NCBI GenBank assembly: GCA_029856045.1
Contig: JAHQWG010000016.1
Coordinates: 416,001 to 480,000, forward strand
Reading direction: 5' to 3'
Origin: Promethearchaeia archaeon
GTDB taxonomy: Archaea > Asgardarchaeota > Lokiarchaeia > Sigyniarchaeales > SOKP01
Length of the DNA: 64,000 bases
The notes beneath the pieces are model-generated. The model did not search any database, was not told the DNA's origin, and was given only the letters and a program-made list of their open reading frames with translations. This document shows positions 1 through 64,000 of this stretch, piece after piece. Position 1 is the first letter of the stretch. Each line of letters starts with the position of its first letter. A program made the translations under genes and the position numbers.

Positions 1-2
1 AT

Positions 3-305
3 GGAATATTAATAATTAATTCTGAAAAAACACCCGAAGAATTAAAGAATTATTATAATATCACTAATAACATAAAAATTGCATCTGCAAATATCAATAA
101 ATTTTGTATTGAAAGAGATCTGTATTTAGAAGACATTCCCATTGTTAATACTCCCATTTTAGGGGTTTTAACAAAGGCTTTAGATTCAATTGATTTGGAA
201 TCCATGATAAAAGCTATAATAAAAGTAATGGGGATAAAAAAGGGAGAATTTAACAGTTCTCTTGCTGAAGAGGCAGCAAAACTTACTATGCTCCTCAATT
301 TTTAA
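3..305 (+). CDS. porG: 2-oxoacid:ferredoxin oxidoreductase gamma subunit, 3' part (5'-truncated by the window edge)
   Basis: Not in the ORF track. Frame 3 reads GILIINSEKTPEEL...IPIVNTPILG...AEEAAKLTMLLNF* (TAA 303-305), with gamma-subunit IINS and VNT-x-LG motifs, directly upstream of the delta/alpha/beta genes. Confidence 0.85.
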   Translation, partial: GILIINSEKTPEELKNYYNITNNIKIASANINKFCIERDLYLEDIPIVNTPILGVLTKALDSIDLESMIKAIIKVMGIKKGEFNSSLAEEAAKLTMLLNF

Positions 306-393
306 AATAAATCATTAATATTGGCTATAATTTAAGTTAATATTCCAATTATTAAAAAAAAATCGTAAAATAAAAAGATAAAAAGGGAATAAC

Positions 394-690
394 ATGGTTG
401 AAAAAAAAGATTATGAAATAATTTTAGCTTCAGTTCAGAAACCAGTTGTGGGAGAAGCTGGTAAAACAGGTTCTTGGAGTAGATTCAAGCCAAAAATCGA
501 TCTTGAAAAATGTCTTGTTGTGAAAATGAATAAAGATGTTTGTCATTTTTGTTGGCTGTATTGTCCCGAGCCTATTATAAGCAGAACGATCCCTCCAAAA
601 ATCAATTATGAGTATTGTAAAGGTTGCGGGATTTGTGCAGAAGTTTGCCCGCCTAAAGCAATAAAAATGGTGGAGGAGAGTGAATTGTGA
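394..690 (+). CDS. porD: 2-oxoacid:ferredoxin oxidoreductase delta subunit (2x[4Fe-4S])
   Basis: KTGSW..FKP motif, CxxCWLYCP, and YCKGCGICAEVCP. Confidence 0.92.
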   Translation: MVEKKDYEIILASVQKPVVGEAGKTGSWSRFKPKIDLEKCLVVKMNKDVCHFCWLYCPEPIISRTIPPKINYEYCKGCGICAEVCPPKAIKMVEESEL

Positions 691-1943
691 CAAGCGTGGA
701 AGAATATCAAATTATGACCGGAAATCATGCAGCAGCTAATGCATGTAAAGGTGCTAGAGTTCAAGTTGTAGCAGCATATCCCATCACACCGCAGAGTCCA
801 GTCGTTGAAAAAATTTCATTTTTTATAGAAAATGGGGAGTTAAATGCGCGTATGGTTAGAGTAGAATCAGAACAATCTGCTCTCACCGCATGTGTGGCGG
901 CATCTGCCACAGGTGTTCGAGTGTATACTGCAACATCTTCTCACGGATTATTATTAATGTATGAGATTTTATGTTGGGCGGCAGGAAATCGCTTACCTAT
1001 TGTTATGAATATTGCTATGAGATCTGTTGGAGCACCATGGTCTGTATGGACTGATCACCAAGATGCATTCACAGTTAGAGATACTGGATGGATACAAATG
1101 TTTTGTGAAGATAATCAAGAAATTTATGATACTAACCTGCAAGCATATAGAATTGCAGAAGATCCCAGTGTTTATGTCCCAACTTTTGTAAATTATGATG
1201 GATATATATTATCCCATACTTCTATGTTAGTTAAATTGGAACCCCAAAAAAAAATTGATGAATTTTTACCCCCATTGAAGCATCATCTTAACTTAGGAGA
1301 TATGAATATTGTAAAGGGGGTTTGTCCTGTTACAACTCCACATATCGTTAAAAGAGAGGAGGGAACTGCACCTGGGTATTATGAATTTCGATATTCACTT
1401 CAACGCTCTATAGAACATTCTATAAATAAAGTTAAAGAAGTTCATGATTTATTTGCAGAAAAATTCGGTCGTTCCTACGGAAATGGAATTTATAAAACAT
1501 ATAGAGCAGAAGATGCCGAGATGTATATTTTTGCAGTTGGTTCTGTTGCTTCAGAATCACGTTTAGTTATCGATAAATTGAGAGAAAAAGGCATAAAAAT
1601 TGGACTTATAAGTTTAAAATTATTCAGACCTTTTCCCACTAAATATCTTCGAGAACTTTTTAAAGATGCAAAACTAATAGTAGTGTTCGATAGAGATATC
1701 GGTTATGGTTATGAAGGAATTCTCTGTTATGAATTGAAGAGTGCATTGTACCAATCGAAAAACAGACCATTTATAAAAGGATACATTGTAGGACTAGGCG
1801 GTAGAGATATAATTACTAGTGATCTAATCGAGGGAGTTTATAGAGCGATTAATTTGGGGAAAAAAAATGAATATTCTGAACAAACGGAATTTATTGGATT
1901 AAAGCTTGATGAATTAGATTTCTTACAAAAGGAGGTAAAATAA
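687..1943 (+). CDS. porA: Pyruvate/2-oxoacid:ferredoxin oxidoreductase alpha subunit
   Basis: AYPITPQS, VESE, TATSSHGL, DGYILSH and GLGGRD motifs; 4-nt overlap with porD. Confidence 0.95.
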   Translation: MTSVEEYQIMTGNHAAANACKGARVQVVAAYPITPQSPVVEKISFFIENGELNARMVRVESEQSALTACVAASATGVRVYTATSSHGLLLMYEILCWAAGNRLPIVMNIAMRSVGAPWSVWTDHQDAFTVRDTGWIQMFCEDNQEIYDTNLQAYRIAEDPSVYVPTFVNYDGYILSHTSMLVKLEPQKKIDEFLPPLKHHLNLGDMNIVKGVCPVTTPHIVKREEGTAPGYYEFRYSLQRSIEHSINKVKEVHDLFAEKFGRSYGNGIYKTYRAEDAEMYIFAVGSVASESRLVIDKLREKGIKIGLISLKLFRPFPTKYLRELFKDAKLIVVFDRDIGYGYEGILCYELKSALYQSKNRPFIKGYIVGLGGRDIITSDLIEGVYRAINLGKKNEYSEQTEFIGLKLDELDFLQKEVK

Positions 1944-1946
1944 AAA

Positions 1947-2870
1947 ATGGCTGATAAAGTTAAATTATACGACATTCCTGAAGAAGAATTTTTACTGCCT
2001 GGTAATCGTATGTGTTCTGGTTGTGGATTATCACTTATTTATCGCACAGCTTTAAAAGCTCTAGGTCCCAATACAATTATTACAGTTCCTGCCTCATGTC
2101 TTACGGTGTTGCATGGGATGCAAGGATTTACAAGTGTTGATAAAATATCAGTGCTTAATACACCCTTCGCTACTGTAGCAGCAAGCGCAAGTGGAATCGA
2201 GGCAGCCTTGGAAGCTATGGGAAAAGATGATAAGGTTACTTGTGTTGCATTCGCGGGTGATGGAGGGACTACGGATATTGGAATTCAAGGTTTAAGCGGA
2301 GCAGCTGAAAGAAAAACTAATTTTATTTATGCTTGCTATGATAATGAAGCTTATATGAATACTGGTGTTCAGCGTTCTGGATCAACTCCTTATGGTTCAA
2401 TTACTACAACAACTCCAATATATGGAAAAACAGAACATAAAAAAAATATGCCAAAAATTTTAGAAGCCCATGATATTCCTTATGTTGCAACTTCTTGCGC
2501 AGCTTATCCATTAGATATTTATGCAAAATTTAAAAGAGCTAAGGAAATTAAGGGAACAAAATATATCCATATTTTATCTCCTTGCCCACCAGGTTGGGGT
2601 TTTTCCACAAAAGATACGATTAAAATAGGAAAATTAGCTGTTGAAACGGGATTTTGGCCATTATATGAGATTGAAAATGGAAAGTTCTTATTATCTAATC
2701 CAAGTAAAAGACTTTTAGATCCAGCAAAGAGAAAACCAATTGAACTGTATTTATCCGTTCAAAAGAGATTTAAAAGATTAAGCAATGAACAAATAGAAGA
2801 ATATAAACGATATATTAATCAATCATGGGAATATATTAAAAGTAAAAATATAACTACACAATTTCTTTAA
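1947..2870 (+). CDS. porB: Pyruvate/2-oxoacid:ferredoxin oxidoreductase beta subunit (TPP-binding)
   Basis: CSGCG, GDGG..DIG, YDNEAYMNTGVQRS and PCPPGW motifs. Confidence 0.95.
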   Translation: MADKVKLYDIPEEEFLLPGNRMCSGCGLSLIYRTALKALGPNTIITVPASCLTVLHGMQGFTSVDKISVLNTPFATVAASASGIEAALEAMGKDDKVTCVAFAGDGGTTDIGIQGLSGAAERKTNFIYACYDNEAYMNTGVQRSGSTPYGSITTTTPIYGKTEHKKNMPKILEAHDIPYVATSCAAYPLDIYAKFKRAKEIKGTKYIHILSPCPPGWGFSTKDTIKIGKLAVETGFWPLYEIENGKFLLSNPSKRLLDPAKRKPIELYLSVQKRFKRLSNEQIEEYKRYINQSWEYIKSKNITTQFL

Positions 2871-2907
2871 AATTTTAATTATAACAATTTAATTACAAAT
2901 CCTATAC

Positions 2908-3684
2908 ATGAAAATATTCATTTTTGATGAAAATTTAGAAAATTGGATTGAAGAAGAAACCACCCTTTTACTTCATGATCTTGCAATATTTTTAGACGAG
3001 AAGAATAAAATTGTGTATTTATGGCAAGGTCCAAAATCAAAGAAGAAAAAGAAGGAGTTTGGTCTTAAATCACTATCATTAATACAAGAGAAGTATCAAA
3101 ATTTTAAACTTGAAATTTTAAAAGATACTATTCCACCAGAAATTCAAAAGCAATTAATGAACTTATTGAAAAAATATGGTAAAAAAGAGAAAATAATCTT
3201 AAAGAGAACCATTTATTTAAAACTTTATCTGATACTAGGACTAATTGGGACTATTCTCTCATTTATATATTATCTTAACCTATTATCGTCATTATTATGG
3301 GTTCAAACAAATGGAAGCTTACAAATTAATGCACAAATATATGATAGGTGGATTTTAACTTCTCAAATTTTAATTATCATTTTTCTCCTTTTTTCTATTG
3401 GAAATCAAGTTCTATCCTTGATAATAAACCGCCTTATATTAATTATAATAGCAGCAATTGGAGTTATAATGTCCATAGGCTTTCTAATATATATCTCCCA
3501 AGGAATATTTCTTTTCTTATTTCAATCTGGCTCGACTACAACAATCTATTTAATTTCCCAAAATGATTTAAGAATATTTTTATTAATAAATTTTATTGGA
3601 ATTATAATTTTTGTATGCCCTACTATATACTCCATTTTCTGGATATATAAATATTCTAAATTGAGAGAAAATAAAAAATTATAA
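2908..3684 (+). CDS. Membrane protein with an N-terminal gelsolin-like domain and about 4 TM helices
   Basis: HDLAIFLDEKNKIVYLWQGPKS resembles the gelsolin D-x-F-I-L-D...I-Y-x-W-x-G-x-x-S core; four hydrophobic segments follow residue ~100. Confidence 0.6.
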   Translation: MKIFIFDENLENWIEEETTLLLHDLAIFLDEKNKIVYLWQGPKSKKKKKEFGLKSLSLIQEKYQNFKLEILKDTIPPEIQKQLMNLLKKYGKKEKIILKRTIYLKLYLILGLIGTILSFIYYLNLLSSLLWVQTNGSLQINAQIYDRWILTSQILIIIFLLFSIGNQVLSLIINRLILIIIAAIGVIMSIGFLIYISQGIFLFLFQSGSTTTIYLISQNDLRIFLLINFIGIIIFVCPTIYSIFWIYKYSKLRENKKL

Positions 3685-3909
3685 CATTTATTAATAGCCA
3701 TATTACTTCTCAATTCAAGATTTCTGAATCTTAAACTGTTTAATTTCAATTTATTATTCGAGGTACTTATAATAATTCAATTATAATTCCATTTTACCAT
3801 TTCCATATTTCTTATAATGTGATTTCTTGAATTCAAGAATAGGTTTATAAATACTAAATTATTTTGAATTATCAAATAATTTGAAAACTAACGGCCCTAA
3901 ATTTAGATA

Positions 3910-4182
3910 TTAAATACTTTTACCACATTTAGGGCAGAATTTTTCATTTTTTTTGACAAGTATTTTACATCTTGGGCAAATTATATATTTTTGACGATTT
4001 TCCTGAATTATTTGCTTAATATCTTCTCTAAGAAAAATTACAGTAATAATAAATGCAATTAGAACTATAAAAACAAACAATAATATTGAGTCAAATGTAA
4101 AAAAGGGTAAAAGAGAAAATGCTGAAATAATTACAATACACCAACACGTAAATATACATCTATTACCTTGAATACTTACCAT
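3910..4182 (-). CDS. Small membrane protein with a C-terminal zinc ribbon
   Basis: Two hydrophobic segments, then CPRC-x10-CPKCG. Confidence 0.7.
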   Translation of the reverse strand: MVSIQGNRCIFTCWCIVIISAFSLLPFFTFDSILLFVFIVLIAFIITVIFLREDIKQIIQENRQKYIICPRCKILVKKNEKFCPKCGKSI

Positions 4183-4205
4183 TTATATTCCTTCTGAATA
4201 TTATA

Positions 4206-4796
4206 TTAATCAGATGATGCATCTTTAATTACTTTTAAATTTTTTCCACAAACGCTACAGAAACCTGTATATGTCTTTTGTTTTGCCCCACAGTTTGGAC
4301 ATATTTCTAAACTTTTCTTTTGGGTTTCTTCAAAAATAGCTTCTTTGGATTTTATAATATTAATTTTAAATGGATTTTTTTGATTTAATGGATCTTTAAT
4401 AACGATTATTCCAGTTTCTTGTATCTCTATATATTTATCTAAATTCTCCGGGTGATTTTCAATATTTAAATAATATTTAAGCCTAATACTTCCGCTAATT
4501 AAAAAAATAATGATTATAGAAACTGATATTAAGTAATTTATTAGAATTGTCGCTATAAATGTAATTAATGTTATTATAAAAATACAAAAAAAAAAAATTG
4601 TACTTATTCGATATTTGTTTGAAATGCTTAAAAATTCATTGTATTTTTTAATACAGGATTCACAAACAGAAAAATTAATTTGATAAGATTGAATATTTTC
4701 TTTACCTAAATTTTTCATAATCGATATTTCTATTAAATTGACATTTGATTTTTTACACCTATAGCACTTATTTAATAATTCTGGTATATTTATCAT
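4206..4796 (-). CDS. Membrane protein with N-terminal CxxC pairs and a C-terminal zinc ribbon
   Basis: CYRC...CESC, two TM helices, and CPNCG-x9-CSVCG. Confidence 0.7.
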   Translation of the reverse strand: MINIPELLNKCYRCKKSNVNLIEISIMKNLGKENIQSYQINFSVCESCIKKYNEFLSISNKYRISTIFFFCIFIITLITFIATILINYLISVSIIIIFLISGSIRLKYYLNIENHPENLDKYIEIQETGIIVIKDPLNQKNPFKINIIKSKEAIFEETQKKSLEICPNCGAKQKTYTGFCSVCGKNLKVIKDASSD

Positions 4797-4838
4797 TTTA
4801 TTGTTTCACTTAAAATATAACTAATAAAAATGCAAACA

Positions 4839-5255
4839 TTATACTTTTTTTCTCTCGTTTTTTTGAGACCTTAACCAAAGTTGTTTACAGTAACTACCAA
4901 ATTTATTTGCACGTTGTTTTAAAGAATTTTTTGATTCAAAATTTGAATTTCTAATAACTTTAAACTCCAACGCATTAATGTACGATGCACCAAATTTAAA
5001 TACACATTTATTGAAAGATTTTAATTTTATTTCATGAACTGTATTCCACGGATTAAAAGTTAATCCTATTTTTCTTTTTGTAGGAAGAGTCATCGCAAAT
5101 CCTGATTTTGTAATTATAATATGAGATTTCCATTTTTGGGTTCCGCACCATACAATTCTGGTTACTTTGCTTAATGTACTGTATAATATATCATCTTCTT
5201 CTGGAATAACTTCAGAAAGATTGCTATAATCTATTGGTACATAAATTTCTGCCAT
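4839..5255 (-). CDS. Hypothetical protein (possible PH-like beta fold)
   Basis: 138-aa ORF, first of three closely spaced co-oriented genes; strand-like pattern SHIIITKSGFAM and a C-terminal helix. Confidence 0.55.
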   Translation of the reverse strand: MAEIYVPIDYSNLSEVIPEEDDILYSTLSKVTRIVWCGTQKWKSHIIITKSGFAMTLPTKRKIGLTFNPWNTVHEIKLKSFNKCVFKFGASYINALEFKVIRNSNFESKNSLKQRANKFGSYCKQLWLRSQKNERKKV

Positions 5256-5661
5256 TTTTATTTTTCACTTTATATTACACTGACATTTTAAATTCTAAAT
5301 AAAAATTATAGAATTAATAGATAAACGCTTGATTGTAAAAATTAATTTTTTTTTTGTTAACTAATTTTAAGTTAAAACTATTTAAACATTACGCTATGAT
5401 TATAATAATTAAGAAAATAGAAATAACTTTAGATACTGGGAAAAGAAACGCAAATTTCATATATTTAAAGAGAAAATATTTATTTTTTTAATAAATATGT
5501 AATCTTTAATTTCTAAATCTTATAAGAAGCATAATTTATTGCAATTTTTAATGATAAAAATCTCTTAAATAAATAATTGTCCACAACTTAACAATAAATT
5601 GTTTTATAAGTATTATTTTAATTGATTATATTATCTAACATAATTAAAGAGAAACTAAGGT

Positions 5662-6534
5662 TTGGAAGTAGCTAAAATTATAAAATCAATGGAAAAGGAA
5701 GATTTCCGCGTATTAAGAGCGATTGAACGGGGTATGAGAAGAGCTGCCTCCGTAAAAATGAGTGATATCTGTTTTTTTTCTAAATTGAAAATGGAGGAAG
5801 TTTTATTCCGTCTCAATAAAGTTCATAAAAATAATTTAATAATTCGTGATTCGACAGGTGAGATCAGTTATAAATTAAATTCAATTGGGTATGATATGCT
5901 TGCTTTTCATATTTTAGTTGGACAAGGAATAATCTCTCAACTCGGGGTAGAGATTGGGAAAGGAAAAGAAGCAGATGTATATAAGTGCATAAACGATGAT
6001 AATGAAGAAATGACTATGAAAATTTTTAGAATAGGTCGGACAAGTTTCCGAAAAGTAAAACAATTGAGAATATTTGTCGGTGAAAGACGCCATTTTTCCT
6101 GGCTTTACATTAATCGACTTGCTGCTATGCGAGAATATGAAGCCCTTTCAAAAATAGCTCCATTAGGACTTAATATTCCAAAACCGATTGGTATCAATCG
6201 TCATATTATAATAATGGAATTTATTGAAGGAACAGAACTTAATAATCTCATCGATATAGAAGATCCGGTATTTATTTTTGAAGATATAATTAATCAAATA
6301 AGTATTATTTATAAAAATGCGGGTATAATTCATGGAGATCTCGGAGAATTTAATGTCTTAATAAATTCTGAAGGCGATATTTTAATAATAGATTGGCCAC
6401 AGTGGGTCCCCAAGAGCCATCCTAATGGATTATCAATTTTAAAAAGGGATATTGAAAATATATGTTCATTTTTTAAAAAGAGATTTAATGTAGAGAGTAA
6501 TGCTGAAGAAATTTTAAAATCGATTATCTCTTAA
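5662..6534 (+). CDS. rio2: RIO2 atypical Ser/Thr protein kinase
   Basis: N-terminal wHTH (DFRVLRAIE), GKGKEADVY, KIFRIGRTSF, IIHGDLGEFN and IIDWPQ motifs. Confidence 0.95.
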   Translation: MEVAKIIKSMEKEDFRVLRAIERGMRRAASVKMSDICFFSKLKMEEVLFRLNKVHKNNLIIRDSTGEISYKLNSIGYDMLAFHILVGQGIISQLGVEIGKGKEADVYKCINDDNEEMTMKIFRIGRTSFRKVKQLRIFVGERRHFSWLYINRLAAMREYEALSKIAPLGLNIPKPIGINRHIIIMEFIEGTELNNLIDIEDPVFIFEDIINQISIIYKNAGIIHGDLGEFNVLINSEGDILIIDWPQWVPKSHPNGLSILKRDIENICSFFKKRFNVESNAEEILKSIIS

Positions 6535-7086
6535 AATAATCCAATCTTCGCATTTATTATCATGAATATAATTTAAATCCTGAAAATGTGATTGAAATAA
6601 TTTTTTAACTTCATTTAAACTGAAGTTTTTTTTTAAAATCGTAATGGCTAATAATCCGTTACTTTTAAAAACCCGAATCAACTCTTCAATACCTTTATTA
6701 ATATTAGCTAGATTTTGAAATGTGGTAATCGAAATAAAACCTGTAAAAAGATTCCTTTTAAATGGAAGATTTTCAATATCTCCTAAGATTAAACAAGATT
6801 TTTTTTGTTTTTCTTTTGCACTCTTTAGCATATTAAAAGATATGTCTAAACCAATTAATCTAATATTTCTTGTAATCTTTTCTTTATTGAGGTAATCTAA
6901 AAATAAATTTGTTCCACAACCTGCATCTAGATAAATTCCGCTTTTGAAAACAAGATTTTCAATTAATAGCTTGAATTTATAATTTTGAATTATTTTATAT
7001 CGGTTATCATAAATTTTGGCAGAAGAATTATAATCCTCAATAATCTTTTTCTTCTTATCCAATTTTTTTGCTTTCAAAATTCTCAT
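6514..7086 (-). CDS. Class I SAM-dependent methyltransferase
   Basis: LDAGCGT, GLDISFNML and GDIENLPF motifs. Confidence 0.88.
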   Translation of the reverse strand: MRILKAKKLDKKKKIIEDYNSSAKIYDNRYKIIQNYKFKLLIENLVFKSGIYLDAGCGTNLFLDYLNKEKITRNIRLIGLDISFNMLKSAKEKQKKSCLILGDIENLPFKRNLFTGFISITTFQNLANINKGIEELIRVFKSNGLLAITILKKNFSLNEVKKLFQSHFQDLNYIHDNKCEDWIILRDNRF

Positions 7087-7212
7087 TCTAATTGAAATTT
7101 ATAACGTAAAAAAACTAAAAAGATTTTAATTTAAGAGTATTTTTTAAAAGTATATAATTATATTTAATATTGTTTTTAATCAAAGAGAAAAATTATCAGG
7201 TAAATTAATAAA

Positions 7213-7449
7213 ATGGAACGAGACCCACTCAAAATTCTAGAAAAGGCAGTAAATTCCGTTATTCTACTAAGATTAAAAGACGGAACGGAATACCGAGGTA
7301 AAATGAAAGAAATTGACTCTTATATGAATATGATAATAGAAGATGCCACAGAATTTATGGATGGAACAGCTGTAGCCAAATATTCTGAGATCTTCATAAG
7401 AGGTAATAATCTATTGTTCATTAAACCAGATGCGTCTGAAATATTATAG
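7213..7449 (+). CDS. Sm-like (Lsm/SmAP) RNA-binding protein
   Basis: Sm1 motif (LKDGTEYRGKM..IDSYMNM) and Sm2 motif (IFIRGNN). Confidence 0.95.
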   Translation: MERDPLKILEKAVNSVILLRLKDGTEYRGKMKEIDSYMNMIIEDATEFMDGTAVAKYSEIFIRGNNLLFIKPDASEIL

Positions 7450-7531
7450 ATTTAAATAATTTCTCTAAAAATTTTAACTCATTTTTAATTAAATTTGGAA
7501 AATTTTAAAGTTTACTCTTATTTGGAACAAT

Positions 7532-7975
7532 ATGAAAAACAATTCACACTCTCAACCGTTGACTACTTTAGTAGCATATGGAACATTTATCACTAATAAT
7601 CTATGGAAAAATTATAAAAATGTTGAAGTATGTTTAATCAAAAATTATCGAAGAATATTACCCCCAGGGAATTGGTTTCCATACGTTTTGCCAGATAAAA
7701 ATGCAAAATTTTGGGGTTTGAAATTTGATGTTAATTTTGATCAATTAATTCAACTCGACACTTTTGAAGGAGTAAAATTAGGACTTTATTCTCGAATTGC
7801 AACTAAGGTTTTTCTTAAAAATGATATAGAAATAAGCGCAGATATTTATGTTCCAACAGAAAAAACAATTAAGCAGTATAATATAATATTAGATATTGAT
7901 GCAGAAGATAGATGGAAAAATGAGATAAAGAAATACCCAGAACTAATTGAAAAATTCCCAGAATTAATTCTTTAA
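7532..7975 (+). CDS. Gamma-glutamylcyclotransferase / AIG2-like protein
   Basis: VAYGT, LDTFEG and YSR motifs. Confidence 0.8.
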   Translation: MKNNSHSQPLTTLVAYGTFITNNLWKNYKNVEVCLIKNYRRILPPGNWFPYVLPDKNAKFWGLKFDVNFDQLIQLDTFEGVKLGLYSRIATKVFLKNDIEISADIYVPTEKTIKQYNIILDIDAEDRWKNEIKKYPELIEKFPELIL

Positions 7976-7987
7976 TTTCTCATAAAA

Positions 7988-8347
7988 TTAATTTTGAATT
8001 ATTTGTATATTTTCTAATGGCACCCAACCACTTTTACCTCTCTTGTTGGTAACCCAAACCCAACCGCTTACTTCATATCTTATTATTAATTCTTCTCCAA
8101 TCTTTACGGTAAGTTCAGTTGCATTATAATTTCTGAGAGCCTTACATTTTTTATCATTTAACTTCTCAATATATTTTTCTGGAACCCATCCTCCTTTACC
8201 AAATTGGTTAATACACCATTGCCATTCTTTCCACTCGGTTTCTTTCACACCAATTGTTAAAATCTCACCTTTAACAATTATTAATGGATCAGAAAAAGCA
8301 GATTTATAATCTGATATTACTTGGCATTTAATTGCTTTCATTTTCAA
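7988..8347 (-). CDS. Tandem SH3-domain protein
   Basis: Two SH3-like repeats: DY...GE...W.W...GWVP, and ALRNYNATELTVKIGEEL...GW.W...GWVP. Confidence 0.85.
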   Translation of the reverse strand: MKMKAIKCQVISDYKSAFSDPLIIVKGEILTIGVKETEWKEWQWCINQFGKGGWVPEKYIEKLNDKKCKALRNYNATELTVKIGEELIIRYEVSGWVWVTNKRGKSGWVPLENIQIIQN

Positions 8348-8393
8348 ATTAACCTAATTAATTAAGTTTGATTAAGGAATTTTATAAAAAAAA

Positions 8394-9284
8394 TCATTGT
8401 ATTATGAGTAACTTGACGCTCGTGCCCTCAATTAAAGCCATCGTCGCTTGATTAGGTGAAAATTGACCTCGATAATTATTTGAGGAAAAAATCGTTAATA
8501 ATCTACCATTAAAGAAGTATTGATAACCTTGAGGAGGAAATATTTCATGTGATCTAATTAAAGATTTAAAACCATAATGCTCCATAAATTCTTCAAATGC
8601 TTTATAACCATATTGTTTTATTCCCTCACCTCTGAAATTGTCTACAAAATAAGGAAATGCTTCAAGTTCTATAGGATCATTCCATATCATTTGAAAAACT
8701 TCATTAGAGATTTCAGGATCACTCATCAAATTTGGTTTTTTATCCAATTTTTTTAATTTATTGATAATTTCAATATCTTCAGGAATTCCCCCATGCACAC
8801 AAAATATTTTTTTATTAATTATGGCACAAATGGAGAGGGAGTTGTATAATTCTAAAAGATATTTAATACGTTCTGTATCACCAAATTTATTCATAAGAAC
8901 ATCCAAAAATCCATAATATCGGTTAACTTCAATAGTCTCATGGTTTCCCTTTAGCAAAAAATAACGTTCTGGCTCTGTAATTTTTAAACATAAAATAAAG
9001 CATAGGCATTCTAATTGATAAGGTCCTCGGTCAACAATATCTCCCAAAAAAAGAATCATTTCAGGTTTTATTTCATCTATTTTTTCTTTGATTTTAATTA
9101 AAGAGGGAAGGTTTCCATGGATATCTCCTATGATGAGAATTTTTTCTTGGGGAGATGATGCATTCAATTTTAATACATAAGGTTCCTTTTCAAATATAAT
9201 CTTGCTCTTTTCAATAATATCAATAAAGTCATTAAAGCTAATCTTTTTTGCAGAAAAAGGTGATTGAAGTATTTTTTTTATCAT
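8394..9284 (-). CDS. PPP-family Ser/Thr protein phosphatase
   Basis: GDIHG, GDIVDRG, GNHE, HGG, WNDP, RSHE and TIFSSNNY motifs. Confidence 0.93.
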   Translation of the reverse strand: MIKKILQSPFSAKKISFNDFIDIIEKSKIIFEKEPYVLKLNASSPQEKILIIGDIHGNLPSLIKIKEKIDEIKPEMILFLGDIVDRGPYQLECLCFILCLKITEPERYFLLKGNHETIEVNRYYGFLDVLMNKFGDTERIKYLLELYNSLSICAIINKKIFCVHGGIPEDIEIINKLKKLDKKPNLMSDPEISNEVFQMIWNDPIELEAFPYFVDNFRGEGIKQYGYKAFEEFMEHYGFKSLIRSHEIFPPQGYQYFFNGRLLTIFSSNNYRGQFSPNQATMALIEGTSVKLLIIQ

Positions 9285-9385
9285 TTTTAAAAATGACTCA
9301 AATTTAACGTGATTACATATTAATCTGATTTAAAAATAACGATTTATGGTTTTTATTTTATTTAAACAGTTGAATTTCTATTTTG

Positions 9386-10306
9386 CTATTCTTCTTCCTC
9401 AATCTCTCGTTTCATCCTTATTTTAAGTACTCTTAACGCAAAATTAATTACATCCCCAATATTGTTCCATTTTTTCTTTCCAACCTGCTCTTTCATCCAA
9501 TAGAACATATCTTGGTCTATAGGCGTAGTTAAATAAATAGGTTGCATTTCCCTTGTTTCTTCCGATTCGGCCTTGTTTAATAGCCAGGAAACAATATTTG
9601 AGATCAATTTAAAATTATCTTCAGCATTTATTCCATAAGAATCATGTAAGCTTGAAAACAAAGACATATTTGCTAAAGCTACAATCTTACCTGAACCATA
9701 ATGTCCTACTGCAATTACTGGTAATTCACTTACTGGTTCCTCAACCCAATCACTTCCATTGAAGTATTCATGCCATGAAGTATCTTTGGAAGAATAGGCA
9801 ATATAATCAACATCAATATTGTCTTTTTCAATTGATTTATCAATTGATAATGTGCAGCCATTAGAATGAATAATGCTTGAAATATCTCGTGTGATAAAAT
9901 GACTTTTAAAATCCCTTATTACTGGCCGGGAATTCTCAATAGAAAAATATCGCCCATCATATAAAGTATCATTATTAAATGTTATACCAAAATTTTTTGT
10001 TAGTTCTGATAAATTATTTTGATTCTCATAATCGCCACCTTGATCATTTAGAATTAATAAGCTTCCTCCATCATGAACATATTTAACTAAATCAGTAATT
10101 TCATCCGTTTCGATTAAAGATTCTGTAGGAACCCCAATAATAAAAACATCATATGTTGATAACTTTTCATAAGTTACACCAGCCTCGATTTTTCCAATCT
10201 TAAAATTTGAATCAAGTAAAAACTCCAAAAAGTCTGCAAATGCGGTCTCTTCAATTTTTAATTTATTATTATGAGATTCATCAAAACCTATATTGATATT
10301 TTTCAT
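9386..10306 (-). CDS. DUF4350/GldG/IFT52-like (GIFT-type) domain protein with a possible C-terminal ribbon-helix-helix
   Basis: IGFDESH, YVHDGGSLLIL, FGITFN.D, GSGKIVAL and DNFKLISNIVSWL pattern; C-terminal strand-helix-helix segment. Confidence 0.65.
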   Translation of the reverse strand: MKNINIGFDESHNNKLKIEETAFADFLEFLLDSNFKIGKIEAGVTYEKLSTYDVFIIGVPTESLIETDEITDLVKYVHDGGSLLILNDQGGDYENQNNLSELTKNFGITFNNDTLYDGRYFSIENSRPVIRDFKSHFITRDISSIIHSNGCTLSIDKSIEKDNIDVDYIAYSSKDTSWHEYFNGSDWVEEPVSELPVIAVGHYGSGKIVALANMSLFSSLHDSYGINAEDNFKLISNIVSWLLNKAESEETREMQPIYLTTPIDQDMFYWMKEQVGKKKWNNIGDVINFALRVLKIRMKREIEEEE

Positions 10307-10392
10307 TTTTATTTGCCATTTCTTTATGACTTCAATATAAAAAACACTATTTTAAATTACCTTAAAAGATAATGTATGATGAAAATATTATT

Positions 10393-11631
10393 CTATTTAT
10401 TTTGACTTAAGATTGTAACGGAACATACAGTGTAGGCGCCACCCAAATTATGGGCTAGCCCAATCTCTGCGTCTGGAACCTGTCTTCCATCTGCTCTTCC
10501 TTGAATTTGTTTGGTTACTTCATAGAGCATACGGCAACCTGTAGAACCAATCGGATGACCAAAACTTTTAAGACCACCAGATGGATTAATCGCAGTTTCT
10601 CCATCCCAGTTAAACGTACCATTCTTCAATTCTTCAGCTGCTTGTCCTCTTTCACAAAATTGAAGATCTTGGCAATTTAATAATTCAGTAATTGTAAAAC
10701 AATCGTGGACTTCAGCGCAATCAATTTCTTTACGAGGATTTGTTATTCCTGCTTCTTTATATGCTAATTCAGCTGCTTTTCTGGTCGCTGGAAATGAAGT
10801 GAAATCGAAGTTCGGCCAATACCAAGGCATTCCTGTATAAACAGCTAATGCATTAGCTTTTACTAAAATATAATCATCTCCATGGGCATAACTCGGTGCA
10901 AGCTCTGGACTCGTTAATATCAATGCTGCTGAACCATCTGAAATAGCACAACAATCGTATCGACCCAAAGGATCTGCAATCATTGGAGCGTTTAAAACAG
11001 TTTCTAATGAAACTGGCCTTCTAAAATGGGCTTTAGGATGATGTGCTCCATTATCATGATTTTTTACTGCAACTCTCGCTAAATCTTCCTTGGTCCATCC
11101 ATAATCTTTAAAACTACGTGTAGCTGCCAGTGAAAATATCGCAGGGGCAGAAGGTCTTGGATAAATTGGATGACCAAATTTTCGAAATCCAGGTAAACCT
11201 CGGGAACCCTCATCCAATATTTTTTCAACACCGCATGCTAAAACTACATCATTAACACCTGAAGCGACAGCATTACATGCATTTCTAAATGCATCCATAC
11301 CTGAAGCACAATAATTTTCTACTCTTGTAATAGGTATTCCCCACAGTTTTAAAGCATCAGCAAAAGTTCCACCTGAAAGTCCAGTAAAATAATAATATAT
11401 TCCCATCCAAACTGCTTCAATCTCATCTCTTTTCACTCCAGCATCTGCCATTGCTTCATCGGTAGATTTAATCAATAAAGAAAATTGATTTTCATCCCAT
11501 AATTCTCCATATTTTGTTGCACCAACACCAATTATTGCAACTTTATCTCTAATACCTTTTATTACCATTTTTTTTTTCATTTTTTTAATAAAATTAAATA
11601 ATAAGACAAATTTTTTTGAAAGAATCACCAA
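10393..11631 (-). CDS. Thiolase (SCP-x/archaeal-type acetyl-CoA acetyltransferase); true start probably MVIKGIRDKV at ~11568
   Basis: VENYCASG, CCAISDG, EVHDCF, NPSGGL..GHP.G.TG and AHNLGG motifs. Confidence 0.92.
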   Translation of the reverse strand: MVILSKKFVLLFNFIKKMKKKMVIKGIRDKVAIIGVGATKYGELWDENQFSLLIKSTDEAMADAGVKRDEIEAVWMGIYYYFTGLSGGTFADALKLWGIPITRVENYCASGMDAFRNACNAVASGVNDVVLACGVEKILDEGSRGLPGFRKFGHPIYPRPSAPAIFSLAATRSFKDYGWTKEDLARVAVKNHDNGAHHPKAHFRRPVSLETVLNAPMIADPLGRYDCCAISDGSAALILTSPELAPSYAHGDDYILVKANALAVYTGMPWYWPNFDFTSFPATRKAAELAYKEAGITNPRKEIDCAEVHDCFTITELLNCQDLQFCERGQAAEELKNGTFNWDGETAINPSGGLKSFGHPIGSTGCRMLYEVTKQIQGRADGRQVPDAEIGLAHNLGGAYTVCSVTILSQNK

Positions 11632-12017
11632 TCCTTGAGATGTTTTGTTAGAAATTTCAAAATGTAGGGTGTTACTTTTGTATTACACATTAACTTATCC
11701 AAATTACCTTGAAATTTAAATTTGCCCATCCTCATCGCAATAGTCGGGTCTATTTCTCCTTTAAATAATCTTCTCCAATTAGTCTCATTTGCCGAAATAT
11801 AACATTCAAAAGGTTTTTCGGATGGTCCACCAATGAACTCCACACTTCTAACTTTTCCGTGCCATAAATCATAATTTTTTTTTAATTTATTACCATCAGA
11901 TAAAAACTCTATTGTAATAGCTCCTTCCCAATCTTTTGCAGTTTTCCTATAACTTTCATTTTCTTTTAGATCTTCCATTATCTTTTTTGCAATTTCTTGG
12001 TTAGGAATTTCCACCAT
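11625..12017 (-). CDS. SCP2 sterol/lipid-binding domain protein
   Basis: DLWHGK, W..L..G.IDP..A...GKFKFQG pattern. Confidence 0.8.
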   Translation of the reverse strand: MVEIPNQEIAKKIMEDLKENESYRKTAKDWEGAITIEFLSDGNKLKKNYDLWHGKVRSVEFIGGPSEKPFECYISANETNWRRLFKGEIDPTIAMRMGKFKFQGNLDKLMCNTKVTPYILKFLTKHLKDW

Positions 12018-12121
12018 AACAGGTGCCGGTTTTATCTCATTTTGAACCTTTTTAATTTAATTATCTTATAGTTGAAATTATTAAAAAAGATTTATTTTAT
12101 AAAAAAATCAATTAATTTTAG

Positions 12122-14179
12122 ATGGAAAAAACAATATTTGAAAACTTCGATGAAATTCAAAAAAAAATCGAAGATTTTGAAAACCAACTTTCTAATAATA
12201 AAAAGAGTGGGAAACTTAAAGGAACTGTTTATACTCCAGAAATAATATGCAGATATATTTGTTTAAAAAGTATTCAATATCATATAAACACTATATTAAG
12301 ACAACAGGAAATCTCTAAATATCTCGATCTTATTAAAGAACCAAATTTTTCATCACTAAAATCATTATTAAAAGCTAATAATAATTTAACAAAAGTATTA
12401 AAAGATTTACTTAAATCAATAAGAATACTCGATCCCGCTTGTGGAACTGGCCGATTTTTAATATCAATGGCTAATATCCTCTTTCAACTATTTAAGATCT
12501 TAAATCCCGCTGAAGACCAATTTAACATAAAAAAATCAATTATTGAACGCAATTTATTTGGCGTAGATTTGGACACACAAGCCATTGAATTATGTCAATT
12601 ACGCCTAATAAACTGGGTTTATAATAGAAAAGCAACCCAAAAACATGATTTATTCAAAAATAATATAATTCTCGGCAATTTTTTGATTGAAGATAAAGTC
12701 GTTGATTTTAAAAAATTCGATATTATATTAGGAAATCCTCCATATATTGAAAATAAAAAAATGAAATCCTCCTTTAATAAGCAAATTCTAAAGCAAAAAT
12801 ATGAATCTGCTTATAAATTATATGATATTTCTATTTTATTTATAGAACAAGCATATCAATTATTGAAAAATAAAGGATATTGCTCTTTCATTATAACAAA
12901 TAAATTTCTTTCAGCTGATTATGGTCTAAAAATTAGAAATCTACTTATAAATCAAACAAAAATTCTTGAAATAGTAGATATTTCTTCATTAAAAATATTT
13001 AAAAATGCCTCAATCTATCCAATAATTATTTCTTTCCTAAAATCAAAAAATTTATTGAATTCTGAACATATAATCTCAATTAAAAATGCTCAAAAATTTG
13101 AAATCATCGAAGATTTTCTATTTAAAAGATTTCTTAGTAAAAAAATTATACAATCCAACATTAATCTAATTCCATCCTTAGTAATTCCGATTGTTGGTGA
13201 TTTTAATATTATAAATTACCTTATATCCAATTTTAAATCACTTGAAGAAATCTATATAAATTCAAAATTCATCTATAGACCATTCACTTTTACGAATTGG
13301 GCAAAATATCTGGACCTTATTGTGAATAAAAGACATAATGAAAAGGACCTTATATTGATCGGGACGAGCAATATTGGAAAATTCCATATTAAATTTAATA
13401 AAGAAATAAAAATTGCCAATAGACGTTTATTTATGTCATTTTTTCCTTATGATAAAACTTTTAATAGATTTTGGAGTGATCTTCAGAAACCTAAATTGAT
13501 TTTTAAAGAAATTGCGAAAGAAATGACAGTATTTTGCGATCTTGGTTATTTTATTAATATAACAGGGGCTTATATGCTTTTGGGAGAAGATCTCTCAGTA
13601 GAAAAGATATTTTCTCTCTCAGTTATTATGAACTCTAAATGTGTAGATTATATTTTTAAATCACTTTTCAGCTCCTTACATATGGCTTCTGGATACCTAC
13701 GCTTTAATGGAAGTTTTTTAAAGAGAATCCCCCTTCCTTCAAACATTCCCCAAATTTTCTCAAAACTAGGAAAATTACTTCACTTTCTACATCAATTAAA
13801 ATATGAAATTACTCAGGATCAACAATGCAACTGTATTCAAGAGGAATCTCTTAATAATATTGTTAAGTTCTTTAAGAAATTAATTGATTGTATGGTCTAT
13901 TATCTATATTTCTCCGAAATTATTCAGAAAGATAATATTTATTGCAATGAGATTTTAAAAATTATGAAAAATGGAAATATCTTTCCTGATATAATGGAAA
14001 TATTTCCTTATCGCAAAATAAAATCAAATAATTTTAGACAATTAATTACATTTAAATCGAAAAATATATTGGACCAGATTGTAAATCTTTATAATTTTTA
14101 CTCAAATTCAAATAAGCTTAATAATGAAATGACTCTAATCCTAAATCATAAGTGGATTAAACTAATTGAAAATGCATGA
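12122..14179 (+). CDS. Gamma-class N6-adenine DNA methyltransferase (TaqI/Eco57I-like) with a C-terminal TRD
   Basis: YTP, LDPACGTGRF, GVDLD and GNPPY motifs; C-terminal TaqI_C-like region. Confidence 0.88.
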   Translation: MEKTIFENFDEIQKKIEDFENQLSNNKKSGKLKGTVYTPEIICRYICLKSIQYHINTILRQQEISKYLDLIKEPNFSSLKSLLKANNNLTKVLKDLLKSIRILDPACGTGRFLISMANILFQLFKILNPAEDQFNIKKSIIERNLFGVDLDTQAIELCQLRLINWVYNRKATQKHDLFKNNIILGNFLIEDKVVDFKKFDIILGNPPYIENKKMKSSFNKQILKQKYESAYKLYDISILFIEQAYQLLKNKGYCSFIITNKFLSADYGLKIRNLLINQTKILEIVDISSLKIFKNASIYPIIISFLKSKNLLNSEHIISIKNAQKFEIIEDFLFKRFLSKKIIQSNINLIPSLVIPIVGDFNIINYLISNFKSLEEIYINSKFIYRPFTFTNWAKYLDLIVNKRHNEKDLILIGTSNIGKFHIKFNKEIKIANRRLFMSFFPYDKTFNRFWSDLQKPKLIFKEIAKEMTVFCDLGYFINITGAYMLLGEDLSVEKIFSLSVIMNSKCVDYIFKSLFSSLHMASGYLRFNGSFLKRIPLPSNIPQIFSKLGKLLHFLHQLKYEITQDQQCNCIQEESLNNIVKFFKKLIDCMVYYLYFSEIIQKDNIYCNEILKIMKNGNIFPDIMEIFPYRKIKSNNFRQLITFKSKNILDQIVNLYNFYSNSNKLNNEMTLILNHKWIKLIENA

Positions 14180-14214
14180 AGATTAAGTTAAAATTTGAAG
14201 AGATTCTTCTATTT

Positions 14215-15153
14215 TTAATAGTTTATAATTAAAACCTCTTTAATTTGCCCCCTACCCGAAGCATCTGAATTTATAGCTCTTTTTGCATGAACTGTTTTTA
14301 AATCATATTTTTTATACAAATCTAAAATAAATTCATTATACGAATTACTTAACATAACTTTACATCCACGATTATCTAACTCTTCATAAACTTTAAACAA
14401 TCTAACTTGATCTTCTTTATTAAAATTCTCTTTGGTATAACTAGTAAAATTAGCAGTGGCCGAAATTGGTTGATATGGAGGGTCAAAATAGATAAAATCA
14501 TCCTTTTCAGCTAATTCTAAACATTCCTTAAAATCTCCATTAATAATCTGAATATCTTTTAATACCGTATTTACTGCTAATAAATTTTCTTTGTCACAAA
14601 ATTTAGGATTTTCATATTTACCAAAAGGAACATTAAACTCTCCTTTACTATTGACTCTATATAACCCATTAAAACAAGATCTATTCAGATAAATCATACG
14701 AGATGCTCTTTCAACATCTGAGAGCTTTTTAAATTCCACAAGGTTTCTGTCAATACTTCGGATTTTATAAAAGTAATCTTTTTCGTTTTTATGTTTTTTT
14801 AAAGAATTAATTAATTCTCCAATTTTATTCTGAATTACTCTATAACAATTTATTAATTCTTCATTATTATCAATTAGGATTGCTTTATTAGGTAATAAGT
14901 AAAAAAACAATGCTCCTCCTCCAATAAATGGTTCTAAATATTTATTAAAATTTTTTGGAAGATATTTATTTATTTGTTCTAATAATTGTTTTTTTCCACC
15001 TGCCCATTTAATAAAAGGGTGTGGGACACCGACGATTTTCTTTACTTTTTTGTTTTTCCTTCTTATAAAATTTCGAAGTGAAACATCATTATCATTATCT
15101 TCCCCTAAATAATTAAAAATGTTTCTTTGAAATTTATTTGCTCTCAATGTCAC
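14215..15153 (-). CDS. dam: Dam/DpnM-like DNA adenine methylase (D12 class)
   Basis: KWAGGK, EPFIGGG, FNGLYRVN..G.FNVPFG and DPPY motifs. Confidence 0.9.
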   Translation of the reverse strand: MTLRANKFQRNIFNYLGEDNDNDVSLRNFIRRKNKKVKKIVGVPHPFIKWAGGKKQLLEQINKYLPKNFNKYLEPFIGGGALFFYLLPNKAILIDNNEELINCYRVIQNKIGELINSLKKHKNEKDYFYKIRSIDRNLVEFKKLSDVERASRMIYLNRSCFNGLYRVNSKGEFNVPFGKYENPKFCDKENLLAVNTVLKDIQIINGDFKECLELAEKDDFIYFDPPYQPISATANFTSYTKENFNKEDQVRLFKVYEELDNRGCKVMLSNSYNEFILDLYKKYDLKTVHAKRAINSDASGRGQIKEVLIINY

Positions 15154-15336
15154 TCTTATCTTTAAACTCTAATCGATAATAAAAACTATGTTTGTTCTCA
15201 TTATTAAATGAATCATCTTGAAAAATTTAAAGTGTTATTATAAAAATATGAAAATATAATTATGTAGAATTTTTAATTGTTTATTGAAAAGAAAAAAAAA
15301 TAAAAAAAAGATTTTTTAATTTTAAATTTCCAAAAT

Positions 15337-15795
15337 CTAATCGTATCTCTTTCTTGTGAATAAAAGCCAGAAGAACCCTACGCCACCTATTATTGTCGCA
15401 GCAATTGTTACCCAATTCGGCCAATATAAAATATCAAAAACACCAGGAACTGTAATCCAACGGATTATAGCAGAAACACCCATTAAGGCCATTATGCTAA
15501 GAACAACCAAAGCCGCGCCAAGAGCCCATTCTTCTTCTGAAAACATCCTTATACCTGCGATAAGGCACCAAAAACCAAGGACAGCCGATATTATCCCTTG
15601 ACCACCTAAAATGGCGAGAGCTGCTTCTGCATCAGGATTTGTTGCCCAATCACTTAACCAAGATGGAACATATATGCCGCCCCATGCCATGAACTCCAGA
15701 ACCGCTTTCAGTACAAAAATGATACCCAAAATGATCATTAATATATTTAGTAATTCATTTGAATCTTTTTCTTTTTCACTCATTTTAATTTCCAC
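15337..15795 (-). CDS. Four-TM membrane protein of unknown function
   Basis: Four hydrophobic helices; downstream A/T tract. Confidence 0.75.
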   Translation of the reverse strand: MEIKMSEKEKDSNELLNILMIILGIIFVLKAVLEFMAWGGIYVPSWLSDWATNPDAEAALAILGGQGIISAVLGFWCLIAGIRMFSEEEWALGAALVVLSIMALMGVSAIIRWITVPGVFDILYWPNWVTIAATIIGGVGFFWLLFTRKRYD

Positions 15796-15990
15796 TTTTA
15801 AATTTTTAATTAAAGAAATTTGTTTGAATACAAAAAAATGAACTTATGATTATAAAGTTATTTATTTTAAATCATAATATGAATTATATTAAATGGAGTA
15901 AATTCATACTTTAAAACATCTCATTTCCAAAAATGTAAATTTACTTGATTAAAAGGAAAGCCTTTATATAGTTAAATCAAACTTTTTAAT

Positions 15991-17268
15991 ATGGTTAGAG
16001 AAATACCAATTATTTTTGAAAGGTTTCCAAAATTAAAGGATAATATTCCTTGGATTGCTATTGGAAATTATCCGACTCCTGTTCAAAAAATGGAAAATTT
16101 AGGAAATAATTTAGGCCATAATTATTTATGGATTAAAAGAGACGATAAAAGTACAGATTTCTATGGAGGAAATAAAATCCGAAAATACGAATTTGTTTAT
16201 GGTAAAATTTTAAAAACAGGAAAAAAAATCGTTGCAACCGCGGGAGGAATAGGTACAAACCATGGATTAGCGGCTGTATTTGTTGGAAATCAATTTGGTT
16301 TAAAAACTCGATTATATTTATTTCCTCAACCATTAACGTGGCATGTTCAGCGATCATTATTATTATATCATCATCTTGGTGCAAAGATTATATTTGTAAA
16401 AGGTGTTTATAGATTAATACTTAGACTGCTTGGAGTAAGATTGTTTAAACGAAACTATTATCTAATGCTTATTGGAGCTTCACCTCTGTTGGGCATTGGT
16501 TCTTCCCTCGGAACATTAGGTTTTGTAAATGCAGTTTTTGAATTAAAAAAACAAATAGATGCTGGAGAGATACCTGTGCCAGATTATATCTTTGTACCAT
16601 GTGGTTCTACGGGGACTGCGGCAGGTTTAATTGCTGGATGTAAAATTGTTGGATTAAAAACAAAAATTAGACCAGTTAGAGTAGCTGATGCAATCGTAAT
16701 AAATACTAAAAATATTGCAAGAACTGCAAATAAGGTTATTAAACTTATGCGTAAATATGATAAATCTATTCCTGATATCGTAATAAATGAAAATGATTTT
16801 GATTTAGAGATAGGTTATTATGGCTCAAATTACGGTGTTAAAACTAAGCGTGGTCAGGCAGCTGTTGATAAAACTTACGAATTAGAAGGAAAACAGAAAG
16901 ATTTCAAAATTGAGACAACTTATACTGGAAAAACATTAGCAAAGATGATTGATTTTGCACAACAACCCGAAAACAAAGAAAAAGTTCTATTATTTTGGAA
17001 CACCTATAACTCAATCTCATTAGATGACCATTTGAAAAAGACAAATTTTGACTATACTCAACTTCCTAAAAAATTTCACAAATTTTATGAAACATCTTTT
17101 CAATGCTGGAGAATAAAAAACTGCTTAGAGCAAAAGAGGAAAAAATGTCCCGCTTACTTATGTGATGAATATCGATGTTGGAAAGTTAAAATATGCTCTG
17201 AACAAGAGAGAAAGAATTGCATAGCTTATAACCAATTAAAGGATATTATAAAGCTTGAAGATGTATAA
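15991..17268 (+). CDS. PLP-dependent D-cysteine desulfhydrase/ACC deaminase family enzyme with a C-terminal Cys-Trp repeat domain
   Basis: PTP, IKRDD, GGNKIRK, TNHG, GSTGT.AG and YTGK motifs; tail of 2x CWxxKxC...CxAY. Confidence 0.85.
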   Translation: MVREIPIIFERFPKLKDNIPWIAIGNYPTPVQKMENLGNNLGHNYLWIKRDDKSTDFYGGNKIRKYEFVYGKILKTGKKIVATAGGIGTNHGLAAVFVGNQFGLKTRLYLFPQPLTWHVQRSLLLYHHLGAKIIFVKGVYRLILRLLGVRLFKRNYYLMLIGASPLLGIGSSLGTLGFVNAVFELKKQIDAGEIPVPDYIFVPCGSTGTAAGLIAGCKIVGLKTKIRPVRVADAIVINTKNIARTANKVIKLMRKYDKSIPDIVINENDFDLEIGYYGSNYGVKTKRGQAAVDKTYELEGKQKDFKIETTYTGKTLAKMIDFAQQPENKEKVLLFWNTYNSISLDDHLKKTNFDYTQLPKKFHKFYETSFQCWRIKNCLEQKRKKCPAYLCDEYRCWKVKICSEQERKNCIAYNQLKDIIKLEDV

Positions 17269-17359
17269 TTTTTCAGATTTCTATTTTATTTAAATTTAAA
17301 ATATGATTATAAAATCTAAAAATAAAATTTATTTCATAGTAAAAAATTAATGATATATT

Positions 17360-17659
17360 ATGGGTAAAAAAAAAAATGTAAAAGAAAAAGAAAAAATTGA
17401 TGACATTCCAGATCAAGATGAAATAAATTTAGAAGACTGGGACGATGATTTAGAAGAGCAAACCTATGAGGATCTGAGTAAAATTGAAGATGAGATGCTG
17501 GCAAATGAAACAGATAAAGAGATATCTGGGCGTTCAGCAAGTGAAATTGAAAAAATGTTGAAAGATACAATTTGCGTAAATTGTTCGGGAAGTAGTTCAA
17601 AGAGAAATTGTAAAATTAGAACTGACTATGGTTGTCCGCCGGATAAAGCCAACAAATAG
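17360..17659 (+). CDS. Small acidic protein with a C-terminal 4-Cys motif
   Basis: D/E-rich body followed by CVNC-x8-C-x7-CPP. Confidence 0.65.
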   Translation: MGKKKNVKEKEKIDDIPDQDEINLEDWDDDLEEQTYEDLSKIEDEMLANETDKEISGRSASEIEKMLKDTICVNCSGSSSKRNCKIRTDYGCPPDKANK

Positions 17660-17778
17660 AAATCTATAATGTTAATTTAAACCAACTTTAAAAAAATTAA
17701 AAAAAGATTCTTCAGAATTTATTTTTTTTTTATAGCTATTATTTATGTTTTTTTTAAGTTAAAATAATTTAAGGAACA

Positions 17779-18777
17779 ATGCTTTCGAAAAATCTTAAAA
17801 GAATAATATTAATTACTGTGGATTTTTTCTTTTCTGCTTTTATCTTTTATATCAATGCATCTTGGAAAAACCCTTTTTATACATGTTTTATATTATCCCT
17901 TATTACTTTTCTATTTGTATTAATTCCATTTGAAGTTTATTGGAGTTTCCGTGATATATGGTTTGATAGATGGAATAATATTAACTTAAAAAATATACAT
18001 GTGGAAAAAATAAGCATTTCTGTTGATGGGGGATCTTTATCTGGTGCAATATATCAATTGAAAATTTCTAATTCAACTCATTTATCTCAAAATAAACCCA
18101 TAATCATAATATCCCAGGGATTTTCAGATTTAAAAGAAGATTTAGAATATTTTTTCCTTCCAATCGTAAATTTTGGTTATCCAGTTCTTGCTTATGACGC
18201 TCGTGGTACTGGTGAATCTAAAAAAGTAGGAAAAAAAGCTGATATTAAGAATAGAATTAATGATTTTTTACATATTGTGAGATGGATTCAAAATAATGAT
18301 AAATTGGGCAATAAAGAGATTTATACAGCAGGATTTAGTATTGGTGCGTTGACCATTTTATGTGGAGGTTTTCCTTTAGAAGAAATTAAAAAAATATTTG
18401 CAGTATCTGCGATTGCTGACTTTAGAGAAAATATTCCTCGTTTTAATCCAATTGTGTGGCTTCGATATTTCTTTAAAGGAATACACCAATTTCCTAGTGA
18501 AGAGACCAATTTAACAATATCTCCTTATCATGTGATTAAAAAATATAAAGATCAAATTTTTTCAGGTTCTGAGGTTGAATGGAAAGAATTTACTAAAAAA
18601 GTGATGTTAGTTCATACAAAAAACGATAGAGTTGTAAAATTTAAGAATTTTATTAAAAACAAGGAAATTCTGTGTTTAAATGATAATAACACATTAGTTT
18701 TTAATAAGGGAGGGCACGTACTAAAAAAAAATGAATTAACACTTGTAACTTTGGCGTTAAATTTCTTTAAAAATTAA
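17779..18777 (+). CDS. Membrane-anchored alpha/beta hydrolase
   Basis: Two N-terminal TM helices, YDARGTGES, nucleophile elbow GFSIG, D in NDRVV and H in GGH. Confidence 0.85.
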   Translation: MLSKNLKRIILITVDFFFSAFIFYINASWKNPFYTCFILSLITFLFVLIPFEVYWSFRDIWFDRWNNINLKNIHVEKISISVDGGSLSGAIYQLKISNSTHLSQNKPIIIISQGFSDLKEDLEYFFLPIVNFGYPVLAYDARGTGESKKVGKKADIKNRINDFLHIVRWIQNNDKLGNKEIYTAGFSIGALTILCGGFPLEEIKKIFAVSAIADFRENIPRFNPIVWLRYFFKGIHQFPSEETNLTISPYHVIKKYKDQIFSGSEVEWKEFTKKVMLVHTKNDRVVKFKNFIKNKEILCLNDNNTLVFNKGGHVLKKNELTLVTLALNFFKN

Positions 18778-19939
18778 ATTTTACTGCCGTTTTCATCGTT
18801 TCTTTTACAATATCTATTATTTTATTAAAATTGTCAATTTTTTTATCAAAATAGACTTGACTACTTTTACATTTTTCAATTTCTTCAAAAAGGTTGAAAA
18901 ATTGTTTATCAAGTTCTAATTCAAATATAAATGTTTTTGGTCTTCGAGTAGAATGTCCCAAACATACAAAACATCCATGATCTTCCGGATGAAGAAATGC
19001 TGGTTGTCTTATATCCCACATGAAATCTTTCAATTGATTTTGAACTTTTTTTGCGATTGATCTGCAAAAATCACCACTCTTGTAATTATAAATGTAAGCA
19101 AAAGGCAATTTGTCTTTATTTTTCTTCCAAGCTTCTCTTAAATTATCTCTTAACTGTTCCCCTTGGTTAATAGTAATATTAAAATGGTGGTGATCTAAAT
19201 CTTTATGGGGTTTCACAAATAACGGTTCTCTTTTAGGTAAATCTTCTCTTTTTACGAGATATTCAACAATCCACATTTTATAATAATGCTCTAATTTATA
19301 GAAAGCATTTAAATTTTTAACCATATCCTCTGTAAATCTTCTTAATAATGATGTTTCATGAAAATCGATTAAATATATCTCGAGATCCCTCTCCCAATAT
19401 TTCTGAATAAAATTTTTAAAGACTAAAGCATTTTCCGGAATAATATATGGGTTATTATCCTCATCTTTCTCCCTAAAATTGGGAATAAAAGTCTTCCTCC
19501 AATATCTATTTAAATTGTCACCATTTCTCAAATAATAACCGGATTTATTATCAGATCGGGGGTTTAAGAAGCCATAAGGGTTCATTAATGGAAATAAAAT
19601 TATCATAGAATTTTTTAGTTCATTGGATATAAGGTCCTTATTTTTGGTAGAGGTTAATTCAAATAGATAAGATATTTGCCCAAAAAGCCCGCAATACTCA
19701 TTATGTTGAGATGCGACCATTATATATAGTTTTCTTAGTTGGTCTAAACTTTTTGGCTGATTAATAGTTAAAACTGGTATCTTACCATCTGATATTTTTA
19801 AATATTCAAGCTCAACAAAATCGGATTTATTAAATAATTCCAATTTATTAAAAATTTCATTTAATAATTTTTCTCTTTCTTGTGGAATTAAAAGTTTGTT
19901 TAATATATCCTTATCTATATAATAATTTGAATTATTCAA
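18767..19939 (-). CDS. M14-family (succinylglutamate desuccinylase/aspartoacylase-like) Zn carboxypeptidase
   Basis: ASQHNE, PLMNPYG, NLNRYW, IDFHET and C-terminal FIFELE motifs. Confidence 0.72.
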   Translation of the reverse strand: MNNSNYYIDKDILNKLLIPQEREKLLNEIFNKLELFNKSDFVELEYLKISDGKIPVLTINQPKSLDQLRKLYIMVASQHNEYCGLFGQISYLFELTSTKNKDLISNELKNSMIILFPLMNPYGFLNPRSDNKSGYYLRNGDNLNRYWRKTFIPNFREKDEDNNPYIIPENALVFKNFIQKYWERDLEIYLIDFHETSLLRRFTEDMVKNLNAFYKLEHYYKMWIVEYLVKREDLPKREPLFVKPHKDLDHHHFNITINQGEQLRDNLREAWKKNKDKLPFAYIYNYKSGDFCRSIAKKVQNQLKDFMWDIRQPAFLHPEDHGCFVCLGHSTRRPKTFIFELELDKQFFNLFEEIEKCKSSQVYFDKKIDNFNKIIDIVKETMKTAVKFNF

Positions 19940-21323
19940 TTATTTTACTCCAATCTGAAAAATTAATAATTTTATTATAAGTTTCAGTAATACTTTTGAA
20001 GAGCACACAGCCAATACAAAACATATCAACAAAATCCTCATCAGAGAGGTTTAATATGTCCCTAGTACTTGGTGATATTGCTAATGCACGATCTGCCTCA
20101 ATTTTTCCATCGTAACCACTTAAATTAACCACAAATTCCTGTTTATTCAATGTCCCTCCATAAGAATTACGTGCAATTCTAACTAAACCACCAATTGGAA
20201 TTATTTTCCCTTCTTTTTGACTCAAATAAATTCTAATATCAAAAGTGTGATTTCCATTTCTCCAATCAATTAAGGAAAAATTTGCCATTTCCATAATCGT
20301 ATAGGGATATGGATCTCGAATTTTAAGGAATTTTCCGAAAAATTCATCTTTACTTTTCTTAATAATATTTCTAAAATTCGAGGGATCTTCATCAGAACTA
20401 ATAGGAATAATACCTGCTCCACCAGATCCACCACTTGGTTTAATAATAAAATTTGTATTATAATTTTTAACAACAAAATCCATTTTTTTCAATAAATCCT
20501 CTTCATTCATTCCTTTACTAAACATCAGATATTTTACTCGATATTTTTCTAACTTACTTTTAGCAAAATATTCAGCTAAATAAGTTAAAGATTTATCATC
20601 TGTAATTAAAAAAATCGGATTAACAATAGCTGTATTTATTTTTCGAAAATCTTCTCTTACTAATCGTTTAAAATCTTCATCTTTTATCCTACGAGCAATT
20701 CCATCTCCGATTAATAAATTTACTTTTTGATCTTTATACATAACCCAATTATCTCTAAATGAGATATTCAAGGCTATATTTTTATAATCTGTGATAAAAA
20801 ATGCCACGTCTTCAGTAAAAAATCCTTTAAAATTTAATTCAGTATAAATATTGACGCTATATCCTATTTCTAATATTTTTTTTTTCAAATATTCTAATAG
20901 AAAAATCTTTTCATGAAGCAGCGCATCATCAATAGGCGTGCCAACTAAAATAAAGAGCTTACTATCTTCTCTTTTATTGTTTTTTAAGGAATTTTTTATG
21001 GCTTGTAAATATCCATCATATAACAATCCTTGTTGTTTAGGTGTTATGATTGAAAGACCTCTTGACGAGCCTCCATTCGTCTCAAGTATGAAAAATCTCT
21101 TACGCCCATTATTTTTTTCCACCATAAAATCAATAGCACCAGCATAAAACATTTCTTTCTCAATTAAATAATGTTCTTTTGACTTCTTTAATTTTTTTAA
21201 TGCCCTTTCTCTGATTTTATCGGCGTATTTATCATCTTGTGATTCTCTCAGTAATTTAAATGATATTAGATTTACACCAAAATATTTACCCAACTCAATT
21301 AAATCTGACTCATCTAATTTCAA
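19932..21323 (-). CDS. Circularly permuted ATP-grasp peptide ligase
   Basis: N-terminal AIDFMV...FFILETN (normally the C-terminal ExN strand), IKPSGGSGGAGI, FDIRIY, GGLVRIA and VVNLS motifs. Confidence 0.75.
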   Translation of the reverse strand: MKLDESDLIELGKYFGVNLISFKLLRESQDDKYADKIRERALKKLKKSKEHYLIEKEMFYAGAIDFMVEKNNGRKRFFILETNGGSSRGLSIITPKQQGLLYDGYLQAIKNSLKNNKREDSKLFILVGTPIDDALLHEKIFLLEYLKKKILEIGYSVNIYTELNFKGFFTEDVAFFITDYKNIALNISFRDNWVMYKDQKVNLLIGDGIARRIKDEDFKRLVREDFRKINTAIVNPIFLITDDKSLTYLAEYFAKSKLEKYRVKYLMFSKGMNEEDLLKKMDFVVKNYNTNFIIKPSGGSGGAGIIPISSDEDPSNFRNIIKKSKDEFFGKFLKIRDPYPYTIMEMANFSLIDWRNGNHTFDIRIYLSQKEGKIIPIGGLVRIARNSYGGTLNKQEFVVNLSGYDGKIEADRALAISPSTRDILNLSDEDFVDMFCIGCVLFKSITETYNKIINFSDWSKIIE

Positions 21324-21459
21324 TTTTCTTCACCAAAAAATTAAGATCTTATCTCTTAAAATTCGTTTTCTTTTAAGAACTTTCTATCCAAGTTTTTCTT
21401 CAAATAAAAATTTAAATGTTGAGATATTTGTCAATCTGTAAAGATTTGTCTATTAAAAA

Positions 21460-22092
21460 ATGCCATTAAAAAAAGAAAATAAAAATTGGTTAAAGCGTGC
21501 AATGAAATTAAAAATGTCACTAAGTTGTATTTCAGGTATCTTAGTTATCCTATTCTATTGTATCTTTACTTTTATTGCTATTACTTTATTTCCACTACCC
21601 TTGAATCCTATTGATAATTGGTTGAGTGATCTTGGCAATTCTGGCTATAGCCCTAATGGTGCTATATTCTTTAATATCGGTTGTATTCTAACTGGAAGTG
21701 CTTTATTTCCGTTTTATATAGGGTTACATAAATGGTATAGAGAAGAGAAATGGCAAAAATTCTTATTAATCATCACCCAAATAATCGGATGTTCTTCTGG
21801 ATTTACTGAAATAATGATCGGGATCTTTTCTGAAAATTTTCAACCTGAACATAGTAATTGGTCATACACATTTTTCACTTTAAACCTCATAGTCTTGGTT
21901 TTAGGAAGCATTGTATTATTTAATCATCCCGATTTTATTAAACCAATTGGATACTATGGGATCGGTGTTGCTGTAATTAATTTACTTTTCGTGTTCTTTA
22001 TTGTTACCCCTATATTAGAATGGTTTACGGTTTTGACCGCTTTAGGTTATGTCGGCTTAGTCGTCTATAACATGTACAAAATTATAGATTGA
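21460..22092 (+). CDS. DUF998-like membrane protein
   Basis: NWLSDLG motif, GIFSE..H, multiple TM helices and LEW. Confidence 0.75.
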   Translation: MPLKKENKNWLKRAMKLKMSLSCISGILVILFYCIFTFIAITLFPLPLNPIDNWLSDLGNSGYSPNGAIFFNIGCILTGSALFPFYIGLHKWYREEKWQKFLLIITQIIGCSSGFTEIMIGIFSENFQPEHSNWSYTFFTLNLIVLVLGSIVLFNHPDFIKPIGYYGIGVAVINLLFVFFIVTPILEWFTVLTALGYVGLVVYNMYKIID

Positions 22093-22221
22093 AATATTGA
22101 ACTTAATAGAGTTAGTAGACAGGACACAAGTAATTAACATTTAATTTTTTTTCCTTTTATTATTTCATTTCTATTTGTTTTTTAGTTGATCAGAATAATC
22201 GATTTAAAAAATAACATTTAG

Positions 22222-22341
22222 AAGGAGAAAATTTACAGACCTTACATCATTGTTGACGAAAGAGAGCCCACCAGTATAAAAACCGAGTTAGAAAAAATCG
22301 GGTGCGATCTAGTAGTACCTATCTACCTAGATCAAGCTTAG
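22222..22341 (+). pseudogene. Remnant of an ERCC4/XPF-type nuclease N-terminus
   Basis: A start-less frame between stops reads KEKIYRPYIIVDEREPTSIKTELEKIGCDLVVPIYLDQA*. IIVDxRE...L...G is how ERCC4 domains begin; the frame ends before GDY. Confidence 0.55.
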
Positions 22342-22393
22342 AAAAATGATTCAATTAAATCTTGACGATAATTATATAAGAAAGACTCACGGA

Positions 22394-23635
22394 TTAGAGA
22401 TATAAATACCCTTGATAATTCCCCTTCACAGAAAGTCTTAAGCTGCCAATCACAATCTTTTTAATTTTAATTTGCTCCTTATAACTAAAATCCGAATACA
22501 AAAGAAAATATCGTTTCTCAGTATTTATATTAAAAAGAAGCCCTATATTAATTTGTTCGTTCTCTTCGGTTTTTAAAGCAACAATTACATAATGATAAGG
22601 TAATTTTACCAATTCTTCTAAATATAATTGTTTTTCGATAATTTTCTCATTTTCCAAGTCATAATCCTCTTTAATCAGAATTATCTCATTAAAAGGGACA
22701 GTAATTTTGCGAAATTTTTCAAAAACCATAGCAAATTGCCTTTGTCTTAAAAACCGGCGATCCTCTTTAGTTCTTTCAAAATAATAGTTATTAACTGCTT
22801 CTATTGAAAAGATTTTAGGTTTTGAACTGAGTTTTTTTATATCTTTCTCAATTTCCTCTAACTCTTCTACTTCCTTGTCTTTAAATATGATAACATAATC
22901 TGGTTGAATCATAGAACAAAAAAATTTTTTATAAAGTATACCAGTTTCTGTCTTGATCCAGCCATCTGTATCAATAAGAATGAACCTAGTTTCTTTATTT
23001 TCCTTGGAAAATTCTTCAATTAATTCTTTAGAATAGTGGGGTAAGATAAATTTCAAATCAGCTTTTGGAAAAGTAGAACCAATAAATTTTGTGTCTTTAG
23101 AAATAAAATCTTGAGTTGATAAAATATATGAATCTATCATTCCAATATTAATCGTTGTAGGAATATACATCTGCTGCTGACCTAAATCTGAATCTAAATA
23201 TCCTCCCTTTAACCCCTCTGCTAAAAGTTTATTGGCTAAATATTTAATAAGTGTCGTTTTCCCGCTGCTAAGACCTAATACCATTATTTTTGCTGGGGTA
23301 GTACTAGTTAATTTTTTCATATCTTCAATAATTTTATTAGAAATTCTAATCCAACTTTCTGGAATCGAATTATCCTCCAATTTAATAACCTGGTCTTCAT
23401 TCGCCACATAAATTTCAATCTCAGAATCTTCCAAAAATAATAAAGGATACCTTATACCGGTTGATATAATTATTACATTAGGATCTTTTATATTCGGTTC
23501 TAAAAGATCGATTTTTTCTCTTTTCTCTTTAACCTTTATAACTTTTCCAAAAATCTCAACTTCTCCCTCTAATAATGCTGCTTTAGAAGGTCCAGCCAAT
23601 AAAATAGATTGCCCTTTTTTGTATTTCTTTATCAT
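22394..23635 (-). CDS. Clp1/Grc3/Nol9-family polynucleotide 5'-kinase
   Basis: LGLSSGKTT, LDSDLGQ, PTTI, IDTDGW and the R..EDRRFLR lid motif. Confidence 0.85.
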   Translation of the reverse strand: MIKKYKKGQSILLAGPSKAALLEGEVEIFGKVIKVKEKREKIDLLEPNIKDPNVIIISTGIRYPLLFLEDSEIEIYVANEDQVIKLEDNSIPESWIRISNKIIEDMKKLTSTTPAKIMVLGLSSGKTTLIKYLANKLLAEGLKGGYLDSDLGQQQMYIPTTINIGMIDSYILSTQDFISKDTKFIGSTFPKADLKFILPHYSKELIEEFSKENKETRFILIDTDGWIKTETGILYKKFFCSMIQPDYVIIFKDKEVEELEEIEKDIKKLSSKPKIFSIEAVNNYYFERTKEDRRFLRQRQFAMVFEKFRKITVPFNEIILIKEDYDLENEKIIEKQLYLEELVKLPYHYVIVALKTEENEQINIGLLFNINTEKRYFLLYSDFSYKEQIKIKKIVIGSLRLSVKGNYQGYLYL

Positions 23636-23699
23636 GTTGTATCAAAAAATATTTTTGAATTACTTTAAAATAATAAATTAGAAGATAAAAATATAACTA

Positions 23700-24167
23700 T
23701 CATATTTTTAATTCAACCACTTTAAAAATTTCTTCAAATCCAAATTTAGTAAATAAACTCCTTACGTTTTCATCTAACTCCTTTTTAACAATGATTCTTA
23801 CAGAGTTAATATGGTTCTTTCTAAAAAAATCTATTGAGTACCTTATTAATTCTTCCCCTAAACCTTCTCCTCTATAATTTGGATCAACTATTAAGTTTGA
23901 AATATTTCCAAATAAAAATCCAAAATTTGTTTTTCTAATAGAAGCCAAAGCCATCCCTGCAACCTTGTTTTCCCTCTCGTTAATCGCAACTATCATTTCA
24001 TTCTTAACATCTTTCTTGAATTCCGCTATTAATGAGTGTTTCCATCTTTCCTCGTCAAATTCTTGATTTATTATTGAACATAATTGTTTCATAAGATTAG
24101 TAACTTCATCTGTATCTTTCTCCGTAAATGCACGAATTTGCATGATACTATATTTTTTTCCTTCCAA
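23700..24167 (-). CDS. GNAT family N-acetyltransferase
   Basis: LIVDPNYRGEGLG acetyl-CoA motif and F.KFGF. Confidence 0.88.
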   Translation of the reverse strand: MEGKKYSIMQIRAFTEKDTDEVTNLMKQLCSIINQEFDEERWKHSLIAEFKKDVKNEMIVAINERENKVAGMALASIRKTNFGFLFGNISNLIVDPNYRGEGLGEELIRYSIDFFRKNHINSVRIIVKKELDENVRSLFTKFGFEEIFKVVELKI

Positions 24168-24341
24168 TTTTTTATATATCTATATTGCGAAAATATCTAA
24201 TATTATTTTAATATTTCCTTTCCATTATTATTTAAATTCTTAGAATTTTAAGAAAAAGAATATATAGATAAACAATTTATATTTTTAACATAGATAAACT
24301 CAATAATGAATGAAATATCTCCCTTTCGTTGATAATACATT

Positions 24342-25526
24342 ATGGAAAAAAAAGAAAAAGATGATTCACTTTCAGATGCTCTATCCGCATTAGGTTGGAT
24401 AGAGGAAGAGGAAGGCATAGAAAGCAAGGAAGAAATGCCATCTTCTTTAGAAGATCAAGTTAAATTCTTACTGAAAAAAAAAAAAAAATTAGAAGAACAA
24501 AATTTAATGCTCAAAAATTATATTGAACAGTTGGATTCAAGCTTATCTACAGCTGAAAAACCTGAAATCCCCAACGATTTTGAGTCAAAAATTAATGGAA
24601 AAGATGAAATTATTTCTAAATTAACGGTGGAAAGAGATGATATCAGCAAAAAACTAAAAGAACAAAGAGAAAAAATCATTTCCTTGGACTTAAAGGTTGG
24701 GGAGCAAAATGATCTATTGATTGAAAAAGATAAGCAAATTAATGAGTTTTCCTTAAATATTAGCCAATTAAATGAAAAGGAAAATTTAATCAAGCAACTT
24801 GAAGCAAAAATTAAGGAATTTGAATTAGGAAAAAATGGTATCAGTGAATTCCAAGAAAAAATAAAACAACGAGATACTCAAATTCAAGAACTTCATCAAC
24901 AAATTCAATATCTTGAGAAAGACACAATTCAAAAATCCAAGTATGATAAATTAAAAGTACTTATAGACAAGAAAGATGAGATTATAACACAAAAAGAAAA
25001 AGCTCTTTTTGATAAGGAAAACTCTCTCAATAAAGCAAAAGAAGAAATTCAAGAATTAATGGGAAAAGTTAAAGAAACAGAAAAATTTCACGAAAGATTG
25101 GCGGAAAAAGGTGAAGAAATTGATTTTCTTAAAGGGGAAATAGCTCACTTGAATCTACAACTTGAAAAATCCAAATCTTTGCAAAATAAAATTAAAGAAT
25201 TTGAAGAGCAACTTATTAAACGAGAAAGAGAAAATGTAGAAATCACTAAATCAAGCATGGCAAAAGAAGAAATCGTGAAAAGAGTTGAACAAAAACTCGA
25301 ATTATCTCAAAAAGAGGCTGTAAAAAAAGATATTGAAATAGAAAATTTAAAAATTAATTTCGAGAAAGAATTAGAAGCATTAAAGGTTAAAGAGAATGGT
25401 TATCTGGATAACATCCAAATCCTTAAAATGGAAAATTCTCGCATGGAACAGGAATCTGGAAAACTAAAAGACGAAATTATTGAGTTAAAAAAGAAAATTA
25501 AAGTTCTACGTAGAGGTAGTACTTAA
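24342..25526 (+). CDS. Long coiled-coil protein
   Basis: About 350 aa of E/K/L/I heptad-like sequence with no catalytic motif. Confidence 0.8.
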   Translation: MEKKEKDDSLSDALSALGWIEEEEGIESKEEMPSSLEDQVKFLLKKKKKLEEQNLMLKNYIEQLDSSLSTAEKPEIPNDFESKINGKDEIISKLTVERDDISKKLKEQREKIISLDLKVGEQNDLLIEKDKQINEFSLNISQLNEKENLIKQLEAKIKEFELGKNGISEFQEKIKQRDTQIQELHQQIQYLEKDTIQKSKYDKLKVLIDKKDEIITQKEKALFDKENSLNKAKEEIQELMGKVKETEKFHERLAEKGEEIDFLKGEIAHLNLQLEKSKSLQNKIKEFEEQLIKRERENVEITKSSMAKEEIVKRVEQKLELSQKEAVKKDIEIENLKINFEKELEALKVKENGYLDNIQILKMENSRMEQESGKLKDEIIELKKKIKVLRRGST

Positions 25527-25574
25527 ATGATTTTTAATAAAAAAGAAAATGAATAAAAAGGATTTAAGATTTTA

Positions 25575-25832
25575 CTACTTTTCTCTCCACACACAGCCAC
25601 AACTCCCACAAGAATACCTCTTCCCCCAAATTCGAGGGTAATCGAGAACGATCACTTCTTTATCGACGGATTCATGGATCATGTGCTTAAGTTCCTCACC
25701 ACATTTAGGGCATTTTCGGCGTCCCTCTGGTTTTGGAATAGTTAAAATGTCAGAGAACTCTTCTCTTGGAGGGGTGGTTTCTGGTTCAGTTTCTTTTTCT
25801 GGTTCTTTATTTTCTTCAGACATTTTGGTCAT
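25575..25832 (-). CDS. Stand-alone Zn-finger protein, paralogous to the C-terminal domain of the upstream gelsolin
   Basis: KPEGRRKCPKCG...IHESVDK...DYPR...CGSCG..W aligns colinearly with the end of 25990..26979. Confidence 0.85.
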   Translation of the reverse strand: MTKMSEENKEPEKETEPETTPPREEFSDILTIPKPEGRRKCPKCGEELKHMIHESVDKEVIVLDYPRIWGKRYSCGSCGCVWREK

Positions 25833-25989
25833 TATTTTTTATTTTGTATAAATATGCAATATTTATATCAAAATCATATTGGTTTACATATTAATCTTTA
25901 TGGGATTAATGACATTTATCTTAATTAAAAAAATAAAAAGAAATTTGAAATAAATAAAAAACTTTATTGCAGAATGCTATTTCTTAAGG

Positions 25990-26979
25990 CTACTTCTCAG
26001 ACCATTCAGTTCCGCATTCTCCACAACGATATTTATGGCCATAAACCCTTGGGTAATCCATTATTATATTGGTCTTGTCAACACTTTCGTGAATTTTAAA
26101 TTTATTTTCATTTCCACATTTTGGACACTTTCTTCTTCCAGTGGGTTTCTCTATTCTTAAAATCCCAGTTTCAACATCCATTGCAGTTGGGGTTGGGGGT
26201 TCTTTTATGGGTTCTATTACCATTTCAGGCTCCTTTACTGGTTCAGGCTCAAGTTCCTTTATCGGTTCAGGCTCAGGTTCCTTCATCGGCTCAGATATCT
26301 CTTCTTTCTCTAATGCAGATTCTGCTGAAAATTGGACATGTTCATCGACAGAGGTTTCAACTTTTGCTTCGAAAATTTTCATAAATTCTAAATCGTCACC
26401 TTCTTCAAAAATAACTTCATTTTGTGATCCTGCTCTTTCAGCATCAAAATTTCTTGCCCATTGTCCGGCTTTTACTTTTTCTCTGACATTAGAACTCGCA
26501 CCTTGCCAAATGTACATTTTATCGCCTAAATCTGCAATAAAACAATCTTCAGAATTTAAACTCTCTTTTTTAAACGGTACTTGTATAAATTTCATGGTAT
26601 TTATATCTTCAAACTCTTCAGAAGAGACTCTATAGAGTGTATTTACATGTTCTCCCGCACCTGACCAATCACCAGTATCTACATCTTTGAGCATAGTTTT
26701 TGCTAAATTTTTATCTACTATTTTCATTCCTCCAACAAGTTGTAAAAACTCTTTTATCTCTTGACCTTGATCAAGAGTTATAATTTTTGCAGCACCACTT
26801 CTTTGCTCATCCAATTCTCTAGCTTTCATTGCTGCAAATGTTTTTTCATCTACCGAGCAATATTTACCAAGCCATATATAAATGGTTTTTTCATCATCAA
26901 CAATATAAGTGTCGCCAGAACTGAATACTGGCTTATTCTGCTCTTTTAATTCACCCTTAGCAACCATACAAATTTTCAT
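25990..26979 (-). CDS. Two-domain gelsolin (Asgard 2DGel-like) with an E/P-rich linker and a C-terminal Zn finger
   Basis: Two gelsolin repeats (SGDTYIVDD..IYIWLG..S.DEK; LNSEDCFIADLG..YIWQG.SSN..EK), KEPEP repeats, and CPKC...CGEC. Confidence 0.9.
   Translation of the reverse strand: MKICMVAKGELKEQNKPVFSSGDTYIVDDEKTIYIWLGKYCSVDEKTFAAMKARELDEQRSGAAKIITLDQGQEIKEFLQLVGGMKIVDKNLAKTMLKDVDTGDWSGAGEHVNTLYRVSSEEFEDINTMKFIQVPFKKESLNSEDCFIADLGDKMYIWQGASSNVREKVKAGQWARNFDAERAGSQNEVIFEEGDDLEFMKIFEAKVETSVDEHVQFSAESALEKEEISEPMKEPEPEPIKELEPEPVKEPEMVIEPIKEPPTPTAMDVETGILRIEKPTGRRKCPKCGNENKFKIHESVDKTNIIMDYPRVYGHKYRCGECGTEWSEK
26200..26290 (-). repeat. Imperfect intragenic tandem repeat encoding the (KEPEP)-like linker
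   Basis: Recurrent ggttcaggctc/ttcaggctcc units encoding EPMKEPEPEPIKELEPEPVKEPE. Confidence 0.6.
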
Positions 26980-27102
26980 ATAAAAAATACCTCATAAATT
27001 TTAACTTATATTTTTCTTATGTTTCTTTCAATATATAAATTTATATCAAAAAAATGCGTTTAAAATTAAAAAGATAATTGTGTTATAGTAAATCTCAAGG
27101 AC

Positions 27103-28476
27103 TTATTGATATTCACTAATAGCTTTTTTGATTCTTAAGACAAATTCTGGAATCTTTCTAATATCTATTGAGCTATATGCGATTCTGAAGCCGTTAATTC
27201 CTTCATTAGTTTTTTCTATGGGAATTACTCCAATTTTGTATTTTTTTAGCAACAATTCAGCAAAATCAGTCGCGTTGATGGACTTTAAATTGACAAATAG
27301 AAAGAAACCACCGCGATTAGGATCAATCGAAAATTGGTCACTTTTAATTGTATTCAATTCTTGGTTAAGTAAAATATACCTTTTTTCCAACATTTTTTCT
27401 ATTTTTTTACGATGCTGTAGGGTCTTTTCAATTTCTTGACTTGAGAGTAAAGAGTTAAGAATAGTTTGGTATAAAATATTTGAATTTGAGATTGTGCTTC
27501 TTATAAAACCTGAAAATTTATTTTCTATTTCAACTTTTAACTGTTCTAATTCAAGATCAGTTTTGATCCAATTTTTATGTATTCCTATAGTTAGTGCCCC
27601 TATTCTCCCTCCATACATTAATAATTCTTTAGTTATTCCATCTAACTTGATTGGAATGATATTTTCATCCAATTGAAATAGATCATAAAATAATGAGGTT
27701 TTTATTGCGTTTATATCAAAAGTATATCCTTCATAGGCATCATCACAAAAAATAATTAACGGTTTTTTATTTTGGACTACTATTTTTTTAAATAAATTTA
27801 TTAAATCAATACCCTCCTTTCTAGTTGGAATATATCCCGTAGGATTGTTTGGAATATTCAGAATTAAAATTATTTTATCTTGTACCCTTAATACATCTTG
27901 CATTGCTTTTTCTAAGCTTTTTAAATCAATACTATCTTCTGAGAAATAGTTAAAAGATTTTATTTTTGCACCAATGTTTTTTTCTATGATATTATCATAA
28001 TTTCCCCAACGTTTATTTGGCAAAATGATGTATTCATTCTGATTTAAGAACATGCTACAACATGTAAAAATCCCATGAGTAATCCCAGGTGTAAATAGTG
28101 TTAAAGTCAGATATTTTTCGAGATCTTTTAATGATTTCTTTTTGTTATCATCTAATTGCGATTTTTTAATAACCCAATCTTTCCATCTCTTTCTACTATC
28201 AGTTAAGCCAGGAATAGAGGCATAAGGTACGACATTAGTAATATCAGTATTGAAAAATTGTTTTATATTTTGTAGATAACAAGGAACCCATCGATCTCCT
28301 CCAGCCTCAATAAAATCTTTTTCAAAACCAAATACTGCTCCGATTGTTCCACTTATTTCTGCTTCTTTTTTTGCTCTTTCAGTCCAATAAAAAATACTTC
28401 TTGGTAAGAAAATCCTTTTTCCAACTTCAGAAAATGCCTTATAAATTGGAGTATTTTTAATTGTTTCAAATTCCAT
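27103..28476 (-). CDS. Class I/II PLP-dependent aminotransferase
   Basis: PNNPTGY, DDAY and DGITKE..MYGGRIG motifs. Confidence 0.9.
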   Translation of the reverse strand: MEFETIKNTPIYKAFSEVGKRIFLPRSIFYWTERAKKEAEISGTIGAVFGFEKDFIEAGGDRWVPCYLQNIKQFFNTDITNVVPYASIPGLTDSRKRWKDWVIKKSQLDDNKKKSLKDLEKYLTLTLFTPGITHGIFTCCSMFLNQNEYIILPNKRWGNYDNIIEKNIGAKIKSFNYFSEDSIDLKSLEKAMQDVLRVQDKIILILNIPNNPTGYIPTRKEGIDLINLFKKIVVQNKKPLIIFCDDAYEGYTFDINAIKTSLFYDLFQLDENIIPIKLDGITKELLMYGGRIGALTIGIHKNWIKTDLELEQLKVEIENKFSGFIRSTISNSNILYQTILNSLLSSQEIEKTLQHRKKIEKMLEKRYILLNQELNTIKSDQFSIDPNRGGFFLFVNLKSINATDFAELLLKKYKIGVIPIEKTNEGINGFRIAYSSIDIRKIPEFVLRIKKAISEYQ

Positions 28477-28634
28477 AATTAGCTATTCTTAGTAAGAGCA
28501 AAGTTATAAATTTTTTTTTAAATAGAAAATCCTTTATGGTTCTGTGAAGAAAATGAAAAGAAAAACAAATAAGTAAAATATGCTTATTTTTGAAAGTGCG
28601 TATTTTTAAATATATGCAAATCTAAATTATTCTT

Positions 28635-29246
28635 ATGGAAAATCAAGATTTAGATGAATTAAATAAAAAGATAAAAGAACAGTTTGATAAAATTACTGAA
28701 AACTTTAATAATCTTTTTGAAATAAAGAAAGTTAGTGAAGAGATTGAAACAAGTGATGTTAAACAAAAAGACCAAGAAGCAGGTGCGAAATCAGGAGACT
28801 TTACGAAGGTAGATATTTCAAAAAATTTTGAAGGAGAATGGAATAATTTTATATCTGGTATTCAAAACGGATTTGGAGCTTTAAAAAAAACTACGGAAGA
28901 GCAATCCAAATCTTTTTTAGAACAATCAGAAGAAAATAAAAATAAATTTAATCAATTCTTTAAAAATTTGAAAAGTAAATGGGATACACAAATTAATACT
29001 TGGCAAGATGAATTTAAGCATAAGCAAGAAAAAAATAAACTTGATTGGGAAAACAAATTGCAAAAAATTAAAGGGGACTATGATAACTGGAGAGAACAAC
29101 AAAAACAAGAATTTAAAGAAGGAGTGAGAGAATTTTCTAGAGCAAGTATAAAAGCAAGTTATCAGTTTTTAATATTTATAATACCTATTCTTATTGTTTT
29201 GATTATTATTATTTATGCAGTAGGTTCTTTATTCCCCCCACGCTAA
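28635..29246 (+). CDS. Tail-anchored amphipathic helical protein with 11-residue periodicity
   Basis: Aromatic or large hydrophobic residue every 11 aa from position 61 to 160; single C-terminal TM helix. Confidence 0.75.
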   Translation: MENQDLDELNKKIKEQFDKITENFNNLFEIKKVSEEIETSDVKQKDQEAGAKSGDFTKVDISKNFEGEWNNFISGIQNGFGALKKTTEEQSKSFLEQSEENKNKFNQFFKNLKSKWDTQINTWQDEFKHKQEKNKLDWENKLQKIKGDYDNWREQQKQEFKEGVREFSRASIKASYQFLIFIIPILIVLIIIIYAVGSLFPPR

Positions 29247-29378
29247 AATTAGGAAAATTCTTTGATCTTTAAGCCAAGAATTTAAATTTTTATTCTAATT
29301 TAAAAAACCTACTATTCAGTTATTATCTCTCTCTCTCGATAAAAAAAGCGTTTTGAAAGGAAAAATTTTTTAATTAGG

Positions 29379-30440
29379 TCAATACCAAAAAGGGTTCAAA
29401 ACAAAAATTATCATTAAATAAGCCAAACCACAAGCTGCGATTGATAAATAAAATACTAATAGATTATTATCAAAAATAACCCTTCTTTTAATAAATTTTA
29501 GATCTAAATTAATTGTAAAGAATTCTTTAGTTTTTAAAATCCCATAAAAAATTAAAGGTTGGAAATATCTAATAAAAGGAACACTAAAAAACATAAATGA
29601 GACCATTGCAACAATGGAAACAAATGTTATTTCTATAGGATCGGCTTTTTTTAATCTGAATATTAAAAAGAAAATAGATATAATTGCAATTGGAAGAATC
29701 TTGATATAAATAGGAGCAAATCCCACACCGGTATTCTCCCAATAAAGATAAATATTAATATAATTTTCCCAGAATAAAAAGGGTAAAATTAAAAAGCTAA
29801 ATAATATCGGAACAACTGATATTAAAAAAATTTTCATTTCTCTCCAATCTTTTTCAAAAAGATATTTTAGAAAGAAAAAAGCTACAGCAGGTAAAGGATA
29901 CCATTTTGAAACAATTGATAATGATAGAAAAAAGTAAAATATATATCGATACTTTATTTCTTTCTTGGGATAAAATATCAACGATAAAAATAAAAAGATA
30001 AAAAAGAAAGAGTCCGTAATATGGTACCCACAATTATCTAAACTAAATACATTATTTAAAAATAAAAAGGGATTTATTAAAAACAAACCAAATACATATT
30101 CTTTTTTTGGTATTTTAAAACTCTTAATAACAAAATAAAACATCAAGGTAATTAACATATCAAAAAGAAATGCCCAAAAAGCAAACACTTCAACAGATCC
30201 AAATGATAATACAATAAAAATCTCTAATAAAATCATAGATAATGGTGGATATACATACAAAGGAATGAAATTTAATTCAACATCTCCCCAACCTCTTGAT
30301 GGATCTATAACGTGTACATAATAATAGTAGATTAACATGAATATTCTTATTGCAATTCCCGTAAATATAAAAATTGGAGCCTTATAATCTAACAATTTTT
30401 CTAAAAATGATTTTTCTTCCAATTTAATTTCATTTTCCAT
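29379..30440 (-). CDS. GT-C fold (GT87/PIG-M-like) multi-TM glycosyltransferase
   Basis: WGD in the first loop, YVYPPL, NP, K-W-Y-P, RY and many TM helices. Confidence 0.65.
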   Translation of the reverse strand: MENEIKLEEKSFLEKLLDYKAPIFIFTGIAIRIFMLIYYYYVHVIDPSRGWGDVELNFIPLYVYPPLSMILLEIFIVLSFGSVEVFAFWAFLFDMLITLMFYFVIKSFKIPKKEYVFGLFLINPFLFLNNVFSLDNCGYHITDSFFFIFLFLSLIFYPKKEIKYRYIFYFFLSLSIVSKWYPLPAVAFFFLKYLFEKDWREMKIFLISVVPILFSFLILPFLFWENYINIYLYWENTGVGFAPIYIKILPIAIISIFFLIFRLKKADPIEITFVSIVAMVSFMFFSVPFIRYFQPLIFYGILKTKEFFTINLDLKFIKRRVIFDNNLLVFYLSIAACGLAYLMIIFVLNPFWY

Positions 30441-30706
30441 TTATATTCCACCTAAATCGTAGATAATTTAATTTAATAAAAAATATAAATTTTTTAAATT
30501 AAAATAAATTATTCTTAAATGTTTTTAATTAAAAAGCTTACCAAATAGTTATAAGAAGGAAAAATATAATCGGTTTATGATTGATAATAATTTTTATAAG
30601 ATTTTTCTTATACAAATTATTTGATTCGTTTTTTAATTTATGAATTAATAAAATAAAAACATGATTTTTTAATTTTACAACAAATACAACAGAATGGCAT
30701 AAATTT

Positions 30707-31810
30707 TTGAAGACTTCAATTGTAGTTCCAATGTGGAATGAAGAAAAGCGGGTTGAAAAATCATATGATCAATTATATGAATATCTCTCTAAAAGTGATT
30801 TGGATATTCAAATCGTTTTTGCAACTAATGGATGCACAGATAAAACAGTTGATATTATTAAGGAATTAAAAAAAAAAGATTCAAATTTAATTCATTATGA
30901 CTACCCAGAAGCTATTGGAAAAGGTAAAGCTATACATCAAGCCTTCGAAATGGTTGAAACATCTTATGTTATTTTTATGGATTGTGATATTGCAACTGAT
31001 TTAAAACATGTACCGGAAGTTATCGAACATTTAGAGAAAGGAGCTGATGTTGTGATTGGCTCTAGAAAATTAGAAGATTCTGAGTGCAAAAGAGGTTTTA
31101 AACGTCGCGTTTTCAGTACCCTCTATAATACAATGGTTAGAACTTTTTTTAGGTCAAAGCTTAGAGATCATCAATGTGGATTTAAAGGTTTTCGAAGAGA
31201 ATCATTCTTGACCTCACTCAATGATATTGAGAGTTCTGGTTGGTTTTGGGATACAGAAATTTTAGTAAAAGCGCAAAGGAGAAATTTAAAAATTGTAGAA
31301 ATACCTGTTCATTGGGAAGATTTAGATGAACAATGGTCAAAGTTTAATCTCCTTGGGGATACAAAAAAGATGGCAGTAAATCTAATCAAATTTCGATGGA
31401 AACTGTTTGATCCATGGTTTCAGCAATTAATAAAATTTTTAATTGTTGGTGTAAGTAATACACTAGTCTCTATTTTTGTTCTCTGGCTGCTTGATTCCAC
31501 AATAGGTCGAGGCTTTTGGGGTTATCCATTTGCTTATCTTGTAGGAACTACTAACAGTTTTATATTAAATAAACTTTTTACATTTAAGAAAAAACGATTC
31601 ACGAAAATAACATTACTTCGATATTTCCTATATTTAGGGTTAGGAATTATTGCAGGAACGATTTATTCATTATCTGCGATTTTTCTCGAGGTTATTATGG
31701 GATTAAATTATATTTATGCAAGTTTTGGTGGAACAATAGTTCACTTTATAGTTCAATTTGTCTTTTACAAATTTATTGTTTTTAAAATGAAAGTAAAAAA
31801 ATGGGAGTAA
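30707..31810 (+). CDS. Dolichyl-phosphate glycosyltransferase (GT2) fused to a GtrA-like domain
   Basis: VVPMWNEE, GKG, MDCD, GSR, DHQCGFK and WFWDTE motifs; C-terminal KFLIVG..NT and FTF GtrA pattern. Confidence 0.88.
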   Translation: MKTSIVVPMWNEEKRVEKSYDQLYEYLSKSDLDIQIVFATNGCTDKTVDIIKELKKKDSNLIHYDYPEAIGKGKAIHQAFEMVETSYVIFMDCDIATDLKHVPEVIEHLEKGADVVIGSRKLEDSECKRGFKRRVFSTLYNTMVRTFFRSKLRDHQCGFKGFRRESFLTSLNDIESSGWFWDTEILVKAQRRNLKIVEIPVHWEDLDEQWSKFNLLGDTKKMAVNLIKFRWKLFDPWFQQLIKFLIVGVSNTLVSIFVLWLLDSTIGRGFWGYPFAYLVGTTNSFILNKLFTFKKKRFTKITLLRYFLYLGLGIIAGTIYSLSAIFLEVIMGLNYIYASFGGTIVHFIVQFVFYKFIVFKMKVKKWE

Positions 31811-31811
31811 C

Positions 31812-32516
31812 TTATTTTATACAATATCCTACTAAAGAAAGCCCAAATGGTAATTTAAAACCAGAATTTATCATTGCATTTTCTATTTTAAGAAATCTCA
31901 CAAAAATTTTTTCGAGTAAATATGGTAGATTAAAAAAATCCAATTTCGGTTCTGATTTTTTTTTCATTATTCTCATTAGTGATACTGGTAAAAATAATAA
32001 TGAATTCCAATAACTTAATTTAATTTTTTTAAAATCTTTTAAGAGATTTAAAATGGTTCTCTCATTATATCTTCTGAAATGGTTTAAAGCCTTGTCATGA
32101 GAACTAAAAATAAATTGAAATGCAGGTACTGTAAAAACTAAATACCCTCCTTTCTTTAGTACTCTTCTTACTTCTGATATGACCTTAAAGTCTTCTTCAA
32201 TATGTTCAAAAACATCAAAAGAACAAACAACATCAAAATAATCATCAGGATAAGATATATTCGTTATATCACACAATTTTTTTTCTACATATAGATTTTC
32301 AGGAATTAGATCAAGAGCCTTTTGATTTATATCTATAACATAAACATCTCCATATTTATTCAATATTTTAAGATCTATGCCTGTTCCTGCTCCAATATCT
32401 AAAATTTTTAATGTCTTTCCTTTAACTTTATTCATTAATACATTGATTAAATCCTTTTTACCTCGAAACCAAAAATTTTGTTCTGTTTGTCCAGCGATAA
32501 AATCCTTATAATCCAT
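31812..32516 (-). CDS. Class I SAM-dependent methyltransferase
   Basis: FWF, LDIGAGTG, DVFEHI, VPA..F..S.HD and H.RRY motifs. Confidence 0.88.
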   Translation of the reverse strand: MDYKDFIAGQTEQNFWFRGKKDLINVLMNKVKGKTLKILDIGAGTGIDLKILNKYGDVYVIDINQKALDLIPENLYVEKKLCDITNISYPDDYFDVVCSFDVFEHIEEDFKVISEVRRVLKKGGYLVFTVPAFQFIFSSHDKALNHFRRYNERTILNLLKDFKKIKLSYWNSLLFLPVSLMRIMKKKSEPKLDFFNLPYLLEKIFVRFLKIENAMINSGFKLPFGLSLVGYCIK

Positions 32517-32798
32517 AATTAGAAAGTTTTTCTCTCTATTAGTTTATAGTTTAATTAAGAAATATTAATTTTTAATATATTCTATTTCTTTTAACTTAAA
32601 ATTGGAGTGTATAAAATTTATGCACGAAATTTAAAAAAAAGTATTAGATCTTCAAGTTCTTTTTAAATTCTCAAAAAAAAATCTAAAATATTCGTTCTAA
32701 TCTAAATTTAAAAAAAATTATAAAGCATTATATATCTTTTCTACTTAAGGATTTTAGACTTAATTATTAAATTTGAAATTTTTAATGAAACTGACATT

Positions 32799-33767
32799 AT
32801 GACCGAAATTATCCATGTAGAAAATTTAAGTAAAAAATTTATAAATAAAAAAGAGAAAACTGAAGTCTTAGCTGTTGATACCATCAATTTTTCAGTAAAT
32901 TCTGGTGAAATTTTCGGTTTTTTGGGACCAAATGGTGCGGGAAAAACAACAACTGTAAGAATTTTAGCCTGTTTATTAAAACCAACTCTTGGAAACGCAA
33001 TTATCAATGGTATGAGTATATTAGAAGATCAAGAAAATATTAGAAGTATTATTGGATTTTTAACAGAAAATCATGGGAATTATGAAAATCTAACTGTTAA
33101 ACAGAATCTAGAATTTTTTGGAAAATTTTATGATATTCAAAATATCAATGAAAGGATTGGAGATATTTTAGAACAATTCGAGATGTTAGATAGAATTGAG
33201 ATGTACGCTGGTGAATTATCAAAAGGACTCAAACAAAGGCTGGCTTTAGCTAGGACCCTAATTCACGACCCTAAGATTCTTTTTTTTGATGAGCCTACTG
33301 CGGGATTAGATCCAATTGCTGCTGTAAAAGTAAGAGAATTAATTTTAAAATTAAAATCAAAAAATCGAACGATATTTATTAATTCTCACAATTTAGAAGA
33401 AGTACAAAAGGTTTGTGATAGAGTGGGGATTATCGATAAAGGTAGGATAAAACGGATTGGTACATCAGATGAAATTAGCAAAAATTTGTGGGAATTTAGA
33501 ATTTTAGAAATTAAATTGAAAAAACTATCCGATGAAATTATATCTCGATTATCAAAATTTGATTTTATAAAAGAAATATTTCTAATTAACGGTTGTATTA
33601 GAATCCATTTAAAAAATTTGGAAGAATTTACTCCCATTATTGTTGAAAAAATTGTAGAATTGGGTGGAAAAATAATATCAGTTGAACCTATTGAACATAG
33701 CTTAGAAGATATTTATGTAAAATTAATGGAAGATTCGAAAATTAATCAACCATCAGGGGAGAAATAA
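32799..33767 (+). CDS. ABC transporter ATP-binding protein
   Basis: GPNGAGKTT, LSKG, FFDEPT and SH motifs. Confidence 0.95.
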   Translation: MTEIIHVENLSKKFINKKEKTEVLAVDTINFSVNSGEIFGFLGPNGAGKTTTVRILACLLKPTLGNAIINGMSILEDQENIRSIIGFLTENHGNYENLTVKQNLEFFGKFYDIQNINERIGDILEQFEMLDRIEMYAGELSKGLKQRLALARTLIHDPKILFFDEPTAGLDPIAAVKVRELILKLKSKNRTIFINSHNLEEVQKVCDRVGIIDKGRIKRIGTSDEISKNLWEFRILEIKLKKLSDEIISRLSKFDFIKEIFLINGCIRIHLKNLEEFTPIIVEKIVELGGKIISVEPIEHSLEDIYVKLMEDSKINQPSGEK

Positions 33768-33769
33768 AA

Positions 33770-34573
33770 ATGAAAATAAAAAATTCCTTATACATTTTTA
33801 AAAAAGATTGGCAAGAAATCTATAAGAATAAAGAAATTTTATTGCCTATTATTATATTACCTATACTTTTTTCAATTATTTTTCCAATTCTACTTATTGG
33901 ATCTTCTTTAATCATCCCACCAGAAGAATATAATAATGGTGAAGGTCTTGAAGACTTAATTCCTTTCTTTCAAGGTCAAGAAAATGCCGTATTAAAAATT
34001 ATTATCTATTATAATATTAACTTTATAATGAAACCACTTTTCTTATTCACTCCCATGATCTTGACTATGGTAATAGCCTCTGATTCTTTTGCAGGAGAAA
34101 AGGAAAGAAAAACAATTGAAAGCCTTTTAATACTACCGATAACTGATAAAGAATTGATTTTAGGTAAAGTTTTTACTGCATTTATTCCTGCAATTTTAGC
34201 ATCATGGGGTGCTTTTGGAGCATTTCAAATATTGATATATTTTATGACTTATGATCTAATAGGGTTTAATATCATTGGATTTGACTGGTATCTATTAATG
34301 TTTCTATTTTCAACATTATTGTCTTTTTTTTCCGTAATATTAATGATAATAAACTCGTCAAGAGCAAAAGATGCCAAATCTGCCCAAAATGTGGCGGTAA
34401 TAGTCATACTTCCTGTAATCTCCTTATTTTTCCTACAAATGTTTAATGTTTTCGTATTAGATGTTATAAATACACTTATTTTATCAGGTTTTCTCGGATT
34501 ATTAGATTTATTGATGATTTATTTGGGGGGAAAACAGCTAAATCGAGATCGTTTAATATCACGAATAAGATAA
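33770..34573 (+). CDS. ABC-2 type permease
   Basis: DSFAGEKERKTIESLL..P...ELILGK motif; six TM helices. Confidence 0.92.
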   Translation: MKIKNSLYIFKKDWQEIYKNKEILLPIIILPILFSIIFPILLIGSSLIIPPEEYNNGEGLEDLIPFFQGQENAVLKIIIYYNINFIMKPLFLFTPMILTMVIASDSFAGEKERKTIESLLILPITDKELILGKVFTAFIPAILASWGAFGAFQILIYFMTYDLIGFNIIGFDWYLLMFLFSTLLSFFSVILMIINSSRAKDAKSAQNVAVIVILPVISLFFLQMFNVFVLDVINTLILSGFLGLLDLLMIYLGGKQLNRDRLISRIR

Positions 34574-34597
34574 AAAAGTGAGGATAATAACAAATTC

Positions 34598-35269
34598 ATG
34601 AATCTTTTCGAATTATTTATATTTTCATTTTTAGTAGCTTTAACTGGAGCAATGTCTCCTGGACCCCTACTAACTTTTACAATTTATAAAACTCTTAAAA
34701 GTGAAAAAAAGGGGTATTTAATCGGAATTTTGGTTGTCGTTGGGCATGCTATCTTAGAATTTATTTTAATTCTATTACTTTTAACTGGAGTTTCATTTTT
34801 TCTTCAAAATATCACCGTTCTAATCTTAATCGGCTTAATTGGGGGCTCAATTCTATGTTTTTTTGGTATAATGGTTATTAAAGATGTGCTAAAAAATAAG
34901 TTCAATATAGAAATTAAAGAAGAAAATACAATAGATATTAAAGGTTATAAAAAAAATAGTATTTTAGGAGGAATTTTGGTCTCTATGAGCAACCCATATT
35001 GGTGGCTCTGGTGGGCAGTAATTGGTTTAAGCTTTATGGTAAATTACGAAGTAAGATTTGATCAACCCATTAACATTTTATTATTCTTTTTTGGACATGA
35101 AATGGGTGATTTAATCTGGTATTTCGCAATTTCTGCGTTTGTATATTTTGGAGGGAAATCTTTTAATAATAAAGTATTTAACATTATTCTGATTCTTTGT
35201 GGGCTATTTATGGTCGTGTTTGGTCTATATTTAGCAATTAACCCACTTATAAATCCACCAACTATATAA
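34598..35269 (+). CDS. LysE family translocator
   Basis: GAMSPGP, GH..E and SNPYWWLWW motifs. Confidence 0.88.
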   Translation: MNLFELFIFSFLVALTGAMSPGPLLTFTIYKTLKSEKKGYLIGILVVVGHAILEFILILLLLTGVSFFLQNITVLILIGLIGGSILCFFGIMVIKDVLKNKFNIEIKEENTIDIKGYKKNSILGGILVSMSNPYWWLWWAVIGLSFMVNYEVRFDQPINILLFFFGHEMGDLIWYFAISAFVYFGGKSFNNKVFNIILILCGLFMVVFGLYLAINPLINPPTI

Positions 35270-35403
35270 CTCAAAATATTTTTTCAAATTTTGAATAAAA
35301 TTGAAAATTTAGTAGTTTATATAGATTGAATTGATACTATGTTTGTACAAATTTGGAAATTTAATCACATTATCAAAATAAATTCCAAAAAAGGTTTTAT
35401 TAA

Positions 35404-35664
35404 ATGATAGAGTTGGATAAAAAGACTCAAACTTTTTTATCAAGTAAATTATTATGTGTCTGTCCTCTCTGTAAAAAATACATCTACGGTAAAGATATTG
35501 ACATTACAAAAATTGATTTATCTAAAATCAAAAGATGGCCATTATCAATTGTGCATTGTCATGCACATAATAAACATCCATTACATGCATTAACCATTTA
35601 TCTTGATGCTAATTTCTCAATCCGCGGAAGAGAAGCTTCTGGTTTTTTAAAAATTCAAACCTGA
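35404..35664 (+). CDS. Small metal-binding hypothetical protein (CxxC...H..H...LYLD.NF..R type)
   Basis: CPLCKK, HCHAH and HALTIYLDANFSIRGRE. Confidence 0.7.
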   Translation: MIELDKKTQTFLSSKLLCVCPLCKKYIYGKDIDITKIDLSKIKRWPLSIVHCHAHNKHPLHALTIYLDANFSIRGREASGFLKIQT

Positions 35665-35721
35665 TTAAAAAATATTTTCCGTTTGCCCAAATATTCTTAA
35701 GCTTCTTTCTGAGTAATTTTC

Positions 35722-36693
35722 TTATACATCATAAAATCTTTTAAAAACGCGACATATTGCCAGGTTTAGCCATAGATGCGTATCTTTATCTCGAGCTCCC
35801 ATCATTATTTTTAAATCCCAAAGCCCGTTATTTTGTTGCTTATCTTTAAACCATTGGAGAGCTTTGTCAATTTGCGGCTCATCTTTGCAAAATCCAAGTA
35901 AAGATACAGAATCTAATGATGATAAAAGGTCGGTCCAAAAAAATGGATAATAAAATTTAAACCAATAACTTTTATCCCCCCGAGAGGAATATTTGTCTTT
36001 TTGAAAAAAGCGTGATATTAGAAGTTTTCCAGCTTCCCTCGCTTCTTCCCTCTTTCTGTATTTTGGGTGAGCGGCAAACGTGCGTAACACCATTCCTGTC
36101 AACCAATGAGAGGAGGGCTTCGATTTATCTGGAGGAACAGGATCGGGTAAAGCATAAACTTCTTCCCAAGTAGAATGAATTGTTAACATTGCTAACCCCC
36201 ATCCTCCATCTGTATGACGCATCGAGAATAGCCACTGAAAGCCCCGCTCCATCCTAGGATCATCGTGATAACCCGCCATATTTAACAGTTCCATCAACGC
36301 ACCCATGTAATTCGTCATGTATTGATTACAATATATCCCTCTAATATCACCCTCTTCTGTTTGGCAACTAAAAACATATTCTGCGGCTTTTTGGATACAT
36401 TTATGTTTCTTATTAAACCCATATTTAGGCACTAGTTCTCTTAAACTTTTAAAAGTAGCAAATAAATTCATATTCTCGGGATACTTATGAGGTTTCCTAG
36501 GATGTTTCCACGATCCGTCGTCTAATTGTTTTTTTATTATTTTTTGAGCATATTGTTGATTCCATAAACTTTCGATTGGCTCCACTTCCCTTTCTAGTAA
36601 ATCTCTGTCAACAAAATATTGAATCGCTACATTACCTGAGGAATTCAAATAAGGCAAGGGATCAAATTTTAATTGTTTTTGCCACTCTTTCAT
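35722..36693 (-). CDS. Prenyltransferase/squalene-cyclase-like QW-repeat (alpha/alpha toroid) protein
   Basis: QLDDGSW, QTEEG, RHTDGGW and QQNNGLW repeats; no DxDD motif seen. Confidence 0.7.
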   Translation of the reverse strand: MKEWQKQLKFDPLPYLNSSGNVAIQYFVDRDLLEREVEPIESLWNQQYAQKIIKKQLDDGSWKHPRKPHKYPENMNLFATFKSLRELVPKYGFNKKHKCIQKAAEYVFSCQTEEGDIRGIYCNQYMTNYMGALMELLNMAGYHDDPRMERGFQWLFSMRHTDGGWGLAMLTIHSTWEEVYALPDPVPPDKSKPSSHWLTGMVLRTFAAHPKYRKREEAREAGKLLISRFFQKDKYSSRGDKSYWFKFYYPFFWTDLLSSLDSVSLLGFCKDEPQIDKALQWFKDKQQNNGLWDLKIMMGARDKDTHLWLNLAICRVFKRFYDV

Positions 36694-36709
36694 TTTTTCT
36701 TCATCAAAT

Positions 36710-39211
36710 TTAGTTTAGATAAGGACCTAATATGGAATGCGAGTTATTTTTTAAATCTTCAGGTGATCCTTCAGCGATAATTTCCCCACCTTCTGGTCCT
36801 CCTCCTGGTCCAAGTTCTACAATCCAATCGGTGAAGGATAAAATATCTAGATCGTGTTCTATTATAATTACGGTATTTCCCTTTTCAACTAATTCTTCAA
36901 GTAAGGTCAATAATTTAGAAACATCGTGAGAATGCAGTCCGGTGCTTGGTTCATCCAAAATAAATAGAGAGTGTGCTTTTTTCTCTTTCCCAAGTTCTTT
37001 AGCCAATTTAACTCTTTGGGCTTCACCGCCACTTAGAGTTAGTGAAGATTGTCCCAATGTTATATATCCCATACCTATTCTATCTAAAATCTCTAAGATT
37101 GAAGCGATTTTAGTTTGATCTTTAAAGACTTCTAATGCTTCCTTAACTGTTAAATTTAACACTTCTGTAATTGTCTTTCCCTTGTATTTCACATCGAGAA
37201 TTTCTGGTTTGTACCTTTTACCTTTACATTCATTGCATAGAATCGATAATCCAGGCAGGAACAGCGAAATTTGTAGATCCTGATATCCATTACCTTTACA
37301 AGCTGGGCACCGTCCCTTGTCGGAATTGAAACTAAAATGTCCAGCTTTATATTTTTTCCTTTTAGATAGTGGTTGTTTTGCAAATAAATTTCTTATTTTA
37401 TCCCATATACCTATGTAACTTGCTGGGAAGGAAGTTCTAACGCGACTGAGAGGTTTTTGATTTACAATAATAACTTCATCGATATCTTGCCACCCGATTA
37501 AATCTCCAGAAGTGGTTAAATCTCCCTCTAACCCATTTTCAACTTCCTTTAATGCCCCTATATTTTTATTGCTATTCTGTCTTTCAAAATAAGGTGTTAT
37601 TAAGGGAATTAATGTATCTGTAATAAGTGAACTTTTACCACTTCCTGATACGCCTGCAATTCCTATCATTACACCTAATGGAATGTCTATTTTAACATTT
37701 TTTAAATTATGTGTATTAACATTTTTAAGAGTTATTTTGGGATTATTTTTTGAAATTTTCCTTCTTTCATCAGGCTTCTTATTAGGAATTTTCAGTTCAC
37801 CACGTAGATATTTGCCAGTAATCGATCGTTTGGACTTTATAACACCTTCTAAAATTCCCTGATATACAATTTCTCCACCTTCATTTCCCGCTCCAGGACC
37901 CATATCGATTATCTCATCAGCGATGGATATTAGCTTTTTATCGTGTTCGACTACAATAATTGTATTTCCCAAATCTTTAAGTGAATTTAGCGCTTTAATG
38001 AGATTATTCTTCTCTATTTCATGAAGACCCATCGTAGGTTCGTCCAAAATATATACTAATGAATCTAACCCAGAATCAAGATGGTTCATTAAAGCTAACC
38101 TACTTATTTCTCCCCCGGAGAGTGTTGGTAATTCCCGGTTTAAGTGAATATATGGAAGTCCAACATCCACAATACTTTTTAACTTTTTTAATATCAAATT
38201 TTTAAGACCACGACCTTCAGATACTTTTATATGGGAATTATTTAGTCCCTCCAAGAACTCTATCAACTCAGTAATAGTCATCATTGCCAATTCACCTATA
38301 TGTTTTTCGTTTATTTTAATCTCTCGAGAACGATCGTTTATCCTATACCCACTACATTCAGAACAAATTTCCTTTTTCATGTAATACTTAGTAATTTTTC
38401 TCCTCCTATAATCACTTGTACCAGAAGTTATAGCTCGTTCAATATGGGGTATTATTCCTTCAAATTTTCTTGCTCTCAATACTCCCGAGAATGTTTTGGA
38501 TTCCCATCTAAAATTTAGTTTCTTATTGCTTCCATATAAGAATAAATGCTTAATCTCCTCTGGTAGGTCTTTATAAGGAGTATCGATATTAAAATTGAAT
38601 ATATCTCCCAATTGTTCTACCCAGTGGAGCTGATCAGCAAAACATCCAGATCCAGCTTTTGTAATCTCAATTAAGTTTAAGTTTGGGTCTTTAACAATTA
38701 AATCTTCGGTAAAATGCATAATATATCCCCTCCCTTTGCATTCCAAACACATTCCCGAAGCTTCATTGAAACTAAAATGTTTTATTTGTAGCGGTTCAAC
38801 CTGCATACCACATATGTCACACTCTAATGCTGGCTTTTCGACTGGTTCCTTGCAAATAGGACAAGTTATTACACCTTCTATTGCATAAAGCATTCTTAAT
38901 AGATTATATATAATAGTCTTAGTACCAACTGTGCTTCTAGGATTAGAAATTCTCGTTGTTCTCTGTTCTACAGCGATTGTAGGACTCAATCCAGTAATCA
39001 TATCGAATGGTGCCTCATCACTCCCTCGTGGTGGATAACCAACTGCTTGCATATATCTCCTTAATCCCTCATTAAATATGGTATCAAATGCTAAGCTTGA
39101 CTTTCCAGAGCCACTAACTCCTGTTATTAGTACAATTTTATTTTTTGGTATCGAAACATCAATATTTTTTAAATTATGTATTCTTGCCCCAATGATCTTA
39201 ATTTCATCCAT
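36710..39211 (-). CDS. uvrA: UvrA-family ABC ATPase, short class II (UvrA2/DrrC-like)
   Basis: Two GVSGSGKSS Walker A motifs, LSGGE x2 and Zn fingers; the region after CPIC is short, so the UvrB-binding insertion appears to be absent. Confidence 0.9.
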   Translation of the reverse strand: MDEIKIIGARIHNLKNIDVSIPKNKIVLITGVSGSGKSSLAFDTIFNEGLRRYMQAVGYPPRGSDEAPFDMITGLSPTIAVEQRTTRISNPRSTVGTKTIIYNLLRMLYAIEGVITCPICKEPVEKPALECDICGMQVEPLQIKHFSFNEASGMCLECKGRGYIMHFTEDLIVKDPNLNLIEITKAGSGCFADQLHWVEQLGDIFNFNIDTPYKDLPEEIKHLFLYGSNKKLNFRWESKTFSGVLRARKFEGIIPHIERAITSGTSDYRRRKITKYYMKKEICSECSGYRINDRSREIKINEKHIGELAMMTITELIEFLEGLNNSHIKVSEGRGLKNLILKKLKSIVDVGLPYIHLNRELPTLSGGEISRLALMNHLDSGLDSLVYILDEPTMGLHEIEKNNLIKALNSLKDLGNTIIVVEHDKKLISIADEIIDMGPGAGNEGGEIVYQGILEGVIKSKRSITGKYLRGELKIPNKKPDERRKISKNNPKITLKNVNTHNLKNVKIDIPLGVMIGIAGVSGSGKSSLITDTLIPLITPYFERQNSNKNIGALKEVENGLEGDLTTSGDLIGWQDIDEVIIVNQKPLSRVRTSFPASYIGIWDKIRNLFAKQPLSKRKKYKAGHFSFNSDKGRCPACKGNGYQDLQISLFLPGLSILCNECKGKRYKPEILDVKYKGKTITEVLNLTVKEALEVFKDQTKIASILEILDRIGMGYITLGQSSLTLSGGEAQRVKLAKELGKEKKAHSLFILDEPSTGLHSHDVSKLLTLLEELVEKGNTVIIIEHDLDILSFTDWIVELGPGGGPEGGEIIAEGSPEDLKNNSHSILGPYLN

Positions 39212-39284
39212 ATTTTATCAAAATCACTTTCATCTAATAATTTTATTTTTAATTGAATTAAATTGCATAATATTTGTAATAAAT

Positions 39285-39325
39285 ATATTCCAATCATAGA
39301 ATATTATATCATAAGAATATATAAA
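39285..39325 (-). promoter_or_regulatory. TATA box plus tandem palindromic operator upstream of uvrA
   Basis: ATATTC-N8-GAATAT (39285-39304), a second GAATAT 16 bp on (39315-39320), and minus-strand TTTATATA at 39318-39325. Confidence 0.7.
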
Positions 39326-40001
39326 TATTATCATTTTTAAAAAATTAAAATATCATTCATGATATATTTTATGCTGAATGCTTAAATAATCTAAATTTGA
39401 GAAATATATCTCGATAAATATTGAAAATTTTTACTTGTTTTCTGCGATTATAGCTTTCACAGAATGATATTACAATCTCTTCTTTTAATCTAAATGCAAT
39501 ATTTTCCGATTTATCTTCTTTATCTCTTACTTTGTTCAAAATATTTTTTTTTTTCGTGAGGATTATTAAAAGAAACAGTAGATAAAACAATTAAAAATTC
39601 TTTCCGCAATCTGGGTATTTATTATAAAAAAGATAAATGATTAATTCTATCTTTTTGGTTAATTCGTTTATCTTCTATAATTTCAATAATTTTCCCATCG
39701 AATCCTTTTTTTTAATTCTAATTAAAAGTGAACCAAAATATAAAACTCTGAGAATTATGATATATAAATAAAATAAAAATTGTTTTAAATAAAATAATAA
39801 TCTTAAAACATCCACCAATTTAATCAAGATACTATTTAAATCAATTTTAAAGGAAGATATTTTTTAAAAATTAGAAAATAAATGTGCAGTAAGGGAAAAT
39901 TTTTCGATTTAGAGTGATTCTTTTAAACACTTGAAATTTTTAATTCATAAAGCAAGAGATAATCAAAAAATAATTCTTTTTTTATCCTAAAATTTATATT
40001 T

Positions 40002-41330
40002 TTGGAATTTATTTATAATAATATGAAAATCCTTTCTCAAATTCTAATTTTTATAATCTTTATGATTATTATTGTTTCATATACTAAAGAAAAATGGGAT
40101 TTTGTGAGTATTTCGCTATTAGGAATGATAATATGTGCTTTGATCGTTGGAGTTTCTAATTCTCTAACAATTGAGAATTTCATAGAATTTGTTGAAATTG
40201 AAGCATTAATTCTGATTTTAAGTATGCAAATAATAACCCAAATCGCTCGAGAATCCAATATTATAGAATATTTTGCTATTAGAATGTTTAGGCTCTCGAA
40301 AGGCAACCAGCATTTTTTCTTATATACAATTTGTTTAACTGGTGCATTTTTAGCAGCAATTATCTCAGATGTAATTGTAGCAATTATTCTTGTACCTGTA
40401 ATAATTAGGATTTGTAACTTTTTAAAAATAAAAGCTGGGACTTATTTACTAGCTTTAACAATCGTTATTAATATAGGTAGCCTTTTTACTCCATTTTCTT
40501 CTGGAGAAAATATAATAATTTCCCAGCATTTTCAATTAGATACAAAATTTTTTATCACATACTATTGGGGATTTTCTTTTATCGTTCTTTTTTTAACGAT
40601 ATTTTTAGTTGATTACTTTATTCTTAGAAAAGAACCAAAAATTGAAATTGCAAGGAAAGAATTATTATTAGAGATTTTAAACCCATCTATTGTAATAACT
40701 AATAAAAAATTATTTTATTTCAACACTTTAGTTTTTTTCGGGACGATAATTTCATTTATTTTTATATCTCAGATGTATATTATTGCACTAATCTCATCAA
40801 TGATATTAGTCTTAGTTAACAATAGACATGGGGAAGTTCCGTTAAAAGAAGTATTAAAAAAAATTAATTGGGAGATCATTTTTTTCTTTATCGCCATGTT
40901 TATCGTTATTGGGTGTATGCGGGAAATCGGAATATTTAATATTTTTCAATTACAATCTTTACAAAATTTTAATCCAATTATTGTGAGTATAATGATGTTA
41001 TTATTAGTGAGTTTCCTCTCGGGATTATTAGCAAATACACCTATAATGTTAATTTTTTTGCCTATAATTGATAATCTAATTAGTAATTTTAATTTTCCCT
41101 CAATTCCTTTAGTTTTTTCATTATTAGTTGCTGTAAATCTAGGTGGAAATATTTTACCTCAAGGTGCTATGTGTGATGTGTTAACCCTAAAAATAGCACA
41201 AGAAAATAACGTTAAAAATCTTACCTATAAGAGATTATTGAAAAATGGAGCAATTTTTGCATTAATTCACATATTAATATCCTCAATAATATTGATACCC
41301 CTCACAATATTATTCCCTAATGGTGTATAA
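40002..41330 (+). CDS. ArsB/NhaD/SLC13 (ion transporter superfamily) permease
   Basis: NIGSLFTP...ENI, W..IFFF..MF, SGLLANTP and NLGGN..P.G motifs; more than 10 TM helices. Confidence 0.85.
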   Translation: MEFIYNNMKILSQILIFIIFMIIIVSYTKEKWDFVSISLLGMIICALIVGVSNSLTIENFIEFVEIEALILILSMQIITQIARESNIIEYFAIRMFRLSKGNQHFFLYTICLTGAFLAAIISDVIVAIILVPVIIRICNFLKIKAGTYLLALTIVINIGSLFTPFSSGENIIISQHFQLDTKFFITYYWGFSFIVLFLTIFLVDYFILRKEPKIEIARKELLLEILNPSIVITNKKLFYFNTLVFFGTIISFIFISQMYIIALISSMILVLVNNRHGEVPLKEVLKKINWEIIFFFIAMFIVIGCMREIGIFNIFQLQSLQNFNPIIVSIMMLLLVSFLSGLLANTPIMLIFLPIIDNLISNFNFPSIPLVFSLLVAVNLGGNILPQGAMCDVLTLKIAQENNVKNLTYKRLLKNGAIFALIHILISSIILIPLTILFPNGV

Positions 41331-41725
41331 AAAAAGATACAGAAAAAATTTCAACTATTATTATTATAATTTTTATAATAATCCTAGTTTCTTATAACAA
41401 AAAAGAGATTGACTATATAAATGTTTCAATTTTAAGTATGATTTTATGCATATATATAGTAAATCTAAACTGCTTTAAGATATTTTTTAGATTTTATTCG
41501 ATTTAAAGCGATTTTATTTTTTAAGTATATTTGAGAAGATCTAAAATTTCTCTAAGAAATATTTAATATAAAATATGGGAATTCAATTTATTAATTTATT
41601 CTTTCAAAATTAATTCAAGTACATGAATTCCCGAGATTAATTGATAAAGTTTGGGATACAGGTGTGGTTCTATAGAGAATTGCAATCCATCTATTTTTTA
41701 GTTTTAAACTCTTCCAATTTAAAAA

Positions 41726-42751
41726 TTAGATTTGTTTTTTTTCTTTTTTTAAGATTGATTCATAGACGCTAATATAATCGTCCACCATCCTTTCGACATT
41801 AAATTTTTTTTCAACCCATCTACGACATTCTGAACGATCAATTTTATTAACTTTTTTTAATGCATTAACAGCCTCTTCAATAGAATCGACTAAAAATCCG
41901 GTTTTTCCGTCTGCGATTACTTCAGGCATACTCCCCTTATTAAAAGCAATTACAGGCGTTCCGCACGCCATTGATTCCACAACCGACAGACCGAATGCCT
42001 CTTGAACATTAATAGGGTGCAATAAAGCAAAAGCGCCTCCTAATAATTCATTCCTCTTTTTTGGACCAGCAATACCGACGTATTTTATTAAATCATTATC
42101 AAGAAAAGGTTCGATATTTTCTTTATAATAACCTTTATCCTGGATAATCCCTGCGAAAATTAATTTCATTCCAACTTTTCGAGTGATTTCGATAGCTTCT
42201 TTAGGACCTTTATCCTGATGAATACGACCAAAAAATAATAAATAATTTTCAGGTTCAGAATTAAAAGTAAATTGGTTTAAATCTATACCGTGATAAACCG
42301 TAGCGATATAATCAAGATTAGGATCCCTAGCAGCATTGCTAATGGAAACATAATAGCTTTGATTGTTGTATTTTTTATAAACTGGTAAAATTTTGGGAGA
42401 AGAAAAGCCATGGATTGTTGTTACGACTGGGGTTGATGCCATTTTCATATATGTTAAAGGAAGATAATCAAAATGATTGTGAATGATATCAAAATCATTT
42501 CCTCTTTCGAACATTTCAGATATATGTAAACATTCCCAAACCTTTGGTATTAATTCATTATCTTCTTCATAACCCTGAGGGCAGACACTCACAAGATGTG
42601 CTTTAGTGATAGAATTCTTTGTCGCAAATAAGGTAACTTCAATTCCTTTCTCAACAAGCCCTTCTGTTAATAAAGAGACTATATATTCCCATGGACCATA
42701 AGATCGAGGAGGTGTTCGCCACGCAATTGGTGAAAGCATTGCTACGTGCAT
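41726..42751 (-). CDS. GT4 family glycosyltransferase
   Basis: PPRSYGPWE, GRI..DKG and EAFGLSVVESMACGTP motifs. Confidence 0.92.
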   Translation of the reverse strand: MHVAMLSPIAWRTPPRSYGPWEYIVSLLTEGLVEKGIEVTLFATKNSITKAHLVSVCPQGYEEDNELIPKVWECLHISEMFERGNDFDIIHNHFDYLPLTYMKMASTPVVTTIHGFSSPKILPVYKKYNNQSYYVSISNAARDPNLDYIATVYHGIDLNQFTFNSEPENYLLFFGRIHQDKGPKEAIEITRKVGMKLIFAGIIQDKGYYKENIEPFLDNDLIKYVGIAGPKKRNELLGGAFALLHPINVQEAFGLSVVESMACGTPVIAFNKGSMPEVIADGKTGFLVDSIEEAVNALKKVNKIDRSECRRWVEKKFNVERMVDDYISVYESILKKEKKQI

Positions 42752-43722
42752 TGTTTCCCTCCTGATAATGAATTATGTTTTTTAAGCCATTCAAGAAGTT
42801 CTGAGATACTAGCTGTTGCTAAAGCAATACAACTATCAGCACATCCATAATAAAGTAAGATATCATCATTTTTTTGGATCCAACCGCAGGGAAAAACAAT
42901 TTTATCTACATCACCATATGTCTCGTAAGATTCTTTTGGAGAAAAAACCCATTCGTCAGATCTCGCGATTAAGTTGCGAGGATCTTTTAGATCTAATAGT
43001 GCCAGTCCCAATCGATATATGACACCACTGACAGTAGTTTTTACCCCATGATAAAGAATTAACCAACCCTCATCAGTTCTTAAAGGTGGAGGTGATAAAC
43101 CAATTTTTTTTGCATCCCACCAGCTACCTTTCCTAGCACTAATAAGGACCTGATGATCCCCCCAATGTTTAAGATCCGGAGAAAATGAGATCCAAATATT
43201 AGCTTTTTCTGTTAACATGTATGAAACTGGCCGATGAATCATTGACCAACGTCCATTAAAGCGAATTGGAAACAATGCAGCATCTTTATTTTCTGGTGGC
43301 ATCACAGGGCCATAACGAATAAAATTTTGGAAGTCAGTAGTAGTAATTAATGAAATTAAAGGGCCATCCTTGGAGTAAGCTGTGTATGTAATAGCCATAA
43401 TTCTTTTTTCCTCTAAAAAGACAACTCTGGGATCTTCAATACCCCAAATTTCTTCAGGGTATTTATCTGGATTGGGTGTTAAAGTTGGTTGATTATCAAT
43501 TTGCCAATCATTTATACCATCTTTACTTCGAGCCAATGTTAGATGTGATATTCCTCGTCTATCTTCAACTCGCATTAATAAAAAAATTTTGTTGTCTAAT
43601 TTTATTGCACCAGCATTGAATACTGAATTTGCCATATAAGGAATATCATTGATGGAGATAATTGGATTATGTGGATAACGTTGAAAAAGTTCTTTTATCA
43701 TATTATTTTTTATTTTTATCAA
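42742..43722 (-). CDS. GH130-family glycosidase/mannoside phosphorylase
   Basis: NPI, VFNAGA, GIEDPR, NKDAALFP, HRP, YHGV and YYGCAD motifs. Confidence 0.88.
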   Translation of the reverse strand: MIKIKNNMIKELFQRYPHNPIISINDIPYMANSVFNAGAIKLDNKIFLLMRVEDRRGISHLTLARSKDGINDWQIDNQPTLTPNPDKYPEEIWGIEDPRVVFLEEKRIMAITYTAYSKDGPLISLITTTDFQNFIRYGPVMPPENKDAALFPIRFNGRWSMIHRPVSYMLTEKANIWISFSPDLKHWGDHQVLISARKGSWWDAKKIGLSPPPLRTDEGWLILYHGVKTTVSGVIYRLGLALLDLKDPRNLIARSDEWVFSPKESYETYGDVDKIVFPCGWIQKNDDILLYYGCADSCIALATASISELLEWLKKHNSLSGGKQCT

Positions 43723-43725
43723 CCT

Positions 43726-44967
43726 TTAAAATTCGGGTTCTATTATTATTGGTTTTTTAGAGATTTTAGCATTTCGTGCTAAATCGTAAGCCTGATTATA
43801 CTTGTTAGCAATTATTTCCCATGAAACAACCTCCTCAAGGTAGCGCTTTAAATTTTCACCAAACGTCATTCGAAGATTCTCATCACATGCTAATCGAATC
43901 ACATTTTCCTTAAGCATTTTTTTTGTCGTAAATAATAAACCACCACCACTTTCCAAAGTTTGTGCAGTTAATCCTTCCATTGGAGCTGTTGTGGCATAGG
44001 GTTTATTCAAAGCTATTATTCTTGCTAATGTTCCAGATTGTGTTTCGTCTATTGTTGGTAATATAATGAAATCGCAGATTGCCATCACTTTATAATAGAT
44101 ATCACCTCTTGGGATAAATTCGTAATAATGTGCAATCCCCTTGTCTTGAAGCTTAAGAACATCAGACTTCCACATTTCATAATCATGTTGATGGTTTGGA
44201 TCACGTAAAGTACCTGCAGCAAATAAATCCCATTTCTGACCACAATTTTTTATAATTTCTTCATGAATATCATCCCACATTGAAAGTAGAATATCCCATC
44301 GTTTATTGGTTTGTATCCATCCAATCATTCCCACAAGATGATCTGACAAATTTAAAGAATTTAAACCCAATTCAATTTTTAAATTATGAATTTCGTCAAT
44401 CCCCCACCTTTTATCAGGTCGTGCACCATGTGGCACCACCATAATGTTTTTTGGGGTTTCCCAACCTCTTTGTCTAAAAGACCAGTCCAATCTCCACTTT
44501 TGATAATGACACTTAAAAAAAACAATATCGCTTCTCTCACACATTTCATAAATAAATTCTGCTTCAAAATCATTAATTCGTCCATGAATTGTATGCGGTT
44601 CAACTACAAGGGGATAATGATCAATAGCCTCAAGAAGATTAAGAAAACCTTCATTTCTATCACCTATACCACGTTTATCCTTGTATTCATACAGCCCATA
44701 TTCGTGTTGTAAATGAATTGCATATGGGTCCAATTCATTGATTTTTTCCACTACAGGTTCATACCAATCGTATCTGTTTATCTCAATTAAAGGAAAAACA
44801 CCTTCTCCTTCTCCATCTGTGTGGCTAATTACCATTACATCCCTATTAGGATTAGCTTTTTGGATGAATTCTCTTGCTTCCTCAGCAAAAGTTGCGATCC
44901 CACAAAGTCGTGGTGGATAAGAACTTATCATAACAATTGGTTGATTAGACATTTTTCTATTACTCAC
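43726..44967 (-). CDS. GT4-like glycosyltransferase
   Basis: YPPRLCGIATF, LQHEYGLY, PHG and QSGTLA; paralogous to the N-terminal part of the upstream gene. Confidence 0.85.
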   Translation of the reverse strand: MSNRKMSNQPIVMISSYPPRLCGIATFAEEAREFIQKANPNRDVMVISHTDGEGEGVFPLIEINRYDWYEPVVEKINELDPYAIHLQHEYGLYEYKDKRGIGDRNEGFLNLLEAIDHYPLVVEPHTIHGRINDFEAEFIYEMCERSDIVFFKCHYQKWRLDWSFRQRGWETPKNIMVVPHGARPDKRWGIDEIHNLKIELGLNSLNLSDHLVGMIGWIQTNKRWDILLSMWDDIHEEIIKNCGQKWDLFAAGTLRDPNHQHDYEMWKSDVLKLQDKGIAHYYEFIPRGDIYYKVMAICDFIILPTIDETQSGTLARIIALNKPYATTAPMEGLTAQTLESGGGLLFTTKKMLKENVIRLACDENLRMTFGENLKRYLEEVVSWEIIANKYNQAYDLARNAKISKKPIIIEPEF

Positions 44968-47257
44968 CCACTTTTTCTGTTAAATCAATTTCAGTTAAAT
45001 TATCTAATGAATACATATTTAAAAGGGATAATAACCAAGCTAATGTTGATTCAGCTCCTTGATTTATATTAGGACCAGTAGATGTTATAGCATCATAACA
45101 CCCTCCAGTTTTATAGTTATAAAGCGGAGTATTCAAATCATTTCTACCTAAAAACCATTCTATACAACGACGTGCTTCCATGATCCATTTTTTATCTTGA
45201 GTAATTTTAAACGCCTCAACACACGCTTCAAGTATACTCTGAGCCTCAAGAGGTTGTTGATCAAATCTCGCTTTTTCTCCGTTTCGAGGATGCCATCCAG
45301 AATTACCGATTGGAGTAAGCTGTCCTTTATGATTCGTTTGAATTTTAATTAACCACTCTAATGACCTTAATCCAGCTTCAACCATATCTCCTCGCTGTAG
45401 CCATTGTCCAGACATTACCAAAGCTTGTGGAATTTTTCCATTATCATAAGTTAAAATGTCTTCTATCCACAACCACTCATCACTAGCATTTGAACAGTAA
45501 AAATCAAATAAACGATTGGCTATTTTTTCTCTAAATCGTTTTATTTTACTATCACCTCCAAATCTTGCCAGATAAGCATGAATTCCTACCAGACCAAAAG
45601 CTAAAGCTCTGGGAGAATTAAAGTCTGAAAGAACTGATACAGCTCTATTAAAGATAGTCAAAGCTTGATCTCCAAACTCTTTTATTTTTGCTAATGCTAC
45701 AGTAATTCCTAAACCCCAGATAGCCCGACCATGACAATCTTCAGAGCCTTTATCTTCAAGCCATTTACGATCATAACCTAAAAAATTTCGAAATCGGCTA
45801 TTTTTATCATTAAAAGCGTGTAGTAAAAAACTTAGATAACGACAATCAAGATTCTCTAATAAATCATCTTCAAATGACAAATCTTGAGCTAAAAGTATTA
45901 CAATTAATGCCCTTGCATTATCATCTGTGCAATAACCATGTTTGCGATTGGGTACAATAAAATTAGCATGCTGTAAAATGCCAACATCATCTGTCAACCT
46001 ATAAAGATGATCAAATTTAGGTTGAGGCATTTCGAATGAAGCAGATCGTAAGGATTTCATCCTAACAATAGTTTTTGGTCGCGATAACCGTTTTTCAACA
46101 ACTTCCGCAAATATCTCAATATAATTTCGAGCAACTTCCCTCCAAATCATATCCCTAGAAAATAAATAGGCTTTTTTACGCATAGTATGTCTCTCAATTT
46201 CGTTATCCAATAATTTAACAATTTGATCAGCCATACTATCTGGATCTTTGAAGGGTACGATTATTCCCTTTCCGTCAGCTAAAATTTCCTCAGCATACCA
46301 GTAAGGTGTAGAAATTATAGCTTTACCCGTTCCAAGAGCATATGCAAGTGTGCCAGAAACGATTTGCTCCTTGTTTAAATATGGAGTAACATAAATATCC
46401 GCAGTTCCTAAAAATTCACATAACTCCTTTAATTCTACAAATCTATTATAGAAAACTATATGATCTTCCACACCAAGCTCTCTGGCTCTTATCTGAAGAG
46501 AATGGCGATATAATTCGCCTTGTTCTTTCTTTATATTTGGATGAGTTGCCCCAAGGACGATATATATCACATCCGGATGTTTTTGGATAATTTTAGGTAA
46601 TGCATTAATCATTATCTCTATCCCCTTGCCAGGATTAATCAGACCAAAGGTTAAAATTACATTCTTACCTTCAACTCCAAATTGGTCTTTAAAAAAATTT
46701 GGATCAATAAATGGAACATCTGGGATACCGTGATGAATTACATTAATTTTTTCTGCAGATATCTTATAGATTTCTTTTAAAAGTGTTTTGGCATGATGGC
46801 TCATAACAATTAATCGATCTGATACTTTATCTATTGTTTTAATTATCTTTCGAATTCTTGGCTGAGGATTTGGTTGAAGAGTATGCAATGTCGACACAAT
46901 CGGCATGTGCAAATTACGAAGTAATGCTAAAATATGGCTTCCGTAATCCCCTCCATAAATCCCAAATTCATGTTGTAAACAAACGACATCAATGTCATTA
47001 ACATTGAGAAACTCAGCAGCTAATTGATAATCTGCCAATCGATTAACATTTAATTCAAAACGAACTTGTTTAGGATAAGAATAACCTTGAGGCTTATCAT
47101 TCATAGCAATTGCCCAGCATGTACTTTGTCGTAACTCATTTGAAATTGCTTGCAAGAGATCGTTTGTGAAAGTTGCAATACCACATTGGCGTGGTATATA
47201 ATTGCCAATAAAAGCAATATTTTGCAAATTTGGATGATATCGTCTTTTTAAGCTCAT
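44960..47257 (-). CDS. GT4 glycosyltransferase fused to a C-terminal alpha/alpha-barrel glycosidase-like domain
   Basis: PRQCGIATF, QHEFGIYGG and SGTLAYA; C-domain GYCTDDNARAL, FDQQP.E and NQGAEST. Confidence 0.88.
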   Translation of the reverse strand: MSLKRRYHPNLQNIAFIGNYIPRQCGIATFTNDLLQAISNELRQSTCWAIAMNDKPQGYSYPKQVRFELNVNRLADYQLAAEFLNVNDIDVVCLQHEFGIYGGDYGSHILALLRNLHMPIVSTLHTLQPNPQPRIRKIIKTIDKVSDRLIVMSHHAKTLLKEIYKISAEKINVIHHGIPDVPFIDPNFFKDQFGVEGKNVILTFGLINPGKGIEIMINALPKIIQKHPDVIYIVLGATHPNIKKEQGELYRHSLQIRARELGVEDHIVFYNRFVELKELCEFLGTADIYVTPYLNKEQIVSGTLAYALGTGKAIISTPYWYAEEILADGKGIIVPFKDPDSMADQIVKLLDNEIERHTMRKKAYLFSRDMIWREVARNYIEIFAEVVEKRLSRPKTIVRMKSLRSASFEMPQPKFDHLYRLTDDVGILQHANFIVPNRKHGYCTDDNARALIVILLAQDLSFEDDLLENLDCRYLSFLLHAFNDKNSRFRNFLGYDRKWLEDKGSEDCHGRAIWGLGITVALAKIKEFGDQALTIFNRAVSVLSDFNSPRALAFGLVGIHAYLARFGGDSKIKRFREKIANRLFDFYCSNASDEWLWIEDILTYDNGKIPQALVMSGQWLQRGDMVEAGLRSLEWLIKIQTNHKGQLTPIGNSGWHPRNGEKARFDQQPLEAQSILEACVEAFKITQDKKWIMEARRCIEWFLGRNDLNTPLYNYKTGGCYDAITSTGPNINQGAESTLAWLLSLLNMYSLDNLTEIDLTEKVGE

Positions 47258-47514
47258 AACAATCTATTATAATTTTTTGACTAAGATTTTAAATTCTTAT
47301 TGACTTTAAGAAGTTATATTTATATTTGTATTCGAAAATTTTTAAATTTTAAGATTATTTTAAGATTTTAGATTTAAATTTTAATCCTTTAAATGTTTAT
47401 ATTAATATTTTAAGAGTTTAAAACTAACAATTGAGAACTAAATTCAATGTGGTAAAATCATCAAAAATTAAGAGTAAATTAAGGAAAAAACAAAAATTCA
47501 TTATTATTTTAATA

Positions 47515-47776
47515 TCAATCGTGCTCTTCCACTCCACAGCAATTATGGAGTTCAGCCTATTAAATATATCAAATGGTACTTCATCACTTCACCCTGAAGG
47601 ATAACCATCTGCTTGCATATATCTCCTTTATTCCTCATCAAATATAGTATCAAAGGCTAAACTCGACTTTCTAGAGCCATTACTCCAGTTATTAATACAA
47701 TTTTGTTTTTTGATATCGAAAAATCTATATTATTAAGATTATGAATTTGAGCACCATTTATTTCTATTTTATCCAC
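47515..47776 (-). pseudogene. Decayed 5' fragment of a uvrA paralog
   Basis: From GTG at 47776 it reads VDKIEINGAQIHNLNNIDFSISKNKIVLITGV, then frameshifts to ..KSSLAFDTIFDEE*RRYMQADGYP. It is colinear with 38950-39211 and carries in-frame stops. Confidence 0.88.
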
Positions 47777-47806
47777 TTTTTATCCCTCTTTCTACATTTT
47801 TTTCTT

Positions 47807-48430
47807 TTAGATAAACGGTTGCCTTATAACGGTTCTCAGCTTTTCTGGAGCAATTTTTCTAGGATCACTTAGATAAATCTCGTGATGTTTTTGCTTATTT
47901 CCGTCAAATTTACCACCCTGTTTCTCGATAAACTCATGAATTTTATCAATTGTTGGTCCTTCATCTGTGAACGATCCAATATGCAAGATTTGAGCGCATT
48001 TTCCCTCTTTGTACTTTTCAAGTCGAAGATTAGATATCACAGTAGGAATCTGAGGCTTTTTTTCCATAGTAATTTTAATGGCTTCGTCAATCATTTTTTG
48101 AGTAATCCAATCAGGTTGCATTATTATCATTGTCCACTTCCATTTATCTCTGTGCCCTGCTCTAAAATCTCTCATGTCATCAGCCCACCAGAGTCCTTCT
48201 AAAGGGGGAACTACGTAATCTTTACCTTTTGCTTTGCTAAGAAATTTAGTTTTAAATGCTACGGGGTAAAGAACGGCAAGTGCATCTAAGTATTCTTTTG
48301 AATCACCAGGTGAACCCATTCCATCTATCATTAGGAATTGAAAAACTGGAACTTCAAGAACTACAACCTCATTTGTGTCTGGTTTATACAATTTTTTATA
48401 TTTATTCTTAAAATCTACTTTAGTCACCAT
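47807..48430 (-). CDS. GyrI-like small-molecule-binding domain protein
   Basis: FLMIDG.G.P, YVVPPLEGLWW, W.WT.MI.QP, H.G...E and HHEIYLSDPR motifs. Confidence 0.9.
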   Translation of the reverse strand: MVTKVDFKNKYKKLYKPDTNEVVVLEVPVFQFLMIDGMGSPGDSKEYLDALAVLYPVAFKTKFLSKAKGKDYVVPPLEGLWWADDMRDFRAGHRDKWKWTMIIMQPDWITQKMIDEAIKITMEKKPQIPTVISNLRLEKYKEGKCAQILHIGSFTDEGPTIDKIHEFIEKQGGKFDGNKQKHHEIYLSDPRKIAPEKLRTVIRQPFI

Positions 48431-48471
48431 TTTTTCTTTCCAATTTATTCTATTATTCTTTTTAATTTGTT

Positions 48472-48900
48472 TTAAGTTATATTTGGATTATATTTATAAC
48501 CGCAGTCATAACATTCAGAATCATGAACACAAATTTCCCCTCCACATTCTGGACAAGTATATAGAATTGCTTGTTCCCCAACCCATTTATTAACTCCTAC
48601 TTCTTTTATTTTCTTTAAATTTTCTAATAAACTAACATTATACCTTGTAAGGTATATATTATCCATTCTCTTCAAATTTTGGCAGGGAAATTTTTCACAT
48701 TCAAAACAATATTCAATTTCTTTCTTTCTTAATTGCGGACAATCTCGTACTATAAAAGCACATTTCTTATTTTGAAGGATACAACCTTTACATCCTCTTT
48801 TATAACCTTTAATTTTTAATAAATCTTTTTTTAATACCAAGTAGGTTCTACATGCTCCACAATATATCCCACAATGACCAACTAAATATTCACTTTTCAT
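48472..48900 (-). CDS. DUF3795 Cys-rich protein
   Basis: CGIYCGAC, CKGC, C..C..FPC, and a C-terminal CPECGG...CYDC. Confidence 0.85.
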   Translation of the reverse strand: MKSEYLVGHCGIYCGACRTYLVLKKDLLKIKGYKRGCKGCILQNKKCAFIVRDCPQLRKKEIEYCFECEKFPCQNLKRMDNIYLTRYNVSLLENLKKIKEVGVNKWVGEQAILYTCPECGGEICVHDSECYDCGYKYNPNIT

Positions 48901-48912
48901 ATTAGATCACTT

Positions 48913-50052
48913 TTATAATTTAATTTTTGATAATTTTTTAAACAAATCTTTCTCATTACTTAAAATATACAAAGCTGTATTGCCTAGTTCATTGAAATCT
49001 ACATGATTTAGGCATTCACTTTCATATTTGTCCGCCGCATTTTTTAATGTTTCTGCAATAAGCGTCCAATTTTGAGCAGAATTATTAATTAATGGCAAGG
49101 ATTCCTCGAGTATCCTAAATTCTTCTTTATTCCACGCTTTAGGTCCTTCTTTAAGCTCTGGATGATCTATTAGTTCTTCCAAGAATTCCTTGTATAACTT
49201 ACGAAAAGCACTCCCCCCTGTACCCCATGTTTCGATGTAACCATGAGTTAATTCAAACATTAATCTCGCTAGGGAAATAATTTTACCATTATATGGATTT
49301 TTAATACTGCCTTTCAAAGTTTCGCCCCACTTGGGAATAGAATTGGCAAATAAGTTTAAACCTTGAATACCGATATTATTTATGGAAGGTCTTAACATAT
49401 TATTAACAACTTCTTGTATTGCAAGTTTAACTCCTGCTGCCAGTGGTGGATGTTTTCCATCTGGGCGCCTTTCCATAGAAAATTGCGTATTTTCTGGAAA
49501 CATGAATGAATCCCCCTCTCTAGAACTTCTTCCCTCCTTTAAAATTTCAATTGGAACTTCTTGAAATCCTTCAAATTCGGTATCACCTACATATGCAACT
49601 CCTTTTTCTTCGTCATATCCGCCTAATGTTATCGCATGTCCACCAAAATGTATTTCTTGTTCGTGCTCATAGAAAGGTAAGTAGCCAATATCAACCTTGA
49701 GAATTAATGGTATATTCTTGCTTAATAGAATTTTCGATTCTTGCCACGCTTTATCTGCACTTGAGAATGATTGCTTCCTCAACTTAATTCCTAAAACTCT
49801 ACATGCTAAAGAATTTGGCTCAATTTTTCCTTGTTTTCCTCCCACAAAGAAAGGGATCTCATTAACTACGCCATCTAAAGTTGATAACTTGTTTGTTTTA
49901 TCATAAAAACCAAATCCCATTGTTGCATCGAGCCCGAAAGCCATTGCTTCTGACATCGGAAATCCGTAAAATTCAAATAAATCTCTCATTGCGGACGATT
50001 CGCAGTGAAATCCAACTTTATGACTGAAGTTCTCAACCATTAGTCTGACCAT
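48913..50052 (-). CDS. BtrH_N/DUF4872-like papain-fold protein (start taken at ATG 50052)
   Basis: G.HCESSA, SEAMAFGL, HFGGHAITLGGYD, YVGD and GTGGSAFR..Y..FL.E motifs. Confidence 0.82.
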   Translation of the reverse strand: MVRLMVENFSHKVGFHCESSAMRDLFEFYGFPMSEAMAFGLDATMGFGFYDKTNKLSTLDGVVNEIPFFVGGKQGKIEPNSLACRVLGIKLRKQSFSSADKAWQESKILLSKNIPLILKVDIGYLPFYEHEQEIHFGGHAITLGGYDEEKGVAYVGDTEFEGFQEVPIEILKEGRSSREGDSFMFPENTQFSMERRPDGKHPPLAAGVKLAIQEVVNNMLRPSINNIGIQGLNLFANSIPKWGETLKGSIKNPYNGKIISLARLMFELTHGYIETWGTGGSAFRKLYKEFLEELIDHPELKEGPKAWNKEEFRILEESLPLINNSAQNWTLIAETLKNAADKYESECLNHVDFNELGNTALYILSNEKDLFKKLSKIKL

Positions 50053-50636
50053 GGTGTCTTTTCCTCCTCGATTTTTTCTAACATCCAATTTATAAATTCA
50101 ATATGAGTTTCCATCATTTTTATAGGGCGAACGAAAAGAGCTTTAATATTCAATGGATACATGCCCCATTGTGTCATTGATTGTTGTCTTGATATCTTTT
50201 CTTTTTTATTCAGCATTTCAATATCATTTTTTATAATTTCAACTGAATTTTTAAAAGCTCTTATCAATTCCTCTTTAGATAATAATGGATACATTGAAAG
50301 TGCTATATCATAATCATGATCTCTTCGACCCTTAAATTCACTTATAACTTTGTAAACCTTATTTTTTAAGATGACAAACCCAAAATCTGTTATTCTATAG
50401 ATTTTTCGAATTCTATTATCAACTTCTTCAATATACGATTCAACCAATTTATCCTCCTCCAACTTATTAATAATTTTATATATTGATGAGGTTCCAATTT
50501 CGGTCCAATCTCTCATTCCTCTCTCATCTATTCTTTGATTAATACTATAAGCATGGCTTGGTGTCTCGGAAACTAAACCCAATATTACAAACGCTCGATG
50601 ATTTAATTCGTATTCGTTTCTAAAATCTCTTTCCAT
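50040..50636 (-). CDS. PadR family transcriptional regulator (start taken at MERDF, 50636)
   Basis: ILGLVSETPSHAYSI, SSIY....KLE...LV and RKIYRITDFG wHTH motifs. Confidence 0.88.
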   Translation of the reverse strand: MERDFRNEYELNHRAFVILGLVSETPSHAYSINQRIDERGMRDWTEIGTSSIYKIINKLEEDKLVESYIEEVDNRIRKIYRITDFGFVILKNKVYKVISEFKGRRDHDYDIALSMYPLLSKEELIRAFKNSVEIIKNDIEMLNKKEKISRQQSMTQWGMYPLNIKALFVRPIKMMETHIEFINWMLEKIEEEKTPWSD

Positions 50637-50640
50637 TTTA

Positions 50641-51795
50641 TTACCCCACAATATTATTCAGTGTTGAAAACGCAATTTTATCTTTTTCATACACTTGCAT
50701 TATCTTATCTTTGATATCTCTTAATAGTAATTCAATATCCTCTTCCTCTGAATTATCTAACTTTTCTGCAGCTTCTATCATAACTTTTTCTGATTTTTTA
50801 GTAATTTCCCTCATTTTTTTCAATGCCCCTGGCTTTTGTTCTTCAAAAATTTTATTTTTTTCAACCGCCAATTCTCGTGACTTTTTAAGCAAAGGCCATG
50901 AATCGGGAAGAGCTGCAATAGCGAGTTCACTCCAATATTTTCCAGCTTCTTCAAATAATTTAACAGCATCCATTAATTTTGGTTCATCTAATATTAAACT
51001 CGATTCTTTTAAAAATTGCGCATATGTATTGCGATATCCCCCACCTCCTGAACCACTTTCTTCAATAAAGATATAAGTATTGAGAAGACACCCAAATAAA
51101 TTTAATCCTTTAAATTGTTTCGGCCAAGATAAAACAAGACCTGCCCACTTCTTAATACCCAGTTGACCAATATTTTTTATTGGAGGATATAAATAATTAT
51201 CTATACATTCCTTAATTGCATCTGTTATTCCACTTTTTAAATTTTTGAGTTTTATAGGATATTTTATTTTTAGGATTTTATGTTTAGGAGCGTAAGGTGG
51301 ATACTTCGAACTTCGCGCCTTTTTTAAATCTTCAATAGAAATTATTAATGGTGTTTTTGCAGCATCAGAAACATAAACTTTATCTTCTTTCTCATCAAGA
51401 CCATAAACAACAATTGAATGAGCAACTCCTGGAAGAGCAAGATAAGGAAGATATGCCATGTCCGCGAATACAAATACGGGTTCTCCCTCGCGCAAAACAT
51501 TTATCAATTCTTCATAACCTCTTTTGATACTAGTAGTCTCAAAAATTGTTGCGTCGCCGCCAATCCGCTGGCAAGTTTTTATTAAAGAATTAGTCTTCCC
51601 ATACCTAGTACCAATAAACGGTGCGAGCATCATTTTCATATACCAATACATAAAACCAACTCCAGCACCTAGACCAAAAATCATTTCTTCGGAAAATTCT
51701 AAGTTATGATACGCAAATAGATTCCTTAGAGACGTGGTCCAACAATGAATACCGCCAATATGCCTATAATTTTCAATAATTAACTTTTCATTCAT
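50641..51795 (-). CDS. BtrH_N/DUF4872-like papain-fold protein, second paralog
   Basis: GIHCWTTS, SEEMIFGLGAG, HSIVVYG.D, YVSD and GSGGGGYR..Y..FL.E motifs. Confidence 0.82.
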   Translation of the reverse strand: MNEKLIIENYRHIGGIHCWTTSLRNLFAYHNLEFSEEMIFGLGAGVGFMYWYMKMMLAPFIGTRYGKTNSLIKTCQRIGGDATIFETTSIKRGYEELINVLREGEPVFVFADMAYLPYLALPGVAHSIVVYGLDEKEDKVYVSDAAKTPLIISIEDLKKARSSKYPPYAPKHKILKIKYPIKLKNLKSGITDAIKECIDNYLYPPIKNIGQLGIKKWAGLVLSWPKQFKGLNLFGCLLNTYIFIEESGSGGGGYRNTYAQFLKESSLILDEPKLMDAVKLFEEAGKYWSELAIAALPDSWPLLKKSRELAVEKNKIFEEQKPGALKKMREITKKSEKVMIEAAEKLDNSEEEDIELLLRDIKDKIMQVYEKDKIAFSTLNNIVG

Positions 51796-51836
51796 TTTTT
51801 TCAGATTTTCATTTTATAATTTTCTTAAAAAAAAAA

Positions 51837-52256
51837 TTAATATTTATGAAATTTTCTCCCATAAATAAGAAAAGCAAGAATATATGTCTCAATTATTATA
51901 GCTGGATAGAAGTATCCTGTGGTTGTTTCGATCCAGAAATAGGATAGCAAATTCCTTCCCATAATGCCGAAAAATAATGCATCTAATAAGAAATTCATTC
52001 CACAAATGATTACACCAAGAATAATTGCATCAATCGCCCATTTATTAGCTATAATAGGATTATTTTGTTCATATTTCCAAATATATAATGCAAATATTAC
52101 TATACTCACTATCGCATTAATAAATATCATTGTCACATAAACCCCAATATTAGGATTTGCAATGGGTTGATTAGTGGTATAGTCAAAAAATGCTGACCCT
52201 ACAATCATAAATGCCCAGAACCACGCCAAAAGTCCAAGAATAATTGCCAATATCAA
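51837..52256 (-). CDS. Four-TM membrane protein, first gene of the PadR/BtrH operon (start uncertain)
   Basis: Four hydrophobic helices; the frame stays open upstream to an ATA codon at ~52280. Confidence 0.7.
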   Translation of the reverse strand: MILAIILGLLAWFWAFMIVGSAFFDYTTNQPIANPNIGVYVTMIFINAIVSIVIFALYIWKYEQNNPIIANKWAIDAIILGVIICGMNFLLDALFFGIMGRNLLSYFWIETTTGYFYPAIIIETYILAFLIYGRKFHKY

Positions 52257-52327
52257 GGATTTTTTATTAATTTCGCTTATATTTTTTCCCTTTATTTTAT
52301 TGATTTATATATTTAAATGTTGATTTA

Positions 52328-52384
52328 ATATTCTAATTACAGAATATTATCAATATAGAATATTATGAGTCAAGAATATTTAAA
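52328..52384 (-). promoter_or_regulatory. TATA box plus triple tandem operator of the PadR/BtrH operon
   Basis: ATATTC-N8-GAATAT (52328-52347), further GAATAT at 52358 and 52374 (16-bp period), and minus-strand TTTAAATA at 52377-52384. Confidence 0.72.
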
Positions 52385-52659
52385 TGTTTCTATATTAAAA
52401 AAATAAAAAAAATGCCATAATGAAACCAATTATAATAATAAAAAATCCAGAAGCGTTATTAAACTAGAAATCGGTAGTTATCCTTTCTTAAAATCTCTGA
52501 TTTCTTATTTGAAATTTTATTTCTTATTGTTTTCATTTAAAAATATCATTCAAAAATGTGGGTTAAAATTCGAATTACAATTATTCTACTAGGTAAATTT
52601 GTTTTACTCATATAAAAAAAAATTAGAAAATTATTTTTTAAATTCTGCTTTAGAGTTTT

Positions 52660-53361
52660 TTATTTAATTCCGATATATAAGAAAACATTATCTGCTATAA
52701 ATCCGAATCTTGCAAGAAATAAAATTATTCCAGGCTCTAATAATGCGTCCATCACAGCAGCGATACAAAACAAAAAAAATCCAATTGTTAAATATATAAA
52801 TTTCTTCCTTAATTCGCCAGTTAATTGTATTGCCTTTCGTAATGCTCCTACCCCATCAAATAACAAGACAGATACAATAAAAACTGCAATTATAATGAAT
52901 GTAAGAGACGCCGTATTGAAAGATGCATCTATTATATCCTCACCAAGTGGATCTACAAATGGCTTAAATGATCCACTATGTTGAAAGAATAGAAAATATT
53001 CAAAGATAATGCCAATAACAGTATAAATACCAACAAGATACCACTTTGCCTTTTTAGCAATAAGTTCGCCCCCAATCCACATAATAAAAACTATTCCTGG
53101 AGCTACCCACATGTAACTTAAAACGCAATACAAATAATAATCAATGTTATTCCCAGTTAAAAGCACAAACCAAAAATCCGTAGCTGGACCGAGAAGTAAG
53201 AGTCCCATTAAAATCGCCATGAATCCAAAATTCCTAAGAAGTTTTTGTTTCGTTTTTATTGATTTAATAAGGGCAATTAGTCCAACTATTACACCAAAAA
53301 TTACAACAAATAACGCACTTGTTCCCGTTAACCAAAAATTAACTGTAACCATATCAATCAA
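52660..53361 (-). CDS. About 7-TM membrane protein of unknown function
   Basis: Seven hydrophobic segments; no retinal-binding Lys motif recognised. Confidence 0.7.
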   Translation of the reverse strand: MIDMVTVNFWLTGTSALFVVIFGVIVGLIALIKSIKTKQKLLRNFGFMAILMGLLLLGPATDFWFVLLTGNNIDYYLYCVLSYMWVAPGIVFIMWIGGELIAKKAKWYLVGIYTVIGIIFEYFLFFQHSGSFKPFVDPLGEDIIDASFNTASLTFIIIAVFIVSVLLFDGVGALRKAIQLTGELRKKFIYLTIGFFLFCIAAVMDALLEPGIILFLARFGFIADNVFLYIGIK

Positions 53362-53703
53362 TCCTTTTTAAATATTTTTTATTTGTAATTATATCTTTAA
53401 TTCTTTTTACTTATAAATATTTTTTATAATATTGTCTACATATTCTATTATTCTAATTTATTATTTTTTGGTATAATTACTAATTATGACATTTATTATT
53501 AAATTAATTTAAGATCCCCTTAAAAATTAATATATAATGATTCCTTTTCAAATTTTTTGCGATTTTTCTTCAGACAATAAATATTTTGGGGGCAAGAATA
53601 AGAAAATTAAGAATATTCAATCCAAATAATTATAAAAATATGAAATTGCTTAAATATTTTCAAAAATTTTATTTAAATTATTAGAATATAATTCAAGATT
53701 AAA

Positions 53704-54975
53704 ATGAATTTCGAAATCGTTATCATTGGAGCGGGTATCACTGGGACTTCATTTGCTTATAAGATTGCAAAATTTGCAAAAACACTACTTCTTGATGCTC
53801 AAGATATAACTCAGCGCCCAAAATCGACAAATATATTTCCATTTCATAATAAATCTTATATTGAAGAATCTGAGTGGTCAAATGAAGAGTTATTCCCAAA
53901 ATATCATCTCAAAACTAATTATATGGGAAGTACATTCAATGGAATTATTAATTCTGAAGAATTTGGTCGCCCTTTGGGTAAAGTAGTTTATTTAGAAAAA
54001 TTACTAGATAGATTAATTCAAAAATTCGAAGAAAAAGGTGGTATCTTTAAAGATAAACAAAAAGTAATAAAAATAAATAAGTATAATGACCATTTAGAAA
54101 TAATTACTAATAGTGGTCAAACTTATTCATGTAAATTATTAGTTTTTGCAACAGGGTCTCGAGCTTTAGATTTACAACGATCAGTGGGATTTGAAACACC
54201 AGATGAGTTTGTAGGTATTTATACACACTTCTATGGAGATGAAGATAAATTAAATGAAAATTTGGATGTAAATTATCTCTTTCATATTAATATGAAAATA
54301 AGTCGTAATGGCCCACTATTTATAAATAAGGGAATAGAGAGACTATCTATAGGTTTCTTAGGAGATAATCAGCCAATTCAAGAACTCGGTTTAAAATTAA
54401 ATAATATTATTAATAATTATAAAAAAATTCAACCATTTATTAAAGGATTAACACGGGATTCTAAAGCAATTGTAGCAAAAATCTCAAAACACCCAATTAA
54501 ATCATTTTCTCGTGATAGAATGCTAGTTTTGGGTGAAGCTGCAGGTTTAGTTACCCCATTTTTCTGGGAGGGAATTTTATGTGGGTTGGTATCAGCAGAG
54601 GTTGCATCATATATAATTAAATCGTTAATGGAAAATAATAGTGATTTTAACCAACTATCTCTTAAACAGTATGATAACGAAATCACTCGTGTTTTTACAA
54701 ATTTTTTTAAAAATGGAAAAGGTTCAGAATATATCTTCTATAATGCTGGTTCTAATATGCAATTAATTTGGGATTCTTATACAAAATCGATTTTTAAAGA
54801 TAAAAAACTAAGAAGATATATTTATGAAGCATATCAAATCGAGGACATTGAAGCTCTCACTAATTATGATACAAGTAGAGATCGATATGCTGGGGAGAGA
54901 ATGTTAGCTAATTTGCCCTTCTTATCCAAAATAAGTTTAGCCCCCTTTTTTTTAAAGGCTATGTTAAAATTATAA
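53704..54975 (+). CDS. FAD-dependent oxidoreductase, geranylgeranyl reductase-like
   Basis: IIGAGITG, ATG and LGEAAGLVTPFFWEGI motifs. Confidence 0.82.
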   Translation: MNFEIVIIGAGITGTSFAYKIAKFAKTLLLDAQDITQRPKSTNIFPFHNKSYIEESEWSNEELFPKYHLKTNYMGSTFNGIINSEEFGRPLGKVVYLEKLLDRLIQKFEEKGGIFKDKQKVIKINKYNDHLEIITNSGQTYSCKLLVFATGSRALDLQRSVGFETPDEFVGIYTHFYGDEDKLNENLDVNYLFHINMKISRNGPLFINKGIERLSIGFLGDNQPIQELGLKLNNIINNYKKIQPFIKGLTRDSKAIVAKISKHPIKSFSRDRMLVLGEAAGLVTPFFWEGILCGLVSAEVASYIIKSLMENNSDFNQLSLKQYDNEITRVFTNFFKNGKGSEYIFYNAGSNMQLIWDSYTKSIFKDKKLRRYIYEAYQIEDIEALTNYDTSRDRYAGERMLANLPFLSKISLAPFFLKAMLKL

Positions 54976-54997
54976 AAAAGATTTAGTAAAGATTATT

Positions 54998-56989
54998 TTA
55001 TTCTCCTTCTTGATCTTCAAATAAACCTAAATTGGGGTCTAGGAATTGATTACTACACATAGGACAAGAATTAAATTTTGAAAGCCAATAAGCAACGCAT
55101 AGATAATGAAACACACTGCCGCAGAATGGACACACAATAATATTTTCTTTCGCAATATTAATATATTTATGGCATACAGTGCAGTGGACATCAGAGACTG
55201 AAATTCCTTCCCGTAATTTAATACGAGAGGATAGAATTTCTTCCAATTTTGACATTTCTTCTTGATAAAGTCTTTTTTCTCGATTTGATTTTTTTATTTG
55301 GGAATCAATTGATTGAATTCTTTCCTTTAATTCATCATCAGATAATTTTTCTGGAAAAAGTGTTGTAAAACGATAATTCAGTGGAATCTCATGTTCATGT
55401 AATCCAATATTTTTTATCGTACTAAAAAGTATTTCTTCTTCTCCAAGTATTTCTTTAAATGAAATAAAAAGTTTAGAAATTAATAAGTATAGTGCAAATT
55501 TCATTTGATTTGTTTTTTCAGTAAAATTTTTTTCCCATTTTTTTATAAGACTGTATGGACTAACTCCTCTCTTTCTAATATCTTCAAATATTTTTGTAAT
55601 CTCTTTTTGGATTTTAGTAGTTTCTACCGTATATTTTCTCAGCATATTTTTTATATTTTCTAATTCAGGAAACTCCTGATTTATAGTCTTAGAGGTTTCT
55701 TGTTGATAAAAATCCAGCATATGATTTAATTTTGCCATATTATTATCAATAAGAGTTTTTACTTCAGCTTTTACATTCTCTTCATATATAGATTGAGCAG
55801 AATTCTCAAAGATTTCCACCCTGCGCTGAATTTCTGAATTTATATTATTTATCGTTTTTCTTATATTTAATGTGACCTCATCATAAGGTTTCAAATAATT
55901 TTCAAATTCTAAAATCCAATCTACAATATCATCTAATAGCTTTACTATCTGGCGTTTTTTTAAGTTCAACTGGGCTGTACAATCTTGTTCTTCAATCTTC
56001 TCTTGATAATAAGTTTCAATTTTTTCAAAAATCTTAAATATTGTTTTAGAAATGAAATTATTAATATCACCTTGCTTTAACTCTTCTAAAATTTTATTTA
56101 ATTCTCTCTTAGTAATAATTTTTATCTCATCATAAATTTCATTCCTTTGTAAAAGCAAATCAGTTATGAAATCCTTTAATAACTCAATAAAAAATGAACG
56201 TAATTTCTTTTTAATCTCTGCTTTCTCTGTAGAATCTTTAAATTTTTCAATTTTACTAATATAAAAGATTCCTATTGAATAACATAGATATAAATAATCA
56301 TAAATAAGCACGGATTTGAAGTTACTAGATTCTTTAAAATCAGAAATTATATCATGTATATAAAAAACACTATTATTTTCACGACCTTCATTAATAAAAG
56401 GGATTTCGCCGTGCTTTTTTGTGATTTCATATAATTCTTTTATTGGCTCCCAAATTTCAAGATCAAGTGGAAGTTTTTTGGAAATAAAAGCAATTTTCTT
56501 AAGTATCGAACTTTCAATAAATATATAAATTTCATTTTTAAATTTGGATTGGAACTTTTGCTTATTAGCTTGAATAAAATCAATAAGATTTTCGCATTGA
56601 TCTCTTGAATATTTAATTTTTTTAAATATTTTCTCAAATAGTTTCTTATTTTTAATTATCCCTCTTACATTTCTCATGTCTAAGAAGATAATTCTAATCC
56701 TCCGCTTAATTCGTATTAATTCCCCTAAAATTTCTGATAGAAAATAAAATAGTTTATTTAAATTCCCAATATCGAAATAATTGCTAAAGAAATCTTCTAA
56801 ATTTATTAAGTATTCAGAAATACTATTAAAATCTTCTAAATTAAATTTTGAGGAAATAAAGTTTGTAAATTCTAATTTAGTTGATCTTTTTTTCTCAAAA
56901 TCAATTATTTGTTTTTTTATTTCTTCAATTTTTTGTTTTGTAAACCCTTTTACATCATTAAAAATAAATTTGTTACTATTAAATAACAT
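54998..56989 (-). CDS. Helical/coiled-coil protein with a C-terminal C4HC3 RING finger (putative E3 ligase)
   Basis: C-x2-C-x13-C-x2-C-x4-H-x2-C-x3-W-x6-CP-x-C at the C-terminus. Confidence 0.8.
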   Translation of the reverse strand: MLFNSNKFIFNDVKGFTKQKIEEIKKQIIDFEKKRSTKLEFTNFISSKFNLEDFNSISEYLINLEDFFSNYFDIGNLNKLFYFLSEILGELIRIKRRIRIIFLDMRNVRGIIKNKKLFEKIFKKIKYSRDQCENLIDFIQANKQKFQSKFKNEIYIFIESSILKKIAFISKKLPLDLEIWEPIKELYEITKKHGEIPFINEGRENNSVFYIHDIISDFKESSNFKSVLIYDYLYLCYSIGIFYISKIEKFKDSTEKAEIKKKLRSFFIELLKDFITDLLLQRNEIYDEIKIITKRELNKILEELKQGDINNFISKTIFKIFEKIETYYQEKIEEQDCTAQLNLKKRQIVKLLDDIVDWILEFENYLKPYDEVTLNIRKTINNINSEIQRRVEIFENSAQSIYEENVKAEVKTLIDNNMAKLNHMLDFYQQETSKTINQEFPELENIKNMLRKYTVETTKIQKEITKIFEDIRKRGVSPYSLIKKWEKNFTEKTNQMKFALYLLISKLFISFKEILGEEEILFSTIKNIGLHEHEIPLNYRFTTLFPEKLSDDELKERIQSIDSQIKKSNREKRLYQEEMSKLEEILSSRIKLREGISVSDVHCTVCHKYINIAKENIIVCPFCGSVFHYLCVAYWLSKFNSCPMCSNQFLDPNLGLFEDQEGE

Positions 56990-57027
56990 TAAATAGTCTT
57001 TTTTATTCTAAAATAAGTTAATAATAT

Positions 57028-57645
57028 CTATTCGCCTAATTCATTTAACTCGAAATATTTTTCCTTATATCCTGCATCAGTTATTGTTAAAATATCAATA
57101 CCATTACCTGACATTGCATCTCTTGCTATCGCAGAACGTATTATTTTTTCTATTAATTTTTCACCTTTTACAATTGTAATTTCTGAGTTATATTCTGATT
57201 CAAGCATTCCGACCATCATCAGCATACTCGTACCCCCTACTCCGTAGTCATCAGGCATCAAAGATCCGATTGCATCTAATGTATAAAGCTTTGGTCCATC
57301 AAGATCTACTCCAGCTATAACAACATTTGTAAATAATGGAAACATTTTCCGATAATACAGATAATTACTTAACATTTTACCCATACTTTTTGTAGAAATT
57401 CTTGAACCAGCTTCGTATTGATATAAATTTGCTCTAGCTTTCATAATTTTCACCAAAATCTGAAAATCTCCAATTAACCCATATGCTGAAAGGCCAATAT
57501 GATCGGTTAATGGAAATACCTTTTTGGTTGATTTATTAGTAACAGTATAACCTAAAGTAGCCCGTCGATCATTACCTAAAACCACCCCATCTTTGCATTT
57601 TATTGCGACCGAAGCCGCTCCTGGAACCATGAATTCCATGCTCAT
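57028..57645 (-). CDS. psmB: Proteasome beta subunit, predicted non-catalytic
   Basis: KDGVVLG.D.R.T, KKVF, G..GD, GVD..GP.LY.LD..G and RDAMSGNG; the N-terminus is PGAASV instead of GTTTV. Confidence 0.93.
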   Translation of the reverse strand: MSMEFMVPGAASVAIKCKDGVVLGNDRRATLGYTVTNKSTKKVFPLTDHIGLSAYGLIGDFQILVKIMKARANLYQYEAGSRISTKSMGKMLSNYLYYRKMFPLFTNVVIAGVDLDGPKLYTLDAIGSLMPDDYGVGGTSMLMMVGMLESEYNSEITIVKGEKLIEKIIRSAIARDAMSGNGIDILTITDAGYKEKYFELNELGE

Positions 57646-57937
57646 TTCCCTTCGCTTTTTTTCTTATTTAATCCTTATTCTCATTATTAAATTAGAACTT
57701 ATTAATTTAATATATAATTTACCTTAAATTTCTTTTCCAAATATTTAATAAATCTAAAGCCTAGCCTACCTTTGATCAAATATTTTTCTCTTGTCAAAAT
57801 AATATATAGATTGAATTAATATTATATTTTATATAACTCACTATATTTATTATACCGATAAGTATAGTTAGATAAATTAATCCAAGAGAAAAAAAAAAAA
57901 AATAAAAAAAATGATATTTACTAATCTGGAACTCGAG

Positions 57938-58156
57938 TTAGAAATATTTGATTGCTAAAAGCAAATCATCCTTTGTTACTTTCTTTCTTCCTGCATGATT
58001 ACAGAATGTGATAGCTTGTTTAGTAATAGCGGTAGCTGTATTTTCTAAATTTTCAATCAAGAGATCTACTGCATCTCTCGCAACAATGGTTGCACCTTGC
58101 TTTTTCATTAATCTCCTAACTGGACTCCAGGCGAAAGAGTGTTTCTTTTTTGCCAT
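57938..58156 (-). CDS. Archaeal histone (histone fold)
   Basis: P.RRLMK..GA..V..DAV...A.....HAGRKKV..DD..LA pattern. Confidence 0.93.
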   Translation of the reverse strand: MAKKKHSFAWSPVRRLMKKQGATIVARDAVDLLIENLENTATAITKQAITFCNHAGRKKVTKDDLLLAIKYF

Positions 58157-58254
58157 AATTTTATTCCTCCAATTTTTTTTTCTAAAATTTCAGTTTTTAA
58201 TTTTTTTTAATTTAATTTTTATTAGAGACTTAGTTTAAATTATAAGCATTCGTA

Positions 58255-58270
58255 TATTTAAACCTTTTGC
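58255..58270 (-). promoter_or_regulatory. Putative BRE/TATA promoter of the histone gene
   Basis: Minus strand reads GCAAAAGG-TTTAAATA about 100 nt upstream of the ATG. Confidence 0.45.
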
Positions 58271-58837
58271 CAAGAAGGATATTTTTAAAAACATAAAGTA
58301 AAAATCGACAAAAATTGGAAATTATATTTTGGTAAAATTTTCTTAGAATAAAGCCAATAAAAATTACTTAAAGAAGGAAAATGCAAAGTTAAAAACTTTT
58401 ATTAAGAATAATAGAAAAAATTTTTAGGTTATATATTGAAATTGAATGTGATATTTCATTAAAAATTCTTATTTTAAAGGACTTAAAATTAAAATCTATA
58501 GCCAATATTAGTAATATTTGTTTTTTTTTTAAGATTTTCCATAAATCTTCATATGAATGTTAAATACAATGGATCTTAGCATTTTTAATAAATATTTAAT
58601 AAATTTTAAATTCAATTAAATTTATTCAATTTAATTTTTCTTGTAGAAGATCAGCTTATAAATAATTTTTGCTCTTTCAAACATAAGTAATAATACATTT
58701 ACTTTGATAGTGTGATTTAAATTAAAAATTTGTAAGATTATTAAATATATAGCAGTTTTAAAGCATTCTTAAAAATTATTAAATAATACAAAAAATTAAT
58801 TTAATTATCACAATCAAATCCAACTATTTTGATAAAT

Positions 58838-59503
58838 ATGGTTCTGAAAGAAGAATTAGAAAAGAAAAAAATAGCTGAAGAACACGAAAAAAATGGCAAA
58901 ACTAAGCAATATTTATTTGATTCGATGAAGTTAATTGTTGAAAATATAAATAAAAATATAAATCATCTTTCCGATAATTGGAAATTTACAAAGTCTTTCA
59001 TAGATATTATATATGAAGGAATAAAAACCAAAAGACATTTCTTCTTATTAGCATCAGGCAGGAGTGCTATGATATTACAATGTTTTGCAACGCGATTAGT
59101 CCATTTGGGAGGGAAAGCGTTTATGGTTTCTAATTTACAAAGCATTCCTGCTATGAAAAAGAAAGATATATTAATTGTTCTGTCAGGATCAGGGACTACT
59201 TCAGTAGTTCAAAGTCTTTTGGGGTCTTATGTAAATTCTGTAATTCCACACGCAATAATTGTAATAACATCATATCCTGATACCACTATTGGCAGAATGG
59301 GGGATTTAACAATCAAATTATTAGGAAGAACAAAAAGAGATCAAGAAGCAAAAGAGGATGAGCTCGAAGCAATTCTTACTCCAGAAGGAACAGCGTTTGA
59401 ACAAATTGCTTTTACCTATTTAGATGCGGTAGTTGCTGAACTAGCAGTACGCTTGAATAAAACTAATAAAGACATGTTAAAAAAGCACTCACAAGGGACT
59501 TAA
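58838..59503 (+). CDS. 6-phospho-3-hexuloisomerase-like SIS domain protein
   Basis: SGRS, F..RL.HLG, SGSGTT, P.GT.FE and C-terminal M...H motifs. Confidence 0.85.
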   Translation: MVLKEELEKKKIAEEHEKNGKTKQYLFDSMKLIVENINKNINHLSDNWKFTKSFIDIIYEGIKTKRHFFLLASGRSAMILQCFATRLVHLGGKAFMVSNLQSIPAMKKKDILIVLSGSGTTSVVQSLLGSYVNSVIPHAIIVITSYPDTTIGRMGDLTIKLLGRTKRDQEAKEDELEAILTPEGTAFEQIAFTYLDAVVAELAVRLNKTNKDMLKKHSQGT

Positions 59504-59603
59504 ATTCAATTTATTAAATTATGATATTTAATTTTTGATTTAAGTCAATTTTTGATTATTTTTTTTACCCAAATATTAAAATAACTAATTAAATTTTATA
59601 TCA

Positions 59604-59680
59604 ATGCACCTGTCTATAGTATTTTTTTGAGATTCTAATTTTGGAAACAATGAAAAAAAAACTCCAGCAGGTGCACATCA
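59604..59680 (+). ncRNA. Box H/ACA pseudouridylation guide sRNA (single hairpin with K-turn)
   Basis: GCACCTG/CAGGTGC lower stem followed directly by ACA; internal pocket; T7/A7 upper stem; tandem GA/GA with an AAT bulge; apical hairpin; 14 nt from pocket top to ACA. Confidence 0.8.
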
Positions 59681-59725
59681 AATTAACTTTACTTTTACAA
59701 ATCAACTTGGAGTAAAAAATATTAA

Positions 59726-61030
59726 ATGAGTTTGGAAAAAAAATCTTTAATTTTATTTAATTATTCAAAACCTAATACTTATTCCTATGCTGCTTTAATG
59801 GGCTCATTAGATTCTTTCTCTGATTTTTCTGATAATTTTGAAATAAAAATAATCAACCAAAATTTATTTAAATTTCTTAAAAATGAACAAAATTGGCAGA
59901 ATTATTCCAATTATAAACATATTATTTTATTATATTCACTATTCTCTGAGCAGTTTCTTGGATTTTCAGATAAAATATTTAAAATTAAAAAATTATTTAA
60001 AGAACATATAGAGAAATCACCTATAATAATTGCTGGTGGCCCTCATCCAAGCGCAAGACCTATAGAAGTGTTAAATACAGGCGTAGATATTGTTATTCAG
60101 GGAGAAGGAGAGTATAATTTTCCGAGAATTATAAATTGGATCCATCAAAAAGATTATTTAGATGAATCTTATGATGATTATCGAGGTAAAGGTGGAATAT
60201 ATTATTACTATAATAGCAAATTATGTTCAAAAGAAAGTTCGGAACGTTTAAATTTAGACAATTACTCATCGATATCTTTCAAACACAGATTATTTGGTCC
60301 AGTAGAAATTTCTCGTGGGTGTCCATTCTGTTGTAAATTTTGTCAATATGGAAATTTCTATAACAATATGAAGCATAAATCTATTAAGACAATATTTAAA
60401 ACTATAGAAAAAGCAGTTGAAGTGAAATATGATAAAATATGGTTTCTTTCATCGAATTCTTTTGCTTATGGATCAAAATCTCTAAACCCAAATCCAGGGA
60501 AGGTGAAAGAATTATTAGGTAAACTTTATAAAATTGAAGGTTTAAATGAGATCTATTTTGGTACATTTCCAAGTGAAGTTAGACCTGAATTTGTAACACG
60601 TGAAATTATAGACGCTTGTCTACCATACATTTCAAATAAATATTTTGTTATTGGAGCTCAAACGGCTTCAAATCGATTATTACAATATATTAACCGAGGT
60701 CACACATTTGAAGATGTCTTGAATGCTATAGACATTTTAAAGGAATATGGATTTAATTGTCATCTAGATTTTATTTTTGGACTTCCCTCAGAAACTTCAG
60801 AAGATATTGACAAAAACATCAATTTTTTTAAATATGTTCTTAATAAAAATAATATTAAAATTCATTCACACACTTTTATGCCTTTACCTGGTTCTAAATT
60901 TGAAAATGAGCCCGCCGGAAAAGTTTCAAATCGACTGCAAAAAATTTTGAGACAATTAATTAGTCAGGGTAAGGCATACGGTCAATATCAAAATCAATTG
61001 AAAGTAGGTCAATTGATCGAAAATCTTTAA
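59726..61030 (+). CDS. B12-binding domain/radical SAM protein (TIGR04013-like)
   Basis: GGPHPS, GEGE, EISRGCPFCCKFC, GTFPSEVRP and HTFMPLPG motifs. Confidence 0.9.
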   Translation: MSLEKKSLILFNYSKPNTYSYAALMGSLDSFSDFSDNFEIKIINQNLFKFLKNEQNWQNYSNYKHIILLYSLFSEQFLGFSDKIFKIKKLFKEHIEKSPIIIAGGPHPSARPIEVLNTGVDIVIQGEGEYNFPRIINWIHQKDYLDESYDDYRGKGGIYYYYNSKLCSKESSERLNLDNYSSISFKHRLFGPVEISRGCPFCCKFCQYGNFYNNMKHKSIKTIFKTIEKAVEVKYDKIWFLSSNSFAYGSKSLNPNPGKVKELLGKLYKIEGLNEIYFGTFPSEVRPEFVTREIIDACLPYISNKYFVIGAQTASNRLLQYINRGHTFEDVLNAIDILKEYGFNCHLDFIFGLPSETSEDIDKNINFFKYVLNKNNIKIHSHTFMPLPGSKFENEPAGKVSNRLQKILRQLISQGKAYGQYQNQLKVGQLIENL

Positions 61031-61111
61031 AAAGAATTTATAATGAAAGGTGGAAAATTTATTCTAATATATTGAAAAGCTTTAATAAAATAAAATCTAG
61101 ATTAAATTAAA

Positions 61112-62506
61112 ATGAACAATGAAGTTAGTGTCTCTATAACTACGGGTGATAACCCAAAAGACGCTGTTATAAAAGGGATCAATAATCTTGGTGGGATCTC
61201 TAAATTTATAGAAAAAGACGAAACTGTTTTTATAAAAATTAACTTAACTTCGATTACTGGATTTCCTTCTAATGTTAATTTTAATACACTTATTGAAATA
61301 ATTAAACTTTGTAAAACAGCCGGGGCTAAAAAAGTTTATATTGGCTCATTTCCATATGAAAATCTTTCAATTAAAGATGTTTCTGATGAATTAGGGCTAA
61401 AAGAATTTCTCGAATATTATGGCGGTGAATTAGTTTTTTTAGATAATAGTGATAAATTAAAAATATCAAACGAGGAGAAATTAAAACTTCAGAAAGATAG
61501 TTTTAAGGAGGTTGAGGTTCAAGATTTTATTATTCAGTATCCCAAAATAATCTTAAATATTGATAAATTTATTTGCTTAAATCAAGTAAATGTCCATCCT
61601 TTATTTAATATTCATTTATCTTTATTAAATCTATTTTCATGTATTCCGTTCAAATTTAGGAAAATTTTTGCTAAAGAAAATGCAGAAAAAGATTATATTA
61701 TTACAGATCAATACAAAAAAAAATTGATTTCAAGAATTTTTGATATTTACGATATCAAAAAACCAAATTTAGTAATAAATGATCTTTTCCACTTTATGGA
61801 AGGAGCAGGCCCATTCATTTACAAAGATTCTAAAATTAATCCTTCAAAATATATTGTATGTGGAAATGAAGCAATAGCAACAGACTATACAACATTAAAA
61901 ATTCTAGGACTTAATCCTGAAAAAAATTTCTTAATCTCTCATTGGATTGAAAAAAATATTGGTATTTTAGATTTGGAAAAAATAAATCTCTTGGGTGAAA
62001 ATCTTGAAGAAATTAATTTAACCTTTAAACAGTGTAAAAAAAGAATAGAAGATATTTACGTACAAAAATTTAATATCAAAAAAGGTCAGATTTGTAGTGG
62101 ATGCTTTTTGCAATCATATTATCTATTAAATTTTTTGAAAACTTTTTTGTTAAAAGATTTGAACTATTTACCACAATGCTCGTATCTTTTTGGAGCAAAT
62201 CCATTGGAACCTGATTCGCCTAATAATATAATACTATACGGAGATTGCGCAATAAAGACAACTGAAAAAAGAGAATTTCGAACTATTGAAAAAGAGGGAA
62301 GAGATATAAAGACTCTATTTCTAAAAAAAGCCATTATGGAAAAAAAGAATAAAAGAATTTTAGAAATCCCTGGATGCCCTCCAAATATACAAGACACATT
62401 GAATCGTTTTTTAAAATATTTTAAAAAAAATAATCTTCCTACACTAAATTTCTATATGAAAAAATTGAATAAAACTAAAAAAACAGTTGAATTTGATGAG
62501 TCTTAA
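61112..62506 (+). CDS. DUF362 family Fe-S protein
   Basis: LGGI..FI.....V.IK.N, MEGAGP, CSGC, GDCA and IPGCPP motifs. Confidence 0.8.
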   Translation: MNNEVSVSITTGDNPKDAVIKGINNLGGISKFIEKDETVFIKINLTSITGFPSNVNFNTLIEIIKLCKTAGAKKVYIGSFPYENLSIKDVSDELGLKEFLEYYGGELVFLDNSDKLKISNEEKLKLQKDSFKEVEVQDFIIQYPKIILNIDKFICLNQVNVHPLFNIHLSLLNLFSCIPFKFRKIFAKENAEKDYIITDQYKKKLISRIFDIYDIKKPNLVINDLFHFMEGAGPFIYKDSKINPSKYIVCGNEAIATDYTTLKILGLNPEKNFLISHWIEKNIGILDLEKINLLGENLEEINLTFKQCKKRIEDIYVQKFNIKKGQICSGCFLQSYYLLNFLKTFLLKDLNYLPQCSYLFGANPLEPDSPNNIILYGDCAIKTTEKREFRTIEKEGRDIKTLFLKKAIMEKKNKRILEIPGCPPNIQDTLNRFLKYFKKNNLPTLNFYMKKLNKTKKTVEFDES

Positions 62507-64000
62507 TAAGATATTTAAAGAAAATTGGTTGAAAATTTTAGATTTCAATGCTAAAATTAAAGAAAAAAAGGATTTTGATAAATCTCAAATAAAAGTAAGA
62601 ATTCCGGTCACACCATTAGAAATAGACCTGTCTTTATTATATAAATTAGTTTCACATATTTATCCGGATTTTGTTAATGATAAACAAAATGTTTTAGATA
62701 TTATAATCTCAAATGATCAAAAAAAAATTGAGAAAAGCTATTTACATTTAACTTATAAAAATGGAAATCATTACCAAGTAAAAAAAATTGACTATAATAA
62801 CGGATTCCTTAAAGACCAAAATTTAAATAATTTGGGAGAAATTTTTAACAAATGTCAGAATAATTTAAGGGAGAAAGAAGGTATCACAATTTCTGGGTTA
62901 AGAATTTACACAGAAAAGGCAATAGATAAAATAAATTCATTAACTAGCAACATAAATAGTGTTGATCTAAAAACTTATTTGATTAATCTGTGCCATACAT
63001 TCTATAATCTCATAAATAAAAACATGTTATATATTTATCCTGAACCATCTTTCATGATATTTCTTAAACAATTAGTAAAATTTTTAAATTTTATTGACTC
63101 TAGTAAAATTTTTATCTCCATTTATGAGTTATTCCCTAAATTTAATAGTGGTATATTATTTACTCAAGAAAATTTGCACTTTTTAGTTTTAATTAGGAAA
63201 TCAACTTCGAATTTTGACATTAAATTATTAGATCTTGAAGGTTTTGATTATGATTTTAATACAATAAACCAAAAAACCCTTTTAAAAAAATTATTAAAAA
63301 AATTTAAAATTAAATCTATATACCATTTTAACTTTCAGCAATTTTTATATTATTTAGATGATTTAATTGAGAGTGATATTCCCTTCGAACAGGGACGCTT
63401 TTCATTTCTACTTCAGAAATTACTTTATGCTTATAAAAGCTATGAAATTAATTGGTACTCTTATCCAAGACCAATTATTTATAATTTCTTTATAAAATTC
63501 TTTAGCCGGTTAGTTGGATATAACGTAAATTTAAAAAAATTAAGCTACTGGGCTATTCCAGAATTAATTATTAATGTACAAAATTCAATTTTGGGATTAT
63601 TAAATAAAATTATAATAATTATTACTGATTTTCAATCAATAAAAATAGATAAATCCAAAAAGCAAGAATCTTTAAAAGAAACATTATCAAATGCCTACTT
63701 AATAAAAACATTTAATGGAAAATTAAAAAACATTCAATTACTTAACAAATCCGATGTTATTTCAGAAAATCAAAATAATTCCTTAAAAAATATCAGGAAT
63801 GAAACTTCCTCAAGATTTGGATATATTTCTTCTGTAATTAGTATTGATAAATCATTAATTAAATTAATAATTCAAAATTTCTTGTTAAATCAGCATAGAT
63901 TTAATCCCTTTTCTAATTTAATCACTCTAAGAAAATTTCGAAATCCTCTTTACTTTAATCTTTATCCAAATAGAAAGATATATCTAAATTTAAAGATGAG
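62496..64000 (+). CDS. Hypothetical protein, 3'-truncated by the window edge
   Basis: Not in the ORF track. ATG at 62496 overlaps the DUF362 gene end and reads MSLNKIFKENWLKILDFNAK...VRIPVTPLEID...; the first ~95 codons were checked open and extension to the edge is assumed. Confidence 0.7.
   Translation, partial: MSLNKIFKENWLKILDFNAKIKEKKDFDKSQIKVRIPVTPLEIDLSLLYKLVSHIYPDFVNDKQNVLDIIISNDQKKIEKSYLHLTYKNGNHYQVKKIDYNNGFLKDQNLNNLGEIFNKCQNNLREKEGITISGLRIYTEKAIDKINSLTSNINSVDLKTYLINLCHTFYNLINKNMLYIYPEPSFMIFLKQLVKFLNFIDSSKIFISIYELFPKFNSGILFTQENLHFLVLIRKSTSNFDIKLLDLEGFDYDFNTINQKTLLKKLLKKFKIKSIYHFNFQQFLYYLDDLIESDIPFEQGRFSFLLQKLLYAYKSYEINWYSYPRPIIYNFFIKFFSRLVGYNVNLKKLSYWAIPELIINVQNSILGLLNKIIIIITDFQSIKIDKSKKQESLKETLSNAYLIKTFNGKLKNIQLLNKSDVISENQNNSLKNIRNETSSRFGYISSVISIDKSLIKLIIQNFLLNQHRFNPFSNLITLRKFRNPLYFNLYPNRKIYLNLKM

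What the first reader, a model, noticed from the sequence alone, without database searches (positions are those of the whole stretch)
59604..59680. Unannotated box H/ACA guide RNA that appears to target a rRNA pseudouridine site also modified in eukaryotes
Seen in sequence: lower stem GCACCUG (59606-12)/CAGGUGC (59668-74) followed immediately by ACA (59675-77); 5' pocket UCUAUAGUA (59613-21); upper stem U7 (59622-28)/A7 (59654-60); tandem GA (59629-30)/GA (59652-53) with a 3-nt AAU bulge; apical hairpin GAUUCUA-AUUU-UGGAAAC; 3' pocket ACUCCAG (59661-67); exactly 14 nt from the pocket top to ACA. Established: this is the architecture of archaeal single-hairpin H/ACA RNAs (an L7Ae-binding K-turn with U at L3, and the 14-16 nt rule). 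Inference: the pocket predicts the target UGGAG(U/C)-PsiN-UACUAUAG. That matches LSU rRNA domain V just after the 2058 loop (recalled archaeal-type GUGGAGCUUUACU, E. coli ..UUUACUAUAG), placing Psi at E. coli U2074. By my recalled numbering this equals yeast 25S Psi2416 (snR11 target), so an Asgard guide may serve a site also modified in eukaryotes.
Basis: partly seen in the sequence, partly recalled or inferred. Interest (0 to 1): 0.9.

Follow-up and report, generated by a model that had tools for sequence, protein, structure and literature searches.

The report
H/ACA guide for ribosome helix 69

Summary
The hairpin at 59605-59677 is real (z -4.1; no Rfam match). It occurs in 37 of 61 related genomes, with compensatory changes in 16 of 18 stem pairs. 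It has the anatomy of an archaeal single-hairpin box H/ACA guide, and the genome encodes Cbf5, Nop10 and L7Ae.

The host 23S lacks the recalled sequence, the pair next to the uridine is a mismatch in every genome checked, and that register gives a 9-layer upper stem, which published rules call non-productive.

Moving the pocket one layer gives ten Watson-Crick pairs around U1911 in helix 69, with the productive 10-layer stem. The perfect complement occurs once in the 3.34-Mb genome, at that site. In two distant Asgard genomes guide and rRNA change together (U-A to C-G).

Psi1911 is known in E. coli, human and Chaetomium but not yeast; I found no archaeal report or guide for it in the papers I could read. 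Expression and modification are untested. This scan has noted the same U1911 guide in other Asgard genomes. New member of a known kind.

The parts
59570..59581 (+). Putative archaeal promoter: short A-rich BRE-like stretch followed by a TATA-like box (59574-81), about 25-30 nt upstream of the hairpin
   Evidence: Sequence; 59570-59604 is 33/35 identical in G002 against 43/66 further upstream; an A-rich then T/A-rich block sits at the same distance in homologues. Inference, not mapped.
59605..59612 (+). Lower stem, 5' strand
   Evidence: Fold; all 9 lower-stem model pairs show two-sided changes
59615..59620 (+). 5' guide strand UAUAGU; pairs with 23S ACUAUA (E. coli 1913-1918)
   Evidence: Present in 37/37 CM-found homologues; changes to CAUAGU where the rRNA reads ACUAUG
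59621..59628 (+). Upper stem, 5' strand: 8 layers including the pocket-closing layer (A59621.A59661 here, G.U in 78 of 84 homologues)
59629..59653 (+). K-turn (GA 59629-30; AAU bulge 59649-51 with U at L3; GA 59652-53) capped by an apical hairpin of variable length
   Evidence: Alignments A3/A4; closing G-C pair in 36/37; 5' GA reads AA or UA in 5/37
59654..59661 (+). Upper stem, 3' strand
59662..59667 (+). 3' guide strand; CUCC (59662-65) pairs with 23S GGAG (E. coli 1907-1910)
59668..59674 (+). Lower stem, 3' strand
59675..59677 (+). ACA box, 13 nt from the pocket top in this genome and 14 nt in most homologues
   Evidence: ANA at 14 nt in 49 of 84, at 13 and/or 15 in 7, none at 13-15 in 28
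58829..59503 (+). Upstream neighbour: HxlB-like sugar isomerase gene (context only)
   Evidence: TIGR03127 E 3e-31, below cut-off; lies upstream in 68 of 80 homologous loci
59726..61030 (+). Downstream neighbour: TIGR04013 B12-binding radical SAM gene (context only, not conserved next to the RNA)
   Evidence: downstream in only 2 of 77 distinct loci

Best explanation
A stand-alone, roughly 75-nt box H/ACA guide RNA that directs Cbf5 to make pseudouridine at U1911 (E. coli numbering), the loop-closing uridine of 23S rRNA helix 69 (genome C27:251016). Shown from sequence: the fold, its conservation, the complementarity and the guide/target covariation. Inferred from the known archaeal H/ACA particle: L7Ae binds the K-turn, Cbf5 binds the lower stem and ACA end, Nop10 and Gar1 complete the particle; CUCC pairs with GGAG and UAUAGU pairs with ACUAUA, leaving U1911-A1912 unpaired at the pocket top, 10 layers below the K-turn. 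Not shown: transcription, particle assembly, the modification itself.
For: U1911 is the only site in host 16S+23S with 10 contiguous Watson-Crick pairs in any of four registers (next best 7); 1/400 shuffled rRNAs reach 10. The perfect complement occurs once in both strands of the 3.34-Mb genome, in helix 69 (position mapped to E. coli 23S). This register gives 8+2 = 10 GA-stem layers, as in 14 of 15 productive P. abyssi folds, and most homologues are the canonical 10/5/9 fold (PMC4652768). Helix 69 is identical in the 23 Promethearchaeia genomes where it was recovered. G067 and G148, from two other Asgard families outside the class, have guide CAUAGU and rRNA ACUAUG. Family-f2 homologues extend the 5' guide to 8-12 pairs with helix 69. 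Cbf5, Nop10 and L7Ae pass cut-offs, Gar1 is weak, no RluD/RluA-family synthase found. Top hit of a genome-wide H/ACA descriptor scan.
Against: No expression or modification data. The 3' guide gives only 4 contiguous pairs here (3 in four homologues), and its fifth base is A in 56 of 84 homologues, which does not pair with helix 69; it can pair inside the RNA with the first U of the 5' guide. This copy is slightly off-canon: A.A closing layer and 13 nt to ACA (13 nt is described for Pyrobaculum sR201/202). A third of homologues lack ANA at 13-15 nt (tolerated in Haloferax single hairpins, PMC7075261). The covariation is one base pair in two genomes, possibly a single event. Homologues were seeded on the UAUAGU motif, so its invariance is partly by construction. 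U1911 is unmodified in Haloferax (U1936) and not among the sites in S. islandicus or P. abyssi.
Confidence: 0.86

Rival explanations
1. One reading: the same RNA guides Psi at E. coli U2074 (domain V), alone or as a second target of the same pocket.
For: Second-ranked site when mismatches are allowed: 5 pairs on each side; 14 nt to ACA in this genome; the common fifth 3' guide base A pairs with this site; archaeal pockets can serve several sites (PMC2377435).
Against: Mismatch at n-1 in all genomes where both sequences were seen; 9-layer GA stem; the invariant second A of the 5' guide faces C; the site varies (C/U at 2073; CACC in G067) with no matching guide change, whereas helix 69 changes are tracked; 21 of 84 homologues have CUCCC, which fits helix 69 and not this site.
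Confidence: 0.05
2. The RNA binds helix 69 as an L7Ae particle during ribosome assembly (chaperone-like) or is a weakened guide in this genus, without efficient pseudouridylation.
For: Off-canon features in this genus (A.A top layer, 13-nt spacing, ACU/ACC boxes); short 3' guide in family f2.
Against: Family-wide geometry matches the productive class exactly; the ACA box is dispensable for typical single hairpins; the genus still conserves the RNA strongly.
Confidence: 0.06
3. A cis-acting element: terminator or 3' UTR hairpin of the hxlB-like gene, or an L7Ae-bound leader of the downstream gene.
For: Lies downstream of hxlB in 68 of 80 loci; L7Ae binds K-turns in mRNAs (own knowledge).
Against: Does not explain invariant internal-loop bases complementary to helix 69 or their covariation; the downstream gene is not conserved; G067 and G148 have different neighbours; a separate promoter-like block lies upstream.
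Confidence: 0.03

Closest known systems
Classic single-hairpin archaeal box H/ACA sRNAs: Pab91, Pab160/Pf9, Pab21 (P. abyssi, PMC2377435); S. islandicus sR115, sR435 (PMC11077068); Pyrobaculum sR201/sR202
   Same: One hairpin with lower stem, bipartite pocket, K-turn 10 layers above the pocket and ANA tail; homologues mostly fit the 10/5/9 fold of PMC4652768.
   Different: Different target; no Rfam model matches; very AU-rich upper stem; ANA box often degenerate.
Known archaeal helix 69 guides: Pab40 motif 3/Pf7.3/Af4.3 (Psi1917 equivalent), H. volcanii sR-h45 SL2 (1915 and 1917), S. islandicus sR148 (1917 and 1923 equivalents)
   Same: Same RNA class and same rRNA helix.
   Different: None targets 1911; they are parts of multi-hairpin RNAs or atypical guides, with different pocket sequences. 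RF00064 (HgcG/Pab40) does not match this genome.
Bacterial RluD
   Same: Makes Psi1911 (with 1915 and 1917) in E. coli (PMC2794176).
   Different: Protein-only enzyme; its Pfam family PF00849 was not found in this genome.
Eukaryotic H/ACA snoRNA for the 1911-equivalent site (human 28S Psi3727 in PMC2875026 numbering; guide SNORA23/ACA23 from memory, not confirmed)
   Same: Same position modified in human and in Chaetomium (Psi2217, PMC12723226).
   Different: Eukaryotic guides are two-hairpin RNAs without a K-turn; yeast lacks this Psi; homology was not tested.

Membership tests
Archaeal box H/ACA guide sRNA | Hairpin with lower stem, internal pocket and upper stem | tested here: met
Archaeal box H/ACA guide sRNA | K-turn or K-loop with tandem G.A pairs facing the pocket | tested here: met
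   GA/GA with 3-nt bulge ending in U across alignment A4; 5' G replaced in 5/37. Sequence level only.
Archaeal box H/ACA guide sRNA | GA stem of 10 layers (productive class, PMC4652768) | tested here: met
Archaeal box H/ACA guide sRNA | ANA box 14-15 nt from the pocket top | tested here: inconclusive
   13 nt in this genome; 14 nt in 49 of 84 homologues; none at 13-15 in 28
Archaeal box H/ACA guide sRNA | Bipartite complementarity around an unpaired UN in a host RNA, no mismatch at n-1 or n+2 | tested here: met
   4+6 Watson-Crick pairs at U1911, unique in the genome, with one covarying pair. Not met for U2074.
Archaeal box H/ACA guide sRNA | Cbf5, Nop10, Gar1 and L7Ae encoded by the host | tested here: met
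   Cbf5, Nop10, L7Ae over cut-off; Gar1 E 4e-5, below cut-off
Archaeal box H/ACA guide sRNA | Expressed as a small RNA, binds L7Ae/Cbf5 and produces Psi at the target | not testable with these tools
   Needs RNA data and biochemistry
Any Rfam 15 family (HgcE/F/G and other archaeal H/ACA models) | Score at the family's gathering threshold | tested here: not met
Eukaryotic H/ACA snoRNA | Two hairpins with an H box hinge and no K-turn | tested here: not met
   Single conserved hairpin with a K-turn; conservation stops right after the box

The most novel reading that the evidence does not exclude
This is an old Asgard guide family (three or more distant families) for Psi1911, a site not reported as modified or guided in the archaea I could check, and it is the archaeal forerunner of the eukaryotic guide hairpin for the same site, kept in humans and Chaetomium and lost in yeast, while bacteria reach the same modification with RluD.
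Probability: 0.2. Interest if true: 0.68.

Novelty: new member of a known kind. Interest (0 to 1): 0.43.

Why it matters
It adds an uncatalogued Asgard H/ACA family with a sharp, testable target in the subunit bridge B2a. If Psi1911 is confirmed, this position would be modified in all three domains by two routes (RluD in bacteria, RNA guides in Asgard archaea and eukaryotes), and part of the eukaryotic helix 69 modification pattern could date to the archaeal ancestor. The mechanism itself is textbook.

Tried and rejected
U2074 as target: rejected (see rivals). Other registers (GA stem 8, 9, 11) and other rRNA sites: none above 7 contiguous Watson-Crick pairs, 9 with G.U. Rfam at gathering and E-value thresholds: only chance miRNA and C/D hits. 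CM hits in G015, G051 and a second G011 site, and antisense hits: discarded as lacking the motif. Pattern hits in other Asgard families (G081, G123, G124, G132, G062, G073, G063 and others): rejected, most lie inside ORFs or lack stems; the guide was not found in those searched, but these searches are strict and miss diverged guides. Records titled Thor-, Hermod- or Hodarchaeota: the five checked match, by contig and coordinate, genomes classed in the host's own family, so they do not widen the range. Searches for guides of 1915, 1917, 1921, 1923, 2074, 2075 in this genome gave only noise; RF00064 no match. Sigma-70 scan uninformative. One search used a wrong helix 69 pattern and a mis-specified one. 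Two rows (G018, G040) were mis-parsed by my script; counts quoted come. Bernick 2012 (Pyrobaculum guides) was not held, and no recent pan-archaeal modification map was retrieved, so prior archaeal Psi1911 is not excluded.

Full report
Observation. The strand folds at -22.8 kcal/mol, z -4.09. No Rfam family matches. The A run after the 3' GA is eight long, so the pocket can be drawn in two registers; this decides the target.

Host. A pattern built from the family hit 77 loci among 185,579 prokaryotic genomes; most carry Promethearchaeia/Promethearchaeota titles, a few are uncultured archaea or chance bacterial hits. The host is therefore taken to be a Loki-type Asgard archaeon. Its 23S rRNA gene is on the same contig. 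It encodes Cbf5, Nop10 and L7Ae over cut-off, a weak Gar1 match, and no RluD/RluA-family enzyme was found.

Conservation. Four same-genus genomes keep the hairpin while the flanks diverge. A covariance model found it in 37 of 61 genomes once two spurious hits were dropped, across four families, nearly always in one copy. On 37 sequences 92% of stem cells pair, 16 of 18 pairs show two-sided changes, and slid controls fall to 35-54% (the alignment was fitted to the model, so it leans towards the structure). The pocket strands stay almost fixed while the stems vary, as expected for a guide. There are always eight layers between pocket and K-turn; the closing layer is G.U in 78 of 84 parsed homologues and A.A in this genome. 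An HxlB-like gene lies upstream in 68 of 80 loci; the downstream gene varies.

The host 23S reads UACUGCA after the proposed site, not the recalled bacterial UACUAUAG. The best pairing there is five plus five with an A.C mismatch directly next to the uridine. In relatives that position is U.C or U.U. PMC4652768 reports no mismatch at n-1 in productive complexes, and a 10-layer GA stem in 14 of 15 productive folds; this register has nine.

The target is helix 69. With the pocket one layer lower, CUCC pairs with GGAG and UAUAGU with ACUAUA around an unpaired UA. This is host 23S position 2109, which aligns to E. coli U1911 (the strain used is 8 nt shorter upstream, so numbering rests on the helix 69 motif). 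It is the only rRNA site with ten contiguous Watson-Crick pairs, 1 of 400 shuffled rRNAs does as well, and the perfect complement occurs once in the whole genome. The GA stem is then ten layers. Most homologues have ANA 14 nt from the pocket top and fit the 10/5/9 fold. Family-f2 homologues lengthen the 5' guide to 8-12 pairs with helix 69. Two genomes outside the class, G067 and G148, carry a clear homologue with CAUAGU, and their own helix 69 reads ACUAUG: a U-A to C-G change between guide and target. In G067 the 2074 site has changed in a way the guide does not follow. Limits: one covarying pair, two genomes; seeds were chosen on the UAUAGU motif; the fifth 3' guide base is usually A, which fits the 2074 site and not helix 69.

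Mechanism. Shown: fold, conservation, complementarity, covariation, genes for the proteins. Inferred from the known particle (PMC2377435): L7Ae on the K-turn and Cbf5 on the lower stem place U1911 in the active site during pre-rRNA maturation. This genus is slightly off-canon (13 nt to ACA; ACU or ACC in relatives). A 13-nt spacing is described for Pyrobaculum sR201/202, and the ACA box is dispensable for typical single hairpins in Haloferax (PMC7075261). Expression and modification remain untested.

Comparison. Psi1911 is made by RluD in E. coli and is present in human helix 69 (3727) and in Chaetomium (2217, absent in yeast, tying the loop kink). In the archaea I could check, helix 69 carries 1915 and 1917 (Haloferax, Haloarcula; U1911 equivalent unmodified in Haloferax), 1917 (P. 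abyssi), or 1917 and 1923 (S. islandicus). I found no archaeal guide for 1911 and no paper on Asgard H/ACA guides in the library, but key tables were not available. Earlier notes of this scan describe the same U1911 guide in other Asgard genomes; I reached the target before reading them, and they are not independent proof.

Verdict. Observation confirmed; class supported; target corrected to U1911. New member of a known kind, interest 0.43.

Noticed in passing
L135, L136 (G002, G001), L143 (G027), L156 (G059), L290 (G061), L293 (G148): 23S rRNA just 3' of helix 69, near E. coli 1925-1927: Insertions of about 28-31 nt (longer in some) that G000 and G004 lack, patchy even within one genus; they look like small archaeal rRNA introns at a known insertion region (own knowledge).
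   Followed up: no
helix 69 across Asgard genomes: The loop varies by family: ACUAUA, ACUAUG, ACUGUG, ACUCUG, ACCAUG (family f19, C at the 1915 position) and ACCUUG. Loss of U1915 in some families is notable because that Psi is nearly universal.
   Followed up: partly
   Followed up: no
G044 (8 copies), G038, G027, G043; G000 C9:125-135: An 11-mer matching the start of helix 69 occurs in several copies outside rRNA genes, possibly the end of a mobile element.
   Followed up: no
window 57938-58156 (-) and 57028-57645 (-): An archaeal histone gene (NF043032) and a proteasome beta-type gene lie just upstream of the HxlB-like gene.
   Followed up: no
Genome C27:176241-177736 and 248908-252060; C1:2264-2356: The 16S and 23S rRNA genes are unlinked (about 71 kb apart); ARAGORN also calls a tRNA-Sec.
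   Followed up: no
L197, L217, L224, L227-L229, L241, L246, L250: Public record titles (Thor-, Hermod-, Hodarchaeota, one bacterium) seem wrong: the ones checked coincide with genomes classed in the host's family.
   Followed up: partly
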